A stretch of DNA of 64,000 nt, from positions 2,048,001 to 2,112,000 of the forward strand of contig CBDFJR010000002.1 in assembly GCA_965248535.1 (NCBI GenBank). Reading direction: 5' to 3'. Below are positions 1 through 64,000 of the stretch, piece after piece; position 1 is the first letter of the stretch; each line of letters begins with the position of its first letter. The translations under genes were made by a program, and so were the position numbers. Below the pieces are notes generated by a model. The model was not told where the DNA came from and made no database searches. It worked only from the letters and a program-made list of their open reading frames with translations. This stretch comes from Phormidesmis sp. (GTDB lineage Bacteria > Cyanobacteriota > Cyanobacteriia > Leptolyngbyales > Leptolyngbyaceae).

Positions 1-121
1 CAGAGCCGTCTGGCAAGCGATCGGGCAATGGCTGACTTTGCTCAGTCCACGGAAACCCTGTCTTACCGTCTGGGGGAGAAGGCAAATCGGCAAGCGTCAA
101 AGCAGACTGAAGAATAGGCAT
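1..121 (-). CDS. 5' part of a family 2 glycosyltransferase (runs off the window)
   Basis: Manual translation from ATG at 121 gives MPILQSALTLADLPSPPDGKTGFPWTEQSQPLPDRLPDGS, the Pro-rich leader that precedes the GT2 domain in many cyanobacterial glycosyltransferases; co-oriented with the cluster. Confidence 0.6.
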   Translation of the reverse strand, partial: MPILQSALTLADLPSPPDGKTGFPWTEQSQPLPDRLPDGS

Positions 122-214
122 AATGGCGGCTCAAAGATTGAAATGCTTTCATCTCAAGTTGTACTTAACTAATACGGCTTCGACAGGTTAAATCCGTATC
201 AATCGCTTACATTC

Positions 215-1309
215 TCAAAAGAGCGATCGATAGACTGCAAGCGTCTGCTGCGCCGTCTTCTCCCAGCTAAACGCTTTGGCACGCTGGTGTCCTTTTTGAA
301 TCAGGCGATCGCGCTCAGTCGAAGACTCTAACACCTGCAACAAAATATCTGCTAAATCACCAACAGAGGTCGGATCAAACAAAATTCCAGCATCACCAAC
401 GACTTCGGGAATGCTAGACGCATTAGAAGCCACCACAACGGACCCACACGCCATCGCTTCAAGTGGTGGAATTCCGAAGCCTTCATACAACGATGGATAG
501 ACAAATGCCGTGCTGCATCGATAGAGTTTTGCGAGGTGGTTATCGCTGGCGTAGCCGTAATAGTCAATGCGATTAGTCAATTTTAATTCAGCAATTTGTC
601 TTTGTTCACTCTCATTAAAAGGCGGTCCAACCACACATAGTAAAATATCATCATCAACGCTAGCAGCTTTAGAAAAAGCTACTAGGAGTGTATCGAAGTT
701 TTTGTATTCTTTACTGCGGCTACCGACGTGGAGAAAGTAGGGTTGTGATGGTACTGATTCTTCGCCATAAGCTTGTTCCTGACTGAGTTCGGACGCTTCA
801 TATATAACTACGGTTTTGTCCTCTACTTCTGGATAAATTTTGAGTAGATCACTTTTGGTATTTTCCGAAACACAGATTAGTCTATGAGCGGCATGAATAG
901 CATCCTTTTTCGCGCGGGTTGTATATCCTTTGGGATCTATACTGTCTGCTAGCAGTTCATGAATCATGTCATGAACTGTGATGACAAGAGAGCCATTGCT
1001 ATTTGAGAAGGGTCTGTCGGTAAGTTGAAGATAGTAAGTAGGATGCTGCACATCAAAGCGATGCAATGCTGGAATCGCCCGAAAATAATGCTTTTCGAGC
1101 GGGTCAGAAACGCGTCTAGGTTTCATCCCACGGGGATAGGTAAAGGTTTTTAGACGGGGGTGAGTTGGCGCATTGACTTGAATAGACCGACAGGTTGTGA
1201 GGGTAGGAGTAACGTCGCTCGGCAACTTCTGAATAATGTTCGCGAAATAGCGATTGATTCCGCCTGCTACCTGCATTGAGTAGATATAGCCGTCATAGAG
1301 AATTCGCAT
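215..1309 (-). CDS. Glycosyltransferase family 4 (GT-B)
   Basis: GGINRY N-terminal motif, TVHDMIHE, FVYPSLYEGFGIPPLEAMACG (E-X7-E). Confidence 0.92.
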   Translation of the reverse strand: MRILYDGYIYSMQVAGGINRYFANIIQKLPSDVTPTLTTCRSIQVNAPTHPRLKTFTYPRGMKPRRVSDPLEKHYFRAIPALHRFDVQHPTYYLQLTDRPFSNSNGSLVITVHDMIHELLADSIDPKGYTTRAKKDAIHAAHRLICVSENTKSDLLKIYPEVEDKTVVIYEASELSQEQAYGEESVPSQPYFLHVGSRSKEYKNFDTLLVAFSKAASVDDDILLCVVGPPFNESEQRQIAELKLTNRIDYYGYASDNHLAKLYRCSTAFVYPSLYEGFGIPPLEAMACGSVVVASNASSIPEVVGDAGILFDPTSVGDLADILLQVLESSTERDRLIQKGHQRAKAFSWEKTAQQTLAVYRSLF

Positions 1310-1317
1310 TGTTCGCC

Positions 1318-2172
1318 TTACTTCTTTGCAAGGAAGGAATACAATCTACCCGGAGCAGTGCAGGACTGTGAAAGCCGCTTTCGATAGAACATTTCGATCT
1401 GGGGAATTTGAACTAAACGACCCGCGATCGTACTTCCTACTTTCTGCTGCATTCGCTCTACAATCTGGTTTTGAACCTCAGCATTAGAAGTAGGGAAATG
1501 ATTGATCGCATTCTCGAAAGGCGCGATCGTGCGAATCTCTTTAAATCCAGCTTGTGCGATCGCAGCAAGATAGGTATCTACAGGATAAGCGTTTTCTCCA
1601 CCATGCAATTGATGCAGAATATGGTGATCAAAAAATTCCTGAAGTTGGGTTTCGTCGTCGATCACATGTTCACGAGTGGCTAAAAGCAGTCCTTCTGGTT
1701 TCAGTACTCGAAAGCATTCCGACAATCCACGCTGTAGGTCAGAGAAATGATGCAATGCTTGGCGTTCGTAGACTACATCAAAGGTTGAATCTGAAAAAGG
1801 TAGCGACTCAGCAAACGCTTGAAATGTCTCGATCGATCCGCTTTCGATTGTAGAACTGAGTCTTTTAGCGGCTTCAAGCCCCACATCGCCACTTAGATCG
1901 GGGTCTACAGCAAATATATGATGCCCTAAAGCAGCAAACGCATAAGAAACGATCCCGTTTCCGCAACCCAAATCAAGGATATTTTTCGGTTTAGGCGATG
2001 AATTCAGTCTCAAAAGTGTCACGATTTCAGAAAACTCTTCACTTGCCTCAAATCGCTTCGCAGCAACCAGATTATCTTCATCTAAATAACAAAGCTTAAC
2101 GAATTCTTCTTGTCCTGGCTGATTTCGCATCCAATTAACAGATTCTTCATAGCTAACTAGTTCTCGGTTCAT
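1318..2172 (-). CDS. Class I SAM-dependent methyltransferase
   Basis: ILDLGCGNG motif I, AESLPFSDSTFDVV, ALHH, RVLKPEG. Confidence 0.9.
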   Translation of the reverse strand: MNRELVSYEESVNWMRNQPGQEEFVKLCYLDEDNLVAAKRFEASEEFSEIVTLLRLNSSPKPKNILDLGCGNGIVSYAFAALGHHIFAVDPDLSGDVGLEAAKRLSSTIESGSIETFQAFAESLPFSDSTFDVVYERQALHHFSDLQRGLSECFRVLKPEGLLLATREHVIDDETQLQEFFDHHILHQLHGGENAYPVDTYLAAIAQAGFKEIRTIAPFENAINHFPTSNAEVQNQIVERMQQKVGSTIAGRLVQIPQIEMFYRKRLSQSCTAPGRLYSFLAKK

Positions 2173-2221
2173 AAGTAGTCTCCTCTATCATTTGCAACTA
2201 TCATTAATGAGCGCTATTGAT

Positions 2222-3502
2222 TTAGACTGGGACTGCACATTTTTCGACCCAAGGTAAATCAGCCATGACCAGTCCAATCTCATGATGCTTTTGATATTTT
2301 GCTAACTTAGTTCCAGTTTCATTGATCATAAATCCAATGATTTTCTCATGAACATCGTATAGCTGAACCATCGGCTCATGGGCAGCGATCGACACCACAT
2401 AGGAACCTGGCATCAAAAACATTCCTGGAACTTGGACAGACGCTTTGTAAGTCCCAACATCGCGCTTTTGTAAGCAACCGGGGCTAAGGTCTGACTGAAG
2501 TGACGTAAAAACTGCTCGACCATCCTGGGTCTCAATCCGAACAGATAGCTCTAGATTTTGAATAGGTGCTTTAATCTCATAGCTCAGATCTAGAGAAAAT
2601 GGGTAGCGAACATCTAGCTCAGAAGAGTAGTTTCCATCGTGCCCGACCAGAGAAATTTCTTTAAAGAATATTGACTTTTTCTGAATACTTTCAGCCTGGG
2701 TGTGAAGCTTAACACAAGCCGATTTGCTAACATCAGACAGAAGATAATTAGAGACAATTTCATTAGTAGAACCTGTACTGACAATCTGACCTTTTTTAAG
2801 ATAAATTGCCTTTGTGCACAACTGAGTAATCGTGCCAATGTTGTGGCTCACAAAGATAACAGTTCTTCCTTCTCGACCAACCTCCTCCATTTTTCCCAAA
2901 CACTTCTGCTGAAATTGGGCATCACCCACTGCTAATACTTCATCTACAATCAAAACTTCTGGCTCTAAGTGAGCAGCCACCGCAAAAGCAAGACGCACAT
3001 ACATACCAGAAGAGTAGCGTTTTACGGGTGTATCTAAAAATCTCTCAACCTCTGCAAACGCCACAATCTCATCAAACTTTCGGGTAATTTCTACTTTACT
3101 CATACCCAGAATTGCACCATTGAGAAAGATATTTTCTCGCCCGGTTAACTCTGGGTGAAACCCCGTCCCCACTTCTAATAAACTAGCGACTCGTCCTTTG
3201 ATGCGAATGGAGCCATTAGTTGGTTCTGTGATTCGGCTTAAAACTTTTAGAAGGGTTGATTTGCCTGCGCCATTACGACCGATAATGCCCACCCGATCGC
3301 CCTGCTTAATCTCAAACGAGACATCTTTTAGCGCCCAAAACTCTTCTTGAGCAGCGCGGGCTTTAGAGCGACCCTTAAACAAAGATCCAACGCCGTTAGC
3401 GATCGTCTCTCGCAGTGACTTATAGCTGCTGCTGCCTTCTTGCTGATGACCCAGAATATATTTCTTACTCAGGTTTTCAACTTGAATGATGGTGTCAGAC
3501 AT
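2222..3502 (-). CDS. wzt: Polysaccharide ABC transporter ATP-binding subunit with C-terminal carbohydrate-binding extension
   Basis: FWALKDVSFE, GRNGAGKST, YSSGMYVRLAFAVA, LIVDEVLAVGD, then a ~170-aa C-terminal domain; ATG 3502 (MSDTIIQVENL) is the likely start. Confidence 0.92.
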   Translation of the reverse strand: MSDTIIQVENLSKKYILGHQQEGSSSYKSLRETIANGVGSLFKGRSKARAAQEEFWALKDVSFEIKQGDRVGIIGRNGAGKSTLLKVLSRITEPTNGSIRIKGRVASLLEVGTGFHPELTGRENIFLNGAILGMSKVEITRKFDEIVAFAEVERFLDTPVKRYSSGMYVRLAFAVAAHLEPEVLIVDEVLAVGDAQFQQKCLGKMEEVGREGRTVIFVSHNIGTITQLCTKAIYLKKGQIVSTGSTNEIVSNYLLSDVSKSACVKLHTQAESIQKKSIFFKEISLVGHDGNYSSELDVRYPFSLDLSYEIKAPIQNLELSVRIETQDGRAVFTSLQSDLSPGCLQKRDVGTYKASVQVPGMFLMPGSYVVSIAAHEPMVQLYDVHEKIIGFMINETGTKLAKYQKHHEIGLVMADLPWVEKCAVPV

Positions 3503-3587
3503 TACAACCCCTATCTGTTTCACTACTACCGACTTCAGACACTCTGCGACTAATCAGGACAATAAAAGAGCCATTACTCAAAACACA

Positions 3588-4004
3588 TTAATAGTCTCTT
3601 AAGCCCAACTCAGGCGGCAAAACCTGAATTACAAACTTTACAAATGCTGCTGCCATTTCAAATGCTTGGTCTGCTTCAGATTGTTCTGGAGCCAAAACTT
3701 CACCTGGATAACGAAACTCTGTTGCATAAGGCGTTAATCTAACCGCCATTGCTCTCCATTCACCAAAGTCAGGTTCAAAAGGAATACAAAGTGCTAGTAG
3801 AGAGACTAGATTATGAGTCTTCTGAAAAAGGATATCCTGGTAGGTCAAATACCCCTTGATTGCTTTCTCGGACGCTTGTTGACAGTGATAGACCGAGATA
3901 TCAAGATAAGACTCTTCACTTTCGAGCAGTAGCCGAGCCGCCCCTAAATCTCGTTGGCTTTTGATCAACCACTGGCAAACCTCATCCCGCTTTGCCTCAT
4001 TCAT
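3588..4004 (-). CDS. HEPN domain protein (partner of the MNT)
   Basis: W..KS..DL, YHCQQASEKAIKG, KTHNL, RYP; start overlaps the MNT stop. Confidence 0.85.
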   Translation of the reverse strand: MNEAKRDEVCQWLIKSQRDLGAARLLLESEESYLDISVYHCQQASEKAIKGYLTYQDILFQKTHNLVSLLALCIPFEPDFGEWRAMAVRLTPYATEFRYPGEVLAPEQSEADQAFEMAAAFVKFVIQVLPPELGLRDY

Positions 4005-4320
4005 AAAGCACCCTACCTCTCTCAAGGGCTTGAGAAACTAAAGATGTTGCCACCAGTGACGATTTCTCCACCTCTTGACGTGTTAACACCACAATTTCCG
4101 TTGGAGCCGTCAGCCCCCATAGAGACCCATAAGCCTGACTTGCCCGCCGATGACGCGGCTGATCAGAATCAGAGACAATCACCAAAATATCAATGTCACT
4201 GTCTTCATGAGGTTCACCGTAGGCATGAGAGCCAAACAAAATCACCTTTTCTGGCTGCAAACCCTGCACCAAGCGCTCAACAATTTCTTTGAGAAGCTCT
4301 GTCGATAGATACTTCATCAC
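3997..4320 (-). CDS. Minimal nucleotidyltransferase (MNT)
   Basis: VILFGSHAYGEPHEDSDIDILV (GS-X10-DXD) and C-terminal G.VLYE. Confidence 0.88.
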   Translation of the reverse strand: MMKYLSTELLKEIVERLVQGLQPEKVILFGSHAYGEPHEDSDIDILVIVSDSDQPRHRRASQAYGSLWGLTAPTEIVVLTRQEVEKSSLVATSLVSQALERGRVLYE

Positions 4321-4425
4321 TTTTAGCCTTGACTAATCAACGATCGGGTTCACACGACTAGTTTATTGCCATAACTCAGGTTTTCAACTTCGTAGCCGGA
4401 TTTCACGGCTGAAGTTTAACGATCG

Positions 4426-5268
4426 CTAAATCACATCTGCAAACGTCCGCTCTACCTTCCGAAAATACCAGATGCCGCTCATCAAAACCAACCCGACCAG
4501 ACTGACCGACAGCGCAAATCCGGGTAGATAAATCGCCGTCTCCTGTCCCAAAATTGCCCATCGAAACCCATCAATTACCCCCACCATCGGGTTGAGCGAA
4601 TAGAGCAACCGCCACTGCGCTGGCACAACACTGCTGCTAAACCCAACAGGCGAAATATATAGCCCAAACTGCATCACAAACGGCACCACATAGCGAAAGT
4701 CGCGATATTTCACCGTTAATGCTGCAAACCATAGCCCGATCCCGATCGCTGCCGCTGACGCAATCACCACAAACAACGGTAGCGATAAAATTCGCCAACT
4801 GGGAACAAAGTTATACCACGCCATGAGACCCAGCAAAATCATGCCAGAGATCATGAAATCGACAAAGCTGACAACTACAGCACTGATCGGCACAATTAAT
4901 CGAGGAAAGTAAACTTTTGAAATCAGATTAGAATTCCCCACTAAACTGTTGCTGCACTCGCCCATCGCACTCGAAAAAAACTGCCAGGGCAACAGCGCCG
5001 AAAAAATTAAAATGGGATAAGGAACCCCATTGGAAGGCAACTTAGCAATATTGCCAAACACAACCGTAAACACCACCATCGTCAAAAACGGACGAATCAA
5101 CGCCCAGGCAATGCCAATCTCAGTTTGCTTATAGCGCACTAAAATGTCTCGCCAAGACAAAAAATAGAGCAACTCACGATACTTCCACAAATCCCGCCAA
5201 TATTGCTTTTCAGCTTGACCCGCAGCAATCACAATCTCTTTTTGAGCCGACTGTATATTAGGTTGCAT
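4426..5268 (-). CDS. wzm: Polysaccharide ABC transporter permease
   Basis: RDILVRYKQT.IG..W, LISKVYFPR, YRDFRYVVPF, LNPMVGVIDGFR; multiple TM segments. Confidence 0.92.
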   Translation of the reverse strand: MQPNIQSAQKEIVIAAGQAEKQYWRDLWKYRELLYFLSWRDILVRYKQTEIGIAWALIRPFLTMVVFTVVFGNIAKLPSNGVPYPILIFSALLPWQFFSSAMGECSNSLVGNSNLISKVYFPRLIVPISAVVVSFVDFMISGMILLGLMAWYNFVPSWRILSLPLFVVIASAAAIGIGLWFAALTVKYRDFRYVVPFVMQFGLYISPVGFSSSVVPAQWRLLYSLNPMVGVIDGFRWAILGQETAIYLPGFALSVSLVGLVLMSGIWYFRKVERTFADVI

Positions 5269-6194
5269 TAATACGCTCCAAACCCTGACAGAACTTTAGG
5301 AATCGTCAACAGCAAAAACTTAAAGTCTTGCCAAAGTGACCAATTTTCTAGATAGCGCAGATCCGTTTGATTAACCTGGCTGAGATCAAGCTGCGTCGAT
5401 CGTCCTTGCACCTGCCACGCTCCCGTGATGCCAGGCAGCGCATTGAGTCGATGCTGCAACTCTGGGCTAATGCGAACGGCATCATAGAGCGCCCAGGGTC
5501 GCGGGCCCACAAAACTCATTTCACCCCGCAAGACATTGATTAGCTGCGGCAGTTCATCAATGCTATATTTTCGCAGCCATCGGCCCAAACGGGTCACCCG
5601 TGGGTCATCTTTGAGCTTGTGCAATCCGCTTTGGTGCTGCATAAGTTGATGATGTAATTGGTCGGCATCCATCACCATCGTGCGAAACTTGAGGATTTGG
5701 AACAGCCGACCGCGCTCACCAACTCGCCACTGCCGAAAGAACAAAGTTCCCGGAGAGTCGTAGCGAATCAGCGCCATGATCAGCAAAAAAACCGGGCTGA
5801 GAATCGTCAACAGCACGGCGGCCGCCACCCGATCGAAGACCCGCTTAAACCCCCAGCAAACCGGACTTTGCATCTGGGGAGACCCGCGCTTAGTGGGCGT
5901 GCGAATAAACACAGGCTTACTCGATTGCAGGCAGGCATCTGCCCAGCGCTTCAGCACCGTCTCACCGATCGTGATATCCAATCTCACGAGATGAATCGGC
6001 GATCGCTGCAAACACTCAACCAACCACGACAGATTATCGAGATGGGGCAACGAGACGGCAGACGGTTGCCCCGATCGCCGCACAATCAACTGCCGAAGCC
6101 GCCAAATCAGACTATAGTGCTCGTCACGATCGAGGGCATTAGAAGCGCGATCTGAAGAAACAGGAAGACTGGATAACATAAGATTAGGTTCCAT
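5268..6194 (-). CDS. Sugar (phosphoglycosyl) transferase, HepC-like
   Basis: [48 protein letters not shown]. Confidence 0.9.
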
Positions 6195-6245
6195 CGCTAA
6201 AGGATCGGCAGAGCAGACTTCAGAGCAGATAGACTCAGCCCACCG

Positions 6246-8447
6246 CTAATCTTGAGACGCATAGTAAGTCTCACGCACGGCTGGGCTATTAACCCCGTTG
6301 GCAACGACCCCGATCAAATTCAGTTGGTTGAGCATCTCCATCGATCGCGTCAATTTTGACCGACTCACTTGATTAATGCGCCCCACCAACAGCACCCCGC
6401 TACAGCACGAGGCCGTCAGCATCGCATCCACCATGCCCAGCGCCGGAGGCGCATCGACGATCACCAGATCATAGGTTTGCTCAAAGGTGGCCATCACTTC
6501 TTTCATCCGTTGAGAACTCAAGAGCTTAACCGGGTCAGCCGGGGTCGGCCCCGAAGTCAGCACAGAGATGTTTCCCCGCAGATTGGGGTCTTGAAGCTCA
6601 ATCTGGTGAGGAATCGGACTCTGGCTCACGAGCAGCGTCGATAACCCGTGCTCATTGGGCAAGTTGAGCAACTTGTGCAAATTGGGTCGTCGCAGATCGG
6701 CATCGATTAACAACACGCGCTGATGCAGTCTCGCTGCACTGATCGCCAACCCTACGGCTAACGTCGATTTCCCTTCACCCGCCAGGGTCGAAGTGATGAC
6801 GATCGAGTGCAGTTCGGCGGTGGCGTTGATCAGTTGCAGATTTTGATAGAGCAGATCGAGCGACTCGCGAAACGGTTTCCATTTAGTGAGTTGCGCGATC
6901 GGGGGCAGCAATGCTTGAGATTGTCCCGGCAGCCGCAGGGCTGGTTTCCCGCTCAGTGCCCCCAGCGACAGTTCTGGAATCACCCCCAACAAAGGCACAG
7001 GCGTTTGCTGGTTTAACTCATCAGAGCTATGCACCGCATCGTCACTGGCTTCTCTGGCGACCGCCGCCACACCGCCTAGCAAAATGCCCACCACGAGACC
7101 TAACATCAGATTTTTCTGAAGATCAGGGCCGGTTTTTGCGCCGACTTGGGCTTCTTCAACCACCTGCCACGCAAAGCCACCGCGGGCAATTTCCAGTCCT
7201 AAGTCTTGTTGGGCTTTGAGCAACTGTTTAAGTGTGTCTCGATTCAGTTCAATATCTGGCTTCAACCGTTCATAGCGAGCCAACAGTTGAGGAAATCGCT
7301 GTAGTTCTGCCCGCACCTTTTGTTCGCTGCTCAACAAGCTGAGATATTTCGCTTGAGCCGCCCGCAAGTTGCCCTCTACCTCAACAAATTGAGTGATCAG
7401 CGTTTGGTCAAACCCACCCAGTTGCCCAGTCGATAACAGACTTTCGCCAGAGCCTGTGCTGGTGCTGCCCAACAGACGGCTGGCTTCAAGCTGGAGTTGC
7501 TTTAGCTGCCGCTGACGCTGATCGAGCAAAGGCTGCATATTGAGCGTGTTGTCTTTAAATCGAACTCGCTGCTGCTCGATCGCCAACTCGGTTTTTTGAA
7601 TCTCGTTGAGCACGGTTTGATAGCGCCCTGACTGGTTGAGGCGTGTCGTCAACACGGCCTGCTGGGGAGAGAGATTGACCTTCTGCTGCAAGTCATTGTC
7701 ACGGGTCTGCAATTCTCGAATTTGAATCAGGGTTGCTTGTTGTTCAGTCAGCAAGCGGTTGAGCATCTCAGTTTTTGCGGACACTTCAGCAGATGGCTCG
7801 ATCAGTGCTTGGTCTCGCCGAAAAGTCTCTAGGGCGGCCTCCGCACTTTTGACCTTGCCTTCAACCTGCGGAAGCTGTTTATCAACAAACGACAGCCCTC
7901 GCGCCAGACGATCTTGCTGTTGCTGAAGGTTGAACTGTTGATAGACCGTTTGCACAGCTTTCAGCACTTTTTGAGTCTTGAGCGGGTCGTTGCTGGTGTA
8001 GGTGATGCCAAAGATTTTGGTGTCGGTTTTCTTGGCTCCTGATCCTTGCCCTTGTTGAGCGATCGTCAGCGCCGCTCGAAACGCATTCACGCTGCCGGGG
8101 CTATCGGGGTCAAGCTCAGGATATTCTGTGTGCAATAAAGCCATTGCCTTTTTAAGCAAGTTAGACCCCTGCATCAGCGAGATCTGCGTGGCGTAGTCAA
8201 CATCAACCGTCGAGTCAGTAAAAGACTCAGCCCCGCCCTTCTTGCCCTGGTAGTTTGGCTCAACCAAAAACTGCATCGCACTCACATAGGTCGATTCTTG
8301 CCGAAGCGTGTGGGCAAACGCGATCGCCACCGAAGCCAAGCCCAAGGTCAACACCCACAGATAGCGGCGCTGAAGAATCGCGAACAATTGCCCATATCCA
8401 GGGTCGGTGGTGGTGGGCAGATTTAGCTTAGGTTGAGCGGCTGTCAT
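6246..8447 (-). CDS. wzc: GumC/Wzc chain-length determinant with tyrosine-kinase domain
   Basis: Two TM segments flanking a coiled coil; GEGKST Walker A, LLIDADLRRP, IVDAPP, C-terminal YY. Confidence 0.88.
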   Translation of the reverse strand: MTAAQPKLNLPTTTDPGYGQLFAILQRRYLWVLTLGLASVAIAFAHTLRQESTYVSAMQFLVEPNYQGKKGGAESFTDSTVDVDYATQISLMQGSNLLKKAMALLHTEYPELDPDSPGSVNAFRAALTIAQQGQGSGAKKTDTKIFGITYTSNDPLKTQKVLKAVQTVYQQFNLQQQQDRLARGLSFVDKQLPQVEGKVKSAEAALETFRRDQALIEPSAEVSAKTEMLNRLLTEQQATLIQIRELQTRDNDLQQKVNLSPQQAVLTTRLNQSGRYQTVLNEIQKTELAIEQQRVRFKDNTLNMQPLLDQRQRQLKQLQLEASRLLGSTSTGSGESLLSTGQLGGFDQTLITQFVEVEGNLRAAQAKYLSLLSSEQKVRAELQRFPQLLARYERLKPDIELNRDTLKQLLKAQQDLGLEIARGGFAWQVVEEAQVGAKTGPDLQKNLMLGLVVGILLGGVAAVAREASDDAVHSSDELNQQTPVPLLGVIPELSLGALSGKPALRLPGQSQALLPPIAQLTKWKPFRESLDLLYQNLQLINATAELHSIVITSTLAGEGKSTLAVGLAISAARLHQRVLLIDADLRRPNLHKLLNLPNEHGLSTLLVSQSPIPHQIELQDPNLRGNISVLTSGPTPADPVKLLSSQRMKEVMATFEQTYDLVIVDAPPALGMVDAMLTASCCSGVLLVGRINQVSRSKLTRSMEMLNQLNLIGVVANGVNSPAVRETYYASQD

Positions 8448-8457
8448 GGAGTTCTAC

Positions 8458-9648
8458 TCAATGGGATAGGTGGCTAATGTCAACTGCTTCGCGGTGAAGC
8501 GGTGCAATCGGGAAAAATGACCGATCTAGGTCAGGCTCTTGTTGAAGATAGTCAGAGGCTTGAGGCATTTGACAAACCTGCTCGATCACCGATTCCAGTT
8601 TTTCAAAGAAGGTGGCTTCTGAGAAGTGAGCGATCGCGTGATCTCGAATGGCTTGATAATCCCAAGTATGATTTCGCGCCTGCACCAATCCCTGCTGCAA
8701 AGACTCTGGGGTTTGACGATTAAACAAAACACCTGTCTTGCCAGAAATTTGGGTGTCTAAAACGCCTCCGGCTCCATAGGCCACCACCGGAGTGCCGCTG
8801 GCATTGGCTTCGACGGGCACTAGCCCAAAATCTTCTAGGGCGGCAACAATCACGGCTTGGGCTTTTGACATCAGTCGAGTTCGTTCGGCATCGGGCACAT
8901 AGCCCAAAAATTCGATATTGCTGCGCGCTTGGGATTGCAGTCGTTCGCGTTCTGGCCCGTCTCCCATAATCAGCAGCCGCCAGCCCAGCCAGTTAAAGGC
9001 TTCAACGATGATGTCAATGCGCTTATAGCTCAACAGTCGCGACGAGACGAGATAGAAATCTTCTTTCTGATCAGAGGGGGTGAATTTGCTGGTCTCGATC
9101 GGGCAATTAATCACGATCGCGGGCTTGTGATAAGTGCGGCGAATCCGGGCCGCGACCACACTAGAGTTGCCAATATAAAGATCAGGCTCTTGAGCATACT
9201 TTAAATCAGTCAGGCGCATGGCCCGAAAAATATGTTCTAACGCCGGATAAAAGCGGCGATAGCTGCCATATTCGCGCAGATAGGTTTGGGTATCCCACAA
9301 GAAGCGCGTGATATTGTTGCAAAAGCAGATGTGATGGGCGCTTGGACGCTTACGCACTGCCTTGGCAAAGCTGGTCGTGCTGCTGAGAATCAGATCATAG
9401 TCTTGCAGATCGAGCGATCGGAAAGCCGGATAATAGAGCGGAGCCAGCAGCCTAAAATGCTCGGCAGCGTTAGGAATATTTTGCAGCCAAGTAGTTTGAA
9501 CTGATCGATTTCCCAAGTCGATGCTGTTGTCAGGATCGTAGAGAGATGTGTAGATATCTGCATGGGGATAGCGTTGACAGAGAAGTTCAAAAACTCTCTC
9601 TGCCCCACCTTTCTGGGTTAAATAATCATGGACTAGTGCAATTTTCAT
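8458..9648 (-). CDS. Glycosyltransferase family 4
   Basis: MKIALVHDYL..GGAERV, EDFGLVPVEANASG. Confidence 0.9.
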   Translation of the reverse strand: MKIALVHDYLTQKGGAERVFELLCQRYPHADIYTSLYDPDNSIDLGNRSVQTTWLQNIPNAAEHFRLLAPLYYPAFRSLDLQDYDLILSSTTSFAKAVRKRPSAHHICFCNNITRFLWDTQTYLREYGSYRRFYPALEHIFRAMRLTDLKYAQEPDLYIGNSSVVAARIRRTYHKPAIVINCPIETSKFTPSDQKEDFYLVSSRLLSYKRIDIIVEAFNWLGWRLLIMGDGPERERLQSQARSNIEFLGYVPDAERTRLMSKAQAVIVAALEDFGLVPVEANASGTPVVAYGAGGVLDTQISGKTGVLFNRQTPESLQQGLVQARNHTWDYQAIRDHAIAHFSEATFFEKLESVIEQVCQMPQASDYLQQEPDLDRSFFPIAPLHREAVDISHLSH

Positions 9649-10020
9649 TACCAGAAACCAGCGAAGCTAGATCGTAGTTAACTCTATTGATCATTTCTCG
9701 CAGAGAAGTCTTTTTTTGAATCTCTGCTTCGATGTGCAACCTGGTAGATTGTCTGATTACTTAATCATTCTCATGAGATTCTTTAAATCCGCAAACTTGT
9801 TCATCAAACCTTTATATGATTAGACAACCACAGCATCGTTTTCTAAAATCTTTGCTGAGTTTAATTTGCTAGTTCAGCCATCTCTAGACGGTTGTTTAAT
9901 GATCGATTGCCGATCTAGACCAGAGTTCTATAACTGAACTAAATAAGCATCTCAACTAGCTTTTATTTTGGCGATGTCTACCATAATTCATAAGCTCATA
10001 AACTGATTGCACCCCGCATT

Positions 10021-11502
10021 CTATTGACCGAAGAGTCTAAAAATACCCAGCAATCCTGTAAACGGCGATAAGATTGAGCCGAGGGTGGTTGAGATGCCCG
10101 CCAACGCTGACTTTCTGACCACGATCGTGTCATTGTTTCGCAGGGCTGGGTTGTTCTGTTCGCTCAGACCTTGAGCAAAATCAACCGAAATATCTCGCTT
10201 AGTCACCGTTCCATTTGGGTTGAGGCGAATCAGGGTGACCGATCCTTTGCGGGCCCGATCGTTAAACCCGCCCGCCGCCAACAACCCTTGATTGAGGGGC
10301 GCATTTGGCGAAATCGTCACAGTTCCGGGTCGCCCCACTTCTCCCACCACGTTGATGCTGATTTGATTGGTCGAAAAACTAGCGCTGGCAATGCGAGTCG
10401 CTTCTTGATCATTGAGGCTGGTCGCTGTCGGAATCTCGATCGTGTCCCCTTCTTGAAGCGGCACGTCTTGGCGCAGATCACCCGCCGCCAGCAGCTTCCA
10501 AAAATCGACGTTAATCGTTTGAATCGCCCCCGATTGCGTCAGTCGCCGCACCTGAATCTTGCGGACATCAGCCGTCTGAGTGATGCCCCCCGCTGTCTGA
10601 ATCGCACGGGTCACACTCGTCGCTTGCAGCGTTGGCGTATTGCCCTCACTGCCACCACTCCCCGCCTGAGCGATCGTATAAGGGCCCGGACGGTTGACTT
10701 CTCCCACCACAGCAATCTTGATCGGACGAGTCGTGCTGGTGGCAAAGTTAGCCGACGCTAATCGCCTCATGCCGTTGAGATCGACCTGAGAATTAGTGGG
10801 AACCAAAACGCTGTCACCATCGCGCAATCGCAGATCTTGCCGCCCATCTCCGGTTTGCAAAAGCTGCCCCAGACTGACTGTAATCATCTCGTCTCCACCC
10901 TGGCTCGCCGATCGCGGGCGACGAATCTGCACCCGATCGATATCGGCTGCCTGAGTCACCCCTTCAGCCAACTGCAAAACTCGCGTCAACCGAGGAATGC
11001 CGCCCTCAGCAGGCACCGCATAAGACCCCGGACGATTGACTTCACCTGCGATCGCCACGGTCACAGGGCGCGCTGCTGTCAAACTAACCGTGACGATCGG
11101 GCGGGTCAAAATAGCATCAAATCGTTTTGAGATCTCGGCAGCCGCCTGCTTGAGCGTTCGACCCTGCAAAGAGACAGATCCAACCTGCGGAAAGTTGACC
11201 ACCCCATTGGGCAACACCTGATAATCATTGGTGAACTCTGGCACGCTAAAAAAATCAACGCGGATGCGATCGCCCGCATCCAAAAGATAGCCATCGTCTT
11301 CGGCGGGCGCTGCCACACTCGCGGGCGCTGGCATATTGACAGGTGCGGGGTTTGGCTGCACACGAGCCAGCACGATCGCCGGAGAAAGGCAAACAGTTGC
11401 CACCAGCAGCCCCAGCGTCGATTGACAAATTAAACTGAGTTGTGAGCGAACGCGAGTCACCATAAATCTTCTTACAGATACGGAGTCCTTTGTCTTCTTC
11501 AT
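10021..11502 (-). CDS. wza: Polysaccharide export protein Wza/KpsD-type with SLBB domains (start uncertain, ATG 11463 possible)
   Basis: Signal-like N-terminus, YLLDAGDRI poly-export domain, three GEV.RPG SLBB repeats, amphipathic C-terminal helix. Confidence 0.85.
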   Translation of the reverse strand: MKKTKDSVSVRRFMVTRVRSQLSLICQSTLGLLVATVCLSPAIVLARVQPNPAPVNMPAPASVAAPAEDDGYLLDAGDRIRVDFFSVPEFTNDYQVLPNGVVNFPQVGSVSLQGRTLKQAAAEISKRFDAILTRPIVTVSLTAARPVTVAIAGEVNRPGSYAVPAEGGIPRLTRVLQLAEGVTQAADIDRVQIRRPRSASQGGDEMITVSLGQLLQTGDGRQDLRLRDGDSVLVPTNSQVDLNGMRRLASANFATSTTRPIKIAVVGEVNRPGPYTIAQAGSGGSEGNTPTLQATSVTRAIQTAGGITQTADVRKIQVRRLTQSGAIQTINVDFWKLLAAGDLRQDVPLQEGDTIEIPTATSLNDQEATRIASASFSTNQISINVVGEVGRPGTVTISPNAPLNQGLLAAGGFNDRARKGSVTLIRLNPNGTVTKRDISVDFAQGLSEQNNPALRNNDTIVVRKSALAGISTTLGSILSPFTGLLGIFRLFGQ

Positions 11503-11816
11503 ACAAAAGACTCAGCAAATATCCGGGCAGTTTGCGTCAAAGGTAAAAAACCACCCTCTAGTCAGCGAGTAAATTCACGGGGCTTACGCAAGAGCCAAAG
11601 ATTCTATGAAGTGCCCTATCTAACCCAGTGTTGAATCTGTCTTTATCGTTATGATCCATTTCAAACCCAGAGATTATTCCTCTCTGAGACAGACTCAGCG
11701 ATTTATGAAACTCTCCTGATCCACAGTGCAGGTTCTGTAAAAACAAAAAGATGAGCACTTCTTGAGAGCGTTCTAAAAATTGGGTAGCACTCAGGCACTC
11801 CAGTCGTGGAAAACGT

Positions 11817-13304
11817 TTGACTAACATGGATTCGACCACCAAACGAGCAGTCGGTTCGGTCTGGCACCCTCGCCATCTTGCCCGAACCCCTTTAAAACAG
11901 CGGAAACCATCACTGGTTGCCCAAGATGATCGCGATAGACTCAGGAGCTTGAAACCGATGACTGAGTTTCATCACCCAGAAGAACAAGGGCACAGCGTTG
12001 ATCCGCCTGTGAACGCTGCTCAGGAAATGCTGAATGGCACTCCTAAAGATAAGCTTAGGAAAGCAATTTCACCCGATCGAGAACCTGCGTCTGAGCCGAC
12101 GAGGGAGATCACGTCATCCTCGACCGAGGCGGCCCCTTACGAACGACTCCAGCAGGGCCCAATCACTTATTTTCGCTACTATTTTGAAGACGCAGGACAG
12201 CCAACCTATCTGACTTCATCCCCCGTTGATCTGCCGCCGCAAAAAAGAAATATGCTGCCGCTCTATCTGGCAGGCGGTGGGGTTTTAGGAGCGACATTGA
12301 TCTCTGGGTTTGTGATCGCGGGTTTAGCCAATAATGCCAAAGCGCCCAGTCAAAAGGGCGCAACCGACTCTAAAGTTAAGCAAACGCCTGCGCCAAAGCT
12401 GATTCAGCCGCAGGTTGCGTCTCCAGAAGTGGTGCCACCCTCGCGATCGTCCCCCACAAAACCAGCCCAATCCCCTCAAAAAACCCCAGCTAAAAAACCC
12501 GCCGTGCCCACGGTGCGATCGTCGGCAGATAATCAAATTCAGCAGGCGCTGATGGTGCCTCAACCGTTGCCCGTGCCGCCGCTCCCGATCGTTTCGGTGC
12601 CGATCGCTCAGACCGTTTCAATCCCGCTGCCTGCGCCAATCATTCAGCCTTTGGCTCGGCAGGTCACGCCTCCCGCGCCAGCGCCAGCAACACCAACGCC
12701 TCCGGCACCGCTGGCTGCAAAGTCGCTGCCTGTGTTGGTCGCCAACTCATCTCCTATGCCCCCAAGTTCTGCGTCGCCTGCGCTGGCTCAATCCGGTACG
12801 GCATCAGTAGCCCCGATCGCTGATGCCCGCTGTTTAACGGCAGCTTCTGGGACTTCTTTAGCGGCTCCTGATCAAGCGATCGCCGTTCAGTCGTCCATGC
12901 TGGTTTCTGCGCCAGAAAATGTAGCGATGCCGACAGCAAACCGCAAGTCTCAAGCAGATAAAGTTGCGGTGACGGGAGCGATCGCAGACAGTGCGGCCCA
13001 AGCCTCCTCTGTTCAAGATGCAGAGAAAGATCTGCAAGCGTTTTTAGAGATTCCGCAGCGCTTTCCCAGCAGTGCGGGGCTGGCGGTGATGCCGTTGCCC
13101 TGTCAGTTAGCTCAGACAGCGACGACTAAACAGCAGGTGGCTGAGTTTAAGGTCGTTCGCCTCAGCCCTCAAGACTATCAAAAACGCTGGAAACTCAGCA
13201 GCAACAACCCTCAAGCGCTGACCCCGATCTATGGATTCGTGGATTATAAACAGCAATCCGTTGTGCTGTTAAGCGCCAAAGAAGAAAAAGTATCCAAGCT
13301 TTAA
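11817..13304 (+). CDS. Hypothetical Pro/Ala-rich single-pass membrane protein (start uncertain)
   Basis: 495-aa ORF; one hydrophobic helix (LYLAGGGVLGATLISGFVIAGLA), long Pro-rich linker, compact C-terminal region. Confidence 0.7.
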   Translation: MTNMDSTTKRAVGSVWHPRHLARTPLKQRKPSLVAQDDRDRLRSLKPMTEFHHPEEQGHSVDPPVNAAQEMLNGTPKDKLRKAISPDREPASEPTREITSSSTEAAPYERLQQGPITYFRYYFEDAGQPTYLTSSPVDLPPQKRNMLPLYLAGGGVLGATLISGFVIAGLANNAKAPSQKGATDSKVKQTPAPKLIQPQVASPEVVPPSRSSPTKPAQSPQKTPAKKPAVPTVRSSADNQIQQALMVPQPLPVPPLPIVSVPIAQTVSIPLPAPIIQPLARQVTPPAPAPATPTPPAPLAAKSLPVLVANSSPMPPSSASPALAQSGTASVAPIADARCLTAASGTSLAAPDQAIAVQSSMLVSAPENVAMPTANRKSQADKVAVTGAIADSAAQASSVQDAEKDLQAFLEIPQRFPSSAGLAVMPLPCQLAQTATTKQQVAEFKVVRLSPQDYQKRWKLSSNNPQALTPIYGFVDYKQQSVVLLSAKEEKVSKL

Positions 13305-13501
13305 AGGCGAGATTTTTCGATAGAAACCGGGGTTCTGAGGGAAAGGGTGCCGCGATCGCGCCTATCTCTAGCAGCACTGCGGTTTTTGCATGGGAGCGAT
13401 CGCTCCGCAAAGTTGGCGCAATTGCGAACAACTGTAACAGTTCGGTCAGGGAGGTAAACCCTCAGTGATAGGATGCCTAAAAACGTTTAGAGCGAGACAT
13501 T

Positions 13502-13927
13502 ATGTCAGAAACTCTTACTGGACAAGCCCCTTTGTTCGGTGGCAGTACAGGTGGACTGCTGACCAAGGCCCTAGTAGAAGAAAAGTACGCGATTACCTGG
13601 ACTAGTCCTAAAGAACAGGTGTTTGAGATGCCGACTGGCGGCGCTGCAACCATGCACGCAGGCGACAACCTTTTATACCTTGCTCGCAAGGAACAGGCGA
13701 TCGCTTTAGGCGGTCAACAGCTTCGCGCTAAGTTCAAGATCACCAACTACAAGATCTACCGAATCTTCCCGAACGGTGAGATTCAGTATCTTCACCCCGC
13801 CGATGGTGTGTTTCCCGAAAAGGTCAACCCTGGTCGGGTGGCGGTCAATAGCGTTCCGCGCAACATTGGCTCCAACACAGAACCCGCCAAAATTAAGTTC
13901 AGCAGCCGCAAACCCTTTGATCCTTAA
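13502..13927 (+). CDS. psaD: Photosystem I subunit II
   Basis: [47 protein letters not shown]. Confidence 0.98.
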
Positions 13928-13960
13928 TCTGAGGATGGCGGCTTCTTAATGTTTACGAGC

Positions 13961-14013
13961 GTTCAGGAGTCAGATTTCAGTCATTCGTGCCTGGGGTTTG
14001 GCTCCTGAATTTT
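13961..14013 (+). terminator. Hairpin/terminator after psaD
   Basis: TTCAGGAGTCAGA ... TTTGGCTCCTGAA followed by a T-rich tract. Confidence 0.55.
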
Positions 14014-14073
14014 CGTTTTTTGGAAGTCAGCTTTAGCCCCTAACGCCCCGTCTCTCCCTGTACAATTGAGACC

Positions 14074-15609
14074 ATGATTTTTCCAGACTTTTCTCAGTTT
14101 TCACAACTCGCCCAGCAGGGTAACTTTGTCCCGGTCTATCAAGAATGGGTCGCTGACTTAGACACGCCTGTCTCAGCCTGGTATCGAGTCTGTGCAGGGC
14201 AACCTTACAGCTTTTTGTTAGAGTCGGTCGAAGGGGGAGAGACGCTGGGCCGCTATAGTCTGTTGGGCTGTGACCCTCTGTGGATTTTAGAAGCCAGAGG
14301 CGATCGCACGACTCAAACCCATCGAGATGGCTCTCAGCAGGTGTTTGAGGGCGACCCGTTTGAGACATTATCTCAGTGCCTTGCGCCCTTTCAGCCTGTC
14401 AAACTCCCTCAGCTACCGCCAGGAATTGGGGGGCTGTTTGGCTTTTGGGGCTATGAATTAATTAACTGGATTGAGCCTCGCGTCACCATTCATCCGGCAA
14501 CCGAGACAGACTTGCCTGATGGGCTGTGGATGCAGGTCGATCAGGTGCTGATCTTTGACCAGGTGAAACGCAAAATTTGGGCTGTCGCCTACGCCGATCT
14601 GCGCGATCCCCACGTCGATCGGGCAGCCGCCTATCAGCAAGCCTGCGATCGCGTCACCCAACTCGTTCACAAGCTCCAGTCGCCTTTGTCTGAGCAAGCC
14701 ACCCTGCTGTCGTGGAACTCTCCTGAATCGGGGAACCGTGACCAGATTGTGTCGCTCACCAGCAACACTACTAAAGAAGCCTTCTGCGCCAACGTTGAGA
14801 CAGCCAAAGCCCACATCAAAGCGGGCGATATTTTTCAGGTTGTGATCTCTCAACGACTGTCATCAGACTATGATGGCGACCCGTTTGGGTTGTATCGATC
14901 GCTGCGGCTGATCAATCCGTCGCCCTACATGGCTTATTTTAACTTTGGCGACTGGCAGATCATTGGCTCTAGCCCCGAAGTCATGGTCAAAGCAGAGCGC
15001 CTCGATCCGAGTGGGCCTAAAATTGCGACGGTGCGCCCGATCGCCGGAACCCGTCGCCGCGGCAAAACGCCTCAAGAAGATGACGCTTTAGCTGAAGATC
15101 TGATGCAAGACCCTAAAGAAGTTGCCGAACACGTCATGCTCGTAGACTTGGGGCGCAATGACCTAGGGCGAGTCTGCGTTAACGGCAGCGTCAAAGTAGA
15201 CGAACTGATGGTGATCGAGCGCTATTCTCACGTCATGCACATCGTCAGCAACGTCGTCGGCGAACTTGCCCCCGACAAAACCGCGTGGGATTTGCTGAAA
15301 GCTTCCTTCCCGGCTGGGACGGTGAGCGGAGCACCTAAGATTCGAGCCATGCAAATTATTCATGATTTAGAATCCTGTCGTCGAGGAGTATACTCTGGAG
15401 CCTATGGCTATTATGACTTTGAGGGTCAACTGAATACAGCGATCGCGATTCGCACCATGGTCGTTCGATCTCAAGGTGGCGGCAAACACACGGTCAGCGT
15501 TCAAGCCGGAGCCGGATTGGTGGCCGATTCTGAACCCGAAAAAGAATATGAAGAAACTCTCAGCAAAGCCAGAGCCTTACTAGAAGCCATCCGGTGTTTA
15601 GCCGATTGA
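14074..15609 (+). CDS. trpE: Anthranilate synthase component I
   Basis: LLESVEGGE..GRYS, GDIFQVV.SQR, NPSPYM, SSPE, RPIAGT, EHVMLVDLGRND, GAPKIRAM. Confidence 0.96.
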   Translation: MIFPDFSQFSQLAQQGNFVPVYQEWVADLDTPVSAWYRVCAGQPYSFLLESVEGGETLGRYSLLGCDPLWILEARGDRTTQTHRDGSQQVFEGDPFETLSQCLAPFQPVKLPQLPPGIGGLFGFWGYELINWIEPRVTIHPATETDLPDGLWMQVDQVLIFDQVKRKIWAVAYADLRDPHVDRAAAYQQACDRVTQLVHKLQSPLSEQATLLSWNSPESGNRDQIVSLTSNTTKEAFCANVETAKAHIKAGDIFQVVISQRLSSDYDGDPFGLYRSLRLINPSPYMAYFNFGDWQIIGSSPEVMVKAERLDPSGPKIATVRPIAGTRRRGKTPQEDDALAEDLMQDPKEVAEHVMLVDLGRNDLGRVCVNGSVKVDELMVIERYSHVMHIVSNVVGELAPDKTAWDLLKASFPAGTVSGAPKIRAMQIIHDLESCRRGVYSGAYGYYDFEGQLNTAIAIRTMVVRSQGGGKHTVSVQAGAGLVADSEPEKEYEETLSKARALLEAIRCLAD

Positions 15610-15656
15610 AAAACCTCCGAATCCTTTAAAGAAGTCAAGGTCTTAGTTTGAACCAC

Positions 15657-16271
15657 TCAGCGTCTTTTTGACAGCCAGCTTGCTGCTAAGATGCCGCCCA
15701 AAAATCCAAACAGGTGCCCCTCCCAAGAAATGCCGATGCGGGTCGGCAACACGCCCCAAATCAGTCCACCATATAGCAGGGCAACCGCCAGAGACAGAGC
15801 CACTGCCAAAGCACTTCGCTCAAAATAAGCCCGTGACAGCAAAAACCCAAAATAGCCAAAAATCACGCCACTCGCGCCCAGATGAATGCCCGCCGCCCCA
15901 AATAGCCAAACTCCTAAACCGCTAGCCAGGGCCACGATCGTCGAAACCAGAAAAAAGTCACTCGTTTCACGCAGCATCACAAACCAGCCCAGTGTGATAA
16001 AAGGAATGGTGTTGCTAATCAAGTGCGGAAAGTTGCTGTGGAGAAACGGCGCAAACAAAATCCCCCGCAGCCCGATGCCAGTGCGGGGAATGATGCCATA
16101 AAAGTTAAGTCTGCCGCCCAGAAAGACATCAATAATTTCGATAACCCAGAGCAGCCCTACAATGCCGCCCAAAATGCCAACGTGCGTCTTGATTTCGTGG
16201 CTGATCGACCTAGGATCATTTGGATCAGTGCGGCGCATTCGGAAACGACTCCAGAGATAGGGAGATTTCAT
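15657..16271 (-). CDS. Rhomboid family intramembrane serine protease
   Basis: PFLH..HL..N, GASG catalytic Ser, SWEGHLFG catalytic His. Confidence 0.9.
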   Translation of the reverse strand: MKSPYLWSRFRMRRTDPNDPRSISHEIKTHVGILGGIVGLLWVIEIIDVFLGGRLNFYGIIPRTGIGLRGILFAPFLHSNFPHLISNTIPFITLGWFVMLRETSDFFLVSTIVALASGLGVWLFGAAGIHLGASGVIFGYFGFLLSRAYFERSALAVALSLAVALLYGGLIWGVLPTRIGISWEGHLFGFLGGILAASWLSKRR

Positions 16272-16326
16272 TCCTTTCTAGCACAGTCTCTTTGATCCCT
16301 TCAGATTTGCTAGGCAGCGCCATGAC

Positions 16327-17202
16327 TTAGACCGCCACAGGAGATTGCTGTTGGGCCATTTCTAACAGGCGACGAATCCGTTCTTCGGTAGAGGGATGAG
16401 TGCGAAAAAGAGACTGCAAGCCTCCAGCCGACAGTGGATTAATAATCAGCAGCGGTGACATCGCCGGATTGCCATTCATCGGAATCTGATGACCAACTTC
16501 CTCTAGTTTTTGCAACGCTCTCGCTAACGCTTGAGGATTGTGGGTGATCTGCGCCGAACCCTGATCGGCTGAAAACTCACGAGTTCGAGAAATCGCTAGC
16601 TGAATGATGGCGGCTGACAGAGGCGCAAGCACGATCAAAAACAGCAGACCGAGAGGATTAGTGCCGCGACGATCGTCGCGATAAACCGGCCCATACAACG
16701 CCCCAAAGGTGAGCATTCGTCCTAAAAATGTGATGGCTCCAGCGATCGTGCCCACCACCGCCTGAGTCAACGTGTCGCGATTTTTGACGTGGGTGAGTTC
16801 GTGCGCCAAAACCCCCTCTAACTCTTCAGGGGTCAACAAGTCTACAATCCCTTGAGTGACCGCGATCGCCGCATGGTTGGGATCACGCCCCGTGGCAAAA
16901 GCGTTAGGTGACTGCGTGGGCACAAAAAACAGCTTAGGCATGGGAATGTCTGCCCGATCGCTGAGTTTCGCCACCATGTCAAACAATTCGGGGGCTTCAT
17001 CTCGCTCGATCGGTTGGGCTGCATAGGCCGCGAGTGCAGCTTTATCAGAGTAATACCAAGAGCCGATGCTGCTCATGGCGGCAAAGGTCAGGCCTAGATA
17101 AAGACCCTGTTCGTCACCGATGAGATAATATCCGCCCAGCACTAGCAATCCACTCAGCAGTCCTAGCAGTGCAACTGTTTTGATCTCGTTGATCCCAAGC
17201 AT
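16327..17202 (-). CDS. htpX: Zinc metalloprotease HtpX (M48)
   Basis: PNAFATGR, HELTH zinc motif, SRTREFSAD, THPSTEERI. Confidence 0.92.
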   Translation of the reverse strand: MLGINEIKTVALLGLLSGLLVLGGYYLIGDEQGLYLGLTFAAMSSIGSWYYSDKAALAAYAAQPIERDEAPELFDMVAKLSDRADIPMPKLFFVPTQSPNAFATGRDPNHAAIAVTQGIVDLLTPEELEGVLAHELTHVKNRDTLTQAVVGTIAGAITFLGRMLTFGALYGPVYRDDRRGTNPLGLLFLIVLAPLSAAIIQLAISRTREFSADQGSAQITHNPQALARALQKLEEVGHQIPMNGNPAMSPLLIINPLSAGGLQSLFRTHPSTEERIRRLLEMAQQQSPVAV

Positions 17203-17403
17203 GGCTTTTCCCAAAACGCTTTGATGACTTTCTCAACGTCTCAGATTTAGAACCCCTTGAAATCTATCGGATGAGTGAAATGAAGGATTACTCAATGAGC
17301 CGAAGGCTTGGCGATCGGGCAAGATTGTCTAGGTGAAGAAAGATTAAATGATGTCGGTGATTATGGCTGCAATAACAAGTTGGGCAATGAGATAGCTGTA
17401 CCT

Positions 17404-17454
17404 TTACTCCTCTGTTGAGCAGCAAATAGAACCCGGTAGATTCAGTTGTCCCAT
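17404..17454 (-). pseudogene. Stub of a truncated PIN toxin gene
   Basis: Reads MGQLNLPGSICCSTEE*; starts like the intact PIN (MGQLTIPP) and overlaps the upstream antitoxin stop with the same 13-bp geometry. Confidence 0.6.
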
Positions 17455-17672
17455 GAGGATCTCTCTTCCTGCAAGTATTGATCGACTTCTTCTGGGGTGT
17501 GGAAGAGTTGTTGTCCGGGCGCTTCGTTGAGAAGGTCGATGATCGACTGTTTGGGTTGTGGGGTTGTTGAAAGAAGGCGCGATCGCACGAGGTTTTGCTC
17601 TGCGGGTGAGAGTGCATGAATTGCCTGAATGAGCGACTCAACAAGCTGAAAGTTAATGGTTGTACTGTTCAT
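17442..17672 (-). CDS. Putative antitoxin (orphan), related at the C-terminus to 18230..18469
   Basis: C-terminus F.T.EEVDQYLQEERSSWDN matches F.S.EEIDRNLQMERDSWDS; uses the duplicated RBS/ATG. Confidence 0.7.
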   Translation of the reverse strand: MNSTTINFQLVESLIQAIHALSPAEQNLVRSRLLSTTPQPKQSIIDLLNEAPGQQLFHTPEEVDQYLQEERSSWDN

Positions 17673-17791
17673 AGATTTTTTCCTTGATACATTTTTAGTT
17701 TTTAATGCTCGATCGCCCCTAGTGCTTTCAGCGTTGCTTTTTCTGCTTCAGTCAAGCCTTTGACTCCCGTGATGTTCATGCCTTCATAAGG
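17670..17791 (-). repeat. 122-bp direct repeat copy A (relic NACHT-WD40 3' end plus downstream RBS/ATG)
   Basis: Aligns ungapped to 18467..18588 with 6 mismatches by manual comparison. Confidence 0.95.
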
Positions 17792-17801
17792 GCGATCGCG
17801 T

Positions 17802-18242
17802 TTATGCATTCAAAACATCCTTAAGCACCACTACAGACAACCCTGGAACCGTTCGCAAGCCACCATCGTTAGTCAAGAAAAGGGTACAACCTAGACTGAG
17901 TACAGTGGCAGCATGGATGGCATCAGGTGTTTTTAGATGAGTGATCGCACGCAGATTGGCAGCAGATCTGAGAATATCTTGGCTAATTGCAACGAGATGG
18001 ATATCGTCTCTGAACAGATCTTCATAGATTTCAATCAGTGATGTATTGCTGTTTTTGAGTGGAGAGACGAGGGTTTCTAGCAAAAGCAGTTCACTACTAA
18101 CGATGTTAACTTCGTTGGCTTGGGATTTAGCCCACAGGGGCTGAAGCAGTGTCCAGTAGTCTAGATTAATCTCGACACTGTAAATAACGGGTGCAGTATC
18201 GACATAAACAGTTGCATCTGGAGGAATGGTTAGCTGTCCCAT
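17802..18242 (-). CDS. PIN domain (VapC-like) toxin
   Basis: VYVDTAPVIY, ELLLLETLV, LKTPDAIHAAT, FLTND acidic PIN residues. Confidence 0.9.
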   Translation of the reverse strand: MGQLTIPPDATVYVDTAPVIYSVEINLDYWTLLQPLWAKSQANEVNIVSSELLLLETLVSPLKNSNTSLIEIYEDLFRDDIHLVAISQDILRSAANLRAITHLKTPDAIHAATVLSLGCTLFLTNDGGLRTVPGLSVVVLKDVLNA

Positions 18243-18469
18243 GAATCTCGCTCCATTTGCAGATTGCGATCGATTTCTTCAACGCTTCGGAAAGGACCTA
18301 GTTTGTGAGCAGCGTCCAAAATTTCTAAGGCTCTGCGTTTTGAAGCCGTTGGCTTCTCTGGCAACATCACGATGACTTCGATGTCTTCACCGATTTCCCC
18401 TTCAGGGATTTCAATTTCAATTTTATTACCTGGAAGAATTTTAGTTATCACACGTAAAGCAGCTTGCAT
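18230..18469 (-). CDS. Putative antitoxin for the PIN toxin
   Basis: 79 aa, directly upstream of and overlapping the PIN gene; beta-rich N-terminus (GNKIEIEIP..GEDIEVIV). Confidence 0.75.
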   Translation of the reverse strand: MQAALRVITKILPGNKIEIEIPEGEIGEDIEVIVMLPEKPTASKRRALEILDAAHKLGPFRSVEEIDRNLQMERDSWDS

Positions 18470-18588
18470 AGATTTTCTCCTTGATACATTTTTAGTTTTT
18501 AATGCTCGATCGCTCCTAGCGCTTTCAGCGTAGCTTTTTCTGCTTCAGTTAAGCCTTTGACTCCCGTGATGTTCATGCCTTCATAGGG
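18467..18588 (-). repeat. 122-bp direct repeat copy B (actual NACHT-WD40 3' end plus RBS/ATG)
   Basis: Encodes PYEGMNITGVKGLTEAEKATLKALGAIEH* and the following intergenic sequence. Confidence 0.95.
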
Positions 18589-21500
18589 TTTGTTACTCAG
18601 CGTTTTCAAACACTCACCTGATTCAATATCCCAAAATTTAATTGTTTCATCATAGCCACCACTCACCAGTGTTCTATTATCTGGAACAAAAGTCACTGAG
18701 CGTACTCGATTGGTATGACCATTAAAAGTTTTAAGGCATTCCCCAGTGTAAGCATCCCAGAGCTTTACTGTGTGATCAAGACTACCAGTAGCTAAGAATT
18801 TACTATCACAACTAAAGGATACTGAATCTATTTCACTGGTGTGTCCTTGCAAAGTTTTGAGATATTTTCCCGTACGGAGATTCCATGTTTTGACTGTTTG
18901 GTCTCGACTACCACTAGCTAAAAACTCTCCATTGGGTGCAATAGCGACAGAGCGAATACGATCAGTATGTCCTGTTAAAACTTCACGACATTCTCCTAAG
19001 TTTACGTCCCATAACTTTACTGTTTTGTCAGTGCTGACACTAGCAATAGTTGCACCATCCGGGCTAATGGCAACTGAATTGATCCAGCCATCATGCTGTC
19101 CTTGAAGAGTTTTCAAACATTCACCACTAAGAACATCCCATAACTTTATAGTGCCGTCATCATTACAACTCACCAGAGTCGCACCGTCAGGACTGAATAC
19201 AACTCCTGCCATGTGACTATTGTGCCCATGTAGGGTTTTAAGGCAGTCTCCAGTGTGGATGTCCCAAAGTTTGACTGTATCATCACCACTGCCACTAGCA
19301 AGAGTTTTACCATCAAGACTAATCGCAACTGAACTTATCCACTTGTGATGTCCCTCTAAGGTTCTAAAACAATCTCCAGTGGATGTATTCCATAGCTTGA
19401 CTGTCTTATCATTACTGCCAACAGCAAGAAATCTTCCATCGGGACTAACGACAACTGTATCGATCCAACGACTATTGCCTTGGAATGTCCTCAAACAATT
19501 GCCAGTCTGCGTATTCCAGAGCTTCACTGTCTGATCATCACTGATGCTAACAAAGATTGTGTTGTCTGAATTAAAAGCAATTTTCCTGACTCTAGCGGAA
19601 TGCCCTTCTATAGTTTTGATACATTCGCCAGTACTAATATCCCAAAACTTTATCGTTTGATCTCTACTACCACTTGCAAGAGTTTTATTGTCTTGACTGA
19701 AGGCAATTGATCGTACGCTACGAGTATGACCTTCTAAAATCTTAATGCACTCATGGGTAAAAGGATTCCAGAGCTTTACTGTGTTATCTGAACTACCGCT
19801 TGCAAGAATCTTGCCATCATAACTGAATACTAATGAGAGAACGGACTTAGTTTGTCCTTCTAAGGTTTTCAAACATTGTTCTGAATCTATATCCCAGAAC
19901 TTGATCGTTTTGTCAAAACTACCACTTGCTAAGGTTTTCTCATCAGGAGAGACTGCGATTGCCCATATTATATCTGTATGCCCTTGAAAAGTCTTCAAAC
20001 AGCCTCCCGTCTGAACATCCCAGAGTTTTATGGTTTTATCATCACTGCTACTGGCAAGAATTGTACCGTCTGAATTAAAAGCTATTGATCTCACTGCACC
20101 AGCATGACCCGCCATAACTCTTAGGCATTTCCCGGTATCACTATTCCATAGTTTTACTATTCCTTCATGCCCACCACTAGCAAGAATCAAGCCGTCAGGA
20201 GTAAATGCCACTGAGCTAATCCAATCGCTGTGTCCTCTGAACTTCAGAATTTGCTCACCATTGTCAACTTGCCAAAAGCGAAGTTCACCATCTGCTCCAC
20301 CCGTTACAAATAACTGAGCTTTAGGGCTGAATGCAACGGATAAAAGAAGACCAAAAGCTTCGAGAAAAATAGAATTGGTTAAGTCTGCTTCCGAAAAGTT
20401 AACGTGTCGTAAGCTAGCATTTGTGAAATTAGCACCTTGAAGAATGCTATGGCTAAGATCTCTACCCTCAAGAGCAGTTTTATCCATCGCAACTATCAAT
20501 GTTGCTGTATTGCCTCCGACATAATCTACTTCTACCTTAGTTTTCCCTCGTACTGTATCCAAAATATTTTGGAGGGAAGAATAGTGCGCTACTGAAACAT
20601 GCAACATTGGCAAAATCAGATCTAGTACTGCTTTCGGTAATGATATTTGCCCAAAGCCCGATCGCAACACTTCCAAACTCTCATTCACAAACTCTTTCAA
20701 GGGTGCAATCTGTTTTTCGCGGTGACCAAAATACTCTGACCACTGATAGTCACGCGGTCTCAGGGTGGTATCGACGCAGGGTTGCATCTGTGCTAACTCC
20801 AAAAAATCAGGCGCTAAGGCACCTAATTCAGCGGCAAATTTGTAGGCGACAAAGAACTCTAAGAGCGATCGATGCGCTGGCATATAATCCCCATCAGCAT
20901 TGCGGATCAACATCGTCTGACCCATCATGTCGTAGTGCCAGTGATCCAAGTCTTTCTCTTCCTGAACCACTGAACCAAACAAGCGACGGATACGATCAGG
21001 AAACTCACGATAGTTGAGACTCATGCGATCCGTAGACAACATTTCCCACGACAACTCACACAAGAAATAGAGCTTTTCTGCCAGGGAGGTAAACGTGCGT
21101 TCTGCCTTGATGTCTCGCTCCATTTTGCGTCGTACTGCGTAGAGATAAACACGCGACATATCTACAGGTTTACCCGCTTCAATATCCGGTAGCGCCTCCA
21201 AAATCAATTCTGTCATCACCGGACGACGCGCCAAATCAAGCAATTGTGCGTTGTTCATCACCTGTTGCACCACCTCTGAAGATGCCTGCAACGCCAAGAC
21301 TTGCCGAATTTGCTCATCGTCAAACTTCTCCAGTTCCAGCACCTCAAACTGAGGCGTATCTTCGTTCAGGTTGATGGTTGAGGCTTTAAGTTCCGCATTC
21401 AGTAGCGCCCGTCCTTCTTTGACTTCTGGGAAATGCTCCGTCCGACAGGTCAAAATCACCTTTGCCCCTGGCACGACGATTTTTGCCAATTCCCAAAAGT

Positions 21501-22935
21501 TATTGATCATCTCCTGGCGATCGACCCGCGCTGCCATCTCGTCAAAGCCATCAAAAATCAGCAGCAGCTTGCCCATGCGGTTGAGTTGCTCAAACGCTGA
21601 ATAACCGGGAATTGGAATCTCGTGTTTGCGGAAGAAGAACTCGGAAAACAACGACTCCACGCTCACTGCTTTAGCATAATCGCGCAAGGGAATGACCAGC
21701 GGCAGACGCGGACGATCGACTCCCCGCTTTTGGGCATCCCGATAGCGTTGCAAGGCAACCCAGGCATAGTGCAGCGCAAACCAGGTTTTCCCAGTGCCAA
21801 ACTCACCCAAGACAGAAATATGCTCCTTCGCCGGATCGTCCAGCCATTGGTCAATGTAGCCATCGATCCAGCCATCACGATCGTCGTAACGACTCACCGC
21901 AATGCGCTGCTGTGTCACCGGGTCTAATTCTTCTTTGGTGCAAGCCAGCGGCACGTACTTCTGCTCAATCTGCCGCTGTTGAATTTCTGCCTCTAGCCAA
22001 CTCAGGTATCCACTAAAGTCAGCATCTTGATCCAGCAATTCATCAAAGGTGTAGCAGCCCAAATGAGCGTTTTCGGGTTTCTCAACTTCAGTACGCGCCG
22101 CTCGACTAATCCGTCGGGTCGTGACCAGCCAACCTTCATCGGTGCGCTGCTGTTCCACCGATTGACGCAGCATTCCCACATCGCCAATCTCAGCCGCGCC
22201 TTCCATGCCCCGCACCAGAATGCGATCGTACCGTCCCCGCCGCACCGGAATATTAATCACCCACTCAAAATAATCGTTTTGCCAAATTTCATGGGTCTCA
22301 AAGCGATAGCCCAAGGTTTCAAACCAACCTTTCATCTGTTGCGCCAGCGCAAAGGCTCTACACTGCCGATCCTGAGATTCAGCCGATGGTAAAGCTAAAC
22401 TTTGGGCGGCGAGCCGAGCCATCTCCGTTCGCATTCCCTCTAACGTCGGCAACCGAGTCAATCGTTCTTGAACCGTGCCGATTTGCTGATGGAGCGACTC
22501 TAATTTTTGATTCGTCAACACTTCAGCCGGAGTGCGAGTGCGTTTAGCAACTTCAATAAAAATGGCGGCAAACTGATAAAACTCTCGTCTGGCATCAATG
22601 CCTAGCTCCTGAATTTGTTCGCCTAGGGCATGGCTTGACAGAAACTTCTCGCCTTCTTGCAGCAACAGCGCCGAGTTGTTGCGATCGAGTGCCTTACGAA
22701 AGATCGCTTGGATTGCCAACTGCCGGAAAATCTCCAGCACAGGCTTTGGCTTACCGATGCCATACTCAACCAGGGTGTACTGGTAAACGGCTGTGAAATC
22801 CGCTGGGGGATGATCGGGATCGAGGTTCAGTTGCTTTAACAGCTTAATCACAAGCTCATTGCGCTGAAGCTTGTTTTGCACAACGGGACTCGCAAACCCG
22901 ACAATGATATCGATTAGCTTAACCAACTCAATCAC
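18499..22935 (-). CDS. NLR-like STAND protein: N-terminal helical domain, restriction-endonuclease-like domain, NACHT NTPase, pentapeptide repeats, about 14 WD40 repeats
   Basis: GEFGTGKT Walker A, LLLIFDGFDEM Walker B, ILTCRTEHF; LSHSILQGANFTNASLRHVNFSEADLT pentapeptides; repeated GH...V.SVAFS.DG..LASGS.D.T.KLWD. Confidence 0.92.
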   Translation of the reverse strand: MIELVKLIDIIVGFASPVVQNKLQRNELVIKLLKQLNLDPDHPPADFTAVYQYTLVEYGIGKPKPVLEIFRQLAIQAIFRKALDRNNSALLLQEGEKFLSSHALGEQIQELGIDARREFYQFAAIFIEVAKRTRTPAEVLTNQKLESLHQQIGTVQERLTRLPTLEGMRTEMARLAAQSLALPSAESQDRQCRAFALAQQMKGWFETLGYRFETHEIWQNDYFEWVINIPVRRGRYDRILVRGMEGAAEIGDVGMLRQSVEQQRTDEGWLVTTRRISRAARTEVEKPENAHLGCYTFDELLDQDADFSGYLSWLEAEIQQRQIEQKYVPLACTKEELDPVTQQRIAVSRYDDRDGWIDGYIDQWLDDPAKEHISVLGEFGTGKTWFALHYAWVALQRYRDAQKRGVDRPRLPLVIPLRDYAKAVSVESLFSEFFFRKHEIPIPGYSAFEQLNRMGKLLLIFDGFDEMAARVDRQEMINNFWELAKIVVPGAKVILTCRTEHFPEVKEGRALLNAELKASTINLNEDTPQFEVLELEKFDDEQIRQVLALQASSEVVQQVMNNAQLLDLARRPVMTELILEALPDIEAGKPVDMSRVYLYAVRRKMERDIKAERTFTSLAEKLYFLCELSWEMLSTDRMSLNYREFPDRIRRLFGSVVQEEKDLDHWHYDMMGQTMLIRNADGDYMPAHRSLLEFFVAYKFAAELGALAPDFLELAQMQPCVDTTLRPRDYQWSEYFGHREKQIAPLKEFVNESLEVLRSGFGQISLPKAVLDLILPMLHVSVAHYSSLQNILDTVRGKTKVEVDYVGGNTATLIVAMDKTALEGRDLSHSILQGANFTNASLRHVNFSEADLTNSIFLEAFGLLLSVAFSPKAQLFVTGGADGELRFWQVDNGEQILKFRGHSDWISSVAFTPDGLILASGGHEGIVKLWNSDTGKCLRVMAGHAGAVRSIAFNSDGTILASSSDDKTIKLWDVQTGGCLKTFQGHTDIIWAIAVSPDEKTLASGSFDKTIKFWDIDSEQCLKTLEGQTKSVLSLVFSYDGKILASGSSDNTVKLWNPFTHECIKILEGHTRSVRSIAFSQDNKTLASGSRDQTIKFWDISTGECIKTIEGHSARVRKIAFNSDNTIFVSISDDQTVKLWNTQTGNCLRTFQGNSRWIDTVVVSPDGRFLAVGSNDKTVKLWNTSTGDCFRTLEGHHKWISSVAISLDGKTLASGSGDDTVKLWDIHTGDCLKTLHGHNSHMAGVVFSPDGATLVSCNDDGTIKLWDVLSGECLKTLQGQHDGWINSVAISPDGATIASVSTDKTVKLWDVNLGECREVLTGHTDRIRSVAIAPNGEFLASGSRDQTVKTWNLRTGKYLKTLQGHTSEIDSVSFSCDSKFLATGSLDHTVKLWDAYTGECLKTFNGHTNRVRSVTFVPDNRTLVSGGYDETIKFWDIESGECLKTLSNKPYEGMNITGVKGLTEAEKATLKALGAIEH

Positions 22936-23110
22936 AGGGTTTCTCCGCAGGACGATCAGGACTCAATCGTTATTATCCAAACTCCATCGGTTAAATGGGC
23001 AAACCAGCAGATTTTTCTCATCTAAGCCTTGCTCTATGGTTATGAATTCTCTCCTGCCGAGTCAATCACATCTACAAATTGGACTTTGGCTGAATCCAAA
23101 ACCACAACAA

Positions 23111-23133
23111 AGGGACTGACGCTGCCAGTCCCT
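23111..23133 (-). terminator. Terminator hairpin after tRNA-Leu
   Basis: AGGGACTG-N7-CAGTCCCT, T-rich downstream on the minus strand. Confidence 0.7.
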
Positions 23134-23147
23134 CAAGGGTAAATATA

Positions 23148-23229
23148 TGCGGATGAAAGGACTTGAACCTTCACTTCTTGCGAAACCAGAACCTAAATCT
23201 GGCGCGTCTACCAATTCCGCCACATCCGC
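23148..23229 (-). tRNA. trnL: tRNA-Leu (TAG)
   Basis: GCGGATG/CATCCGC acceptor stem, CCAGA-TTTAGGT-TCTGG anticodon arm, long variable arm, GGTTCAAGTCC T-arm. Confidence 0.97.
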
Positions 23230-23265
23230 GTTTTCTGCTTTACCACTATAGCAAAGCTTTGAGTC

Positions 23266-23311
23266 GTTTTGAGTTTTGAATCTTGAGTTTAGCGCATTCA
23301 AAACTCAAAAC
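23266..23311. repeat. Inverted repeat of TTTTGA(G/A)-type heptamers (STRR-like), probable terminator of the RHH gene
   Basis: GTTTTGAGTTTTGAAT ... ATTCAAAACTCAAAAC, 16-bp perfect stem. Confidence 0.7.
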
Positions 23312-23318
23312 CCTTATC

Positions 23319-23651
23319 TCATGAGAGACTGCCCACACTAATAGGAATCAAATTGCCTTCGGGGGTAAACCCTAGCATCATTGCGTCGCCCGATCGGATC
23401 ACCGTTCCCGTCAGGGCGCAGCGTTCTTCTTGGTGAGCGGTGGCGGCGATCGTAGCTCGAAAATCAGACGCAGCGATGGTTGCCGTATAGTCACCCGATT
23501 TTTGCTGGACATAGTTCCACAGGATGTCTCGAATCAATGCCTGATAGCCCTGATTGCCAGAAAGTGATTTTAGCTGTTCCTTTAACTCTCGTTCCAGACG
23601 AATGCTGGTGACTTCCATATCGGTGGTGGTGGTGCGAGTCAAGGTATGCAT
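23319..23651 (-). CDS. Ribbon-helix-helix (CopG-like) DNA-binding protein with a small C-terminal domain
   Basis: VTSIRLERELKEQLKSL...YQALIRDILWNYV pattern (beta strand with alternating residues plus two helices); GGAGG RBS. Confidence 0.8.
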   Translation of the reverse strand: MHTLTRTTTTDMEVTSIRLERELKEQLKSLSGNQGYQALIRDILWNYVQQKSGDYTATIAASDFRATIAATAHQEERCALTGTVIRSGDAMMLGFTPEGNLIPISVGSLS

Positions 23652-23670
23652 GGTCTTCCTCCAAAGTAGC

Positions 23671-23699
23671 TGGACACTTTTATATTACAAGTGTAGTAT
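23671..23699 (+). promoter_or_regulatory. Sigma70-type promoter overlapped by an imperfect palindrome (candidate RHH operator)
   Basis: TGGACA-17 nt-TAGTAT; ATATTACAAGTGTAGTAT matches its reverse complement at 14 of 18 positions. Confidence 0.6.
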
Positions 23700-23770
23700 G
23701 TTAACTGTAGACTGCAAGTTAAGTCCTTCAATATCTTCTGAAATGAACTCTCTACGGCTCTTTTTAACAT

Positions 23771-23941
23771 CGTTTTGGCTAGGGCATCGCGTCGGCGATG
23801 GTTCTTGCGAGGCGGGCAGAGTCGTAGTTTTGCCGTTTATGGGCGAGTTTCCAGAGATTAAAAGTTCCCCCACAATTCAGTCCCCATCACTCCGAAGCGG
23901 GAGGGGCAGGCGCGTTCCTGCCCCGGTCTAGCCAGAAAACG
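23771..23941 (+). ncRNA. Candidate structured RNA (leader/riboswitch-like or sRNA), family not recognised
   Basis: Nested stems by eye: 23771-82/23928-41, 23788-801/23884-99, 23815-20/23829-34, 23840-50/23862-72 and perfect 8-bp 23903-10/23917-24; lies between a promoter and a terminator; no credible ORF. Confidence 0.6.
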
Positions 23942-23958
23942 CTCAAGTAGTTTTTCTA

Positions 23959-23994
23959 GCCTCCGCTTCACACTCACCAGAAGCGGAGGTTTTT
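23959..23994 (+). terminator. Intrinsic terminator 72 nt upstream of the Alr0857-like gene
   Basis: GCCTCCGCTTC-N10-GAAGCGGAGGT then TTTT. Confidence 0.85.
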
Positions 23995-24066
23995 GATTGT
24001 TAACCCCTTTGAAACTCATGTAAACCCTTGAAACCCGTAAACCCTGGAACATAGGAGCTACCAGGA

Positions 24067-24477
24067 ATGTTGAAGTTTACCTACACCGAGACGGGGATCA
24101 CCCTTGAGCGGGTCAGCCAATCGCTCGAAGAGTTGGTGATGCTGCGGATTGTGTTAGCGATGCGAGTTGGGCAGCGGCTGATCGTCGAGCCGGGCAGGGC
24201 GACCTTTTTGCTGTCGGCAAATTTGCAGGCTTGGAGGCTGCTGGATGCGGTGGTGCGGCGATCGCTCAATGACGCGATCGAGCTTTGCCAGTGCGATGCA
24301 GACTTCATTGAGGTCAGCCTGCGCGGAAGCTGGATCGCGCAAACCACTAGCAGCGAGGAGGGCATCTTTTTAGCCGAACTGGGCGACTCGCTGCCCGGAA
24401 CGCTGTGGGAGCGGGCCGAGTTTATTATGTTTAAGCTCTGGCAGGAGTCATCGGCGTGCCCGTCTTCGCTGCGATAA
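24067..24477 (+). CDS. Conserved cyanobacterial protein, Alr0857-like, function unknown
   Basis: MLKFTYTE...LER...LEE....R..LA.R.G....EP..A.FLL...EV.L.GSWI....EEGIF...RAEF...KLWQES pattern recalled from this family; 3' end overlaps menE by 47 bp. Confidence 0.75.
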   Translation: MLKFTYTETGITLERVSQSLEELVMLRIVLAMRVGQRLIVEPGRATFLLSANLQAWRLLDAVVRRSLNDAIELCQCDADFIEVSLRGSWIAQTTSSEEGIFLAELGDSLPGTLWERAEFIMFKLWQESSACPSSLR

Positions 24478-25810
24478 TTTGTCTTAGCTGAGGTTGATTG
24501 ATCTTCCCTTGGGGATTGCGAGGCAAGGTTTCGAGCGAGATCCAATATTTGGGACGCTTGAATTTGCTGAGGGTTTCTTCAAGGGATTTGATTAATTGGC
24601 GGTCAGAAATCGCTGAGGTTTGCGGCACATAGACGGCGGTGACGGCTTGACCCCAGATACGATCGCTGACCCCTAACACACAGACATCTTTAACCAGTTT
24701 GGTGGCCCTTATGGCCGCCTCGACTTCTGCCGGAAAGACGTTTTCGCCGCCTGTAATAATTTTGTTGCTGTCGCGCCCGACAATCTGCAAATAACCGTAG
24801 GGGTCAAAAAATCCCAAATCGTCGGGTTGATAAATGGGCTGCTGCAAAAAATGGGGATAGTAACCCAACATAAGTGAGTCGGCTTGAATGGTGATTTTTC
24901 CGGTTTCACCTGTTGCCAAGGGGTCGCCCTGTTCGTTTTGAATCGTGATTTGAGCGTGAGGTAACGCTTGACCAGCGCCGACTTTGGCGGTTAAGAAATC
25001 CTTTGGTTGCAACGTGACAATTTGGGAGGCGGTTTCGGTCATGCCATAGGTGGGCGCGATCGGGAGTCTATAAAATCTCGCGGCATCCAACAAATCTGAC
25101 CAGGCAGGTGCACCGCCTAACAAGATCGTCTCAAATTGAGATAGCCAAGCAATGGCTGGAGGGTGATCTAAAAGCTTTTGAAGTTGGGTGGGAACGAGGG
25201 AGAGAAAAAAACTTTGAGGGTTGATAGACTGAGCTTCTCCGGCTTCTAGAGCTTTCCACGGGAGAATGACTAACTGCCCGTCTGAGAGAAACGATCGCAT
25301 AAATTGCATCAAACCACTGACGTGATAGAGCGGCAGCACGCAAAACGAATCGACGCGATCGACTGCAAAATAGCGCTGAAATCCTTTTACGGATGCGGTT
25401 AACGTCTCCCAAGTGTGCATCGCAAAGCGAATTTTGCCCGACGTGCCGCCTGTGGGAATCATGATCAGAGGTGACGAATGAAGAGGGAAGGATGATTTTG
25501 GGGGAATGTCTCGGCAAAAAGGCAGCGAGTCTCCCCAGATTAAATCGGGCTTTACTAAGTCAAACACCTGCTGCCACTCGGCATCAACCCAATCGGGATT
25601 GCCCAAAAAAATCGAACAACGGGCAGAACACGCGGCAATGAATCCGGCGAGAAACGCGATCGGGTTGCGTTCGGCTAACAAAATGGTGGGCGGCGTTGCA
25701 TATCGTTGGAGCGCTTGATATCGCTGCTCTGTTAAGTCAGTCAGGGCTTGACTGCTGTGACCGACCAGCCAGTTTTCTCGGTGCCGATGCTGAATTAAAG
25801 ACTTTGCCAC
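24431..25810 (-). CDS. menE: o-succinylbenzoate-CoA ligase
   Basis: PTGGTSGKIR AMP-binding loop, LPLYHVSG, SLVPTQL, YGMTET, IITGGENVFP.EVE; men context. Confidence 0.9.
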   Translation of the reverse strand: MAKSLIQHRHRENWLVGHSSQALTDLTEQRYQALQRYATPPTILLAERNPIAFLAGFIAACSARCSIFLGNPDWVDAEWQQVFDLVKPDLIWGDSLPFCRDIPPKSSFPLHSSPLIMIPTGGTSGKIRFAMHTWETLTASVKGFQRYFAVDRVDSFCVLPLYHVSGLMQFMRSFLSDGQLVILPWKALEAGEAQSINPQSFFLSLVPTQLQKLLDHPPAIAWLSQFETILLGGAPAWSDLLDAARFYRLPIAPTYGMTETASQIVTLQPKDFLTAKVGAGQALPHAQITIQNEQGDPLATGETGKITIQADSLMLGYYPHFLQQPIYQPDDLGFFDPYGYLQIVGRDSNKIITGGENVFPAEVEAAIRATKLVKDVCVLGVSDRIWGQAVTAVYVPQTSAISDRQLIKSLEETLSKFKRPKYWISLETLPRNPQGKINQPQLRQIIAAKTGTPMTPARA

Positions 25811-26748
25811 AGTTGATCGCCCTCCTCGATTAAGTCGTCAAACCAGTGAGATGTGCCATAGCCAACCGCGCGATTTTTGAGCGAGAGTTCTGCGGCGAGT
25901 TGCAGTCCGGCTTGGTGCCCGATCGCCGTTTCAAACACTGACGAAAAGACGGCATCGATCGCACTCTCTCGGCAAAATTGGCGAAGTTGAGTCGGCGAAC
26001 CCACGATCGCGGGTTTGATCACAAAAATTCCTCGCCAACCTTGGTAATAGCATTCGCGCAACTGATTCAAACTGGAAACAGATTCGTCGATCGCGAGTGG
26101 CGTTGAGTAGTTTTGGCTCAGTGTTTGCATGAGATCAAATTGCTCGATCGGGAGCGGTTGCTCTAAAAACTCCAGAGTTGGGTTTGTTTTGCCTAACGAA
26201 TCGCAGCGTTGAAGCCACCTTTCAGCCTGTGAGACGGTCAGCCCTGCGTTAGCATCTAATCTCAAAAACGCTCTAGCCGGAAGCTCATCTACAAGTTGCT
26301 CAAAGAATTGAATCTCATCCTCAATGTCAGCAACGCCAATCTTCCATTTAAAGGTGCGATAGCCTTGCCGCCACAACTCTTGCCAGCCATCAAGGACGGC
26401 AAATCCGGTCGGCAAAAGAGCGCTGTATGTCAACGTCGATGGGATTACCGGATCGGTCGTTAGCCTTTCCCAAGCAGACTCAAACCCAAATTGACAAGCT
26501 GATAAATGAGAAGGAATCGCAGCGATCGTCGCCTCATCAATCTCGTTAGGCAACTGCTGACAGAAGGCGATCGCGTCCTCAAAACTTTCTGAACCGAACC
26601 AATCAAGCGGCGCAATCTCGCCAAACCCAACGCCTCCGACATCATTTGTGAAACGCAAAATAATGCCTTCTCGCACCGCCCAGACTCCATGACTTGTCTG
26701 CAACGGTTGTCGAAACGATCGACGATAAGGACGATAGTCAAATCGCAT
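25795..26748 (-). CDS. menC: o-succinylbenzoate synthase
   Basis: GFGEIAPL, FKWKIG, LRLDANAG, EQPL, AIDESV enolase-superfamily motifs; start ATG 26748. Confidence 0.92.
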   Translation of the reverse strand: MRFDYRPYRRSFRQPLQTSHGVWAVREGIILRFTNDVGGVGFGEIAPLDWFGSESFEDAIAFCQQLPNEIDEATIAAIPSHLSACQFGFESAWERLTTDPVIPSTLTYSALLPTGFAVLDGWQELWRQGYRTFKWKIGVADIEDEIQFFEQLVDELPARAFLRLDANAGLTVSQAERWLQRCDSLGKTNPTLEFLEQPLPIEQFDLMQTLSQNYSTPLAIDESVSSLNQLRECYYQGWRGIFVIKPAIVGSPTQLRQFCRESAIDAVFSSVFETAIGHQAGLQLAAELSLKNRAVGYGTSHWFDDLIEEGDQLWQSL

Positions 26749-26750
26749 CG

Positions 26751-27659
26751 CTAGACCAAGTGCGTCAACATAAATCCCAACCCCAAAAACAATCCGCTCC
26801 AAAAATGGAGTTCGACTGCAATCAAGCGACAGAAGAGGAGTTTGTGCGGTTGGTCATGCTGCGAACCGATGAATCGGCAAAGCTTGCGGGCGACGGGCAA
26901 ACTGAGAAAAATCAGCAGCGTCCAAACCGGAAAGATATTCAAACTCACAAATAGCGTCGTCAGCCCATAGAGACTGCCGCAGATCCACGGTAAAAGCTGC
27001 GCCGATCGCTTCGTGCCCAACCGCACCACCGGAGATTTTTTGCCGATCGCAGCGTCGTCTTTGACCTGGTTAAAGTGAGAGCAAAACAAAATTAAGCTCG
27101 TGGCAATGCCAACCACGATCGAGGCGGCAAAACTCGTCGCCGACCAAGCTTTTGTTTGACTGTAATAAGTCGCCGCAAATGCCAACGGCCCAAACGCAAA
27201 AAAGCAAAGAATTTCTCCTAGCCCTTTATAGCTGAGACGAAACGGCGGCCCTTGATAGATATAGCCAATGCCACAGCACAGCAAAATCAACCCAATCACC
27301 GTTGGATCTTGCTGTTGAAGGGCGATCGTGCTGATGCCCAACAATCCCAAAGCGAGACAGAGATTGCTAACCCAAAAAATTAGCGACTTGTTGCCCGTCA
27401 TGTTGACGAGAGAATTTTTCTTATTGACATCGACCCCAGTTTCTGAGTCAAACACGTCATTGCTAAAATTTTCCCACGCCAAAATCAAAATGGCAGAGAT
27501 CAAAAACGTGAAGAAGATGGAAGCGTTGAACCGATGAGTTTCAGCGAAAGCAACGGCTGAACCGACCCAAATCGGCATGATGGCCACGCTATACATCGGG
27601 GGTTTAATGGCGGCAAACCAGAGTTTTTTACTCGCCCGCTCGATCGTCCTAGTCGTCAT
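26751..27659 (-). CDS. menA: DHNA phytyltransferase
   Basis: AAIKPPMYSVA, NDVFDSETGVD, YQGPPFRL.Y.GLGE, DDAAIGK.SP.VRLG. Confidence 0.94.
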   Translation of the reverse strand: MTTRTIERASKKLWFAAIKPPMYSVAIMPIWVGSAVAFAETHRFNASIFFTFLISAILILAWENFSNDVFDSETGVDVNKKNSLVNMTGNKSLIFWVSNLCLALGLLGISTIALQQQDPTVIGLILLCCGIGYIYQGPPFRLSYKGLGEILCFFAFGPLAFAATYYSQTKAWSATSFAASIVVGIATSLILFCSHFNQVKDDAAIGKKSPVVRLGTKRSAQLLPWICGSLYGLTTLFVSLNIFPVWTLLIFLSLPVARKLCRFIGSQHDQPHKLLFCRLIAVELHFWSGLFLGLGFMLTHLV

Positions 27660-27844
27660 CAACAAAACTCCTCTAGCTGCCAGAAGACTCAATAATGCTG
27701 TGCATCTCAGTCTCCCATCTGGGTTGTGGCATTGGAGGGGTTTTATAGAAACGTTACAACGCGGGTCGCCACTCCCATCAGATTCCTAAAACCCTGACCC
27801 CTGAATCCCTTTAGACTAGATCAAACGCTTATCCCAATGCTTTG

Positions 27845-29230
27845 ATGAAACTGCCCGATGGATCTCGGTTGCCTTCGCTGCTGCAAACTCTGGCGATCGT
27901 GGCGCAACCAATCAACTTTCTTGAACGCTGTGCCCAAAAATATGGAGACACCTTTACGTTGCGGGTGTTGGGGATCAACTCACCACCTGTTGTCTTTTTT
28001 AGCCATCCTGATTCGATTCAGGCGATCTTTACGACGCTGGCAGACTCGTTTGAGTTTGGCAAAGTCACCCACATTTTTCGGCCGTTGGTGGGCGATCAGT
28101 CGGTGATTATGCAAGAAGGGCAACGCCACCAGCGACAGCGACAGTTGCTCATGCCTGCGCTGCACCGAGAACAGCTTTATGGTCAAGGGCGCGTGATTTG
28201 TGACCTGGCACGGCAGCAGATCGCAGACTGGCAGATCGGACGATCGCTCACCATTCGTCAAGAGATGTCAGAAATCTCGCTTCAGGTGATTTTGCAGGTC
28301 GTGTTTGGCATGGTGCCCGGAGCGCGATATGAACGGCTGAAACATTTGCTGAGTCACTTACTCGAAGCGATTACCTCACCGCTTTACTCGACGCAGTTCT
28401 TCTTTCCGATGCTTCAGCAAAATTTAGGAAAGCGAAGTCCGTGGGGCAGATTTTTGGCTCAACAGCAGCAGATTGATGAACTGATTTATGCCGAAATTGG
28501 CGATCGCCGATCTCAATCCCTCAACGAGCGAACCGATATTCTCTCAGTGTTGATGAACGCCACCGACGATCGGGGCGAATCGATGAGCGATATTGAACTG
28601 CGCGATCAGTTGATGACCCTGCTGCTGCTCGGTCACGAAACCACCGCATCGGGCTTGGCCTGGGCATTTTACTGGATTCATCGCCACTCAGAGTGTCTCG
28701 ATCGCTTGCTCACCGAGATCCAAACTCTAGGTGAGAATCCCGATCCAACAGCGCTGTCGCAGTTGCCTTATCTAACCGCCGTTTGCAAAGAAGCCCTGCG
28801 CGTTTACCCGATCGCTCTGATTTCTCAGCCGCGCAAAGTCAAAAAAACCGTTCAAATCGAGGGCTATGAGTTTGAGCCGGGGACGATTTTGGTGCCCTGC
28901 ATTTATTTGGCCCATCATCGAGCCGACACTTACCCAGAGCCAGAGCGATTTAACCCCGATCGCTTCATGACTCAAAAATTCTCGCCGTCTGAGTTTTTGC
29001 CCTTTGGCGGCGGCAGTCGCAGTTGTGTTGGCATGGCGCTGTCGTTGTTTGAGATGAAGCTGGTTTTAGCAACGGTTTTATCGAGCTATGGGTTTCAGAC
29101 TAACTACGATCGGGCGGTGCGTCCAGTGCGGCGCGGCATTACGTTTGTGCCACCTGACGATTTTCGGTTAAATGTGACGGGGCGGCGCTCGATCGAGAAC
29201 CCGATCCTTCAGCCCTTAGAATCAGCTTAG
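27845..29230 (+). CDS. Cytochrome P450 (CYP110-like)
   Basis: LGHETTA I-helix, EALR (ExxR), PERF, FGGGSRSCVG heme Cys. Confidence 0.95.
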   Translation: MKLPDGSRLPSLLQTLAIVAQPINFLERCAQKYGDTFTLRVLGINSPPVVFFSHPDSIQAIFTTLADSFEFGKVTHIFRPLVGDQSVIMQEGQRHQRQRQLLMPALHREQLYGQGRVICDLARQQIADWQIGRSLTIRQEMSEISLQVILQVVFGMVPGARYERLKHLLSHLLEAITSPLYSTQFFFPMLQQNLGKRSPWGRFLAQQQQIDELIYAEIGDRRSQSLNERTDILSVLMNATDDRGESMSDIELRDQLMTLLLLGHETTASGLAWAFYWIHRHSECLDRLLTEIQTLGENPDPTALSQLPYLTAVCKEALRVYPIALISQPRKVKKTVQIEGYEFEPGTILVPCIYLAHHRADTYPEPERFNPDRFMTQKFSPSEFLPFGGGSRSCVGMALSLFEMKLVLATVLSSYGFQTNYDRAVRPVRRGITFVPPDDFRLNVTGRRSIENPILQPLESA

Positions 29231-29254
29231 AGAGATGGTTTTATTGATGCCCTT

Positions 29255-30664
29255 ATGACTATCACCCCTTATCGGCTCGATCGTGCTCAAAATCAGAAAG
29301 CGATCGCTCACTTTCTATCGACGTGCAAAGCCACAAATTTTCGCAAAGCTCCTCAAATTGTCAGCATTTCATTAGAGATAGAATCGGTTGATCCGTTGGC
29401 AGTCCTTCAGGCAATCGTTAACCCTGCTCAGAGACACTTTTATTTTGAGAAAAGCGGTCAGCAAGAAGCAATTTTAGCCATCGATACGGCGATCGAGCTT
29501 AAAACTAAGGGCAAAAATCGATTCATTGAAGCCAAAGAATTCATTCGCAATGCTTCGGCTAATGCCATTCAGTTTGGCTCAGAAACGTCTTTTTCTGGAG
29601 CGCATTTTTTCTGTAATTTCTCATTTTTTGACGAGCAGCCAGAAAATTCAGCGTTTGCGGCTGCGTCAGTATTTCTCCCGCGCTGGCAGGTATCTCGTCA
29701 GGCAGATCGCTGCACGATCGTGGCAAATCTCCTCATCGATCACACTCTAGACCCTGATCAAGCCTCTGATCAGATATGGCAGAGGTTTCAGGCGATTCGT
29801 TCAGTGAGACATCAAGTGATTGATTTCGCGATCGACCCGCCAAATTTTCTCAGAAAACAAGACTTTTCTCACATTAATCACTTTAAAGACTCGGTTTTAT
29901 CTGCATTGAAATCGATTCAAAAAAATCACTTTCATAAAATTGTTTTAGCTCACGCATTAGACGTGACTTCACCCATTCCTTTTAACTTAGTTTCATCACT
30001 CAACAATCTACGAAATCTCTATTCCAATTGCTATATTTTTTCGACTAATCATAGTCAGGGACAAACCTTCATCGGGGCCAGTCCAGAACGGTTAGTTAAA
30101 ATTCATCGCCAGCATTTAGAAACGGATGCTTTAGCGGGTTCTGCGCCTCGCGGCAAGACGGCGATCGACGATGCTCACCTAGGCGATTGCTTGCTCTCCA
30201 GTCACAAAGAAACCCACGAACATCAAGTCGTGATTGATTTCATCACGCGCCATCTAGAAGAGTTGGGGCTAGAAACCCAGCGATCGGCGGCTCGTCTGCT
30301 GCGACTTCCCAACATTCAGCACCTATACACTCCGATTCGTGCGATCGTGCCTCCAGACGTGCACTTGCTAGATGTGGTGGCCAAACTACATCCGACTCCG
30401 GCGGTGGCAGGTGCTCCTAGAGAGCTTGCCTGTGAGCAGATTAGGCACTATGAGCAGTTTGAGCGATCGCTCTATGCGGCCCCGATCGGGTGGGTCGATC
30501 ACCAAGGCAACGGCGAATTTGCGGTCGGCATTCGATCGGCAGTGCTGAAGGGCTGTCAGGCTCGACTATTCGCCGGGGCAGGAATCGTGGCAGGTTCCAA
30601 TCCTGATAAAGAGTTAACCGAAGTTCAACTCAAGCTGCAAGCGCTGTTAGCCGCACTGGTCTAA
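29255..30664 (+). CDS. menF: Isochorismate synthase
   Basis: KIVLA, FIGASPERL, ALAGSAPRG, EHQVV, LHPTPAVAG, FAVGIRS, AGAGIVAGS. Confidence 0.93.
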   Translation: MTITPYRLDRAQNQKAIAHFLSTCKATNFRKAPQIVSISLEIESVDPLAVLQAIVNPAQRHFYFEKSGQQEAILAIDTAIELKTKGKNRFIEAKEFIRNASANAIQFGSETSFSGAHFFCNFSFFDEQPENSAFAAASVFLPRWQVSRQADRCTIVANLLIDHTLDPDQASDQIWQRFQAIRSVRHQVIDFAIDPPNFLRKQDFSHINHFKDSVLSALKSIQKNHFHKIVLAHALDVTSPIPFNLVSSLNNLRNLYSNCYIFSTNHSQGQTFIGASPERLVKIHRQHLETDALAGSAPRGKTAIDDAHLGDCLLSSHKETHEHQVVIDFITRHLEELGLETQRSAARLLRLPNIQHLYTPIRAIVPPDVHLLDVVAKLHPTPAVAGAPRELACEQIRHYEQFERSLYAAPIGWVDHQGNGEFAVGIRSAVLKGCQARLFAGAGIVAGSNPDKELTEVQLKLQALLAALV

Positions 30665-30704
30665 CCAAGCGACTACACTAATAGAGAGACGCGAGGGCTT
30701 TGCT

Positions 30705-31490
30705 ATGACCTCTTTTGCAGATTTACCAACCTTCACAAAACTGCCTGATCACACCCAGCTTCCCGAATCAGATGGCACCTTTGTGAAAAACTTTCTAGAA
30801 CACCCTCAGAGTGTTTTGTTAACAGACTCGATCGAGCCAATTTTGCAACAGCGCCATCCCGATGGACAATATTGCATCGGTCAAGACAGTGGCATCTATT
30901 GGCGAATAACCGACCCCCCCGAAAGAGACGCAGAGGCTCCTGATTGGTTTTTTGTGGCCAATGTGCCGCCTATGCTCAACGGAGAATCTCGCCGTTCTTA
31001 TGTGCTGTGGCAAGAATTGATCGCGCCGCTGATCGTGCTGGAGTTTGTCTCAGGAGACGGATCACAAGAGCGAGACACCACGCCCTGGACGGGCAAATTT
31101 TGGGTTTATGAACAGGTGATTCGTCCCGCTTTTTATGGGATTTATGAAGTCACCAAAGCGAGTGTCGAGGTCTATCACCTGGTTGAAAACCAATATCTCC
31201 CGGTGCCTACCAACGATCGGGGCCATTACCCTATTTCTCAGCTAGGCGTTGAGCTAGGAATTTGGCAAGGTCAGTATCAAAATCATCTGGATATTCCTTG
31301 GCTGCGCTGGTGGGACAATCAGGGCACCTTACTCCTCACTGGACACGAAACCGCCGCCCAGACTCAGCAACAGCTTGAGCAAGCCGAATCTCAACTTGAG
31401 CAAGCCGAATCTCAACTTGAGCAAGAACGTCAGCGCACAGAGCGGCTGATGGCCCAACTCCGGGCGCAAGGCATTGATCCAGAAGTTTAA
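30705..31490 (+). CDS. Uma2 family (DUF820) endonuclease-like protein with coiled-coil tail
   Basis: LPDHTQLPESDG, APDWF.V, RRSYVLW.E, VLEFVS, WLRWWD..G.LL; 21-bp tandem repeat at 31374-31425 (LEQAESQ). Confidence 0.88.
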   Translation: MTSFADLPTFTKLPDHTQLPESDGTFVKNFLEHPQSVLLTDSIEPILQQRHPDGQYCIGQDSGIYWRITDPPERDAEAPDWFFVANVPPMLNGESRRSYVLWQELIAPLIVLEFVSGDGSQERDTTPWTGKFWVYEQVIRPAFYGIYEVTKASVEVYHLVENQYLPVPTNDRGHYPISQLGVELGIWQGQYQNHLDIPWLRWWDNQGTLLLTGHETAAQTQQQLEQAESQLEQAESQLEQERQRTERLMAQLRAQGIDPEV

Positions 31491-31514
31491 GATCCAGAAG
31501 TTTAACTTTTCCGC

Positions 31515-33242
31515 ATGGCGATCGACTTCCGCAACATTAATACTGTCTGGGCTTCCGTCCTGGCAGAAACCCTTCAGCGTCTCGGTTTGACGACGGCTGT
31601 GATCTGTCCCGGTTCCCGATCGGCACCTTTAGCGATCGCCTTTGCTCAACATCCAAAAATCGAGGCGATTCCGGTTTTAGATGAGCGATCGGCGGCGTTT
31701 TTTGCTCTGGGTTTGGCACGACGCACTCATCAACCTGTGGTGCTAGTCTGCACCTCTGGCACGGCGGGTGCAAATTTCTATCCGGCGATTATTGAAGCGA
31801 GTGAAAGCCGCGTTCCTCTATTGGTTCTAACAGCCGATCGTCCGCCCGAACTGCGGAACTGCAACGCCGGACAAGCGATCGACCAGCAAAAACTTTTTGG
31901 CTCCTATCCCAAAGCCTATGCAGAGTTGGCATTGCCCGCGATCGAGCTACCGATGTTGGACTATTTACGGCAAACCTTGATCCAAGCTTGGCAGCGATCG
32001 CTGGGTTTGAATCCCGGAGTCGTTCATCTCAATATTCCGTTTCGCGATCCGCTCGTCCCGATTCTTCAGCCAGAAGCGCAAGCCCTAGAAGCCGTTTTTG
32101 ATCACGAAACCTTTTTTGGTCACGTCCAGCCCCCTTTTGCGCCCTCTGTGTCTGGATCTGAGTTTCCGTTTCCGCTCCCGGCTAACGGCATCATCATCGC
32201 GGGATGTGCTCAACCCACCTCACCAGTGCGCTATTGTCGGGCGATCGCTCATCTTTCAAAATCCTTAGGAATGCCTGTCTTAGCAGAAGGGTTGTCTCCG
32301 CTTCGCAACTACGCAAGCCTCAATCCTTATCTGATTTCGACCTATGATTTGATATTGCGGAACCCAGATTTAGCCCAAAAGCTAGCTCCCGATGTGGTGA
32401 TTCGGATCGGAGAAATGCCCACTAGCCGAGAACTGCGGCAGTGGTTAGCAGCAACGCAGCCGAGACAATGGGTGATTGACCCTAGCGATCGTAACCTCGA
32501 TCCCCTGCACGGTCTAACCACTCCTCTGCAAACCTCGATCGAGTCGCTAGCAGAAATCCTCTCGGTTGAGACGAGTTCGATAAGCCCTTATTTAGAGCTT
32601 TGGCAAACCGCCGACTCCAAAATCAGACACGCGATCGACCAAACGATGGCGATTTCAGACACCCTGTTTGAAGGCAAGGCCGCCTGGCTGCTGTCTCAGT
32701 GCTTGCCCCACGGAACGCCCCTGTTCATCTCGAATAGTATGCCTGTGCGCGATGTCGAATATTTTTGGAAGCCCGGAGATTCTGCCGTTCAGCCCTTTTT
32801 TAATCGCGGGGCCAATGGCATTGATGGCACGCTGTCAACCGCGCTAGGAGTCGCTCACCGCCATCAAAGCAGCGTCCTGTTAACAGGAGATCTGGCGCTT
32901 CTGCACGACACCAACGGATTTTTACTTCGCCATCATTTTGTCGGACATCTGACGATCGTGCTGATCAACAACAACGGCGGCGGAATTTTTGGAATGCTCC
33001 CGATCGCCCAGTTCGATCCCCCATTTGAAGAATTTTTTGCCACGCCGCAAACCATCAATTTTGCCAACCTGTGCCGAACCTACGATCTGGACTATGAGCA
33101 GATTCACACCTGGAGTCAGTTGGTTGAGCGTCTCAATCCACTTCCGTTTCACGGCATTCGCGTCTTAGAATTGCAAACTGATCGCACGGCCGATGCCCAA
33201 TGGCGGCACAATCATTTAGGCAGCTTTGCCCGATCGCTTTAA
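31515..33242 (+). CDS. menD: SEPHCHC synthase
   Basis: [62 protein letters not shown]. Confidence 0.95.
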
Positions 33243-33261
33243 TCCTTACCCCCTCGTTTTT

Positions 33262-34095
33262 ATGACCGTCGAATGGCATCTCGTCAAACCCTACGAAGAC
33301 ATCCTTTACCACAAAATTGATGGCATCGCTAAAATCACCATCAACCGACCCCACAAGCGCAATGCCTTCCGACCCAAAACCGTCGTCGAACTCTATGACG
33401 CATTTAGCAACGCCCGTGAAGACAGCCGAATTGGCGTGATCTTTCTCACCGGGGCAGGGCCGCACACCGATGGCAAATACGCATTTTGTGCTGGGGGCGA
33501 TCAAAGCGTCCGGGGGCACGGGGGCTATGTAGATGAAGCCGGAACACCGCGATTAAACGTTTTAGATTTGCAGCGATTGATCCGATCGATGCCCAAAGTC
33601 ATCATCGCCCTAGTTGCCGGGTATGCGATCGGGGGGGGTCACGTCCTGCACATGCTGTGTGATTTGACGATCGCCGCCGATAACGCCATTTTTGGGCAAA
33701 CCGGGCCTAAAGTCGGCAGTTTTGACGGCGGATTTGGCGCAAGCTATATGGCGCGCATCGTCGGACAGAAAAAAGCGCGAGAAATTTGGTATCTCTGCCG
33801 CCAATACACAGCCACCCAAGCGTTAGAAATGGGATTGGTGAATTGCGTCGTGCCGATCGAGCACCTCGAAGCCGAAGGACTTCAGTGGGCAGGCGAAATT
33901 TTAGAGAAAAGCCCGATCGCCATTCGCTGCCTCAAGGCCGCCTTTAACGCTGACTGCGACGGTCAGGCAGGGCTGCAAGAACTCGCCGGAAACGCCACGC
34001 TGCTCTACTACATGACCGAAGAAGGCTCTGAAGGTAAACAAGCCTTCCTAGAAAAACGCCGCCCTGATTTCCGCAAATATCCCTGGTTGCCTTAG
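33262..34095 (+). CDS. menB: 1,4-dihydroxy-2-naphthoyl-CoA synthase
   Basis: [38 protein letters not shown]; start ATG 33262. Confidence 0.97.
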
Positions 34096-34179
34096 AATAT
34101 GGAGTCACAAAAATCGCACCTTTAACCAGGGTGCGATCAAAACAAGAGTAGTCAAAAACTCTGAGCTGTTCTTACAGAT

Positions 34180-34485
34180 CTACGCCGTTTTCTCTAAAGT
34201 AGCGGCATAGTCGCCTAAGCCACTCATCTCATAGGTTCTGCGAGAGTCATAGCGGCGATCGCCGCTAGAAACGGGAATTGGCAGCTTTTCTGATGACTCA
34301 CTCTGCAACGTCATGATGCGCTCAAACTGCCAGTTGGGGGCAAACACAGGCAACGCAAGAGAACAAGCTTTCCAACCTCCTTGAACCAAGACGTTAAGCT
34401 GACCACAAGTTCCTCCACGTCGTCCTTCAGGCACATAATGTCTGCAATGCCGACAGGCTGAAGCTGAGGAATCGGGGCGTTTCAT
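34180..34485 (-). CDS. Small Cys-rich hypothetical protein
   Basis: ACRHCRHYVPEGRRGGTC......G.WKAC, four Cys suggesting a metal site. Confidence 0.7.
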   Translation of the reverse strand: MKRPDSSASACRHCRHYVPEGRRGGTCGQLNVLVQGGWKACSLALPVFAPNWQFERIMTLQSESSEKLPIPVSSGDRRYDSRRTYEMSGLGDYAATLEKTA

Positions 34486-35144
34486 AATGATTAGACTTTT
34501 AGAAAAAGTTTGTATTGTTAAAGACTTTGCACGGGTTCTTAAAAAAGAGACTTGTTGCTAAGATCTGAGATTTATTAAGACTCATTGCGAGATTTAAATT
34601 ATCGCAATCTTCTTGGAATCAGAAACTAGCTTCACAGCCACGCGTTTAGCCTATGGTTCTATTGTGGATCTAAATATTTTGGGGATCAGGGGTCTAAAAA
34701 AGTTGAATTCTTGATGCTGTCAAGGTTTTAAGACTTTTGCTCTAAATCTTGGGTTTAGATTGTCTTTAGATTTGACCTAAAAATCAACGAAATTGATCTT
34801 AAAACTTCAAATTTATAGAGAAAACCTCCTCGGTTTTCACTAAAAACTAGCGGGGATCAATTAAAACTTAAGAATTCCACCCATGTCGATTAATCTAAAA
34901 TTCGGCTAGTAAGTTAGAGAATAAAATTTATATTGAGAAATAATCTTCTGCTTCAAGAGGTAATCAACCAAAGAATGCCGCTCGATATCGCTACAAGTTT
35001 AACGATTAGAAAAGTTTCTATCTCAAACTAGAAAACTTTTGATCACAAGAGCAGATGACAAAAGCACAAGAGTAGTGTAAAAAATTCAGCCCGATTGAAG
35101 GTCAAGATTTCTTCTATAGCGATGCGATTTGTAAAGATTTGACC

Positions 35145-35690
35145 CTACCAGTGCTTTGTGACACAAATAGCACAGGCTGACCAGCGCTGAAGCTCTCCGA
35201 TCGGGGTCGGGCAAGCGCACTGCGGGCACAGAGGCAAGTGCTGGCTGCGTGACTGCATCACTGCTGTCCAATAATCAAACGCGGCTTTGGGGTCTGTCGG
35301 GTTTGGGTGGGGGGGAATGGGTCGATCGTCTACTCGACTGGGGTGCTCTAGCCACAGCCGCGATCGCTCCATCTCATCTAGGGCTTGGCGATTGTCTGGG
35401 CTATGCCAGTGCGTCGTCGAAAATCGAATATCTGAGAGCGGTCTCGTCAGCAGAGCATTTAGCTTTCCTAGAATCTGTCGCCGCTCAAAGACAAGATTTT
35501 GCGCCCATCCTGCATTGGCCGCAGCCACCTTTAACACCTCGCGCTGAACGGTCACCGGGCGAGTTTGCGCTGCCACCGCCGAGCCAACGACATCAGACCA
35601 GTGTCTTAAAACCTGCTGCAACTGCGTTTCTTCAGACGGTCGATATTGAGGTGAGGAGCCTAAAACCCTTTGCAGGCGTTGAAAAGTCAT
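35145..35690 (-). CDS. DUF721/DciA-family protein with C-terminal Zn ribbon
   Basis: W..VVG..VAAQTRP......L.V......WAQ.L...R..IL..LN; CPQC and CAIC. Confidence 0.85.
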   Translation of the reverse strand: MTFQRLQRVLGSSPQYRPSEETQLQQVLRHWSDVVGSAVAAQTRPVTVQREVLKVAAANAGWAQNLVFERRQILGKLNALLTRPLSDIRFSTTHWHSPDNRQALDEMERSRLWLEHPSRVDDRPIPPHPNPTDPKAAFDYWTAVMQSRSQHLPLCPQCACPTPIGELQRWSACAICVTKHW

Positions 35691-35933
35691 AGAGGGTTAG
35701 AGAATTTTTTACAAAGGGGATGACCCTAAAGAATGCACCGTGCGATCGGGCGCTCTCGGCAAACCCCAAAAGACTGACGAAGTTTCGATCGAGGTTTTTG
35801 ATTCACTTTGAGCGGCGTGAATTACACTAGGAGCGCGGATTCTCAAAGTCGTCTCTCTCTAGATTAGCGCTTGTGAGATTCAGAATTTCAGCAAGCAGTC
35901 TAATCATCGGTTTCAAACGGTAGGAGTCAAAAA

Positions 35934-37211
35934 ATGCGTCACAGTCCGTCGGTTGAGTCTTCCCCTCAGTCTTCTCTTCCCTCGCTTCACCCAAAGCTGC
36001 AACGGGCTTTGGGATGTCTTGACACGCGGCTTGATGAAGAGTTGGCACGCTATCGACGGCAGCGATCCGGGCGCTCTGTGCCCCCCGTCAATGGGCTGAG
36101 ACGCAAACCAGCGGTCAAAGTCGATCTGATGTCGTTTTCGACCGCAGAAAGCGTTGCCCACACCAGCCAGGTGCCGCCCGTTCTCTCAGCAGAGCCGATT
36201 CCGCTCCGGTCAGGTGCGCCTGTGATGGAGCCAGATCTATCTTCAGAGTTAGCGGTGATTGCAGACGATCGTGACTTCGACTCTGCCACCCTCAGTCATT
36301 TGCCACATCATTCAGCCGCCGACTATGGCTTGACAGACACTTCAACCCCGCATGACGACTATTTAGAATCATCCGAAGAACTTTTGCGAAGTTTGGCGAG
36401 AGAAGAAGCCCAAGTGCAAGTCGAGCGCGGCTTTTTAGAGAGCCTAGTGACTCCGCTAGGGGTGGGTTCTATGCTGGTGCTGCTATTGTCGAGCGCCATG
36501 TTTGGCTATGTGATTATGAACCCCTCTAGTCTAAGCGGGTTGAGCCAAATTTTTGCCCGCCGAGAAGCTGCTCCTAGCCCAGCGCCTACTGCCCAAGGGT
36601 CACCCGCAGACATTCCTAATAAACCCCCACTAGATGCCAAAGAGTTTGTCGATTTGGGGCTAGGCAATTTGACCACCTTAAAGACGCGCCCGACGAGTGG
36701 GCTGCCTCAAAACGGCAAGCCTTCCCCCACGCCTGCGGCATCAGCGTTGCCTGCTGCGGCGACCGTTGCCTCGCCGAGTGTGAGTCAGCCCAATTCTGTC
36801 GCTGCCCCTAGCGCCCCTGCGCCTGTGACGGCTGAAAGCGCTCCGGGGCGCTCTGCCCCAGCAGTTAGATCCAATCCGGCTCCAGTGGTCAGCTATCCGC
36901 GATCGAGCTATTCTCCAGCGCCAACGATTCACCGAGTTGCGCCGATCGCACCGTTGCCCACGGTAGCCATTCCTCGCCCTCAAGCTCCGATCGAGCGTCC
37001 CCCTGCGCCTGCACCTTCTTATCACGTTGATACGCCCTACGACAACGATCGCACCTATGACAAGATTCAGCAGGCCAATGCAGGGGCTGAGTTAGTCAAT
37101 ACGCCCGAAGGCGGCTTTATTCGATCGGGGAGCTATCGCAGCGAGGCCGAAGCCAAGGCAAAAGCTGAGGAATTGCAGCGTCAAGGCATTTCAGCCGAAG
37201 TCCGCAAATAG
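35934..37211 (+). CDS. Membrane-anchored Pro-rich protein with a probable C-terminal SPOR-like domain
   Basis: LD..LDEELARYRR N-terminus, YLESSEELL, one TM, C-terminal GSY...A.A....LQRQGISAEV. Confidence 0.7.
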   Translation: MRHSPSVESSPQSSLPSLHPKLQRALGCLDTRLDEELARYRRQRSGRSVPPVNGLRRKPAVKVDLMSFSTAESVAHTSQVPPVLSAEPIPLRSGAPVMEPDLSSELAVIADDRDFDSATLSHLPHHSAADYGLTDTSTPHDDYLESSEELLRSLAREEAQVQVERGFLESLVTPLGVGSMLVLLLSSAMFGYVIMNPSSLSGLSQIFARREAAPSPAPTAQGSPADIPNKPPLDAKEFVDLGLGNLTTLKTRPTSGLPQNGKPSPTPAASALPAAATVASPSVSQPNSVAAPSAPAPVTAESAPGRSAPAVRSNPAPVVSYPRSSYSPAPTIHRVAPIAPLPTVAIPRPQAPIERPPAPAPSYHVDTPYDNDRTYDKIQQANAGAELVNTPEGGFIRSGSYRSEAEAKAKAEELQRQGISAEVRK

Positions 37212-37284
37212 TCAGAAATCGCAGCTAGAAAGGTACGGTAATATTGAGGGTAATGAGCGAGAGCCGCATTACCGGAGATCAGCG

Positions 37285-38010
37285 ATGGGACTTGTTGACC
37301 GAATTTGGCGAGCGATTCGTGCAAATATTAACCACCTAGTGAGTCAGGTCGAAGATCCAGAAAAGATTCTGGAGCAGACGGTTTTAGATATGCAGGAAGA
37401 CTTGATCCATCTTCGGCAGGCAGTGGCTCAAGCGATCGCGACTCAAAAGCGCACTGAGCGGCAGTGTTCTCAAGCCAAATCAATGTCAGAAGAATGGTAT
37501 CGCCGCGCCCAGTTAGCGCTGCAAAAAGGGGATGAACCCTTGGCAAGAGAAGCGTTGACTCGTCGCAAATCCTATCAAGAGACCGCCGAAGCGATGGAGG
37601 CGCAACTGACTCAGCAGAGAGCGATCGTCACCACGCTTAAGCAAAACATGATGAAGCTAGAGAGCAAAATCTCAGAAGCAAAAACTAAAAAAGACCTCTA
37701 CATCGCCCGTGCTCGTTCTGCAAAAGCCTCTCAGCAGCTTAATGAGATGTTGAGCAATGTGGGCACGGGCAGCGCGATGAGTGCGTTTGAGCGCATGGAA
37801 GAAAAAGTGTTGCAGCTAGAGGCGCAGTCAGCGGCGATCGCAGAGCTAGGCACCGATGATTTAGAAAAACGATTTGAGTCGCTAGGCGAAGCCGATGACA
37901 TTGACGCAGAGCTAACCGCGATGAAAAATCATCTTACCGGAAACTCTGCTCAACTGCCAGAAGCCGATCCAGATTTAGAGAAACTGCGTTCTCAGATTCG
38001 TGGGACGTGA
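37285..38010 (+). CDS. PspA/IM30 family protein
   Basis: MGL.DRI.R.IRAN.N, EDPEKILEQ, A..AL.KGDE.LAREAL, AFERMEEKV. Confidence 0.92.
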   Translation: MGLVDRIWRAIRANINHLVSQVEDPEKILEQTVLDMQEDLIHLRQAVAQAIATQKRTERQCSQAKSMSEEWYRRAQLALQKGDEPLAREALTRRKSYQETAEAMEAQLTQQRAIVTTLKQNMMKLESKISEAKTKKDLYIARARSAKASQQLNEMLSNVGTGSAMSAFERMEEKVLQLEAQSAAIAELGTDDLEKRFESLGEADDIDAELTAMKNHLTGNSAQLPEADPDLEKLRSQIRGT

Positions 38011-38016
38011 TGAGTG

Positions 38017-38524
38017 ATGGAAGGCATCGAAGCGATTTACAACTTCTTAAAGCTGTCTGACTCACATTGCCACAGCCGGACAACCGACTGAGGAACAGTT
38101 TGTGGCGATTAAAGCAGCAGGTTATCAAATCGTCGTCAATCTTGCTCCTTCTGACTCAACGAATGCAATTCCTCATGAGAAGGATATTGTGGAATCGCTG
38201 GGCATGACCTACATCCACATTCCTGTGCCTTGGACAAAGCCAACGTCTGGACATCTCGACCAATTTTTTCCAATCATCACTGAAAACGCTGAGATTCCTG
38301 TTTTTGTCCACTGTGCCAAAAATATGAGGGTGTCTGCTTTTATGTATCTCTATCGTCGTGTGCACGATCGCCTCTCTGATCAGCAAGCGAAATCAGATCT
38401 GCACAAAATTTGGATTCCGAATGAGACGTGGCAAGCATTCATTCAAGAAGCGATTTATTGGTACACACCGCCTAGGACGAATGGCGAACTAACGGATGAA
38501 ATGATCACTGGAGAATTTTGGTAA
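38017..38524 (+). pseudogene. Phosphatase-like protein (DUF442/PTP-like) with a frameshift near 38065
   Basis: MEGIEAIYNFLKLSDS from ATG 38017 continues in the next frame as IATAGQPTEEQF...VHCAKNMRVS. Confidence 0.7.
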
Positions 38525-38581
38525 GGGCATAGCGTTGCTGTGCCCATCACCTAGGCGAGCAACCGAGATGCTTTAATCTAT

Positions 38582-39519
38582 TTACAGAGCATTCATCGCT
38601 TCTATCACTCGCTGAGAGACAAACGGGAGAATCGCTTCATTCGTGCTGTGAGATTTGCCTTCAGTAAAGACAACTAACAGATAGGGTTGGAGGTTGGGCA
38701 ACTCTACATAAGCGGCATCATGCCGGACTTGGCTCGTCAATCCGGCTTTTGACCACAGCCGCGCCCCTAGGGGCAGCCCACCGCCCAAAAAGCCCGTCAC
38801 CTGATTTTCTGGGTCAGCGCATTGAGATCGTTTGGGTTCAGCGATCGCCGCATCAAATTCATCATGGTCTGCGATCGGGCAGCCGACACCGCCACGCCGC
38901 CAATAATGCTGTGCAGCAGTTGAGCCGACGCATTAGTCGTGAGCATATTGCGATTCTCGAAGGTGTCGCCGACAAACGCCCGCTCTCGCCCATAGGCTCC
39001 ATCACACCACGTCTTCTGATTCATATTCACCGTAGCTAACTCTGACCAGCCCAACCCTTGAAAATAGCGGTTGACGATATTGCGCTGCTGCTTCCAGGTT
39101 TCAAACGGGGCGGCAGGCAGATCAGGCCCGCTGGTGGTGCCTGTCAAAATGTCCATCACCAGACTGGTAGCATCATTGCTCGAATCAACAATCATGTCGC
39201 GCAGCGCTCGCTCAAACTCTTTTGAAGTCTGAACCATGCCTTTCTCTAGCCATTCTTGGGCGGCCACCAAATAGAACAATTTGACCACGCTAGCCGGATA
39301 AATGCGCTCGACCCCGCGATAGGCAAAGCCTCGCACCGACTGCTGCCAAAACTCATTAGCGTTAATTGCCCCACCCGTGTTGACAAAAACCGGAGGATCA
39401 TAGACCAGCCAAGTGATCGCAATCTGGTTTTGGGCCAAACTGGGAAACTCTGACCAAGTGGCTTCGAGGATACGATCGCCCAAGGTTTGCAAGAGATCGT
39501 CTTTGCGGAAGAAAGTCAT
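38582..39519 (-). pseudogene. Serine hydrolase (class A beta-lactamase-like) split by a frameshift near 38819
   Basis: YPASVVKLF (SxxK), SSNDAT, then after the shift ADPENQVTGFLG...WSKAG...RHDAAY. Confidence 0.8.
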
Positions 39520-39581
39520 GATCGCTGTTAGAGGCGTGCGCCATTAATAATGAACTTGGTTTACCATCACTCATTTGTTCT

Positions 39582-40250
39582 ATGCAGTATCTCACTAAAG
39601 CTAACCTCAATCTCTATACCTCTGCGGAACTCCATAGCCTGGCAACTCAAGCCGAAACCGGCCGTTTTTTGCAAATTCTCTCAGAGTCTCACCCGTCTGC
39701 GCTGCAAGTTCGGTTGTGTGAAGACGACTATCCAGGTTGGTTAGCGGCTGACGATCGGCAATTTCTAGCGACCGCCTCCACCGTTTATGCCGCGCCCCTG
39801 TGGTCAGAGGCAGAGATTCAACAGCAAATTCCCCAGGTGATTGCGTTTGCTCAAGCGGCGATCGCGGTGCCCAATCACTATCTCTGGGGCGGAACGGTAG
39901 CTCCCCACTATGATTGCTCTGGGTTAATGCAGGCTGCGTTTGCGTCGGTGGGCATTCGGCTACCGAGAGATGCCTACCAGCAGGAAGAATTTGTCAGAAA
40001 AATTGTCCTCTCTGATCTAATACCAGGTGACTTAGTTTTTTTTGGTACGCCGATTAAAGCCACCCATGTGGGACTCTATTTGGGCGGCGATCGCTATATT
40101 CATAGTTCCGGCAAAGACCAAGGACGCAATGGCATTGGCATTGATCAACTCTCCGATCAAGGAGATGCCGTGAGTCGAACTTATTATGCACAACTGAGAA
40201 GCGCAGGACGAGTGGTCGAGAGCTACCAGCCACGAGGATTCTCTTCATGA
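39582..40250 (+). CDS. NlpC/P60 (C40) peptidase
   Basis: YLWGG, DCSGL, LPRDAYQQ, PGDLVFFG, THVGLY.G...YIHSS. Confidence 0.93.
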   Translation: MQYLTKANLNLYTSAELHSLATQAETGRFLQILSESHPSALQVRLCEDDYPGWLAADDRQFLATASTVYAAPLWSEAEIQQQIPQVIAFAQAAIAVPNHYLWGGTVAPHYDCSGLMQAAFASVGIRLPRDAYQQEEFVRKIVLSDLIPGDLVFFGTPIKATHVGLYLGGDRYIHSSGKDQGRNGIGIDQLSDQGDAVSRTYYAQLRSAGRVVESYQPRGFSS

Positions 40251-40544
40251 CCTGGCTGTCTATTTCAGAAAACCCGCCAAAAACTGTTTCCGGCCCTTGC
40301 CTACGTCCTACTCCTTTCGACACATAAAATCCAACTCCATCAAAAAGCCATAAAACCTTGACAAAGTAACACTTTCTTTTCCCAAAACTAAATAAATCAG
40401 TGCCATACTGGTTGGCTGATTGGTGATCTAAAAATCACTCTTTGGGTAGGTGTCAGATCTCTGAACAACTCCCATAATTCCGTGCCGGATTAGCCGTGAT
40501 TCCGGCAAAAGCTCCCAATCAGCCGTTTAGTTATTGTTATTGAC

Positions 40545-40766
40545 ATGAACGATCGCTTCCACACAGAAGACAGTCAAACTCCTCGCTTTCCTTTCTGGGC
40601 TTATCTCAATCAACCGCTTTTTCACCCTGCTCAACCCTTTTTTGCCCGTCCGCGTCGATTCTGGCGATACTACAACATTCAGCAGCTAGAGCATTGTTGG
40701 CTGCGATCAGAGTTACACCTGCTAGAACACTGCTGGCGACAAGACTTAAATACAGAAGAACAATAA
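40545..40766 (+). CDS. Small hypothetical protein
   Basis: 73 aa; FPFWAYLNQPLF motif and duplicated LEHCW. Confidence 0.55.
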   Translation: MNDRFHTEDSQTPRFPFWAYLNQPLFHPAQPFFARPRRFWRYYNIQQLEHCWLRSELHLLEHCWRQDLNTEEQ

Positions 40767-40976
40767 ATGATAAAGATTAGCCTTTGAAAGGCTCTAGAAA
40801 GCAGGGCAAACGCGCTATGTCAATAAGGTCAAGATTTAGCAGATTACTGCATATACTCTCAACAATCAGTACCTAATCGATAATCAGTTTTCCAGATCTA
40901 GAGAATGTTTGAAGTCTTAGAGCTATGTATATTCTCTACTGGGCTTATACGCATTTGCCCTGCTCCGATTCCCCTA

Positions 40977-41015
40977 TATTCTGGTGCATTTGTTGAGAAA
41001 AAATGCACCAGAATA
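40977..41015. repeat. 15-bp perfect inverted repeat (REP-like)
   Basis: TATTCTGGTGCATTT-N9-AAATGCACCAGAATA; degenerate half copy at 41133-41150. Confidence 0.65.
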
Positions 41016-41181
41016 CAGGCTTTCGTTTACAGAACTATCTCACCTTACATCTTTGCACCTATGAGAGAATGCGCCATTCAAGACCTCAGGGACTTCAGCG
41101 TTCAGTAACTGAAACTAGCTGCATTCTCTTGGAGAAAAAGTGCATCAGAACTTCCCCACGGTAAGAAGCAGCAGCAACTAA

Positions 41182-41213
41182 AAAGCCTCCGTTCTTAGCT
41201 GAAGGGAGGCTTT
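41182..41213 (-). terminator. rRNA operon terminator
   Basis: AAAGCCTCC...GGAGGCTTT hairpin just downstream of 5S. Confidence 0.7.
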
Positions 41214-41232
41214 GTTTCGTTTTTGAATATTG

Positions 41233-41350
41233 CCCTGGCGATGAGCTATTTTTGCGGGAGGCTACCCTCCAACTATCTTCGCCGCTGTCACGTTTCACAC
41301 CTGAGTTCGAGATGGGTCAGGGTGGGTCCACGACGCTAGAAACACCAGGA
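41233..41350 (-). rRNA. rrf: 5S rRNA
   Basis: TCCTGGTG...CATCTCGAACTCAGGTGTGAAAC...AATAGCTCATCGCCAGG. Confidence 0.95.
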
Positions 41351-41435
41351 AAGCTTGGGGCTTTCTCCTATCGGAGGATAGAGCCATGAAGGCTGCATAG
41401 AAACTTGCTTTTGACACTATCGTGTTGAAGATGAG

Positions 41436-44322
<2,887 letters not shown>

Positions 44323-44544
44323 ACTTCAATCAATCAACATTGGTGTCTGTGATATTTGTGGGAACAACCAACAACTCGCCTTTCAGCTCATCGCTAGTTA
44401 TTCACTACTTTCTACCTGACAAGTTTCTATGCAGTTTTCATGGTTCTGTCTGGAACAAGTCCAGCAGGCTCTCTAATTATTTAGACGAGTTGCTGAAATT
44501 GAATCTGGCTCGGACTACGACAGGAGAAAGCTCTCAGCTTTCAG

Positions 44545-44617
44545 TGGAGGTTAACGGACTCGAACCGTTGACATCCTGCTTGCAAAGCAGGCGCTCTACC
44601 AACTGAGCTAAACCCCC
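44545..44617 (-). tRNA. trnA: tRNA-Ala (TGC)
   Basis: GGGGGTTTAGCTCAGTTGGTAGAGCGCCTGCTTTGCAAGCAGG. Confidence 0.97.
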
Positions 44618-44630
44618 TCGTTTCAAAAGG

Positions 44631-44704
<74 letters not shown>

Positions 44705-44857
44705 ATAACCCGAACCAATCTCACATAGCTTAGAAGTCAACACTTATTCCTCGAACGACCTTGGGATGACCAGTCTCTTCTCTAATGACTCAATCTTCCA
44801 AGCAATCGAAATTGACTGGACTTTGAATCTTCAAGTCGAAACGGGTAGGTCTCCCTA

Positions 44858-46348
<1,491 letters not shown>

Positions 46349-46586
46349 TTGTTTAATACACGGAGCTTGTTTCAGCTCACGAAATAAGATTCTATCTAGT
46401 CAGAATTAACTGACCAGCAAACCTCTTCGACTCTTTAACCCTTAAAGCACTACCGAAGTAGCTACCCTAAATCAATTTGCTTTGACGAGGTTTAAGTGCT
46501 ATTATGACTTCTAAACTATGCAATTGTCTTGGTTCTACGCGGGAAGAACCTCCGCTTTCGCATCCGTTCCTCTCACCCGCTTGACT

Positions 46587-46615
46587 AATATAACAACCCC
46601 AACTGAACTTGTCAA
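46587..46615 (-). promoter_or_regulatory. rRNA operon promoter
   Basis: TTGACA-17 nt-TATATT; boxA-like AGAACCAAGACAAT downstream. Confidence 0.8.
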
Positions 46616-46900
46616 GGGGTTCTACAAAAAATGCTCTGGGTCGCTTAAGAGTCTTTGCAGCAGGGTCTTTGGGGCGATCTTACTTCAATAGCTTTTAAGT
46701 TGAGGTCGTGCATTCTATAGCCCGTGCGTCACGATCACGATCTGACAGGAGTAGGCAGAAAATAGTTCTCTTATACATAAGGCAGTTTTTTCAGGAGCTA
46801 CCCAGGTTAATTAAGCGGTCGCCTCTGCTGAAGACCTGATCAGTTTGCCAATTTGAGCGACAATTGATCAGCGAACAGGATAGTAATAGGGCGAGTTGCT

Positions 46901-47785
46901 GTGAATTTTCAGTCGGTGATTGCGACACTGCATCAATTTTGGGGCGATCGGGGCTGTTTAATCGCTCAACCTTATGATACTGAGAAGGGCGCGGGCACTA
47001 AGAGTCCGCATACGTTTTTGAGGGCGATCGGGCCTGAGCCGTGGTCGGTGGCTTATGTTGAGCCGTGCCGCCGTCCGGGAGACGGGCGATATGGAGAAAA
47101 CCCAAATCGCTATCAGTATTATTATCAATATCAAGTGTTGATTAAGCCGTCACCAGATAATATTCAAGAGATCTATTTAGAGTCTCTCAGGGCGTTGGGC
47201 ATTCGACCAGAGGATCACGATGTTCGGTTTGTAGAAGATAACTGGGAAGATGCGGCTGTCGGGGCGTGGGGCGTGGGCTGGGAGGTCTGGCTAGATGGGA
47301 TGGAGGTGACACAGTTCACTTATTTTCAGCAGTGTGGAGGGCTTGACTGCCGCCCGGTGTCAATCGAGATCACCTATGGTCTAGAGCGATTGACGATGTA
47401 TCTGCAAGGAGTGGATGCGATCGCTAAGATTCAATGGAATGATCGGCTGACCTATGGAGACGTGCACCTGCAAGGGGAAATCGAGCAGTCTACTTATAAT
47501 TTTGAAGCGTCGAACCCTGACTTGTTGTTTAACTTATTTGGGCTGTATGAGCAAGAAGCGGGACAGCTAATTGAGCGATCGCTGGTTTTGCCTGCTCTAG
47601 ATTATGTTTTGAAGTGTTCGCACACGTTTAACCTGCTGGATGCCAGAGGAGTGATCTCAGTCACCGAACGCACCCGCTATATCGGCAGAATTCGGACTTT
47701 GGCGAGGCAGGTGGCACAGTTTTATCTCAAGCAGCGTGAAGCGCTTGGCTTTCCGTTGCTGAACCGTCAAAAAGAAGTCAAATAA
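46901..47785 (+). CDS. glyQ: Glycine-tRNA ligase alpha subunit
   Basis: [45 protein letters not shown]. Confidence 0.97.
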
Positions 47786-47788
47786 AAA

Positions 47789-47814
47789 TAGAGATGCAAA
47801 ATATTGCATCTCTA
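47789..47814. terminator. REP-like hairpin between convergent glyQ and pdhC
   Basis: TAGAGATGCAA-AATA-TTGCATCTCTA. Confidence 0.65.
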
Positions 47815-47840
47815 CGAAAGATATTGACTTTAAGGTCAGG

Positions 47841-49130
47841 CTAGAGCGTCAAAGACTGAGGGTTGGTCTCAATCAGCTTCGCCAAGTCTTTGAGAAATGC
47901 GGCAGCATGGGCACCGTAGATAATGCGATGGTCGCAGGTGATATTAACTTTCATTTGCCGACGCACTCCCAACATACCGTCGTTGTTTGCGACAACCTGC
48001 GGACGAGAGGCCCCGATCGCCAAAATCGACCCTTGACCCGGCGGTAAAATTGCGTCAAACATTTCAACGCCAAACATCCCCAAATTAGAGATGGTAAAGG
48101 TGCCTGAACTATATTCGTCGGGCTGTAGCTGTTTAGAACGGGCCCGATCGACCAAATCTTTCCAACTGCGCGACAGGGAATAGAGATCTACTTGATCGGC
48201 TTTTTGCAACACAGGAGTGATCAGCCCACCGTCATCCATCGCCACCGCAACCGCAACGTTAATGGCAGCATTATAGTGAGTGCCCTGATTAACATAGCTA
48301 GCATAGAGAAGTGGATGCTTTTGCAACGTCACTGCAACAGCTTTTGCCAACAGCGCGGTCATCGTCACGCCCTTAGACTTAAGCTGCTTATAGAGACTAT
48401 CTAAATTATCTGTCCCGATCGTGTAGGCAACGTGATAGGTGGGCACTTCTAGACTAGTCAACATATTCCGCACAACCGCATTTTGCAGCGTGGTCATTGG
48501 CGTAGTCTGCCCCGGCAGCGAAGGAACGGGCGCGGGAGTTGCCGGAGCTTTGGGAGCCACCACTGCGGGAGTCATAGAAGCGGCGATCGTCGGCATAGAA
48601 ACCACTGGGGCAGCAGACTTTCCGGCCGCAGCCTCAACATCTTCGGCCACGATTCGCCCGTGGGGGCCACTGCCTTGCAGGGTTGCCAGGTCAACTTTCA
48701 AATCTTTTGCCAGCTTGCGGGCGCGAGGCGACACCACAACCCGTCCATTTTGCTGAGGGGCAGCCCCAACTGAAGAGCTAGCCTGAACCGCAACCGCCTC
48801 TTGTCGAGCCGCTGTCGTTGCCGCAGCAGGAGCCGAAACCGCAGCAGGTTGGGCACTTCCGGCTCTTTGTTTGGCGGTTTCAATTTCGGCTTCGGTCTCA
48901 GCCAGCAGCGCGATCGCGGCCCCTACAGGGGCAGATTCTCCGGCGGGTGTGACAATCACCGCTAAATAGCCCTCATAAAAGGACTCCACATCCATATCGG
49001 CCTTGTCAGACTCAACCACAACCACCGTTTCGCCCTTTTCAATCTTGTCACCCGGCGATTTAACCCAGGAAACAATTTTTCCTTCGGTCATGGTGGAACT
49101 GAGAGCAGGCATGAAAATTTCGTTAATCAT
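47841..49130 (-). CDS. pdhC: Pyruvate dehydrogenase E2, dihydrolipoamide acetyltransferase
   Basis: Lipoyl domain VESDKADMDVE, E3-binding SPRARKLA...GSGPHGRI, DHRIIYGA. Confidence 0.95.
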   Translation of the reverse strand: MINEIFMPALSSTMTEGKIVSWVKSPGDKIEKGETVVVVESDKADMDVESFYEGYLAVIVTPAGESAPVGAAIALLAETEAEIETAKQRAGSAQPAAVSAPAAATTAARQEAVAVQASSSVGAAPQQNGRVVVSPRARKLAKDLKVDLATLQGSGPHGRIVAEDVEAAAGKSAAPVVSMPTIAASMTPAVVAPKAPATPAPVPSLPGQTTPMTTLQNAVVRNMLTSLEVPTYHVAYTIGTDNLDSLYKQLKSKGVTMTALLAKAVAVTLQKHPLLYASYVNQGTHYNAAINVAVAVAMDDGGLITPVLQKADQVDLYSLSRSWKDLVDRARSKQLQPDEYSSGTFTISNLGMFGVEMFDAILPPGQGSILAIGASRPQVVANNDGMLGVRRQMKVNITCDHRIIYGAHAAAFLKDLAKLIETNPQSLTL

Positions 49131-49341
49131 TGCGGTGGTGTCTGGGTCAACGAGAAGATCAAAGTTTATTGTTAATCGGGCAGGATGGCTAACCGGGAAG
49201 CATTCATGGCTAATGAGAAAGCCTACTCGTCAAATTTTATCGGATTCAACCCAAAAATGCTGGTGCTAGAAAATTAATCAGGGCAAAGCGATCGGGCGAT
49301 CGTCCTCAGCAGGAGCTTGCGTCTAAGCTTTGCCCCGATCG

Positions 49342-49791
49342 CTAAACGTCTCCTCTGATTTCTTCAACAATGCCGTCGCGCAGCAGAATCTCAACCTGCA
49401 TCTTTTCGATCAGGTTATCGCCAGGCTCAATCCGAAAGGTGCTGTTCACCTGCCCTTGACTGACTTCTTGATTGAGTTCTAACATCTGCACTTGTTGAAG
49501 CTGCTGGAGCAGTTGATTTTTTTGCTCTAATAGCTCGCTCTTGCGCTGGTTGAACTGAACCTTGACGCTTTCGATCTGTTGGGCCGCTTCGGGGCCAGGA
49601 GGCTGAATGGTTTGGCGCTGCATTTCAGAAACGACCTGCTGCAACTGCATTTCTAGCTGCTGCAACTGGTTGTCAATCTGATTGAGTTGTGACTGAAGTT
49701 GCTGCTGCGCTTCTTCTTTCCAACGGGGAGTCACGATCGCTTTGACGTTGACATTTCGCTGCAATAACAAATGAGATTTTGAGTCGTCCAT
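49342..49791 (-). CDS. YlqD family protein
   Basis: L.R.V.VKAIVTP.WKEE, Gln-rich coiled coil, GDNLIEKMQVEILLRDG. Confidence 0.85.
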   Translation of the reverse strand: MDDSKSHLLLQRNVNVKAIVTPRWKEEAQQQLQSQLNQIDNQLQQLEMQLQQVVSEMQRQTIQPPGPEAAQQIESVKVQFNQRKSELLEQKNQLLQQLQQVQMLELNQEVSQGQVNSTFRIEPGDNLIEKMQVEILLRDGIVEEIRGDV

Positions 49792-49851
49792 AAATGCTGA
49801 ATTCAGAGAAGGTTGAGAGAGGTCAACTAGCTGTCGGAGAACGATCCCACG

Positions 49852-51752
49852 TCAATCGAACATCTCGTTAATCATACCCTGGTAGCGATCCATCACGACG
49901 TTGCGACGAATTTTTAGGGTTTGCGTCAAGAGATTATTCTCGATCGTAAACGGCTCTGACAGCAAGCGAAAAGTGCCGATGCGATCGTCGAGACGCGCCC
50001 CGGCTCGCTCTTTTACCAATCGGGTCAACTCTTGTCGAAACAGGTCTTGAATCGGTTGGCTATTGAGATCAATATGGGTTGATGAAGGTTGCGTTAAGCT
50101 CCACTTTTCTAGCGCTTCCAAGTTCGGAACGATCAGAGCACCCAAGACTTTTTGGTCTTGTCCGACAATCATCAGTTGATCGATATAGGGGCTTCTCAAA
50201 CAGGCATCTTCGATCGGCTGCGGCTCAATGTTTTCGCCGTTGGTGAGCACGATCGTGTCTTTGGCTCGTCCGGTAATAATCAAGTTATCGTCAGCCGTCA
50301 CCATGCCCAAATCGCCAGAGTCAAACCAGCCCTCAGCGTCGATCGCTTTCGCCGTCGCGGTTGGATTGTTGTAATAACCCTGCATCACCTGGGGGCCTCG
50401 AATCAGCACCAGTCCGCGTTGCCCGGCGATTAGCGGCTTGCGGGTTTCGAGATCGACAATCTGAATCTCGGTGCCCGGCAGAGGTTCTCCATCGGCTCCG
50501 CGAATATTGCGCCACGGGCGACGCACATTGGTGATCGGCGAAGTCTCGGTTAACCCATAGCCGCCCAGAATCTCAATGCCAACAATCTCAAAAAAGTCTT
50601 CTAAATGTTCAGCGATCGAGCCTCCCCCACTGACGACAAACACCAAATTTCCGCCCGTCCCAGCCCGAATTTTTTGATAAACCAACCTGTCTGCCAGTTG
50701 ATGAACCGACCACAGAGCCGACATTTTCAGCGTGGCGGCCGTGCGTTCTAAGGCTGAAGGGTTGGGACGATCGAGGTTTAACCCCGTCGCCGTTCGGCGC
50801 GCCATGATGAATTGCTGACTCGCGTTCAAAAGAAAGTTGACCAGCTTTTGCTGCTTGGCGGGCTGCTCACGAAACTGTTTTTGAATGCCTTCATAGATCG
50901 ACTCCCACAGCCGAGGAACGCCGACCATATAGTGGGGCTGGTGATCTTTGAGATCTTTTTTAACGTGGCGAATCGTTGTGTAGATCTGAGTGCACCCGTT
51001 AGAAAAAATAAAATATTCAAACGCCCGCTCATAGGCGTGCCAGATCGGGAGAATGCTAAGAACTCTTTCCCCTGGTTGAGGCTGCACCACGGCCGCGGCA
51101 CCTGTCACCTGCGAGAGCAAATTTCCGTGACTCAGCATCACGCCTTTGGGGTTCCCCCCGTCCCGGAGGTATACATCAACGTGGCGAGAGTCTGGCGGGT
51201 TTGATCAACGGGCTGAAGCGACTGCTGTTGACCAAGCTCTAAAACCTGCGAGAAGGTCATAATTTTTAGCGATTCATCAGCCGGAGCCTCATCAGACAGC
51301 ACCACTACAAACTGAATCGGCAGATCGGTCAATCCGGCTCGAAGTTTTTTGAGCAGTTCTGAGTCTTGGACAATGAGCGCGATCGCGCCACTGTCTTTGA
51401 GAATAAACAGCAATTCATCAGGGTCTGCTTGAGACCCGCGCACCACGTCAGCAGCGCCCGATCGCATTACCCCTTGATCGGCAACCAGCCAACGAGGACT
51501 GTTATCCGCAAAGAGCGCTACGCGCTGGGGAATTGCATCGGTTGTGGGTTGAAGACCCAACGCCTGCAAGCCGGCCGCAAACTGCTGCATTTTTTGGTGC
51601 AGGTCAGCATAGGTCAGCTTGACTTCTGGCTTGGCGTGAGGGTCATAAACCGCGACGACATTGGCAAACCGTTGGGCCGCGATCGTCCACATTTCAGGCA
51701 GCGACTTTACCGATTCATAGTCTGACGATCTCAGCCCAGCAGCACGGTTCAT
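49852..51752 (-). pseudogene. aas: Long-chain acyl-ACP/acyl-CoA synthetase with a one-base frameshift at about 51150-51160
   Basis: ORFs 51138..51752 and 49852..51141 join across the AMP-binding motif YTSGT.G.PKGVMLSHGN; GYGLTETSP, GWFDSGDLG, GRAKD. Confidence 0.85.
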
Positions 51753-51947
51753 GGCAAGTACCTCTTAAAACCTATTAAATAATGATTCCCTAAGTGTCTC
51801 GCACTCTCAGTTCACCCTAGCTTTGTGACCGAGCACAAGGGATGTCAATCAGACACAATTCCTTTTGTCTACTGATCAACCTGTGGCAACAGCCGACCCA
51901 TTTTTTAACTAATATAAAGTCATTGTTTGTGAATCGATTAGTTAGCT

Positions 51948-52232
51948 ATGCCAAAAGCAATTTGGAATGGTGCCGTTTTAGCAGAGAGCGATCGCTGCGA
52001 AGTCGTAGACGGAAACCAATATTTTCCCCCCGACTCGATCAAGCAAGACTACTTCAAAGAGAGCAACACTCACACAACCTGCGGCTGGAAGGGCGTTGCC
52101 AGCTATTACAGCGTCGAAGTAGAGGGGCAGGTCAACAAAGATGCCGCGTGGTATTATCCGACTCCTAAAGAGGCTGCCAAAAACATCACTGGCTACATCG
52201 CCTTTTGGAAAGGGGTCAAAGTCGAAGCTTAA
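51948..52232 (+). CDS. DUF427 protein
   Basis: A.WNG.VLAESD, GN.YFP, T.C.WKG.ASYY, DAAWYYP.P. Confidence 0.9.
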   Translation: MPKAIWNGAVLAESDRCEVVDGNQYFPPDSIKQDYFKESNTHTTCGWKGVASYYSVEVEGQVNKDAAWYYPTPKEAAKNITGYIAFWKGVKVEA

Positions 52233-52340
52233 ACACCTGAGTTAACGCGTCTCGACAGCGGTTGCCCTCATCTCAAGCCACTCCTATACAAAGGAGGGAC
52301 GAGAGGTGGGGGCTTTTGCATGAGAATCGCAGAGAGTCAC

Positions 52341-52664
52341 CTAGGCAGACTTTTGCACCCGCTTAACTCTGGGCTTGCGCGTGCCAGAGGAGGATGTTTT
52401 TTGAGCCGTCGCTAGATAATGCTTGAGGGTTGAAGACCGAATCTCGATGCCGTTTTCGTTGAGAATTTTGGTCAACTCATCATAGCCATATCCTTTAGCC
52501 AGCGAGGCTTTGAGCGGCTCTCTTAGGGCAGCGATCGCTTCTCGCAGCGACACATTTTCTTGAGGCTTCTCAGGCAGATCGGCAAACAGTGACTCGATCT
52601 GATCAATTGCGGTTGCCTCAACTTTATTGGCGGCAATCGACTTTTTAGTTTTTGCGACTGTCAT
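52341..52664 (-). CDS. Small basic helical protein, probably DNA-binding
   Basis: LREAIAALREPLKASLAKGYGYDELTKILNENGIEIRSSTLKHYL with a Lys/Arg-rich tail. Confidence 0.7.
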   Translation of the reverse strand: MTVAKTKKSIAANKVEATAIDQIESLFADLPEKPQENVSLREAIAALREPLKASLAKGYGYDELTKILNENGIEIRSSTLKHYLATAQKTSSSGTRKPRVKRVQKSA

Positions 52665-52836
52665 TTTTCAATGTCCACGGTGATATCACAATCTTATTCT
52701 AGTGTCTAAACTCCATTCCGACATGATTAAATTGCGTGTATTTTGATCATTCATTTCTGCAATCGTCGGGTTGATGAGACTAATATTCGTTCTATTGATC
52801 AGTTGCCTTTTGGGGATGCCCGGCGATCGCGCATTC

Positions 52837-54993
52837 TCATTTTTGCGGAGCCACCCCAGCCAAATCTCCTAACTTAGGACTCCACCAACCCTTTGCCGTA
52901 TGAAAGTAGACCACATCTTGATGGTTACGATCGTCCCTCGCTTTGGGGTTTGAGCAGCGCAGCAGAACCTTGTCCTGCCCTTCTTTTTGGTAAGCATATT
53001 GCTCTAGAGGCTGCTGACAAACCGGGCAGGGGTAGGCCGTCGTCTGCGGCTTGCCCACCGGAGTTGAAGATTTAGGGTGAGGAGCCTCCCAGCGTTTGGA
53101 GCGATCTGACCAAAACAGCACCACATTTTCGCAGCCCTCGACGCACTTGAGAAAATATTTCTTTTTGACCTTGGGGCTAGGAATCTTGGCTAGCGGTTTT
53201 TCACACTGAGGGCAGCGAGTGCGCGAGAGTTGGAGTGATTTGGACGATCGCACCACCGGGTTTGTCGTCAAATGTTGAGGAATCACTTTCTGAGCTTGCA
53301 GCAGCGCAGGTTCAAAATAGTGTTCGTTCCAACGGGTGAGATAGCGCTGCCAGTCTTGTTTTCCGGCGGCGATTTCATCTAGCGATCGCTCCATTTGCGC
53401 CGTAAACTCTGATTGCAGCAGATCGGGCAGTGCATCAGCTAAGAAGCAATCAACCTCTAAACCCAGAGCCGTCGGCTGCAACACCGCTTTGACCACTTCG
53501 ACATAGAGCCGCTCTTTGAGGGTGAGAATCGTTGGCGCATAGGTGCTGGGGCGACCAATTCCCTGCCGCTCCATAACCTGGACTAGTTTCGGCTCACTAT
53601 AGCGAGGCGGCGGTTGGGTTTGCTTTCGTTCGTGCGCCGATCGCTCTAGGGTCAAAGCCTGAGCCGCTTTCAAAAGAGGCAACTCGACATCAGCGCTCAA
53701 ATTGTTCCAATATTTGCTGTAGCCTTGAAACTCAATCACCTGACCCTTTGCCTGCCAAAAAATCGGGCCCGATTGCGTCACAACGCAGGTTTGTCGAACT
53801 CGTGCAGGTTGGCACTGGGTTGCCAGCGATCGCTTCCAAATCAAAACATAGAGGGCAAAGGCATCGCTCGCCAGTTCTAATCTCAGTTGGGCCGAAGGGC
53901 GATTAACATCGGTCGGGCGAATCGCTTCGTGGGCCTCTTGAGAGCCTTTAATCTGGCGGTGATGGGTGACTTTTTTAGGTACATTTTCGGCATCATGCCC
54001 GATTAGCCACTGCCGCGCTTGCTCCGTGAATTCTTGACTGAGTTCAACGCTATCAGTTCGCATATAGGTGATTAGTCCGGCTTCATAAAGCGACTGCGCC
54101 ACCTGCATCGTTTTCTCAGGGCTGAATTTGAGCCGCGAGCCAGCTGCTTGCTGCAAGGTCGAAGTCACAAAGGGCGGCGGCGATGAGCGACTGACCACTT
54201 TGCCCTCGATCGAGCACACCCGATGAGGAAATGCCTGAGCTTGCTGCACTAAGCGATCGGCTTCTGCCTGACTCAAAACGCGATGAGATTCTTGAACAGG
54301 ACGCTCGGCGGGAGTCGTCGCATCATCTGCGGTTGTCGTCTCTTCGTCAGCCGGGGTTGTGGTGCCGCGATAAAAGGCGCGAAACCCTTCGGCGTAGTCA
54401 ACCCAGACGTTCCAGTAAGTTTGGGGCACAAAGGCTTCGATTTGACGTTCACGATCGCAGAGAATATGCAGCGCCGCACTTTGCACCCGTCCCATAGATT
54501 TCGCACCATTTTGCAACTGCCAGAGGAGCGGTGACCCTTTAAAGCCCACCAATTTATCGAGCACGGTGCGGCACAATCCGGCGTGAACCAGGTTTTGGTT
54601 AATCGATCTCGGTTGCGCGATCGCTTTTTTAACGGCGGCGGGCGTAATCTCAGAATAAACGACTCGCTGAGGCTGTTTGAGATTTAACACTTGCTGAATG
54701 TGCCAGGCGATCGTTTCTCCTTCGCGATCGTCATCGGTCGCCAACACCACGGTTTGAACTTGTTTCACCGCCGATCGCAGTTGTTGAATCGTGTCTTTGC
54801 CCCGGTCTCCTCGCGGCACAAATCGACACTGCACCCGATCGCCCTGCAAGTCAAAACCGAGAGAATCAACGCCATCGCTAGCCAACTCCCGGACGTGACC
54901 CATACTGGCTTTGACAATCCAATCCGATCCTAAAATCTGACTGAGTTTTTTGATCTTTCCAGGGCTTTCGACGATGAAGAGTTTAGTCGGCAT
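52837..54993 (-). CDS. Type IA DNA topoisomerase with C-terminal Zn ribbons
   Basis: IVESPGK, ATDDDREGE, GRVQS, ITYMRTDS (catalytic Tyr), QEAHEAIRPT, GIGRPSTY; CPQC and CPVC. Confidence 0.93.
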   Translation of the reverse strand: MPTKLFIVESPGKIKKLSQILGSDWIVKASMGHVRELASDGVDSLGFDLQGDRVQCRFVPRGDRGKDTIQQLRSAVKQVQTVVLATDDDREGETIAWHIQQVLNLKQPQRVVYSEITPAAVKKAIAQPRSINQNLVHAGLCRTVLDKLVGFKGSPLLWQLQNGAKSMGRVQSAALHILCDRERQIEAFVPQTYWNVWVDYAEGFRAFYRGTTTPADEETTTADDATTPAERPVQESHRVLSQAEADRLVQQAQAFPHRVCSIEGKVVSRSSPPPFVTSTLQQAAGSRLKFSPEKTMQVAQSLYEAGLITYMRTDSVELSQEFTEQARQWLIGHDAENVPKKVTHHRQIKGSQEAHEAIRPTDVNRPSAQLRLELASDAFALYVLIWKRSLATQCQPARVRQTCVVTQSGPIFWQAKGQVIEFQGYSKYWNNLSADVELPLLKAAQALTLERSAHERKQTQPPPRYSEPKLVQVMERQGIGRPSTYAPTILTLKERLYVEVVKAVLQPTALGLEVDCFLADALPDLLQSEFTAQMERSLDEIAAGKQDWQRYLTRWNEHYFEPALLQAQKVIPQHLTTNPVVRSSKSLQLSRTRCPQCEKPLAKIPSPKVKKKYFLKCVEGCENVVLFWSDRSKRWEAPHPKSSTPVGKPQTTAYPCPVCQQPLEQYAYQKEGQDKVLLRCSNPKARDDRNHQDVVYFHTAKGWWSPKLGDLAGVAPQK

Positions 54994-55075
54994 TTTAAAA
55001 AAGATGGATGGCAAAAACGCTTAATAGAACGCTTATACCATCCATTCTAAAGATTAACGACTGAAATCTTCGATT

Positions 55076-56707
<1,632 letters not shown>

Positions 56708-56831
56708 TCAGAGACCTCGTGCCGATAGATTGGCGGGGCTTGCCCTTGCTAGCTTACTGCGTTTGGCACAGGTTTCAGAGGTCAGAACCGAGTCTTCATC
56801 TGAAACCTGAACCCCTCAGATCTATTGATGA

Positions 56832-57116
56832 TCAGGCTTTGTCAGGCGCGACCCGATCTTTAAAAGATTTGCCCGCAGAAAAAGCAGGTACGCGAGTGGC
56901 AGGAATCTGCATCGTTTCACCCGTTTTGGGGTTGCGGCCTTCCCGCGCTTGACGATCTCTAACTTCAAATGAGCCAAACCCGACCAGAGTGACTTTATCG
57001 CCACTGGCAACCGCTTCTAAAATCGAGTCGATCGTAGCCGTCAAAATCGCGTCTGCTTCTTTTTTAGTCACAGATGCTTTGGCCGCGATCGCGTCAACGA
57101 GTTCACCTTTGTTCAT
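56832..57116 (-). CDS. hup: DNA-binding protein HU
   Basis: MNKGELVDAIA, LVGFGSFE...R.AREGRNPKTGE...IPA..VP.F.AGK. Confidence 0.96.
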   Translation of the reverse strand: MNKGELVDAIAAKASVTKKEADAILTATIDSILEAVASGDKVTLVGFGSFEVRDRQAREGRNPKTGETMQIPATRVPAFSAGKSFKDRVAPDKA

Positions 57117-57278
57117 AAAATTTTCCTCTCAAGACAATCGCCGCCATTGTAGTGCAGGGTTTCAGACTGTGCAAGTGTACTAAACTATTAAAATTGCGAG
57201 TTTTGAGGGCGATCGCAGTCAAGATTGTCACCTCTAGCCCCAAAACCTGCGTTCCTCTCCTATAGATTGAGTCCCGAT

Positions 57279-57522
57279 TTGCTATCTACCAGCCTCCTCA
57301 CCCCGATCGCCCCTTGAGGCGACTAACCGTTATGGTTGTAGACGTTGAGAGCACAGGCTACCATCCGTCTGAGGGTCGAGTTATTGAGATGTCGGTCAAG
57401 CCATCCTTGGCAAGGGCATTGAACACCAGCAGACTGATCTGAATAAGTCTTTGTGTTTTGATTCCTAAAAATTTGTGCAATTTGCGGGCATTTCACAAAG
57501 CAGGGTGAATTGTCCAGCGCCC
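57279..57522 (+). pseudogene. Degraded DEDDh (DnaQ-like) 3'-5' exonuclease, N-terminal part only
   Basis: Fragments in different frames: VVDVESTGYHPSEGRVIEMSV (ExoI motif), then GIEHQQTDL and IPK. Confidence 0.6.
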
Positions 57523-57546
57523 CAAATCAGACACGATCGCCTATTG

Positions 57547-57914
57547 GGGACTTGCGGATAAATAATCTCCCAGTCATTCTAGAAAGTAGGAAGCGTAGGT
57601 CAGCCGCCGCCCCTATCAATCTCTAGAATTGGAATGTACAGAACCATGTTAAGCGACTCCATTCAGTCTACTTTCAAAGATGCTGCTCAGAAACTGACTG
57701 GCAACCGCAAACGAGACTTCATGGCAAAAGTCACCCAAGACTACTTTGAGGGTTCAGCCCGTAAAGCAGAAACCGTTTTAGGCTGGTGTCGCCATAGTGT
57801 CCAACTGGGTTTGCATGAACAGCGCACCGGAATAGTCTGTGTGGACAACTATCAGGCAAGGGGACGACGCAAAAGCGAAGTGGGGTTGCCTAACTTAGAA
57901 GCGGATATTCGTTC
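57547..57914 (+). mobile_element. Truncated ISAzo13-family element (left end and transposase N-terminus)
   Basis: ORF from 57646: MLSDSIQSTFKDAAQKLTG..KRDFMAKV..DY..GSARKAE..LGW.R..V.LGL.E.RTGI.C.DN...RGR.KSE; cut by IS5. Confidence 0.75.
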
Positions 57915-59194
57915 GGGCACCTCGATTAATTGATTTTTAGTGAATCAGGATCTCAAATGAGACTGAAGAGAGCTAAATGAGACTGAAGAGAGCTATGTAA
58001 GCCTATCGCTTCTCCCTCATTCACCTGAGCAATATTGATTCATCCAGGCTCCATTCAAGATCACTCCTGCTCCCACTTCTTAACCGACTGCTTTCGTTTC
58101 CAAGAAGGTGTACCGCAACAAGTTGTAGGTCAAGTTCTTCAATCCCAATTGTGCCGTTGCCCGCTGAATGCCAATCGAACGCAGCAGTTTGCCACCCATC
58201 TGCATCACCCAACACCCAAACACATGCTCGACTTTAACGCGCGTGGTGGACTTAGTGCGATTAGACTGCTTCTGTTCTTCCGTTAACGGGCGGTTGCGAT
58301 ATCCCCGCTCATGAATCTGACTATCGAACTGCATCAACTTCAACGTTTCCTCAATTGCTTCAGCGCGGTAAGCACTATCTGCCCAAATCTTGTCGCTCTC
58401 ATTGTCGTCATCGAGGAGTTGACCCAAAACTTGAGAATCATGAACCGAGGCATCGGTCACAGCATACTGACGAATCAACCCATGTTGGGCATCAATGCTG
58501 ATGTGATCTTTGTAGCCGAAGTAGCTCTTACCCCCCTTTTTCGTCCATCGAGCATCGCTATCTTTCTGAGAACGTTGATGCGGGTTGTCTTGCCACGATG
58601 GGGGAATCTCTCCTTGCTTAATCTGTTGATTCTCATCCTTGCTGTTGTGCTGCTTGGGAACGGGAATCAATGTAGCATCGACAATTTGTCCTCCTTGAGC
58701 TGCGTAGCCTTGCTGAATCAAATACTCATCGAATTGCTCAAACAATGGTTCAATTAATGCTTGCTCTGTTAACTGCTTACGGAACAACCATACCGTTGTT
58801 GCATCTGGAACCTCATCTGCTAACCCAAAATCGAGAAACTGCATGAAGGATAAGCGGTCACTCACTTGATACTCCAAGGCTTCATCACTAATGTTGTACA
58901 ACTGTTGCAACACCAGCAGCTTAAACATCACAATCACATCCATCGGCTTGCGTCCAGCATTACTCTTGCGCGGTTTGTCATGAATGGGTTCGAGCAAGGG
59001 GCGAAAAGTTTCCCAGGGGACAATCTCATTGAGTCGCACCAGTAAGTCTTGCTTCTGGTTCAGCTTATCTTGGCGCGTTTCCCAATCCCAAAATCCAGGC
59101 TGTGTCATTGCAATTGCCCCATCACTGCTCTATAACTATGATCTCACACTTGTCTCACGTTAAGACTCCTCTTGGCAAATTTTTCGAGGTGCCC
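57915..59194 (-). mobile_element. IS5-family insertion sequence
   Basis: Terminal inverted repeats GGGCACCTCGA / TCGAGGTGCCC; internal 20-bp tandem duplication at 57955-57994. Confidence 0.92.
58080..59108 (-). CDS. IS5 family DDE transposase
   Basis: LQQLYNISDE..E....DRLSF..F, VPDATT.W.FR, IVDATLI, DARWTKK, ADSAY, R..VEHVFG. Confidence 0.95.
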   Translation of the reverse strand: MTQPGFWDWETRQDKLNQKQDLLVRLNEIVPWETFRPLLEPIHDKPRKSNAGRKPMDVIVMFKLLVLQQLYNISDEALEYQVSDRLSFMQFLDFGLADEVPDATTVWLFRKQLTEQALIEPLFEQFDEYLIQQGYAAQGGQIVDATLIPVPKQHNSKDENQQIKQGEIPPSWQDNPHQRSQKDSDARWTKKGGKSYFGYKDHISIDAQHGLIRQYAVTDASVHDSQVLGQLLDDDNESDKIWADSAYRAEAIEETLKLMQFDSQIHERGYRNRPLTEEQKQSNRTKSTTRVKVEHVFGCWVMQMGGKLLRSIGIQRATAQLGLKNLTYNLLRYTFLETKAVG

Positions 59195-59267
59195 TAATGG
59201 CGGTGCCCAGGTGGAGTTCCAAGATATTGCTATTTCTAGCAATTAGCTGATCCACGTAAACAACACG

Positions 59268-59353
59268 GTCTAACAATCCCGTTGCACACCGACCGCTAAG
59301 TTAGTCGGTGAATCCGAGAGGTTGCTAGCGGCGGGTGAACGGGGTCGTTAGAC
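59268..59353 (+). other. Integron attC-like recombination site (86 bp)
   Basis: R'' GTCTAAC and R' GTTAGAC; CCCGTT(G)CAC pairs with GTGAACGGG and CCG(A)CCGCTA with TAGCGGCGG, giving two extrahelical bases. Confidence 0.8.
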
Positions 59354-59377
59354 CGCAAAGTTGTAAGTGAGGAAAAA

Positions 59378-59476
59378 ATGAGTACGCCGCAAGATGGTTG
59401 TAATTTTGGATGGTCTATAGCGATCGCTGTTGTTACTCTTGTGGGTGGTGTACTTGCCCTCGCCAACGCTTCGTGA
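59378..59476 (+). CDS. Possible 32-aa membrane peptide or truncated cassette gene directly after attC
   Basis: GAGG RBS, MSTPQDGCNFGWSIAIAVVTLVGGVLALANAS*. Confidence 0.35.
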   Translation: MSTPQDGCNFGWSIAIAVVTLVGGVLALANAS

Positions 59477-59533
59477 GGAGGGCAATTCATCCCTGCATTC
59501 AGCAACCCCGATTTTCTATGCAGGAGGTCTAAT

Positions 59534-61351
59534 CTACGCCAGCAGTTCTCCAGTTTCTTGCAGCGAGTGCAATCGCTGGTAGATACCACCCTGATGCAGT
59601 AGCTCAGTATGACTGCCGACCTCAACAATGCTGCCCTGATCCAAGACCACAATTTTGTCTGCTTCGCGAATTGTGCTGAGACGGTGAGCAATGATAATCA
59701 GCGTGCGAGTGCCGAGAATCGATCGCATTGCCAGTTGAATCGATCGCTCCGATTCATAGTCTAAACTCGAAGTCGCTTCGTCAAAAATCAGCACATCGGG
59801 GTCAACAATCAGCGCACGGGCAATGCCGAGTCGCTGTCGCTGTCCGCCTGATAGTCGCACCCCGCGCTCACCCACGATCGTGGAGTAGCCCATCGGCATT
59901 TGACGAATAAACTCATCGGCTTGGGCAATGCGACAGGCTTCGCGCACCCGGTCAGGGCTGGCGTTGGGGTTGCCATATACCAGGTTGTCTAGCAGCGTGC
60001 CGTTGAAGACATCGACTTCTTGGTGCACGATCGCCAGTCGTTTGCGATAGCCTGTCACATCCAATCTGCGAATGTCTTGACCATCCATCAACACTGCACC
60101 CTGATTGGGTTCAAAATAGCGGAACAGGAGTTTGACCAGTGTGGATTTGCCAGACCCCGATCGACCGACCAGCGCGATCGTTTGATAAGGCTCAATCAAC
60201 AAATTGATATCTTTGAGCACCGGACGATCGACATCGTAGCCAAAGGTGAGATGAGAAAACTCGACCTTTCCGGTGAACTGATAAGTCGGAACCGCTTCGG
60301 GATTTTTGGCCAGGGTGCTGGCATCGGTGCCGACCGGAAGCTGCATAAACTCGTGAAAGCGAATCATCGACGCATAGCGACGAGCAAACACTTCCGCCAG
60401 TTGCGTGATCGGCTCCACTTCGGCGTAGGCCATGCTCGAAACCGTCAGCGTGGTGATGAAATGTCCGAGCGAGATCTTGCCTTGAACAGTGGCGATGACG
60501 GTAAACGCCAGCACGAAGAAGACGCAAGATTGCACGATCGACCGCTCCCACATGCCCAACTGCACATAGCCTAAGTGAACGCGATAATCGAGCACTTTGA
60601 ACTCACGATCAAACCGTCGTCGCTGCCGTTTTAACTCCGATGCCTCGGTCGCAAAAGCCTTCACCGTTTTGATGTTGGTGATGATTTCAGAATTGCGGCT
60701 CTCGGTGTCTTCCATATATTTGTCGAGTCGCGCCTCTTGGTCAGATAGTCGTTTTAACCCGGTGAGGCTAAAGCTGACAATGCAGGCAAATGAAATCAAG
60801 AGCAGGAGAGCAATTCGCCAATCGATGAACCAGATCACAACAAAAATGCCTACGACTCGAAAAAATTTCGGCAACAGTTGTCCAGTGATTTCTGGATATG
60901 TCCACGTATGGTTAGATAACCCTTTGGCAACTCTGGCAGCAATTCGACCAGGATTGTTTTCATCATAGAATTCTAACGGCAGCGTTAATACTTTCTCTAA
61001 CGCTTTTTCAGCGTGTTCTCGTCGAGCGCGAAAAGCAGTATCCCACTGAAACCAGGCACCCAACCATGGTTGAATCGGGGCCCGACCAACTGAGACGAGA
61101 CACACAAGCGTCAGCAACACGATCAGAGACAGCGTTTTATCAGATGCCAAGCCTGTCACCTGCGAGGCAGTCGTAATCATGACTTGAATGGGATGATCAA
61201 CCCCCTGCCCCGATAAGACATTGAGAATTTGACCCACCGCATAAGGGACAAACAAATCAATAATCTCGAAGAGACTAACCATCGCAATGCTGAAGATTGC
61301 GATCTTCCAATAGTTGCGAAAATAGTGAATGATGCTGAGAAACTGAGTCAT
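59534..61351 (-). CDS. ABC exporter, fused permease/ATPase
   Basis: TM domain then GRSGSGKST, LSGGQRQR, LIFDEATSSLD, IAHRLST; start ATG 61351. Confidence 0.93.
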   Translation of the reverse strand: MTQFLSIIHYFRNYWKIAIFSIAMVSLFEIIDLFVPYAVGQILNVLSGQGVDHPIQVMITTASQVTGLASDKTLSLIVLLTLVCLVSVGRAPIQPWLGAWFQWDTAFRARREHAEKALEKVLTLPLEFYDENNPGRIAARVAKGLSNHTWTYPEITGQLLPKFFRVVGIFVVIWFIDWRIALLLLISFACIVSFSLTGLKRLSDQEARLDKYMEDTESRNSEIITNIKTVKAFATEASELKRQRRRFDREFKVLDYRVHLGYVQLGMWERSIVQSCVFFVLAFTVIATVQGKISLGHFITTLTVSSMAYAEVEPITQLAEVFARRYASMIRFHEFMQLPVGTDASTLAKNPEAVPTYQFTGKVEFSHLTFGYDVDRPVLKDINLLIEPYQTIALVGRSGSGKSTLVKLLFRYFEPNQGAVLMDGQDIRRLDVTGYRKRLAIVHQEVDVFNGTLLDNLVYGNPNASPDRVREACRIAQADEFIRQMPMGYSTIVGERGVRLSGGQRQRLGIARALIVDPDVLIFDEATSSLDYESERSIQLAMRSILGTRTLIIIAHRLSTIREADKIVVLDQGSIVEVGSHTELLHQGGIYQRLHSLQETGELLA

Positions 61352-61553
61352 AAATCCCCCTGACGATCGGCTGACAGAACCGCAGTGTGTTTGCAATATG
61401 CAGTGCCACTACATATACTACACTATGCTACAGACTTTTCCTGGCTTCAACCGTTAAAATTGCGTTGATCCCGATCTGAGCATTGCCTCAGAGGTGATTC
61501 CATCGTTTGATTTGACCAGCGATCGCTTATTTTTGATGGGGCGCTAACGCCAC

Positions 61554-61583
61554 AAAAAATGGGGACAGCCTGCGCCATCCCCA
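61554..61583 (-). terminator. Terminator after ftsH
   Basis: TGGGGA...TCCCCA stem followed by a T run on the minus strand. Confidence 0.6.
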
Positions 61584-61610
61584 CCTAACGATGAAGCTTG
61601 AGTCTTAGAT

Positions 61611-63497
61611 CTACAGTTGAGGAACGTAGCGTTCTTTCTCAGGAACCACCGTATACTCCGCCATGATCTGACGGAACTCATCTCCGTCGATCGTTTCTTT
61701 TTCAATCAGCAAATCGACTAAGCGATCGATGGCTTCCCGATTTTCGCGCATGATCCGACAGGCTTCTTGATAGCAATGAGCGACAATCTCGCGCACTTGA
61801 CCGTCGATCCGTGCGGCAATCACTTCAGAATATTCCGATCGATTTGTCCAGCCGCCGCCTAAAAAGACTTCGCCTTGCTGACTTTCGAGCGACAGCGGCC
61901 CCAAATCCGACATCCCGTAGCGAGTCACCATCTGACGCGCCATCCCGGTCACTTGCTGCAAGTCGTTTCCGGCTCCCGTCGTGACTTCAGCATCACCAAA
62001 GATCACTTCTTCGGCTGCCCGCCCGCCCAGCGCTCCTTGAATGCGAGCCAGGATTTGAGAGCGAGAAATCAACCCTTGATCTTCTGAAGGCGTAAACCAG
62101 GTTAACCCCTGAGCCTGCCCACGAGGAACCAGGGTGACTTTTTGCACCGGGTCGTGATCTTTGACCAGAGTGCCGATCACGGCGTGGCCAATCTCGTGAT
62201 AAGCAATAAGACGCTTGCTCTTGCTATCAACCAGCGGAGTGCCTTCCATGCCTGCGACCACGCGATCGACCGCATCATCAATTTCCAGCATGGTCATCGC
62301 TTCTTTGCGGCGACGAGCGGTGAGAATGGCAGCTTCGTTGAGCAAGTTAGCTAGGTCAGCCCCCGAAAAGCCAGGAGTGCGACGAGCAATCACTTCGAGA
62401 GAAACCTCATCCGAGATTTTCTTGTCGCGAGCGTGGACTTGCAGGACTTCTAAACGACCTTTGATATCGGGGACATCAACTTGAACTTGACGATCGAAGC
62501 GACCCGGACGCAGCAAGGCAGAATCGAGCACATCAGCGCGGTTTGTGGCGGCGATGATGATGATGCCCGTGTTGCCTTCAAAGCCATCCATCTCAGTCAG
62601 CAGTTGGTTGAGGGTTTGTTCCCGCTCATCGTTGCCGCCGCCGATGCCTGCACCCCGTTGACGACCCACTGCGTCAATCTCGTCAATAAAGATGATGCAG
62701 GGCGCGTTTTCTTTGGCTTTTTTGAACAGGTCACGGACGCGAGACGCACCCACACCGACAAACATTTCGACAAACTCTGATCCAGAGATTGAGAAGAAGG
62801 GAACGCCCGCTTCGCCAGCGATCGCTTTTGCCAGCAGCGTCTTACCCGTTCCAGGCGGGCCGACGAGCAAAACGCCTTTGGGAATCCGGGCCCCCACTGC
62901 GGTGAAGCGCTCCGGCTTTTTCAAAAAGGTGACGACTTCTTGCAGTTCTTCTTTGGCTTCTTCAATGCCTGCTACGTCATCAAACATCACGTCTGTCTTG
63001 GCTTCCATTTGAAACCGAGCGCGAGACTTGCCAAAACTCATCGCCTGCCCAGGCCCACCGGGGACGTTGTTAGAGCGACGAAATAGGAAGAACAACCCCC
63101 CTAAAAGCAGAACTGGGAAGACTAGGTTTCCGAGGAGGCCCCAGACTGCGCCGTCATTGCGGGCAGGGTGAGAATCTAAGCTAATGCCCGAACTTCTCAA
63201 GCGAGTCACGAGTTCGGGGGCGTTGCCGGGGAGGTCAACGCGCAAACGCTGTAGACGATTGTCCAGTTCAGGATCGACCGCTTCAACAATGGCAGTGCGC
63301 CCGCCATCGTAGAGATCAACACTTTTGACCCGGTTAGCATCCAAATATTCTAAGAAGCGCCCGTAGGTCATGCGGGTACTGGCGGTGTTTTTGCTCACGG
63401 CGGCAGGATTGGGTGCAAACGACCCTTGCCAGAGGAAAAACCCAATCACTAAGGCGGGCAGTGCCCACAACAGTATGGTTCTCCAAGAAGCTTTCAT
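61611..63497 (-). CDS. ftsH: ATP-dependent zinc metalloprotease FtsH (FtsH2-like)
   Basis: [12 protein letters not shown] lumenal domain, [36 protein letters not shown]. Confidence 0.96.
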
Positions 63498-63750
63498 AAA
63501 CTGGCAACCTCTAAATACGGTAACAATGGTTAAGTCGGTTAAGTCTCAATCGTAAACAAAAATGGAATTTTCATACTAGCAATCCCTCATTCATGCTGTT
63601 AGAGACGAGTTTCTCCTGCATGAGAGGGATTTCTAACTCAGACCGTCGATCGACGGGTTTCCAGACGTTTAATGAGAAGTGTCTTAACTAAATTTAACTT
63701 AATTGTGAGACTTCGAGCAATCAACCCGATTTAAGCCCTTAAAACTCGTC

Positions 63751-64000
63751 TTATCGTTCGGTTAGTCGCAGGCTATAGGGGGCTGCCTTGGCGGGTCTGT
63801 TCACCGATCGATAGGTGCCGACCCAAATCTGATAGGTGCCCGGCAGCCACTGACCATCAATGCCAGCATTGCGGTCTTGAAAGTCGTCGTTACACCAAGT
63901 GCCGCCGGGGCCTTTGACCACGATCGTGGTGTCTTCAGAGCTTTGCACCTGGACTTTTAGATAGTTAAAAAATGTCTTTAGAGTCAGACTATGATTTGGC
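63751..64000 (-). CDS. 3' part of a hypothetical protein (enters from beyond the window)
   Basis: Open frame through the window end: PNHSLTL..FFNYL.VQVQS.EDTT.V.KGPGG.WCNDD......G.W.PG.Y..WVG. Confidence 0.7.
   Translation of the reverse strand, partial: PNHSLTLKTFFNYLKVQVQSSEDTTIVVKGPGGTWCNDDFQDRNAGIDGQWLPGTYQIWVGTYRSVNRPAKAAPYSLRLTER

Follow-up and report, generated by a model that had tools for sequence, protein, structure and literature searches.

In Rhs and CdiA loci, the conserved 3' region of the main gene recurs as a short copy in front of each orphan module, and through these copies homologous recombination can swap or displace the modules. Chromosomal superintegrons harbor toxin-antitoxin (TA) cassettes among their array cargo, and in cyanobacteria a HIP1-associated deletion is known from the metallothionein locus. 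In the accessible part of a further account, HIP1 is mentioned as a possible recombination tool and as insertion site of SDR5 (NAR 2018, PMC5861425).

The stretch of DNA analyzed here, denoted as the window, comprises 64,000 nt from Phormidesmis sp. and harbors an NLR-like gene followed by TA units between copies of the gene's own 3' end (Table 1). It is read as a two-unit NLR-anchored array of orphan cassettes that arose through recombination within the conserved tail of this gene, with a probability of roughly one half (about 0.52). The accumulation of tail-bounded TA cassettes behind an NLR gene seems to be a mode of cassette collection that has not been described. The tail motif YEGMNI was not found in the literature, and at the level of titles and abstract openings no account was found of such TA arrays or of NACHT-WD40 genes with TA cassettes in cyanobacteria.

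Table 1. Positions of the features of the cassette locus and its flanks within the window.
Feature	Position	Strand	Remarks
htpX (peptidase M48)	16327..17214	-	conserved flank; Pfam
Inserted block, about 5.9 kb	17282..23145		between htpX upstream region and tRNA-Leu
PIN toxin 2 stump, 16 codons	17404..17454	-	MGQLNLPGSICCSTEE followed by stop; overlaps antitoxin 2 stop
Putative antitoxin 2, 76 aa, cassette type B	17442..17672	-	ORF
Relic tail repeat	17670..17797	-	122-nt copy plus two upstream Asp-Arg codons; spacer, ATG of antitoxin 2
Predicted 35-codon open frame over relic	17702..17809	-	MHKRDRPYEG...; ATG overlaps PIN 3' end
HIP1 octamer GCGATCGC	17792..17799		cargo/relic junction; bases 3-8 are the relic Asp-Arg codons
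PIN-domain toxin 1, 146 aa, intact	17802..18242	-	Pfam PIN
Putative antitoxin 1, 79 aa, cassette type A	18230..18469	-	ORF; C-terminus with EEIDRNLQMERDSWD motif
Live repeat copy	18467..18588	-	29 codons (PYEGMNITGVKGLTEAEKATLKALGAIEH), TAA, spacer with AAGGAG, ATG of antitoxin 1
NLR-like STAND NTPase, 1478 aa	18499..22935	-	NNH5, NA-iREase1, NACHT, 14 WD40 stretches, conserved C-terminal tail (Pfam)
tRNA-Leu (anticodon tag)	23148..23229	-	block border; ARAGORN, Rfam tRNA

An integrase-free block between htpX and tRNA-Leu

Synteny with genus relatives (blastn) breaks at 17281-17291 and 23142-23146 and picks up again at 23146. The block is missing from the htpX/tRNA-Leu site of three genus relatives, where the gap measures 97 bp (G007), 760 bp (G006), and 1.95 kb (G002), and htpX shows 93-96% amino acid identity across four genus relatives. 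Apart from the NLR gene, the block contains two antitoxin genes, one PIN gene, and the stump of another, and nothing else. A preceding sequence-only reading had called the mechanism integrase-free, and this holds for the locus: neither an integrase in the block nor a tRNA-derived att repeat at its far border was found, shared words of at least 10 nt being absent, and the tRNA was the only match of an Rfam scan. A tRNA-linked integrative island was considered and rejected on these two grounds, since the far border would be expected to repeat the 3' end of the tRNA and the block to encode an integrase.

The 1478-aa ORF contains a NACHT domain (PF05729, E 5.7e-8; 33.2 bits, cut-off 26.7), and its 14 WD40 stretches constitute the C-terminal repeat sensor of an NLR-like protein. 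No enzymatic effector domain was detected in it, and in PADLOC it matched none of the models described for anti-phage NLR systems; the repeat region gave HEAT-ARM_XIII, and apart from that there was just a weak match to mad8. Its homologue in a genome of another genus (G023) is 59% identical overall and matches 26 of the 29 tail residues; in this alignment, judged by eye, the first ~830 aligned residues are visibly far better conserved than the WD40 part.

Behind the NLR gene, antitoxin 1 and the PIN ORF (PF01850, E 4e-10; 40.8 bits, cut-off 23.6) overlap by 13 nt. The antitoxins have no match in Pfam, NCBIfam, or PADLOC. Behind NLR tails, homologues of antitoxin 1 also precede PIN genes in G023 and at G000:C2:2426364-2427037, and the layout with the small antitoxin gene immediately upstream of the toxin gene, overlapping or abutting it, is found at both places and recurs in G051 and G054. 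The window PIN protein is 50% identical to a PIN protein of the G054 array, with the common ending LKDVLNA. For comparison with the PIN stump of the window, a G054 PIN protein starts with MGQLNLPPSS. The downstream repeat copy leads into the second antitoxin, which shares 55% identity with a 78-aa gene product encoded upstream of an intact PIN gene in G054, and into the 16-codon stump. Judging from these alignments, unit 2 is a decayed cassette, the intact form of which is present in G054. Co-transcription of the cassettes with the NLR gene appears probable; a promoter/terminator scan of the coding strand between the NLR gene and the cassettes gave nothing above chance.

The antitoxin-PIN pair was described in the sequence-only reading as bracketed by a 122-bp repeat of the NACHT-WD40 gene end, and the alignment agrees: 17670-17791 and 18467-18588 form a direct repeat of 122 nt with 116 identical positions (95%) and a spacing of 797 nt. 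On the minus strand, each copy encompasses the last 29 codons of the 1478-aa ORF, TAA, a 29-nt spacer with a ribosome-binding AAGGAG or AAGGAA, and ATG. Six mismatches separate the copies, one in the spacer and five in codons, and the latter are, as had been stated, all synonymous third-position changes (relic/live CCT/CCC, TTG/TTA, GCA/GCT, GCA/GCG, and GGG/GGA). The chance of such a result is P 0.0008-0.002 when drift is allowed in both copies and 0.009-0.02 when it is confined to the relic. The genome harbors just these two copies of the 122-nt repeat, and strict and loose protein-motif scans recovered only 5-6 tails in it, so that a dispersed repeat family was rejected. X9 and X10, the assembled contigs of two short-read runs, are probably source material and hence not independent; one 749-nt piece of them spans 17759-18507, and further pieces bridge the remaining junctions, each with copy-specific letters. 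Misassembly of the repeat, which had been named as a possible refutation of the proposed mechanism, is therefore unlikely. In the small-share metagenome runs X1 and X4, coverage is limited to short, diverged pieces.

The relic had been interpreted as the tail of a different functional allele, and besides the purely synonymous differences two further observations argue for this. It carries the outgroup state at four of the five sites with G099, and at three each with G068 and G003. Over 87 positions, relic and live copy match G068 at 78 and 76, G099 at 76 and 72, G010 at 75 and 73, and G003 at 69 and 67 positions, the relic being nearer in these four; G018 and G023 are nearer to the live copy. 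Moreover, a low-depth X9/X10 contig runs from a live WD40 end (..KCLKVLRPER, then PYEG..) through tail and spacer into the start of antitoxin 2 at 91% identity. From the outgroup states and this live gene-tail-antitoxin 2 allele in co-occurring DNA, the relic can be taken as a 3' end that was once live, belonging to a different allele that used to be functional.

Tail-bounded arrays in other genomes

The tail was surveyed in 90 family genomes, the order-level search set consisting of the same 90 genomes; 184 further matches and genomes outside the family lie beyond this survey. It is present in 87 of the 90 and, among the matches listed, mostly ends frames of 1100-1550 aa. Many short-frame tails were considered as relic candidates and rejected, since they represent frameshifted or cut WD40 genes and show no cassette junctions.

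Stacking of TA units behind NLR genes by tail repeats, as the sequence-only reading had suggested for the window, recurs on a larger scale elsewhere. Three other genomes from two other genera show the same architecture with 4 to 6 tail-derived repeats each and up to six TA pairs in line: G023 has six tail copies spaced by 569-788 nt, G054 a live tail, five full relics, and one 5'-truncated relic, and G051 four relics. Between the repeats lie PIN, MazF, HNH, DUF433/DUF5615, and XisH/XisI pairs, with MazF, three PIN, HNH, and XisH/XisI pairs in G054. The cassettes are co-oriented and separated by a repeated boundary element, as in integrons; cassette types are common to more than one array, and their order differs between arrays. 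Units of the genus g38 are longer, at about 200 nt. Most relics outside the window contain stops, frameshifts, or insertions, and in several relic frames the ATG overlaps the upstream stop.

The junction itself is also found in another genus. In G023 (L024 ~13020-13150), a homologous succession of PIN end, TAA, 2 nt, GCGATCGC, and relic is ~76% identical to that of the window, the same level as the cargo. Among the matches listed, arrays or relic-flanked cassettes are confined to four genomes, which belong to 3 of 27 genera. Of about 21 long-frame tails, only a few are followed by cassettes, and none were found downstream of five homologous ~1500-aa NLR genes (G010, G018, G099, G003, and G009).

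Origin of the array

According to the preferred reading, the 29-codon tail, conserved at the DNA level across the family, would form together with the RBS spacer a portable stretch of homology, with antitoxin and toxin cassettes placed between tail copies. A crossover in the tail, between a relic borne by a cassette and the live tail of the resident NLR gene, would insert the cassette beside the NLR gene and displace the previous live 3' end downstream, leaving it as a relic. In the window, the incoming piece would presumably have consisted of the present tail, antitoxin 1, and the intact PIN gene, and the displaced piece of the pristine relic tail, antitoxin 2, and the PIN stump. General homologous recombination, by natural transformation or by exchange between chromosome copies, would most plausibly drive this process. 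The usual minimum of RecA-type recombination is ~25-30 nt, and the identical runs of 35 and 36 nt within the repeat would suffice. At the homologous junction in G023, the relic is degenerate (a stop codon and substitutions) and that of the window pristine, as expected if a crossover in the tail put a live tail in place of an old relic.

Homologous recombination alone leaves the first joining of cargo and tail unexplained. Of the 17 relics that could be scored, 13 have their first base precisely at the HIP1 core CGATCGCC, which represents the Asp-Arg-Pro codons of the tail, and lie 0-15 nt beyond the stops of eight different cargo genes; the remaining four begin at ATGAAC or AAAGG or show an internal deletion. 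With a single start base behind eight cargo genes, the pattern looks site-specific and counts against the preferred reading. Most NLR genes of this class are without downstream cassettes, which counts against it as well, as does the confinement of arrays or relic-flanked cassettes to the four genomes mentioned. In the X9/X10 contigs, moreover, neither an excised nor a deleted form appeared.

The alternative, a sharpened form of the idea of the sequence-only reading, is a site-specific cassette system, in which an enzyme encoded elsewhere or a HIP1-linked process would cut and join at the HIP1 core CGATCG, with integron-like entry at the NLR gene. This alternative is tentative and, on the present evidence, rather unlikely. 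The common start base combined with unrelated spacers behind the cargo genes is in line with it, as is another HIP1-like site (GGGGCGATCG), inverted in sense and lying 70-125 nt further downstream in the unit, so that the ends of the unit can pair over 9-10 bases. In addition, the accessible part of a preprint states that HIP1 raised integration up to 7-fold and likens it to a Chi site (bioRxiv 10.1101/2024.09.10.611283). However, any two HIP1-like sites can pair, and single-strand folds of the unit gave z-scores of -0.3 to -1.7, no better than shuffles. CGATCG is common, with a frequency of once per 224 bp, occurs within about 14 nt after the stop in 6.5% of long open frames, and is only about twofold denser in the units than in the genome background. 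The block is without a recombinase, and the four relics that start elsewhere do not fit. The junction counts, too, reflect few independent events, as the relics share ancestry: those within one array are alike, and the TAG variant is limited to 3 of the 90 genomes.

The full octamer is not enriched at the junctions. A perfect HIP1 does lie 2 nt beyond the PIN stop (TAA, 17802-17804), as had been reported, at the cargo/relic junction. The start of the relic needs correcting, as it does not lie after HIP1: GAT CGC within the octamer are canonical Asp-Arg codons of the tail. Resolution at HIP1, and the expected enrichment of HIP1 at junctions above background, found no support, since six of the eight bases are the tail's own Asp-Arg codons and the octamer occupies the junction position in 3 of 13 relics compared with 5 of 25 tails still joined to WD40 sequence. 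Full HIP1 sites account for 43% of the GATCGC hexamers of this genome in any case. A more far-reaching version would regard the units starting at CGATCGCC as an integrase-free NLR-anchored cassette system with precise capture of TA pairs and renewal of the sensor 3' end in the same event, in which the toxins may provide the effector function that is missing from an NLR whose sole nuclease domain is inactive; this is considered doubtful.

Distinctly improbable is a history of deletion, in which tandem NLR-TA operons lost the body of the second NLR gene and retained its tail, with no cassette mechanism involved. Broken WD40 genes with tails are indeed common, many short-frame tails being frameshifted or cut, NLR genes do cluster (e.g. 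G070:C155), and in G003, of the same genus, the NLR gene is followed by a 96-aa WD40 fragment and then by a degenerate tail. Yet the relic of the window has no WD40-like sequence upstream, the PIN stop being 2 nt away, its junction is conserved in another genus, and arrays of 4-6 relics would demand repeated deletions ending at one base.

It is very unlikely that the repeat is primarily kept for a function, providing each cassette with translation or transcription signals or encoding a translated 35-codon relic frame, with the recombination history being secondary. Every unit ends with an RBS and ATG, the ~200-nt unit of g38 contains a TATAAT-like box (by eye), several relic-frame ATGs overlap the upstream stop, and the relic of the window is intact; against this, most relics elsewhere are interrupted, and the promoter scan scored no such site within the repeat of the window. 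Local tandem duplication with later divergence, or an assembly artefact, could yield two nearby 95% copies and is of negligible probability, as identity falls to background directly past the ATG, the cargos are different genes, and the contig pieces of two runs bridge all junctions with copy-specific letters.

Relation to known systems

If the arrays were built as proposed in the preferred reading, the conserved end of an immune-sensor gene would double as a docking site for TA modules, and the variable sensor region would become exchangeable between conserved flanks; in the sequence-only reading, incoming DNA would replace the sensor end, and the added TA unit would stabilize it. This would link the diversification of bacterial NLR genes with the role of the abundant HIP1 motif. 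The unit of 122-200 nt with its sharp CGATCG border is a concrete substrate for recombination tests in cyanobacteria, and the arrangement suggests, as a hypothesis open to testing, that the NLR may act through the TA toxins downstream of it.

With bacterial NACHT/NLR-related defence proteins, the window protein shares the NACHT NTPase, the C-terminal WD40 array, the N-terminal NNH5 and inactive-REase modules, and a WD40 part much less conserved than the rest (relative to the G023 homologue), but it differs in having no detected enzymatic effector domain. The accessible part of the NLR-related eLife 2020 account (PMC7159879) makes no mention of downstream TA cassettes and tail repeats. The putative pairs resemble type II VapBC-like TA systems in that a small upstream gene overlaps a PIN-domain gene, and depart from them, as far as the Pfam, NCBIfam, and PADLOC searches go, in antitoxins without a family match. 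As in HIP1-associated rearrangements, HIP1 stands exactly at a rearrangement junction; here, however, the site is part of conserved codons, and the octamer is no commoner at junctions than in intact genes.

Integron arrays share the small, one-directional cassettes, the repeated boundary element, and TA pairs in the cargo, and in both the newest unit seems to be nearest the anchor. Unlike in integrons, no tyrosine integrase gene lies beside the array, no clear attC-type hairpin signal was seen, and the anchor gene itself, by its coding end, is the source of the boundary element. The orphan toxin/immunity arrays of Rhs and CdiA (see PMC3967940) resemble the arrays described here in that a large gene is followed by extra modules. 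They differ in that the repeat described here includes the stop and the cargo consists of separate genes instead of an in-frame fused C-terminal toxin domain, in that the main gene encodes an intracellular NLR-like sensor and not a secreted toxin, and in that the neutralizer gene comes first. As in Rhs and CdiA loci, a tail copy precedes each module, and the cargo combines a putative toxin with its neutralizer.

Repeat unit and the 5.9-kb block

A repeat search of the window yields a direct repeat of 122 nt in two copies, 95% identical at a spacing of 797 nt. Alignment shows sharp edges, with background identity directly upstream of the unit and past its final three bases, ATG. Each unit consists of the last 29 codons of a 1478-aa ORF (PYEGMNITGVKGLTEAEKATLKALGAIEH) with its TAA stop, a spacer of 29 nt that holds AAGGAG in one copy and AAGGAA in the other, and the ATG opening the next gene. 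The copy ending this NLR-like gene is denoted here as the live copy, the downstream one as the relic, and the 29 codons as the tail. The copies enclose two ORFs with a 13-nt overlap, one of 79 aa and one of 146 aa with a PIN domain, so the antitoxin-PIN pair is indeed bracketed as the sequence-only reading had described. No further copy was found in the genome (5.03 Mb, 5 contigs), the best other match (72%) being on another contig. In two runs bearing one organism label, a 749-nt contig piece covers the interval, and the remaining junctions are crossed by other pieces with copy-specific letters; as the assembly may itself derive from these two runs, the agreement serves to check consistency and is no independent proof.

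The 1478-aa ORF comprises NNH5 (E 9e-49) and NA-iREase1 (E 3e-45) domains, a NACHT match passing the curated cut-off (E 5.7e-8), and 14 WD40 stretches; no NLR-system model in PADLOC fits it. After the relic comes a 76-aa ORF, whose stop overlaps the ATG of a frame reading MGQLNLPGSICCSTEE-stop, in which ten N-terminal residues of a PIN toxin give way to junk. The product of the 76-aa ORF is 55% identical to that of a 78-aa gene in G054, a genome of a third genus, which precedes an intact PIN gene starting MGQLNLPPSS. The second unit is thus a putative antitoxin with a truncated toxin. Neither putative antitoxin (79 aa, 76 aa) matches a family in Pfam, NCBIfam, or PADLOC.

In three congeneric genomes, the distance between htpX and tRNA-Leu(tag) is 97 bp (G007, empty), 760 bp (G006), and 1.95 kb (G002), and window homology to them breaks off at both flanks. 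The NLR gene and both units thus constitute an insertion of 5.9 kb at a site that varies within the genus. Neither an integrase within this block nor a tRNA-end repeat at its far border was detected, in line with the integrase-free character proposed earlier. Within this interval (L028, L029, and L030 in these relatives), G006 has a nucleotidyltransferase-like fragment (sequence read by eye) and G002 a gene of 410 aa. The ~70 nt directly upstream of htpX, which each of the seven other congeneric genomes retains at 77-91% identity, are probably the leader or promoter of this gene.

Elsewhere in the same genome, a second NLR of this class is split into 364- and 1057-aa ORFs, probably by a frameshift. 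It still precedes an intact antitoxin+PIN pair (DNA 66% identical to the window pair), with no relic behind it. Another tail copy has an in-frame TAA and is presumably the end of a broken WD40 gene.

Coordinates of the features discussed (window positions unless a contig or locus is named; all genes discussed are on the minus strand)
Feature	Position	Remark
Live copy of the repeat	18467-18588	ends the NLR gene
Relic	17670-17791	downstream copy
1478-aa ORF	18499-22935	NACHT-WD40
HIP1 octamer	17792-17799	GCGATCGC
749-nt contig piece	17759-18507	two runs
Homology to relatives stops	17281-17291	
Homology to relatives restarts	23142-23146	
htpX/tRNA-Leu interval	17282-23145	
Conserved ~70 nt	17215-17290	upstream of htpX
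Match of low-depth contig	17607-17791	X9 and X10
Second NLR	G000:C2:2426364-2431504	L025 6364-11504; own genome
Tail copy with in-frame TAA	G000:C2:2360372-2360461	own genome
End of G054 array	L084 10495-11357	
AIPR gene end, G052:C189	L034 ~830-930	
AIPR gene end, G048:C32	L040 ~690-790	

Tails and cassette arrays in the family

The tail occurs across the family: a search with a query of 35 residues finds it in 87 of 90 family genomes, with 334 matches in all. Among the 150 matches listed, most tails close open frames of 1100-1550 aa. The consensus reads ..C-L-x-T-L-R-x-[D/P/K]-R-P-Y-E-G-M-N-I-T-G.. Compared with its homologue in G023, a member of another genus, the NLR is far better conserved over its first ~830 residues than in the WD40 part (alignment read by eye, identity uncomputed), and the tail matches at 26 of 29 positions, which points to a variable sensor between conserved flanks. 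Several tails of genus g12 (L076, L077, L078, L079) precede a conserved acidic ORF of 68-103 aa, MSEETQQPDSENPDVV..., and behind three homologous NLR genes (G010, G018, G068; L026, L027, L052) lies a gene of ~190 aa in convergent orientation, in which the motif CTCTQTY is conserved.

The stacking of TA units behind NLR genes via tail repeats recurs in other genera. The G023 homologue (1512 aa) is followed by six tail copies at 569-788-nt spacing. The cargo that these copies separate comprises a weak PBECR2-like gene plus partner, present twice, a pair of 63 and 82 aa, one antitoxin+PIN pair, and a homologue of window antitoxin 1 whose PIN partner bears an internal deletion. In G054, six pairs come after a 1469-aa NLR, namely MazF/PemK with an 82-aa partner gene, antitoxin+PIN (three times), HNH with an 84-aa partner gene, and XisH+XisI. 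A full relic follows each of five pairs, a 5'-truncated one the first pair, and an IS-like fragment the last. The end of this array shows transposase-like fragments with weak HTH_23 and HTH_Tnp_1 matches. A G051 contig of 3.4 kb carries four relics, and its cargo is PIN, DUF433+DUF5615, XisH+XisI, and an 81-aa gene. In G052 and G048, a relic behind an AIPR abortive-infection gene supplies the last eight codons and the stop of that gene in another frame; no cargo was found behind the G048 relic. The inter-cassette unit of genus g38 (L084, L039) is ~200 nt long, with heptamer-like runs (GAATGAA GAAGTTA GAATTGA), a GGGGCGATCG site, and a TATAAT-like box ahead of the ribosome-binding site.

The arrays have cassette types in common, in different order. 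The window junction (PIN end VLNA, TAA, 2 nt, octamer, tail) aligns with the last G023 junction, where the relic is degenerate, at ~76% identity. This equals the cargo identity, so cassette and trailing relic are old and travel together.

Allelic origin of the two copies

The copies differ at six positions, one in the spacer and five in codons; the latter are all synonymous third-position changes, as had been read from the sequence. The probability of five out of five is 0.0008-0.002 with both copies drifting freely and 0.009-0.02 with the downstream copy alone drifting. The copies are mutual nearest relatives (82/87). Relic and live copy share 78 and 76 of 87 positions with G068, 76 and 72 with G099, 75 and 73 with G010, and 69 and 67 with G003, the relic being nearer in all four; the live copy is nearer to the G018 and G023 tails. 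Of the five coding sites that vary, the relic has the outgroup state at 4 (with G099), 3 (G068), and 3 (G003). Drift after duplication in place would alter the unconstrained relic most, also non-synonymously; the pattern seen fits instead two alleles that diverged while both coding and were later brought together. A low-depth contig in the short-read runs X9 and X10 matches the relic region at 91% (17 differences) and runs upstream into ..KCLKVLRPER, so that a live WD40 end leads into tail, spacer, and antitoxin 2 start. The genome itself has no copy of this allele, so the contig derives from a co-occurring relative, a related organism or strain in the same material. The proposal that the relic is the tail of another functional allele thereby gains support.

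HIP1, proposed tail recombination, and rival processes

A perfect HIP1 does lie at the junction of cargo and relic, 2 nt from the PIN stop. The proposed contrast of RDR-PYEG with SNK-PYEG reads differently: residues preceding PYEG are mostly Asp-Arg, encoded by GAT CG[CT] (one tail sample and all 30 pattern-retrieved tails). RDR therefore belongs to the tail, with six of the eight HIP1 bases being tail codons, and the SNK of the live gene is the unusual form. HIP1 occurs 5135 times in the genome (one per 979 bp) and includes 43% of all GATCGC hexamers. Among the 30 tails, retrieved without the first two HIP1 bases, the full octamer is present in 5/25 still joined to WD40-like sequence (Ser or Cys before Asp-Arg) and in 2/5 cassette-junction relics, or 3/13 including those of G023, G054, and G051. 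The octamer thus shows no enrichment at junctions.

Cassettes would be moved and stacked by recombination in the conserved tail, which is the reading favoured here. It would explain why the tails are allelic, why a junction is shared with G023, why the relic is pristine, why cassette order differs between arrays, and why no integrase is present. A crossover inside the tail, exchanging an old relic for the then-live tail, would best explain the pristine window relic; the newest unit would adjoin the NLR gene, with the decaying unit behind it. Left unaccounted for is the first joining of each cargo to the tail at one base, which keeps alive a site-specific process at the HIP1 core, unlikely as we judge it. 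Relics start with CGATCGCC in 13 of 17 scorable cases (14 counting a mutated CGGTTCGCC). These starts lie 0-15 nt past the stop codon of the gene ahead, of which there are eight kinds (two PIN types, PIN138, HNH, XisI, DUF5615, an 82-aa gene, and AIPR), and the spacers are unrelated. This pattern is weakened as CGATCG is common (one per 224 bp; 6.5% of long frames carry it no more than ~14 nt from their stop), relics within one array are alike, a TAG variant is common to three genomes, and four relics have other start points. The two HIP1-like ends of the unit can pair, yet it folds no better than shuffles. A single relic might also be left by plain deletion of a second NLR gene, and a remnant of this type is seen in G003, but this reading fits the arrays poorly.

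A literature search found no paper containing the tail motif and, judged by titles and abstract beginnings, none on NLR/TA arrays of this kind in cyanobacteria. A deletion at the metallothionein locus reportedly occurred at HIP1. TA systems have been studied on superintegrons. The manner of stacking proposed here for NLR cassettes would be that of the orphan modules behind Rhs and CdiA genes.

Follow-up and report, generated by a model that had tools for sequence, protein, structure and literature searches.

What controls an alr0857-like gene that lies behind a promoter, a structured RNA and a strong terminator, next to a divergent gene for an RHH repressor? The question is raised by a 64,000-nt stretch of the Phormidesmis sp. 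genome (the window, to which all coordinates refer), in which the original prediction saw a riboswitch-like RNA of about 170 nt folded into several stems. On balance we favor, with modest confidence, the view that 23671–24477 is a leader-controlled transcription unit in the TrcR translational-stress regulon, with the following parts as read from the sequence:

23319–23651, minus strand: trcR homologue, encoding an RHH repressor of 110 aa, divergent from the leader
23671–23699, plus strand: leader promoter (-35 TGGACA, 17-nt spacer, -10 TAGTAT), placed by motif scan and conservation
23682–23699, no strand assigned: putative TrcR operator ATATTACAAGTGTAGTAT, overlapping the -10 boxes of both divergent promoters
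23743–23931, plus strand: leader ORF (62 codons and TAG), the positional counterpart of asr0855
23894–23904, plus strand: motif 1, GAAGCGGGAGG, the candidate antiterminator 5' strand, inside the ORF
23903–23924, plus strand: hairpin P1 (GGGGCAGG, 6-nt loop, CCTGCCCC), an inverted repeat (I7) with covariation
23931–23960, plus strand: hairpin P2, local and 3' of the stop codon, an inverted repeat (I8) of lineage-variable sequence
23960–23994, plus strand: intrinsic terminator with a 10-bp stem, 10-nt loop and U5 (repeat I3)
23995–24066, plus strand: spacer 5' of the alr0857 gene, with direct repeats GTAAACCCTTGAA and GTAAACCCTGGAA, then AGGAG
24067–24477, plus strand: alr0857-family gene (ORF136; 136 aa), the putative regulated gene, matching profile NF045647

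The RHH protein of the window is 66–77% identical to the products of divergent RHH genes adjoining alr0857 homologues. L44 and A72 (alignment A1) are invariant among the RHH homologues, and these are the residues altered in published TrcR mutants (PMC10272220). The operator ATATTACAAGTGTAGTAT agrees with the published TrcR motif, in reverse complement, at 16 of 18 positions (PMC10272220) and contains the 8-mer TGTAGTAT; TGTAGTA occurs upstream of trcR in 80/80 loci, and only 5 of the 54 columns of 23652–23705 vary among eight congeners. The hexamers TGGACA (23671–23676) and TAGTAT (23694–23699) make up a promoter-like site, which bears out the promoter proposed ahead of the leader and from which a transcript is predicted to start near 23706. 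An RHH repressor of TrcR type, together with the published operator over the -10 box, points to membership of the TrcR regulon. The downstream ORF136 had been called Alr0857-like, and it scores 157 bits against NF045647 (cut-off 75, E = 2.1e-46); its homologues carry a precomputed match to PF28246. Pfam and PADLOC searches with the three proteins returned no useful match. The alr0857-family protein has a confident AF2 model (pLDDT 88.5), with which the best Foldseek match in the PDB reached an E of only 0.086 and the best VIA-align wide match a Z of only 4.7.

The RHH and alr0857 genes are divergent in 16 of 22 loci of other genera, and the proposed three-part module of divergent RHH repressor, leader RNA and alr0857-family gene is real, recurring across cyanobacteria. 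A covariance model of the conserved RNA (R1) matches 77 of 100 sources, and it is found in 61 of 151 evenly sampled cyanobacterial genomes (∼40%; 42/84 genera). The element sits both at the trcR locus and at alr0857 paralogues, with an alr0857 gene downstream in 11/11 loci checked. A described counterpart is the trcR/asr0855-alr0856-alr0857 locus of Anabaena PCC 7120, in which the divergent repressor, the operator, the small ORF and the alr0857 gene all recur (PMC10272220); unlike that locus, the window has no HNH gene (the counterpart of alr0856) separating the alr0857 gene from the leader. Deletion of trcR in Anabaena raises asr0855 9.2-fold, alr0856 (HNH) 7.2-fold and alr0857 8.5-fold; asr0855 and alr0857 are among the genes reported upregulated by chloramphenicol, and the level of the TrcR protein drops by a mechanism that the paper calls unknown (PMC10272220). 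The text of that article treats asr0855 as a hypothetical protein gene and contains neither "attenuat" nor "leader" (PMC10272220). The literature searched on alr0857, asr0855, TrcR and cyanobacterial leader peptides, antiterminators or ribosome stalling gave no description of this leader.

Which part of the RNA is conserved? Comparison of relatives indicates that it is a 3' element made up of the invariant AGCGGGAGG, P1, the stop codon, P2 and the terminator, and not the 170-nt multi-stem fold. The AGCGGGAGG core is near-invariant by eye in the matching rows of alignment A3, and GAAGCGGGAGG does nearly copy the terminator 3' arm, as had been noticed at the outset. P1 shows changes on both sides in 4 of its 7 pairs, with 94.8% of cells pairing. 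P2 pairs in 86.4% of cells among nine relatives with little covariation, and folds of other lineages also place a hairpin there. The arms of the terminator, CCTCCGCTTC (23960–23969) and GAAGCGGAGG (23980–23989), are 100% complementary and are followed by TTTTT (23990–23994); 96.3% of cells pair, and double changes occur in 4 of 10 pairs. The strong intrinsic terminator described earlier is thus confirmed as repeat I3 with its U5, although our terminator scan missed it because that scan permits only loops of 3–8 nt. In Microcoleus the U-tract past the terminator is interrupted, which counts against attenuation. A second CTAGCC, also mentioned in the original prediction, is present at 23956–23961.

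These parts appear to form a switch. Motif 1 can pair with the terminator 5' arm, which would close a three-way junction around P1 and P2; in the alternative state the terminator hairpin (23960–23989) would form, and transcription would stop at about 23994, ahead of the alr0857-family gene. The two helices are mutually exclusive, the terminator 5' arm being common to both. The antiterminator pairing (23894–23904 with 23960–23969), an element of the original prediction, proved deeply conserved: 94.1% of cells pair over the 8 pairs of its core, and a slid-partner control over the whole 12-pair antiterminator structure gave 45–54%. With all three strands nearly invariant, it shows little covariation. 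An A opposite a C in this helix is kept, unpaired in 68 of 72 cells. For P1 and the terminator together, 95.7% of cells pair, double changes occur in 8 of 17 pairs, and the covariation score of 0.150 is matched by none of 500 shuffles, which give 0.094. The check for conservation and covariation upstream of alr0857 genes thus came out in favor of the switch, which is kept, with P1 and the terminator covarying. The minimum-energy state is the terminator fold in 68 of 74 elements, and the forced antiterminator fold is less stable by 7.4 kcal/mol on average (4.0 in the window). Since the terminator fold is the more stable, the default state would be OFF, which fits the OFF-type attenuator first suggested.

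An independent promoter for ORF136 had also been raised as a point to check, and a simple scan of 23995–24066, the stretch from the terminator to the gene, gave no promoter-like site on the plus strand. An insertion of ∼250 nt lies at the upstream edge of this spacer in 2 of 7 congeners. Several further RNA interactions were considered and rejected. Duplexes of an upstream anti-antiterminator with motif 1 are no better than those of shuffles (mean z 0.08; 0/59 below -2). A generalized closing stem, in which the 5' UTR and start region would pair at long range with the segment following P1, gave a mean z of -0.52, with 3/55 below -2; the three records below -2 (L057, L090, L091) are all Microcoleus-like. 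Use of the terminator 3' arm as a Shine-Dalgarno sequence for the HNH gene was discarded, as the apparent GTG start stands behind its own AAGGAG/GAGGAGG, at least 20 nt past the terminator.

The larger fold fared less well. The region 23700–24070, which holds the proposed ∼170-nt multi-stem element, folds with z = -1.56, 7 of 100 shuffles fold as well, and the opposite strand gives the same result. The inverted repeat assigned to its closing stem, CGTTTTGGCTAG (23771–23782) and CTAGCCAGAAAACG (23928–23941; I4), is present, but as a conserved stem it is no better than chance and draws no support from covariation: it is pairable in 90.7% of cells among nine relatives, 47 of 500 shuffles do likewise, only one pair shows changes on both sides, and in 6 of 9 sequences one pair fails to form. 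A MITE or dispersed repeat bounded by the inverted repeat was rejected, with one copy in the genome by DNA search and one by model R1. The ligand-binding aptamer implied by a multi-stem fold is also not borne out, the ∼150 nt that separate the 5' end from the switch being so variable between lineages, in sequence and length, that they are unalignable; this is the part occupied by the translated frame. Nearly every invariant position in alignments A2 and A3 belongs to the antiterminator, P1 or terminator helix, and the loops and junctions vary in sequence and length, unlike a generic aptamer core. A ligand riboswitch is therefore unlikely. The proposed novelty does stand against Rfam: no family reaches its gathering score in this region of the window, where a search of 23600–24120 against Rfam 15 (E ≤ 10) gave only two minus-strand noise matches of 15.4 bits. 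No family was matched in ten homologous loci, and the best match to a Nostoc-type leader was PyrR, whose 19.6 bits fall short of the threshold of 54.

What, then, occupies the variable 5' part? The conserved ORF 23743–23931 was overlooked in the original prediction. Comparative evidence indicates that it is a translated leader frame. It is open in 9/9 relatives, and the indels within it (-6, -3, -3 and +42 nt) are all multiples of three, those outside it being of 1 nt. The frame of AGC-GGG-AGG exceeds the others in length at 59 of 62 further loci (median open length 88 codons vs. 15 and 17), and in two of the three exceptions (L097, L102) the long ORF, in another frame, still stops five codons past the motif. 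The long frame is again the matching one in 12/12 further copies, six of which have no trcR homologue within the fetched locus. Across these lineages the frame is open over 60–100 codons, from a conserved ATG/GTG start ∼40 nt past the operator to a stop codon that always falls within P1 or directly after it.

The peptide itself appears barely constrained, and the body of the ORF seems to evolve like out-of-frame DNA. The pN/pS of the leader ORF is 0.57 vs. 0.12–0.14 in the flanking genes; values for the ORF body are 0.35–3.3, for out-of-frame controls 0.69–0.86 and for trcR 0.00–0.12, and variable columns per codon position number 52/45/56, 54/47/52 and 41/39/45 in three groups. Codons 2–20 have a pN/pS of 0.25 in this genus, which amounts to some peptide constraint, so the peptide may have a function. 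In Nostocales the counterpart of the leader ORF is the annotated asr0855-type gene, which likewise lies downstream of the TrcR operator and ahead of the HNH/alr0857 genes and shares the C-terminal R-S-G-R-x-R and the start region; such Nostoc-type ORFs are annotated as hypothetical proteins of 82–83 aa in 80 clusters (56–92% identity), asr0855 itself having 83 aa (PMC2823733). Beyond its genus, the window ORF has weak similarity, tblastn reaching a single genome (G023, E = 6e-5). The search for homologues among predicted proteins found none, and no Shine-Dalgarno sequence precedes the window ORF, both of which speak against an attenuator. No run of regulatory codons and no known arrest motif was recognized in the leader ORF; motif 1 does contain invariant AGG and GGG codons, yet these also form part of the RNA helix. 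A minus-strand ORF (23685–23873), which shares wobble positions with the plus frame, was set aside, as it contains stops in 5 of 9 relatives. PatS and PatX carry an RGSGR motif. A heptapeptide link to them was dropped, the motif here being R-S-G-R-x-R and conserved as nucleotides.

Taken with the switch, this frame inclines us somewhat toward a leader attenuator that depends on the ribosome and belongs to the TrcR translational-stress regulon. The TrcR operator and promoter would drive a transcript of ∼290 nt carrying the leader ORF, which would end inside the RNA switch, and a ribosome translating the ORF would set that switch. On the premise that inhibitors of translation elongation induce the regulon, what would matter is where the lead ribosome stands, or how far it is delayed, with respect to RNA polymerase: this would determine whether motif 1 is available at the moment the terminator 5' arm emerges. 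The sensing step by the ribosome, and its direction, are what we infer. The stop codon of Nostoc-type leaders comes 36 nt past the start of motif 1, so the geometry does not simply fit the trp model: by our own estimate of footprint size, a ribosome terminating there would leave motif 1 uncovered.

The trp, his and pheL leaders are leader-peptide transcription attenuators. The present locus resembles them in its leader ORF before an intrinsic terminator, its antiterminator using the terminator 5' arm and its default termination. It differs in the length of the ORF (60–100 codons here, about 14–30 there), in the place of the antiterminator 5' strand, inside the ORF and upstream of the stop codon, in that no regulatory codons, arrest peptide or anti-antiterminator were found, and in its setting, which is cyanobacterial and a general translational-stress regulon and not one of a single amino acid or drug. 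The pyrBI leader is coupling-dependent, and transcription-translation coupling can also depend on EF-P (PMC5021804). As in these, the outcome here would hang on the closeness of the lead ribosome to RNA polymerase in the leader ORF; there, however, the ribosome blocks the terminator hairpin directly, whereas here the stop codon lies ∼30–60 nt upstream of the terminator, so that any effect of the ribosome must act via motif 1 and P1. Among the antibiotic-responsive members of the leader-peptide class is the tylosin-sensing yxjB leader (PMC6851288).

The rival that survives best, although we consider it unlikely, is that some factor other than the ribosome (a tRNA, a small ligand or a protein, for instance one encoded by the regulon) stabilizes the three-way junction of motif 1, the terminator 5' arm, P1 and P2 and so turns the unit ON; this would include the earlier riboswitch reading. 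The topology would be that of pbuE, the adenine ON riboswitch, in which the 3' strand of the helix closing a three-way junction is the terminator 5' arm and the terminator is the more stable. The likeness extends to the shared strand and the order of stabilities, and an antiterminator junction less stable by 7.4 kcal/mol would need stabilizing. The conserved A opposite C, where a G would pair better, the largely conserved sequence of the P1 stem and the persistence of A-Y-A-R-G after P1 in Microcoleus, whose long frame does not use it as its stop codon, also suit such a factor. Unlike the pbuE type, however, the element has no conserved junction core, and its few conserved unpaired nucleotides set it apart from known small-molecule aptamers; it matches nothing in Rfam in the window or the ten other loci. 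An external factor also leaves unexplained why a frame of 60–100 codons runs into the element (59/62 and 12/12 loci), overlapping it, and a translating ribosome would unfold the putative pocket.

Somewhat less probable again is an ordinary small-protein gene of the asr0855 family, which would have a promoter of its own and a terminator that acts constitutively; alr0857 would be reached by leaky read-through or from a promoter that escaped notice, and the resemblance of motif 1 to the terminator arm would have no regulatory role. The protein annotation of the 80 Nostoc-type clusters, the recurrence of N- and C-terminal peptide motifs, the constraint on codons 2–20 in this genus and the tolerance of a 250-nt insertion between terminator and alr0857 in 2/7 congeners all agree with it. 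Against it stand the ORF body, which evolves like out-of-frame DNA, and the C-terminal motif, which is conserved as nucleotides, with almost no synonymous change in matching rows, and is read in another frame in L097 and L102. Nor would a plain terminator keep, through 42 genera, a second copy of its 3' arm upstream of itself, and the element travels with alr0857 paralogues.

Four RNA runs gave only short contigs from relatives, 90–99% alike, which cover 23442–23664 and 23889–23977; one begins at 23945, crosses the terminator and enters the insertion variant. As contigs they show neither starts, ends nor strand, and DNA carry-over is possible, so they are no evidence of expression or read-through; uncovered parts of these libraries carry no meaning. 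The terminated leader of ∼290 nt as the product itself, a dual-function small RNA acting in trans under translational stress, possibly with its peptide, recalls the stand-alone RNA that the original prediction offered as its alternative, and we regard it as quite improbable: the unit has its own promoter and strong terminator, an 89-nt contig (23889–23977) in two metatranscriptome libraries of relatives is weak support as contigs only, and the attenuator-derived pair rnTrpL/peTrpL offers a precedent (PMC7968998), but neither a target nor a seed region was identified, the close association with downstream alr0857 genes (11/11 loci) argues for a role in cis, and action in trans is in any case compatible with ribosome-dependent attenuation.

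Within ribosome-dependent attenuation, we suggest, as a tentative extension that is rather doubtful at present, that the leader is a cis-acting gauge of the global speed of translation. The long ORF, free in sequence, would serve as a race track: when elongation is impaired, the lead ribosome would drop back behind RNA polymerase, and this lag would decide whether motif 1 captures the terminator 5' arm. On this view the terminated leader and its peptide might act in trans as well.

TrcR ties transcription to translational stress in cyanobacteria, and the step that senses the stress is a gap in this picture. A leader that combines a translated frame with a terminator switch is a testable candidate for a sensor at the level of the ribosome. 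The element adds to the known repertoire a widespread family of cis-regulatory RNA missing from Rfam, and it suggests re-reading annotated "hypothetical proteins" such as asr0855 as mainly regulatory. If the leader is indeed a gauge of translation speed, cyanobacteria would possess a direct, RNA-level sensor of translational stress layered over TrcR.

Direct reading of the sequence between 23000 and 25000 bore out the coordinates of the original prediction, which had proposed a riboswitch-like element of about 170 nt with several stems and a terminator/antiterminator switch. The hairpin at 23960-23989 is absent from the terminator scan solely because its loop is 10 nt long.

Features of the locus, with the source of the call in parentheses
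23319-23651, minus strand: RHH gene, trcR homologue
23671-23699: promoter-like site, TGGACA-17-TAGTAT (promoter scan)
23771-23782 and 23928-23941: inverted repeat, the originally proposed closing stem (repeat listing)
23894-23904: motif 1, GAAGCGGGAGG, 5' strand of the antiterminator (seen in the sequence)
23960-23969 and 23980-23989: terminator hairpin, perfect 10 bp, then TTTTT (repeat listing)
24067-24477, plus strand: alr0857-family gene

According to the main text of Wang et al. (2023; PMC10272220), the Anabaena RHH repressor TrcR (all0854) recognizes an 18-bp conserved motif within its own promoter, and asr0855 (small hypothetical), alr0856 (HNH), and alr0857 are divergent from trcR; deletion of trcR raises these genes 9.2-, 7.2-, and 8.5-fold, respectively, and translation-elongation inhibitors derepress the regulon. 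In the window, 23682-23699 is identical to the reverse complement of the published motif at 16 of 18 positions, with the consensus TGTAGTAT present, and L44 and A72 of the divergent 110-aa RHH protein, the residues altered in the TrcR mutants of that text, are invariant alignment columns. The gene at 24067-24477 belongs to the alr0857 family (NF045647 at 157 bits, cut-off 75; homologues carry precomputed PF28246 matches), the divergent RHH/alr0857 pairing recurs in 16 of 22 loci of other genera, and TGTAGTA lies upstream of trcR in all 80 loci fetched with the TrcR alignment. Judged by sequence, this comparison shows a TrcR-controlled promoter at the leader. The discussion of the TrcR paper describes the regulator as missing from branching filamentous forms (PMC10272220); full-leader TrcR-type loci are present in Fischerella and Westiellopsis records (L109, L110, L112, L120, L121). 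The predicted fold of the alr0857-family protein is confident (pLDDT 88.5), a mixed beta-sheet with three helices, and no solved structure resembles it convincingly (best Foldseek E 0.086, best VIA Z 4.7).

In the window, trcR is followed directly by a tRNA-Leu gene (23148-23229, minus strand), and an Allocoleopsis record (L072, 41-427) has four tRNA genes within ∼430 nt of a trcR-type locus. Since a tRNA operon is among the targets repressed by TrcR in Anabaena (PMC10272220, main text), the adjacency of tRNA genes to trcR may not be due to chance alone. Upstream of the tRNA gene, a 1478-aa ORF (18499-22935, minus strand) shows, by eye, a P-loop segment and many WD40-like repeats.

Between the promoter and the terminator, a plus-strand frame beginning with ATG 23743 and ending with TAG 23931 stays open in all nine aligned sequences (the alignment covers seven congeners and one neighboring genus); indels within it measure -6, -3, -3, and +42 nt, and those just outside measure 1 nt. 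A minus-strand frame sharing wobble positions with it has stops in five of the nine. When the 80 TrcR loci and the window were searched, 62 loci matched the motif AGCGGGAGG exactly or with one base changed. The frame reading it as AGC-GGG-AGG has a median upstream open length of 88 codons (15 and 17 for the two alternatives) and is the longest in 59 of the 62. In two exceptions (L097, L102) a long ORF runs in a different frame, ending 5 codons past the motif, and the third (L095) is a distant and probably spurious match to the motif. The long frame also occurs in 12 of 12 further copies. Six of these precede alr0857 paralogues at fetched loci that lack a trcR homologue, and an operator-like site is retained in five of the six. 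The leader ORF starts at a conserved ATG or GTG, with AA next, ∼40 nt past the operator. Length ranges from ∼60 to ∼100 codons across lineages, and the middle is unalignable between them. Eighty clusters list the Nostoc-type frame as a hypothetical protein of 82-83 aa, which fits asr0855, given as 83 aa in a table of PMC2823733; for the window's own ORF no counterpart was found among predicted proteins. These observations show a leader ORF that, from its conservation, would be translated.

The peptide sequence itself appears hardly to matter. In each of three lineage groups the three codon positions contribute similar numbers of variable columns (52/45/56, 54/47/52, and 41/39/45), and pN/pS is 0.35-3.3 in the ORF body, 0.69-0.86 in out-of-frame controls, and 0.00-0.12 in trcR. 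Within the window's genus the leader ORF has 0.57 overall (0.25 in codons 2-20, about 0.8 in the remainder), and the flanking alr0857 and trcR have 0.12 and 0.14. An ORF that stays open although its product can change freely is as expected for a leader with a regulatory role.

The 3' end of the leader is conserved as an element of ∼115 nt.

Order of the conserved 3' element across lineages
(GA)AGCGGGAGG
P1, a hairpin 3' of it, usually GGUACAG...CUGUACC (window 23903-23924)
stop codon, within the P1 loop or else at most ∼10 nt past P1
P2, a variable hairpin between stop codon and terminator (window 23931-23960)
terminator, CCCCCGCUUC...GAAGCGGGGG plus U-tract (window 23960-23994)

The AGC-GGG-AGG codons show almost no synonymous variation in matching rows and fall in another frame in two loci, and the constraint is therefore on the RNA. 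A covariance model of this element, R1, built from 16 sequences, matches 77 of 100 sources. In the alignment of these matches, whose fitting to the model somewhat favors P1/terminator pairing, 95.7% of P1 and terminator cells pair (35-63% in slid controls), 8 of 17 pairs have changes on both sides, and covariation scores 0.150, a value that none of 500 shuffles (0.094) reaches. The proposed antiterminator, motif 1 with the terminator 5' arm (23960-23969), held up as well: 94.1% of cells pair over eight core pairs, with a few double changes in five of them, and slid controls of the whole 12-pair structure give 45-54%. Motif 1 and the terminator arms are nearly invariant because the three strands are mutually dependent; in the window's genus the terminator shows a compensated C-G to U-A change, and opposite the new U motif 1 forms a wobble or leaves a one-base bulge. 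Of 74 distinct elements, 68 have the terminator fold as their minimum-energy state, and the forced antiterminator fold, a three-way junction with P1 and P2, is less stable by 7.4 kcal/mol on average (4.0 in the window). The alignments and folds show a conserved antiterminator/terminator alternative immediately ahead of the alr0857 gene (or of HNH plus alr0857), in which the terminator is the predicted stable default.

The larger multi-stem fold fared less well. The region 23700-24070 folds no better than shuffles (z = -1.56; 7 of 100 equally good), and its opposite strand gives the same outcome. The candidate closing stem is pairable in 90.7% of cells in nine relatives, but 47 of 500 shuffles match this, making it indistinguishable; a double change occurs at a single pair, and in six of nine sequences a change synonymous in the ORF breaks another pairing. 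The local hairpin P2, likewise a candidate, uses the same 3' strand with a similar score (86.4%). A generalized 5'-to-3' closing interaction found no support across lineages.

R1 copies occur in 61 of 151 genomes (evenly sampled from the class, completeness at least 90%), or 42 of 84 genera, with up to five per genome. At the 11 best loci in other genomes an alr0857 gene is downstream in all 11, with an HNH gene between in seven and trcR divergent upstream in nine; eleven weaker hits in the family, compared by eye, also lie just upstream of alr0857 homologues. A dispersed repeat is ruled out because the element is single-copy in its own genome by DNA search and by R1. The Rfam check advised originally gave no family at gathering threshold at the locus, with only noise at E<=10, and no family was found in ten such loci, nor in the Nostoc-type leader at E<=10.

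Downstream of the terminator, two of seven congeners (G064, G059; L008, L004) have a ∼250-nt insertion between 23997 and 24018, ahead of the alr0857 gene, with G/C-rich inverted segments, which may be a small mobile element; one RNA-library contig spans the terminator into this variant. Direct repeats GTAAACCCTTGAA / GTAAACCCTGGAA (24006-24066) are conserved as far as the neighboring genus, and in the same interval a CCTGG...CCAGG pairing flanks AGGAG before the alr0857 start; this may be a second control point for that gene. In Microcoleus-type loci (L052-L096 and similar), runs of a CTAAAAT-like 7-nt repeat occur in a spacer of ∼140-290 nt between leader terminator and HNH gene. At its 3' end the alr0857 gene shares 47 nt (24431-24477) with the 3' end of a 459-aa ORF that converges on it (minus strand, 24431-25810); this ORF and the two behind it are presumably menaquinone/phylloquinone pathway genes.

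We infer that a ribosome on the leader ORF would set the switch, because the frame is conserved without peptide constraint, the stop codon is fixed at P1, motif 1 lies inside the ORF, and the regulon responds to elongation inhibitors (PMC10272220, main text). One weakness of this model is that neither a stalling signal nor an anti-antiterminator was found in the leaders. Another is that the distance from where motif 1 starts to the stop codon varies among lineages, from 15 to 66 nt; with the footprint size that we estimate, a ribosome terminating there would cover motif 1 in some lineages and not in others. Stabilization of the junction by a factor, a riboswitch ligand included, is a possible alternative, disfavored because conserved unpaired nucleotides are lacking and the ORF is present. 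RNA libraries gave only contigs from relatives, which decide nothing on the switch.

Earlier publications describe the repressor and its operator and record that asr0855 exists. The leader switch is absent from Rfam, no description of it was found in the literature searched on alr0857/asr0855/TrcR and cyanobacterial leaders, and the main text of the TrcR paper uses neither the word attenuation nor the word leader (PMC10272220). The proposed ribosome-set switch is therefore classed with the leader-peptide attenuators as a variant, which differs from them in its unusually long ORF of freely varying sequence and in belonging to a translational-stress regulon.
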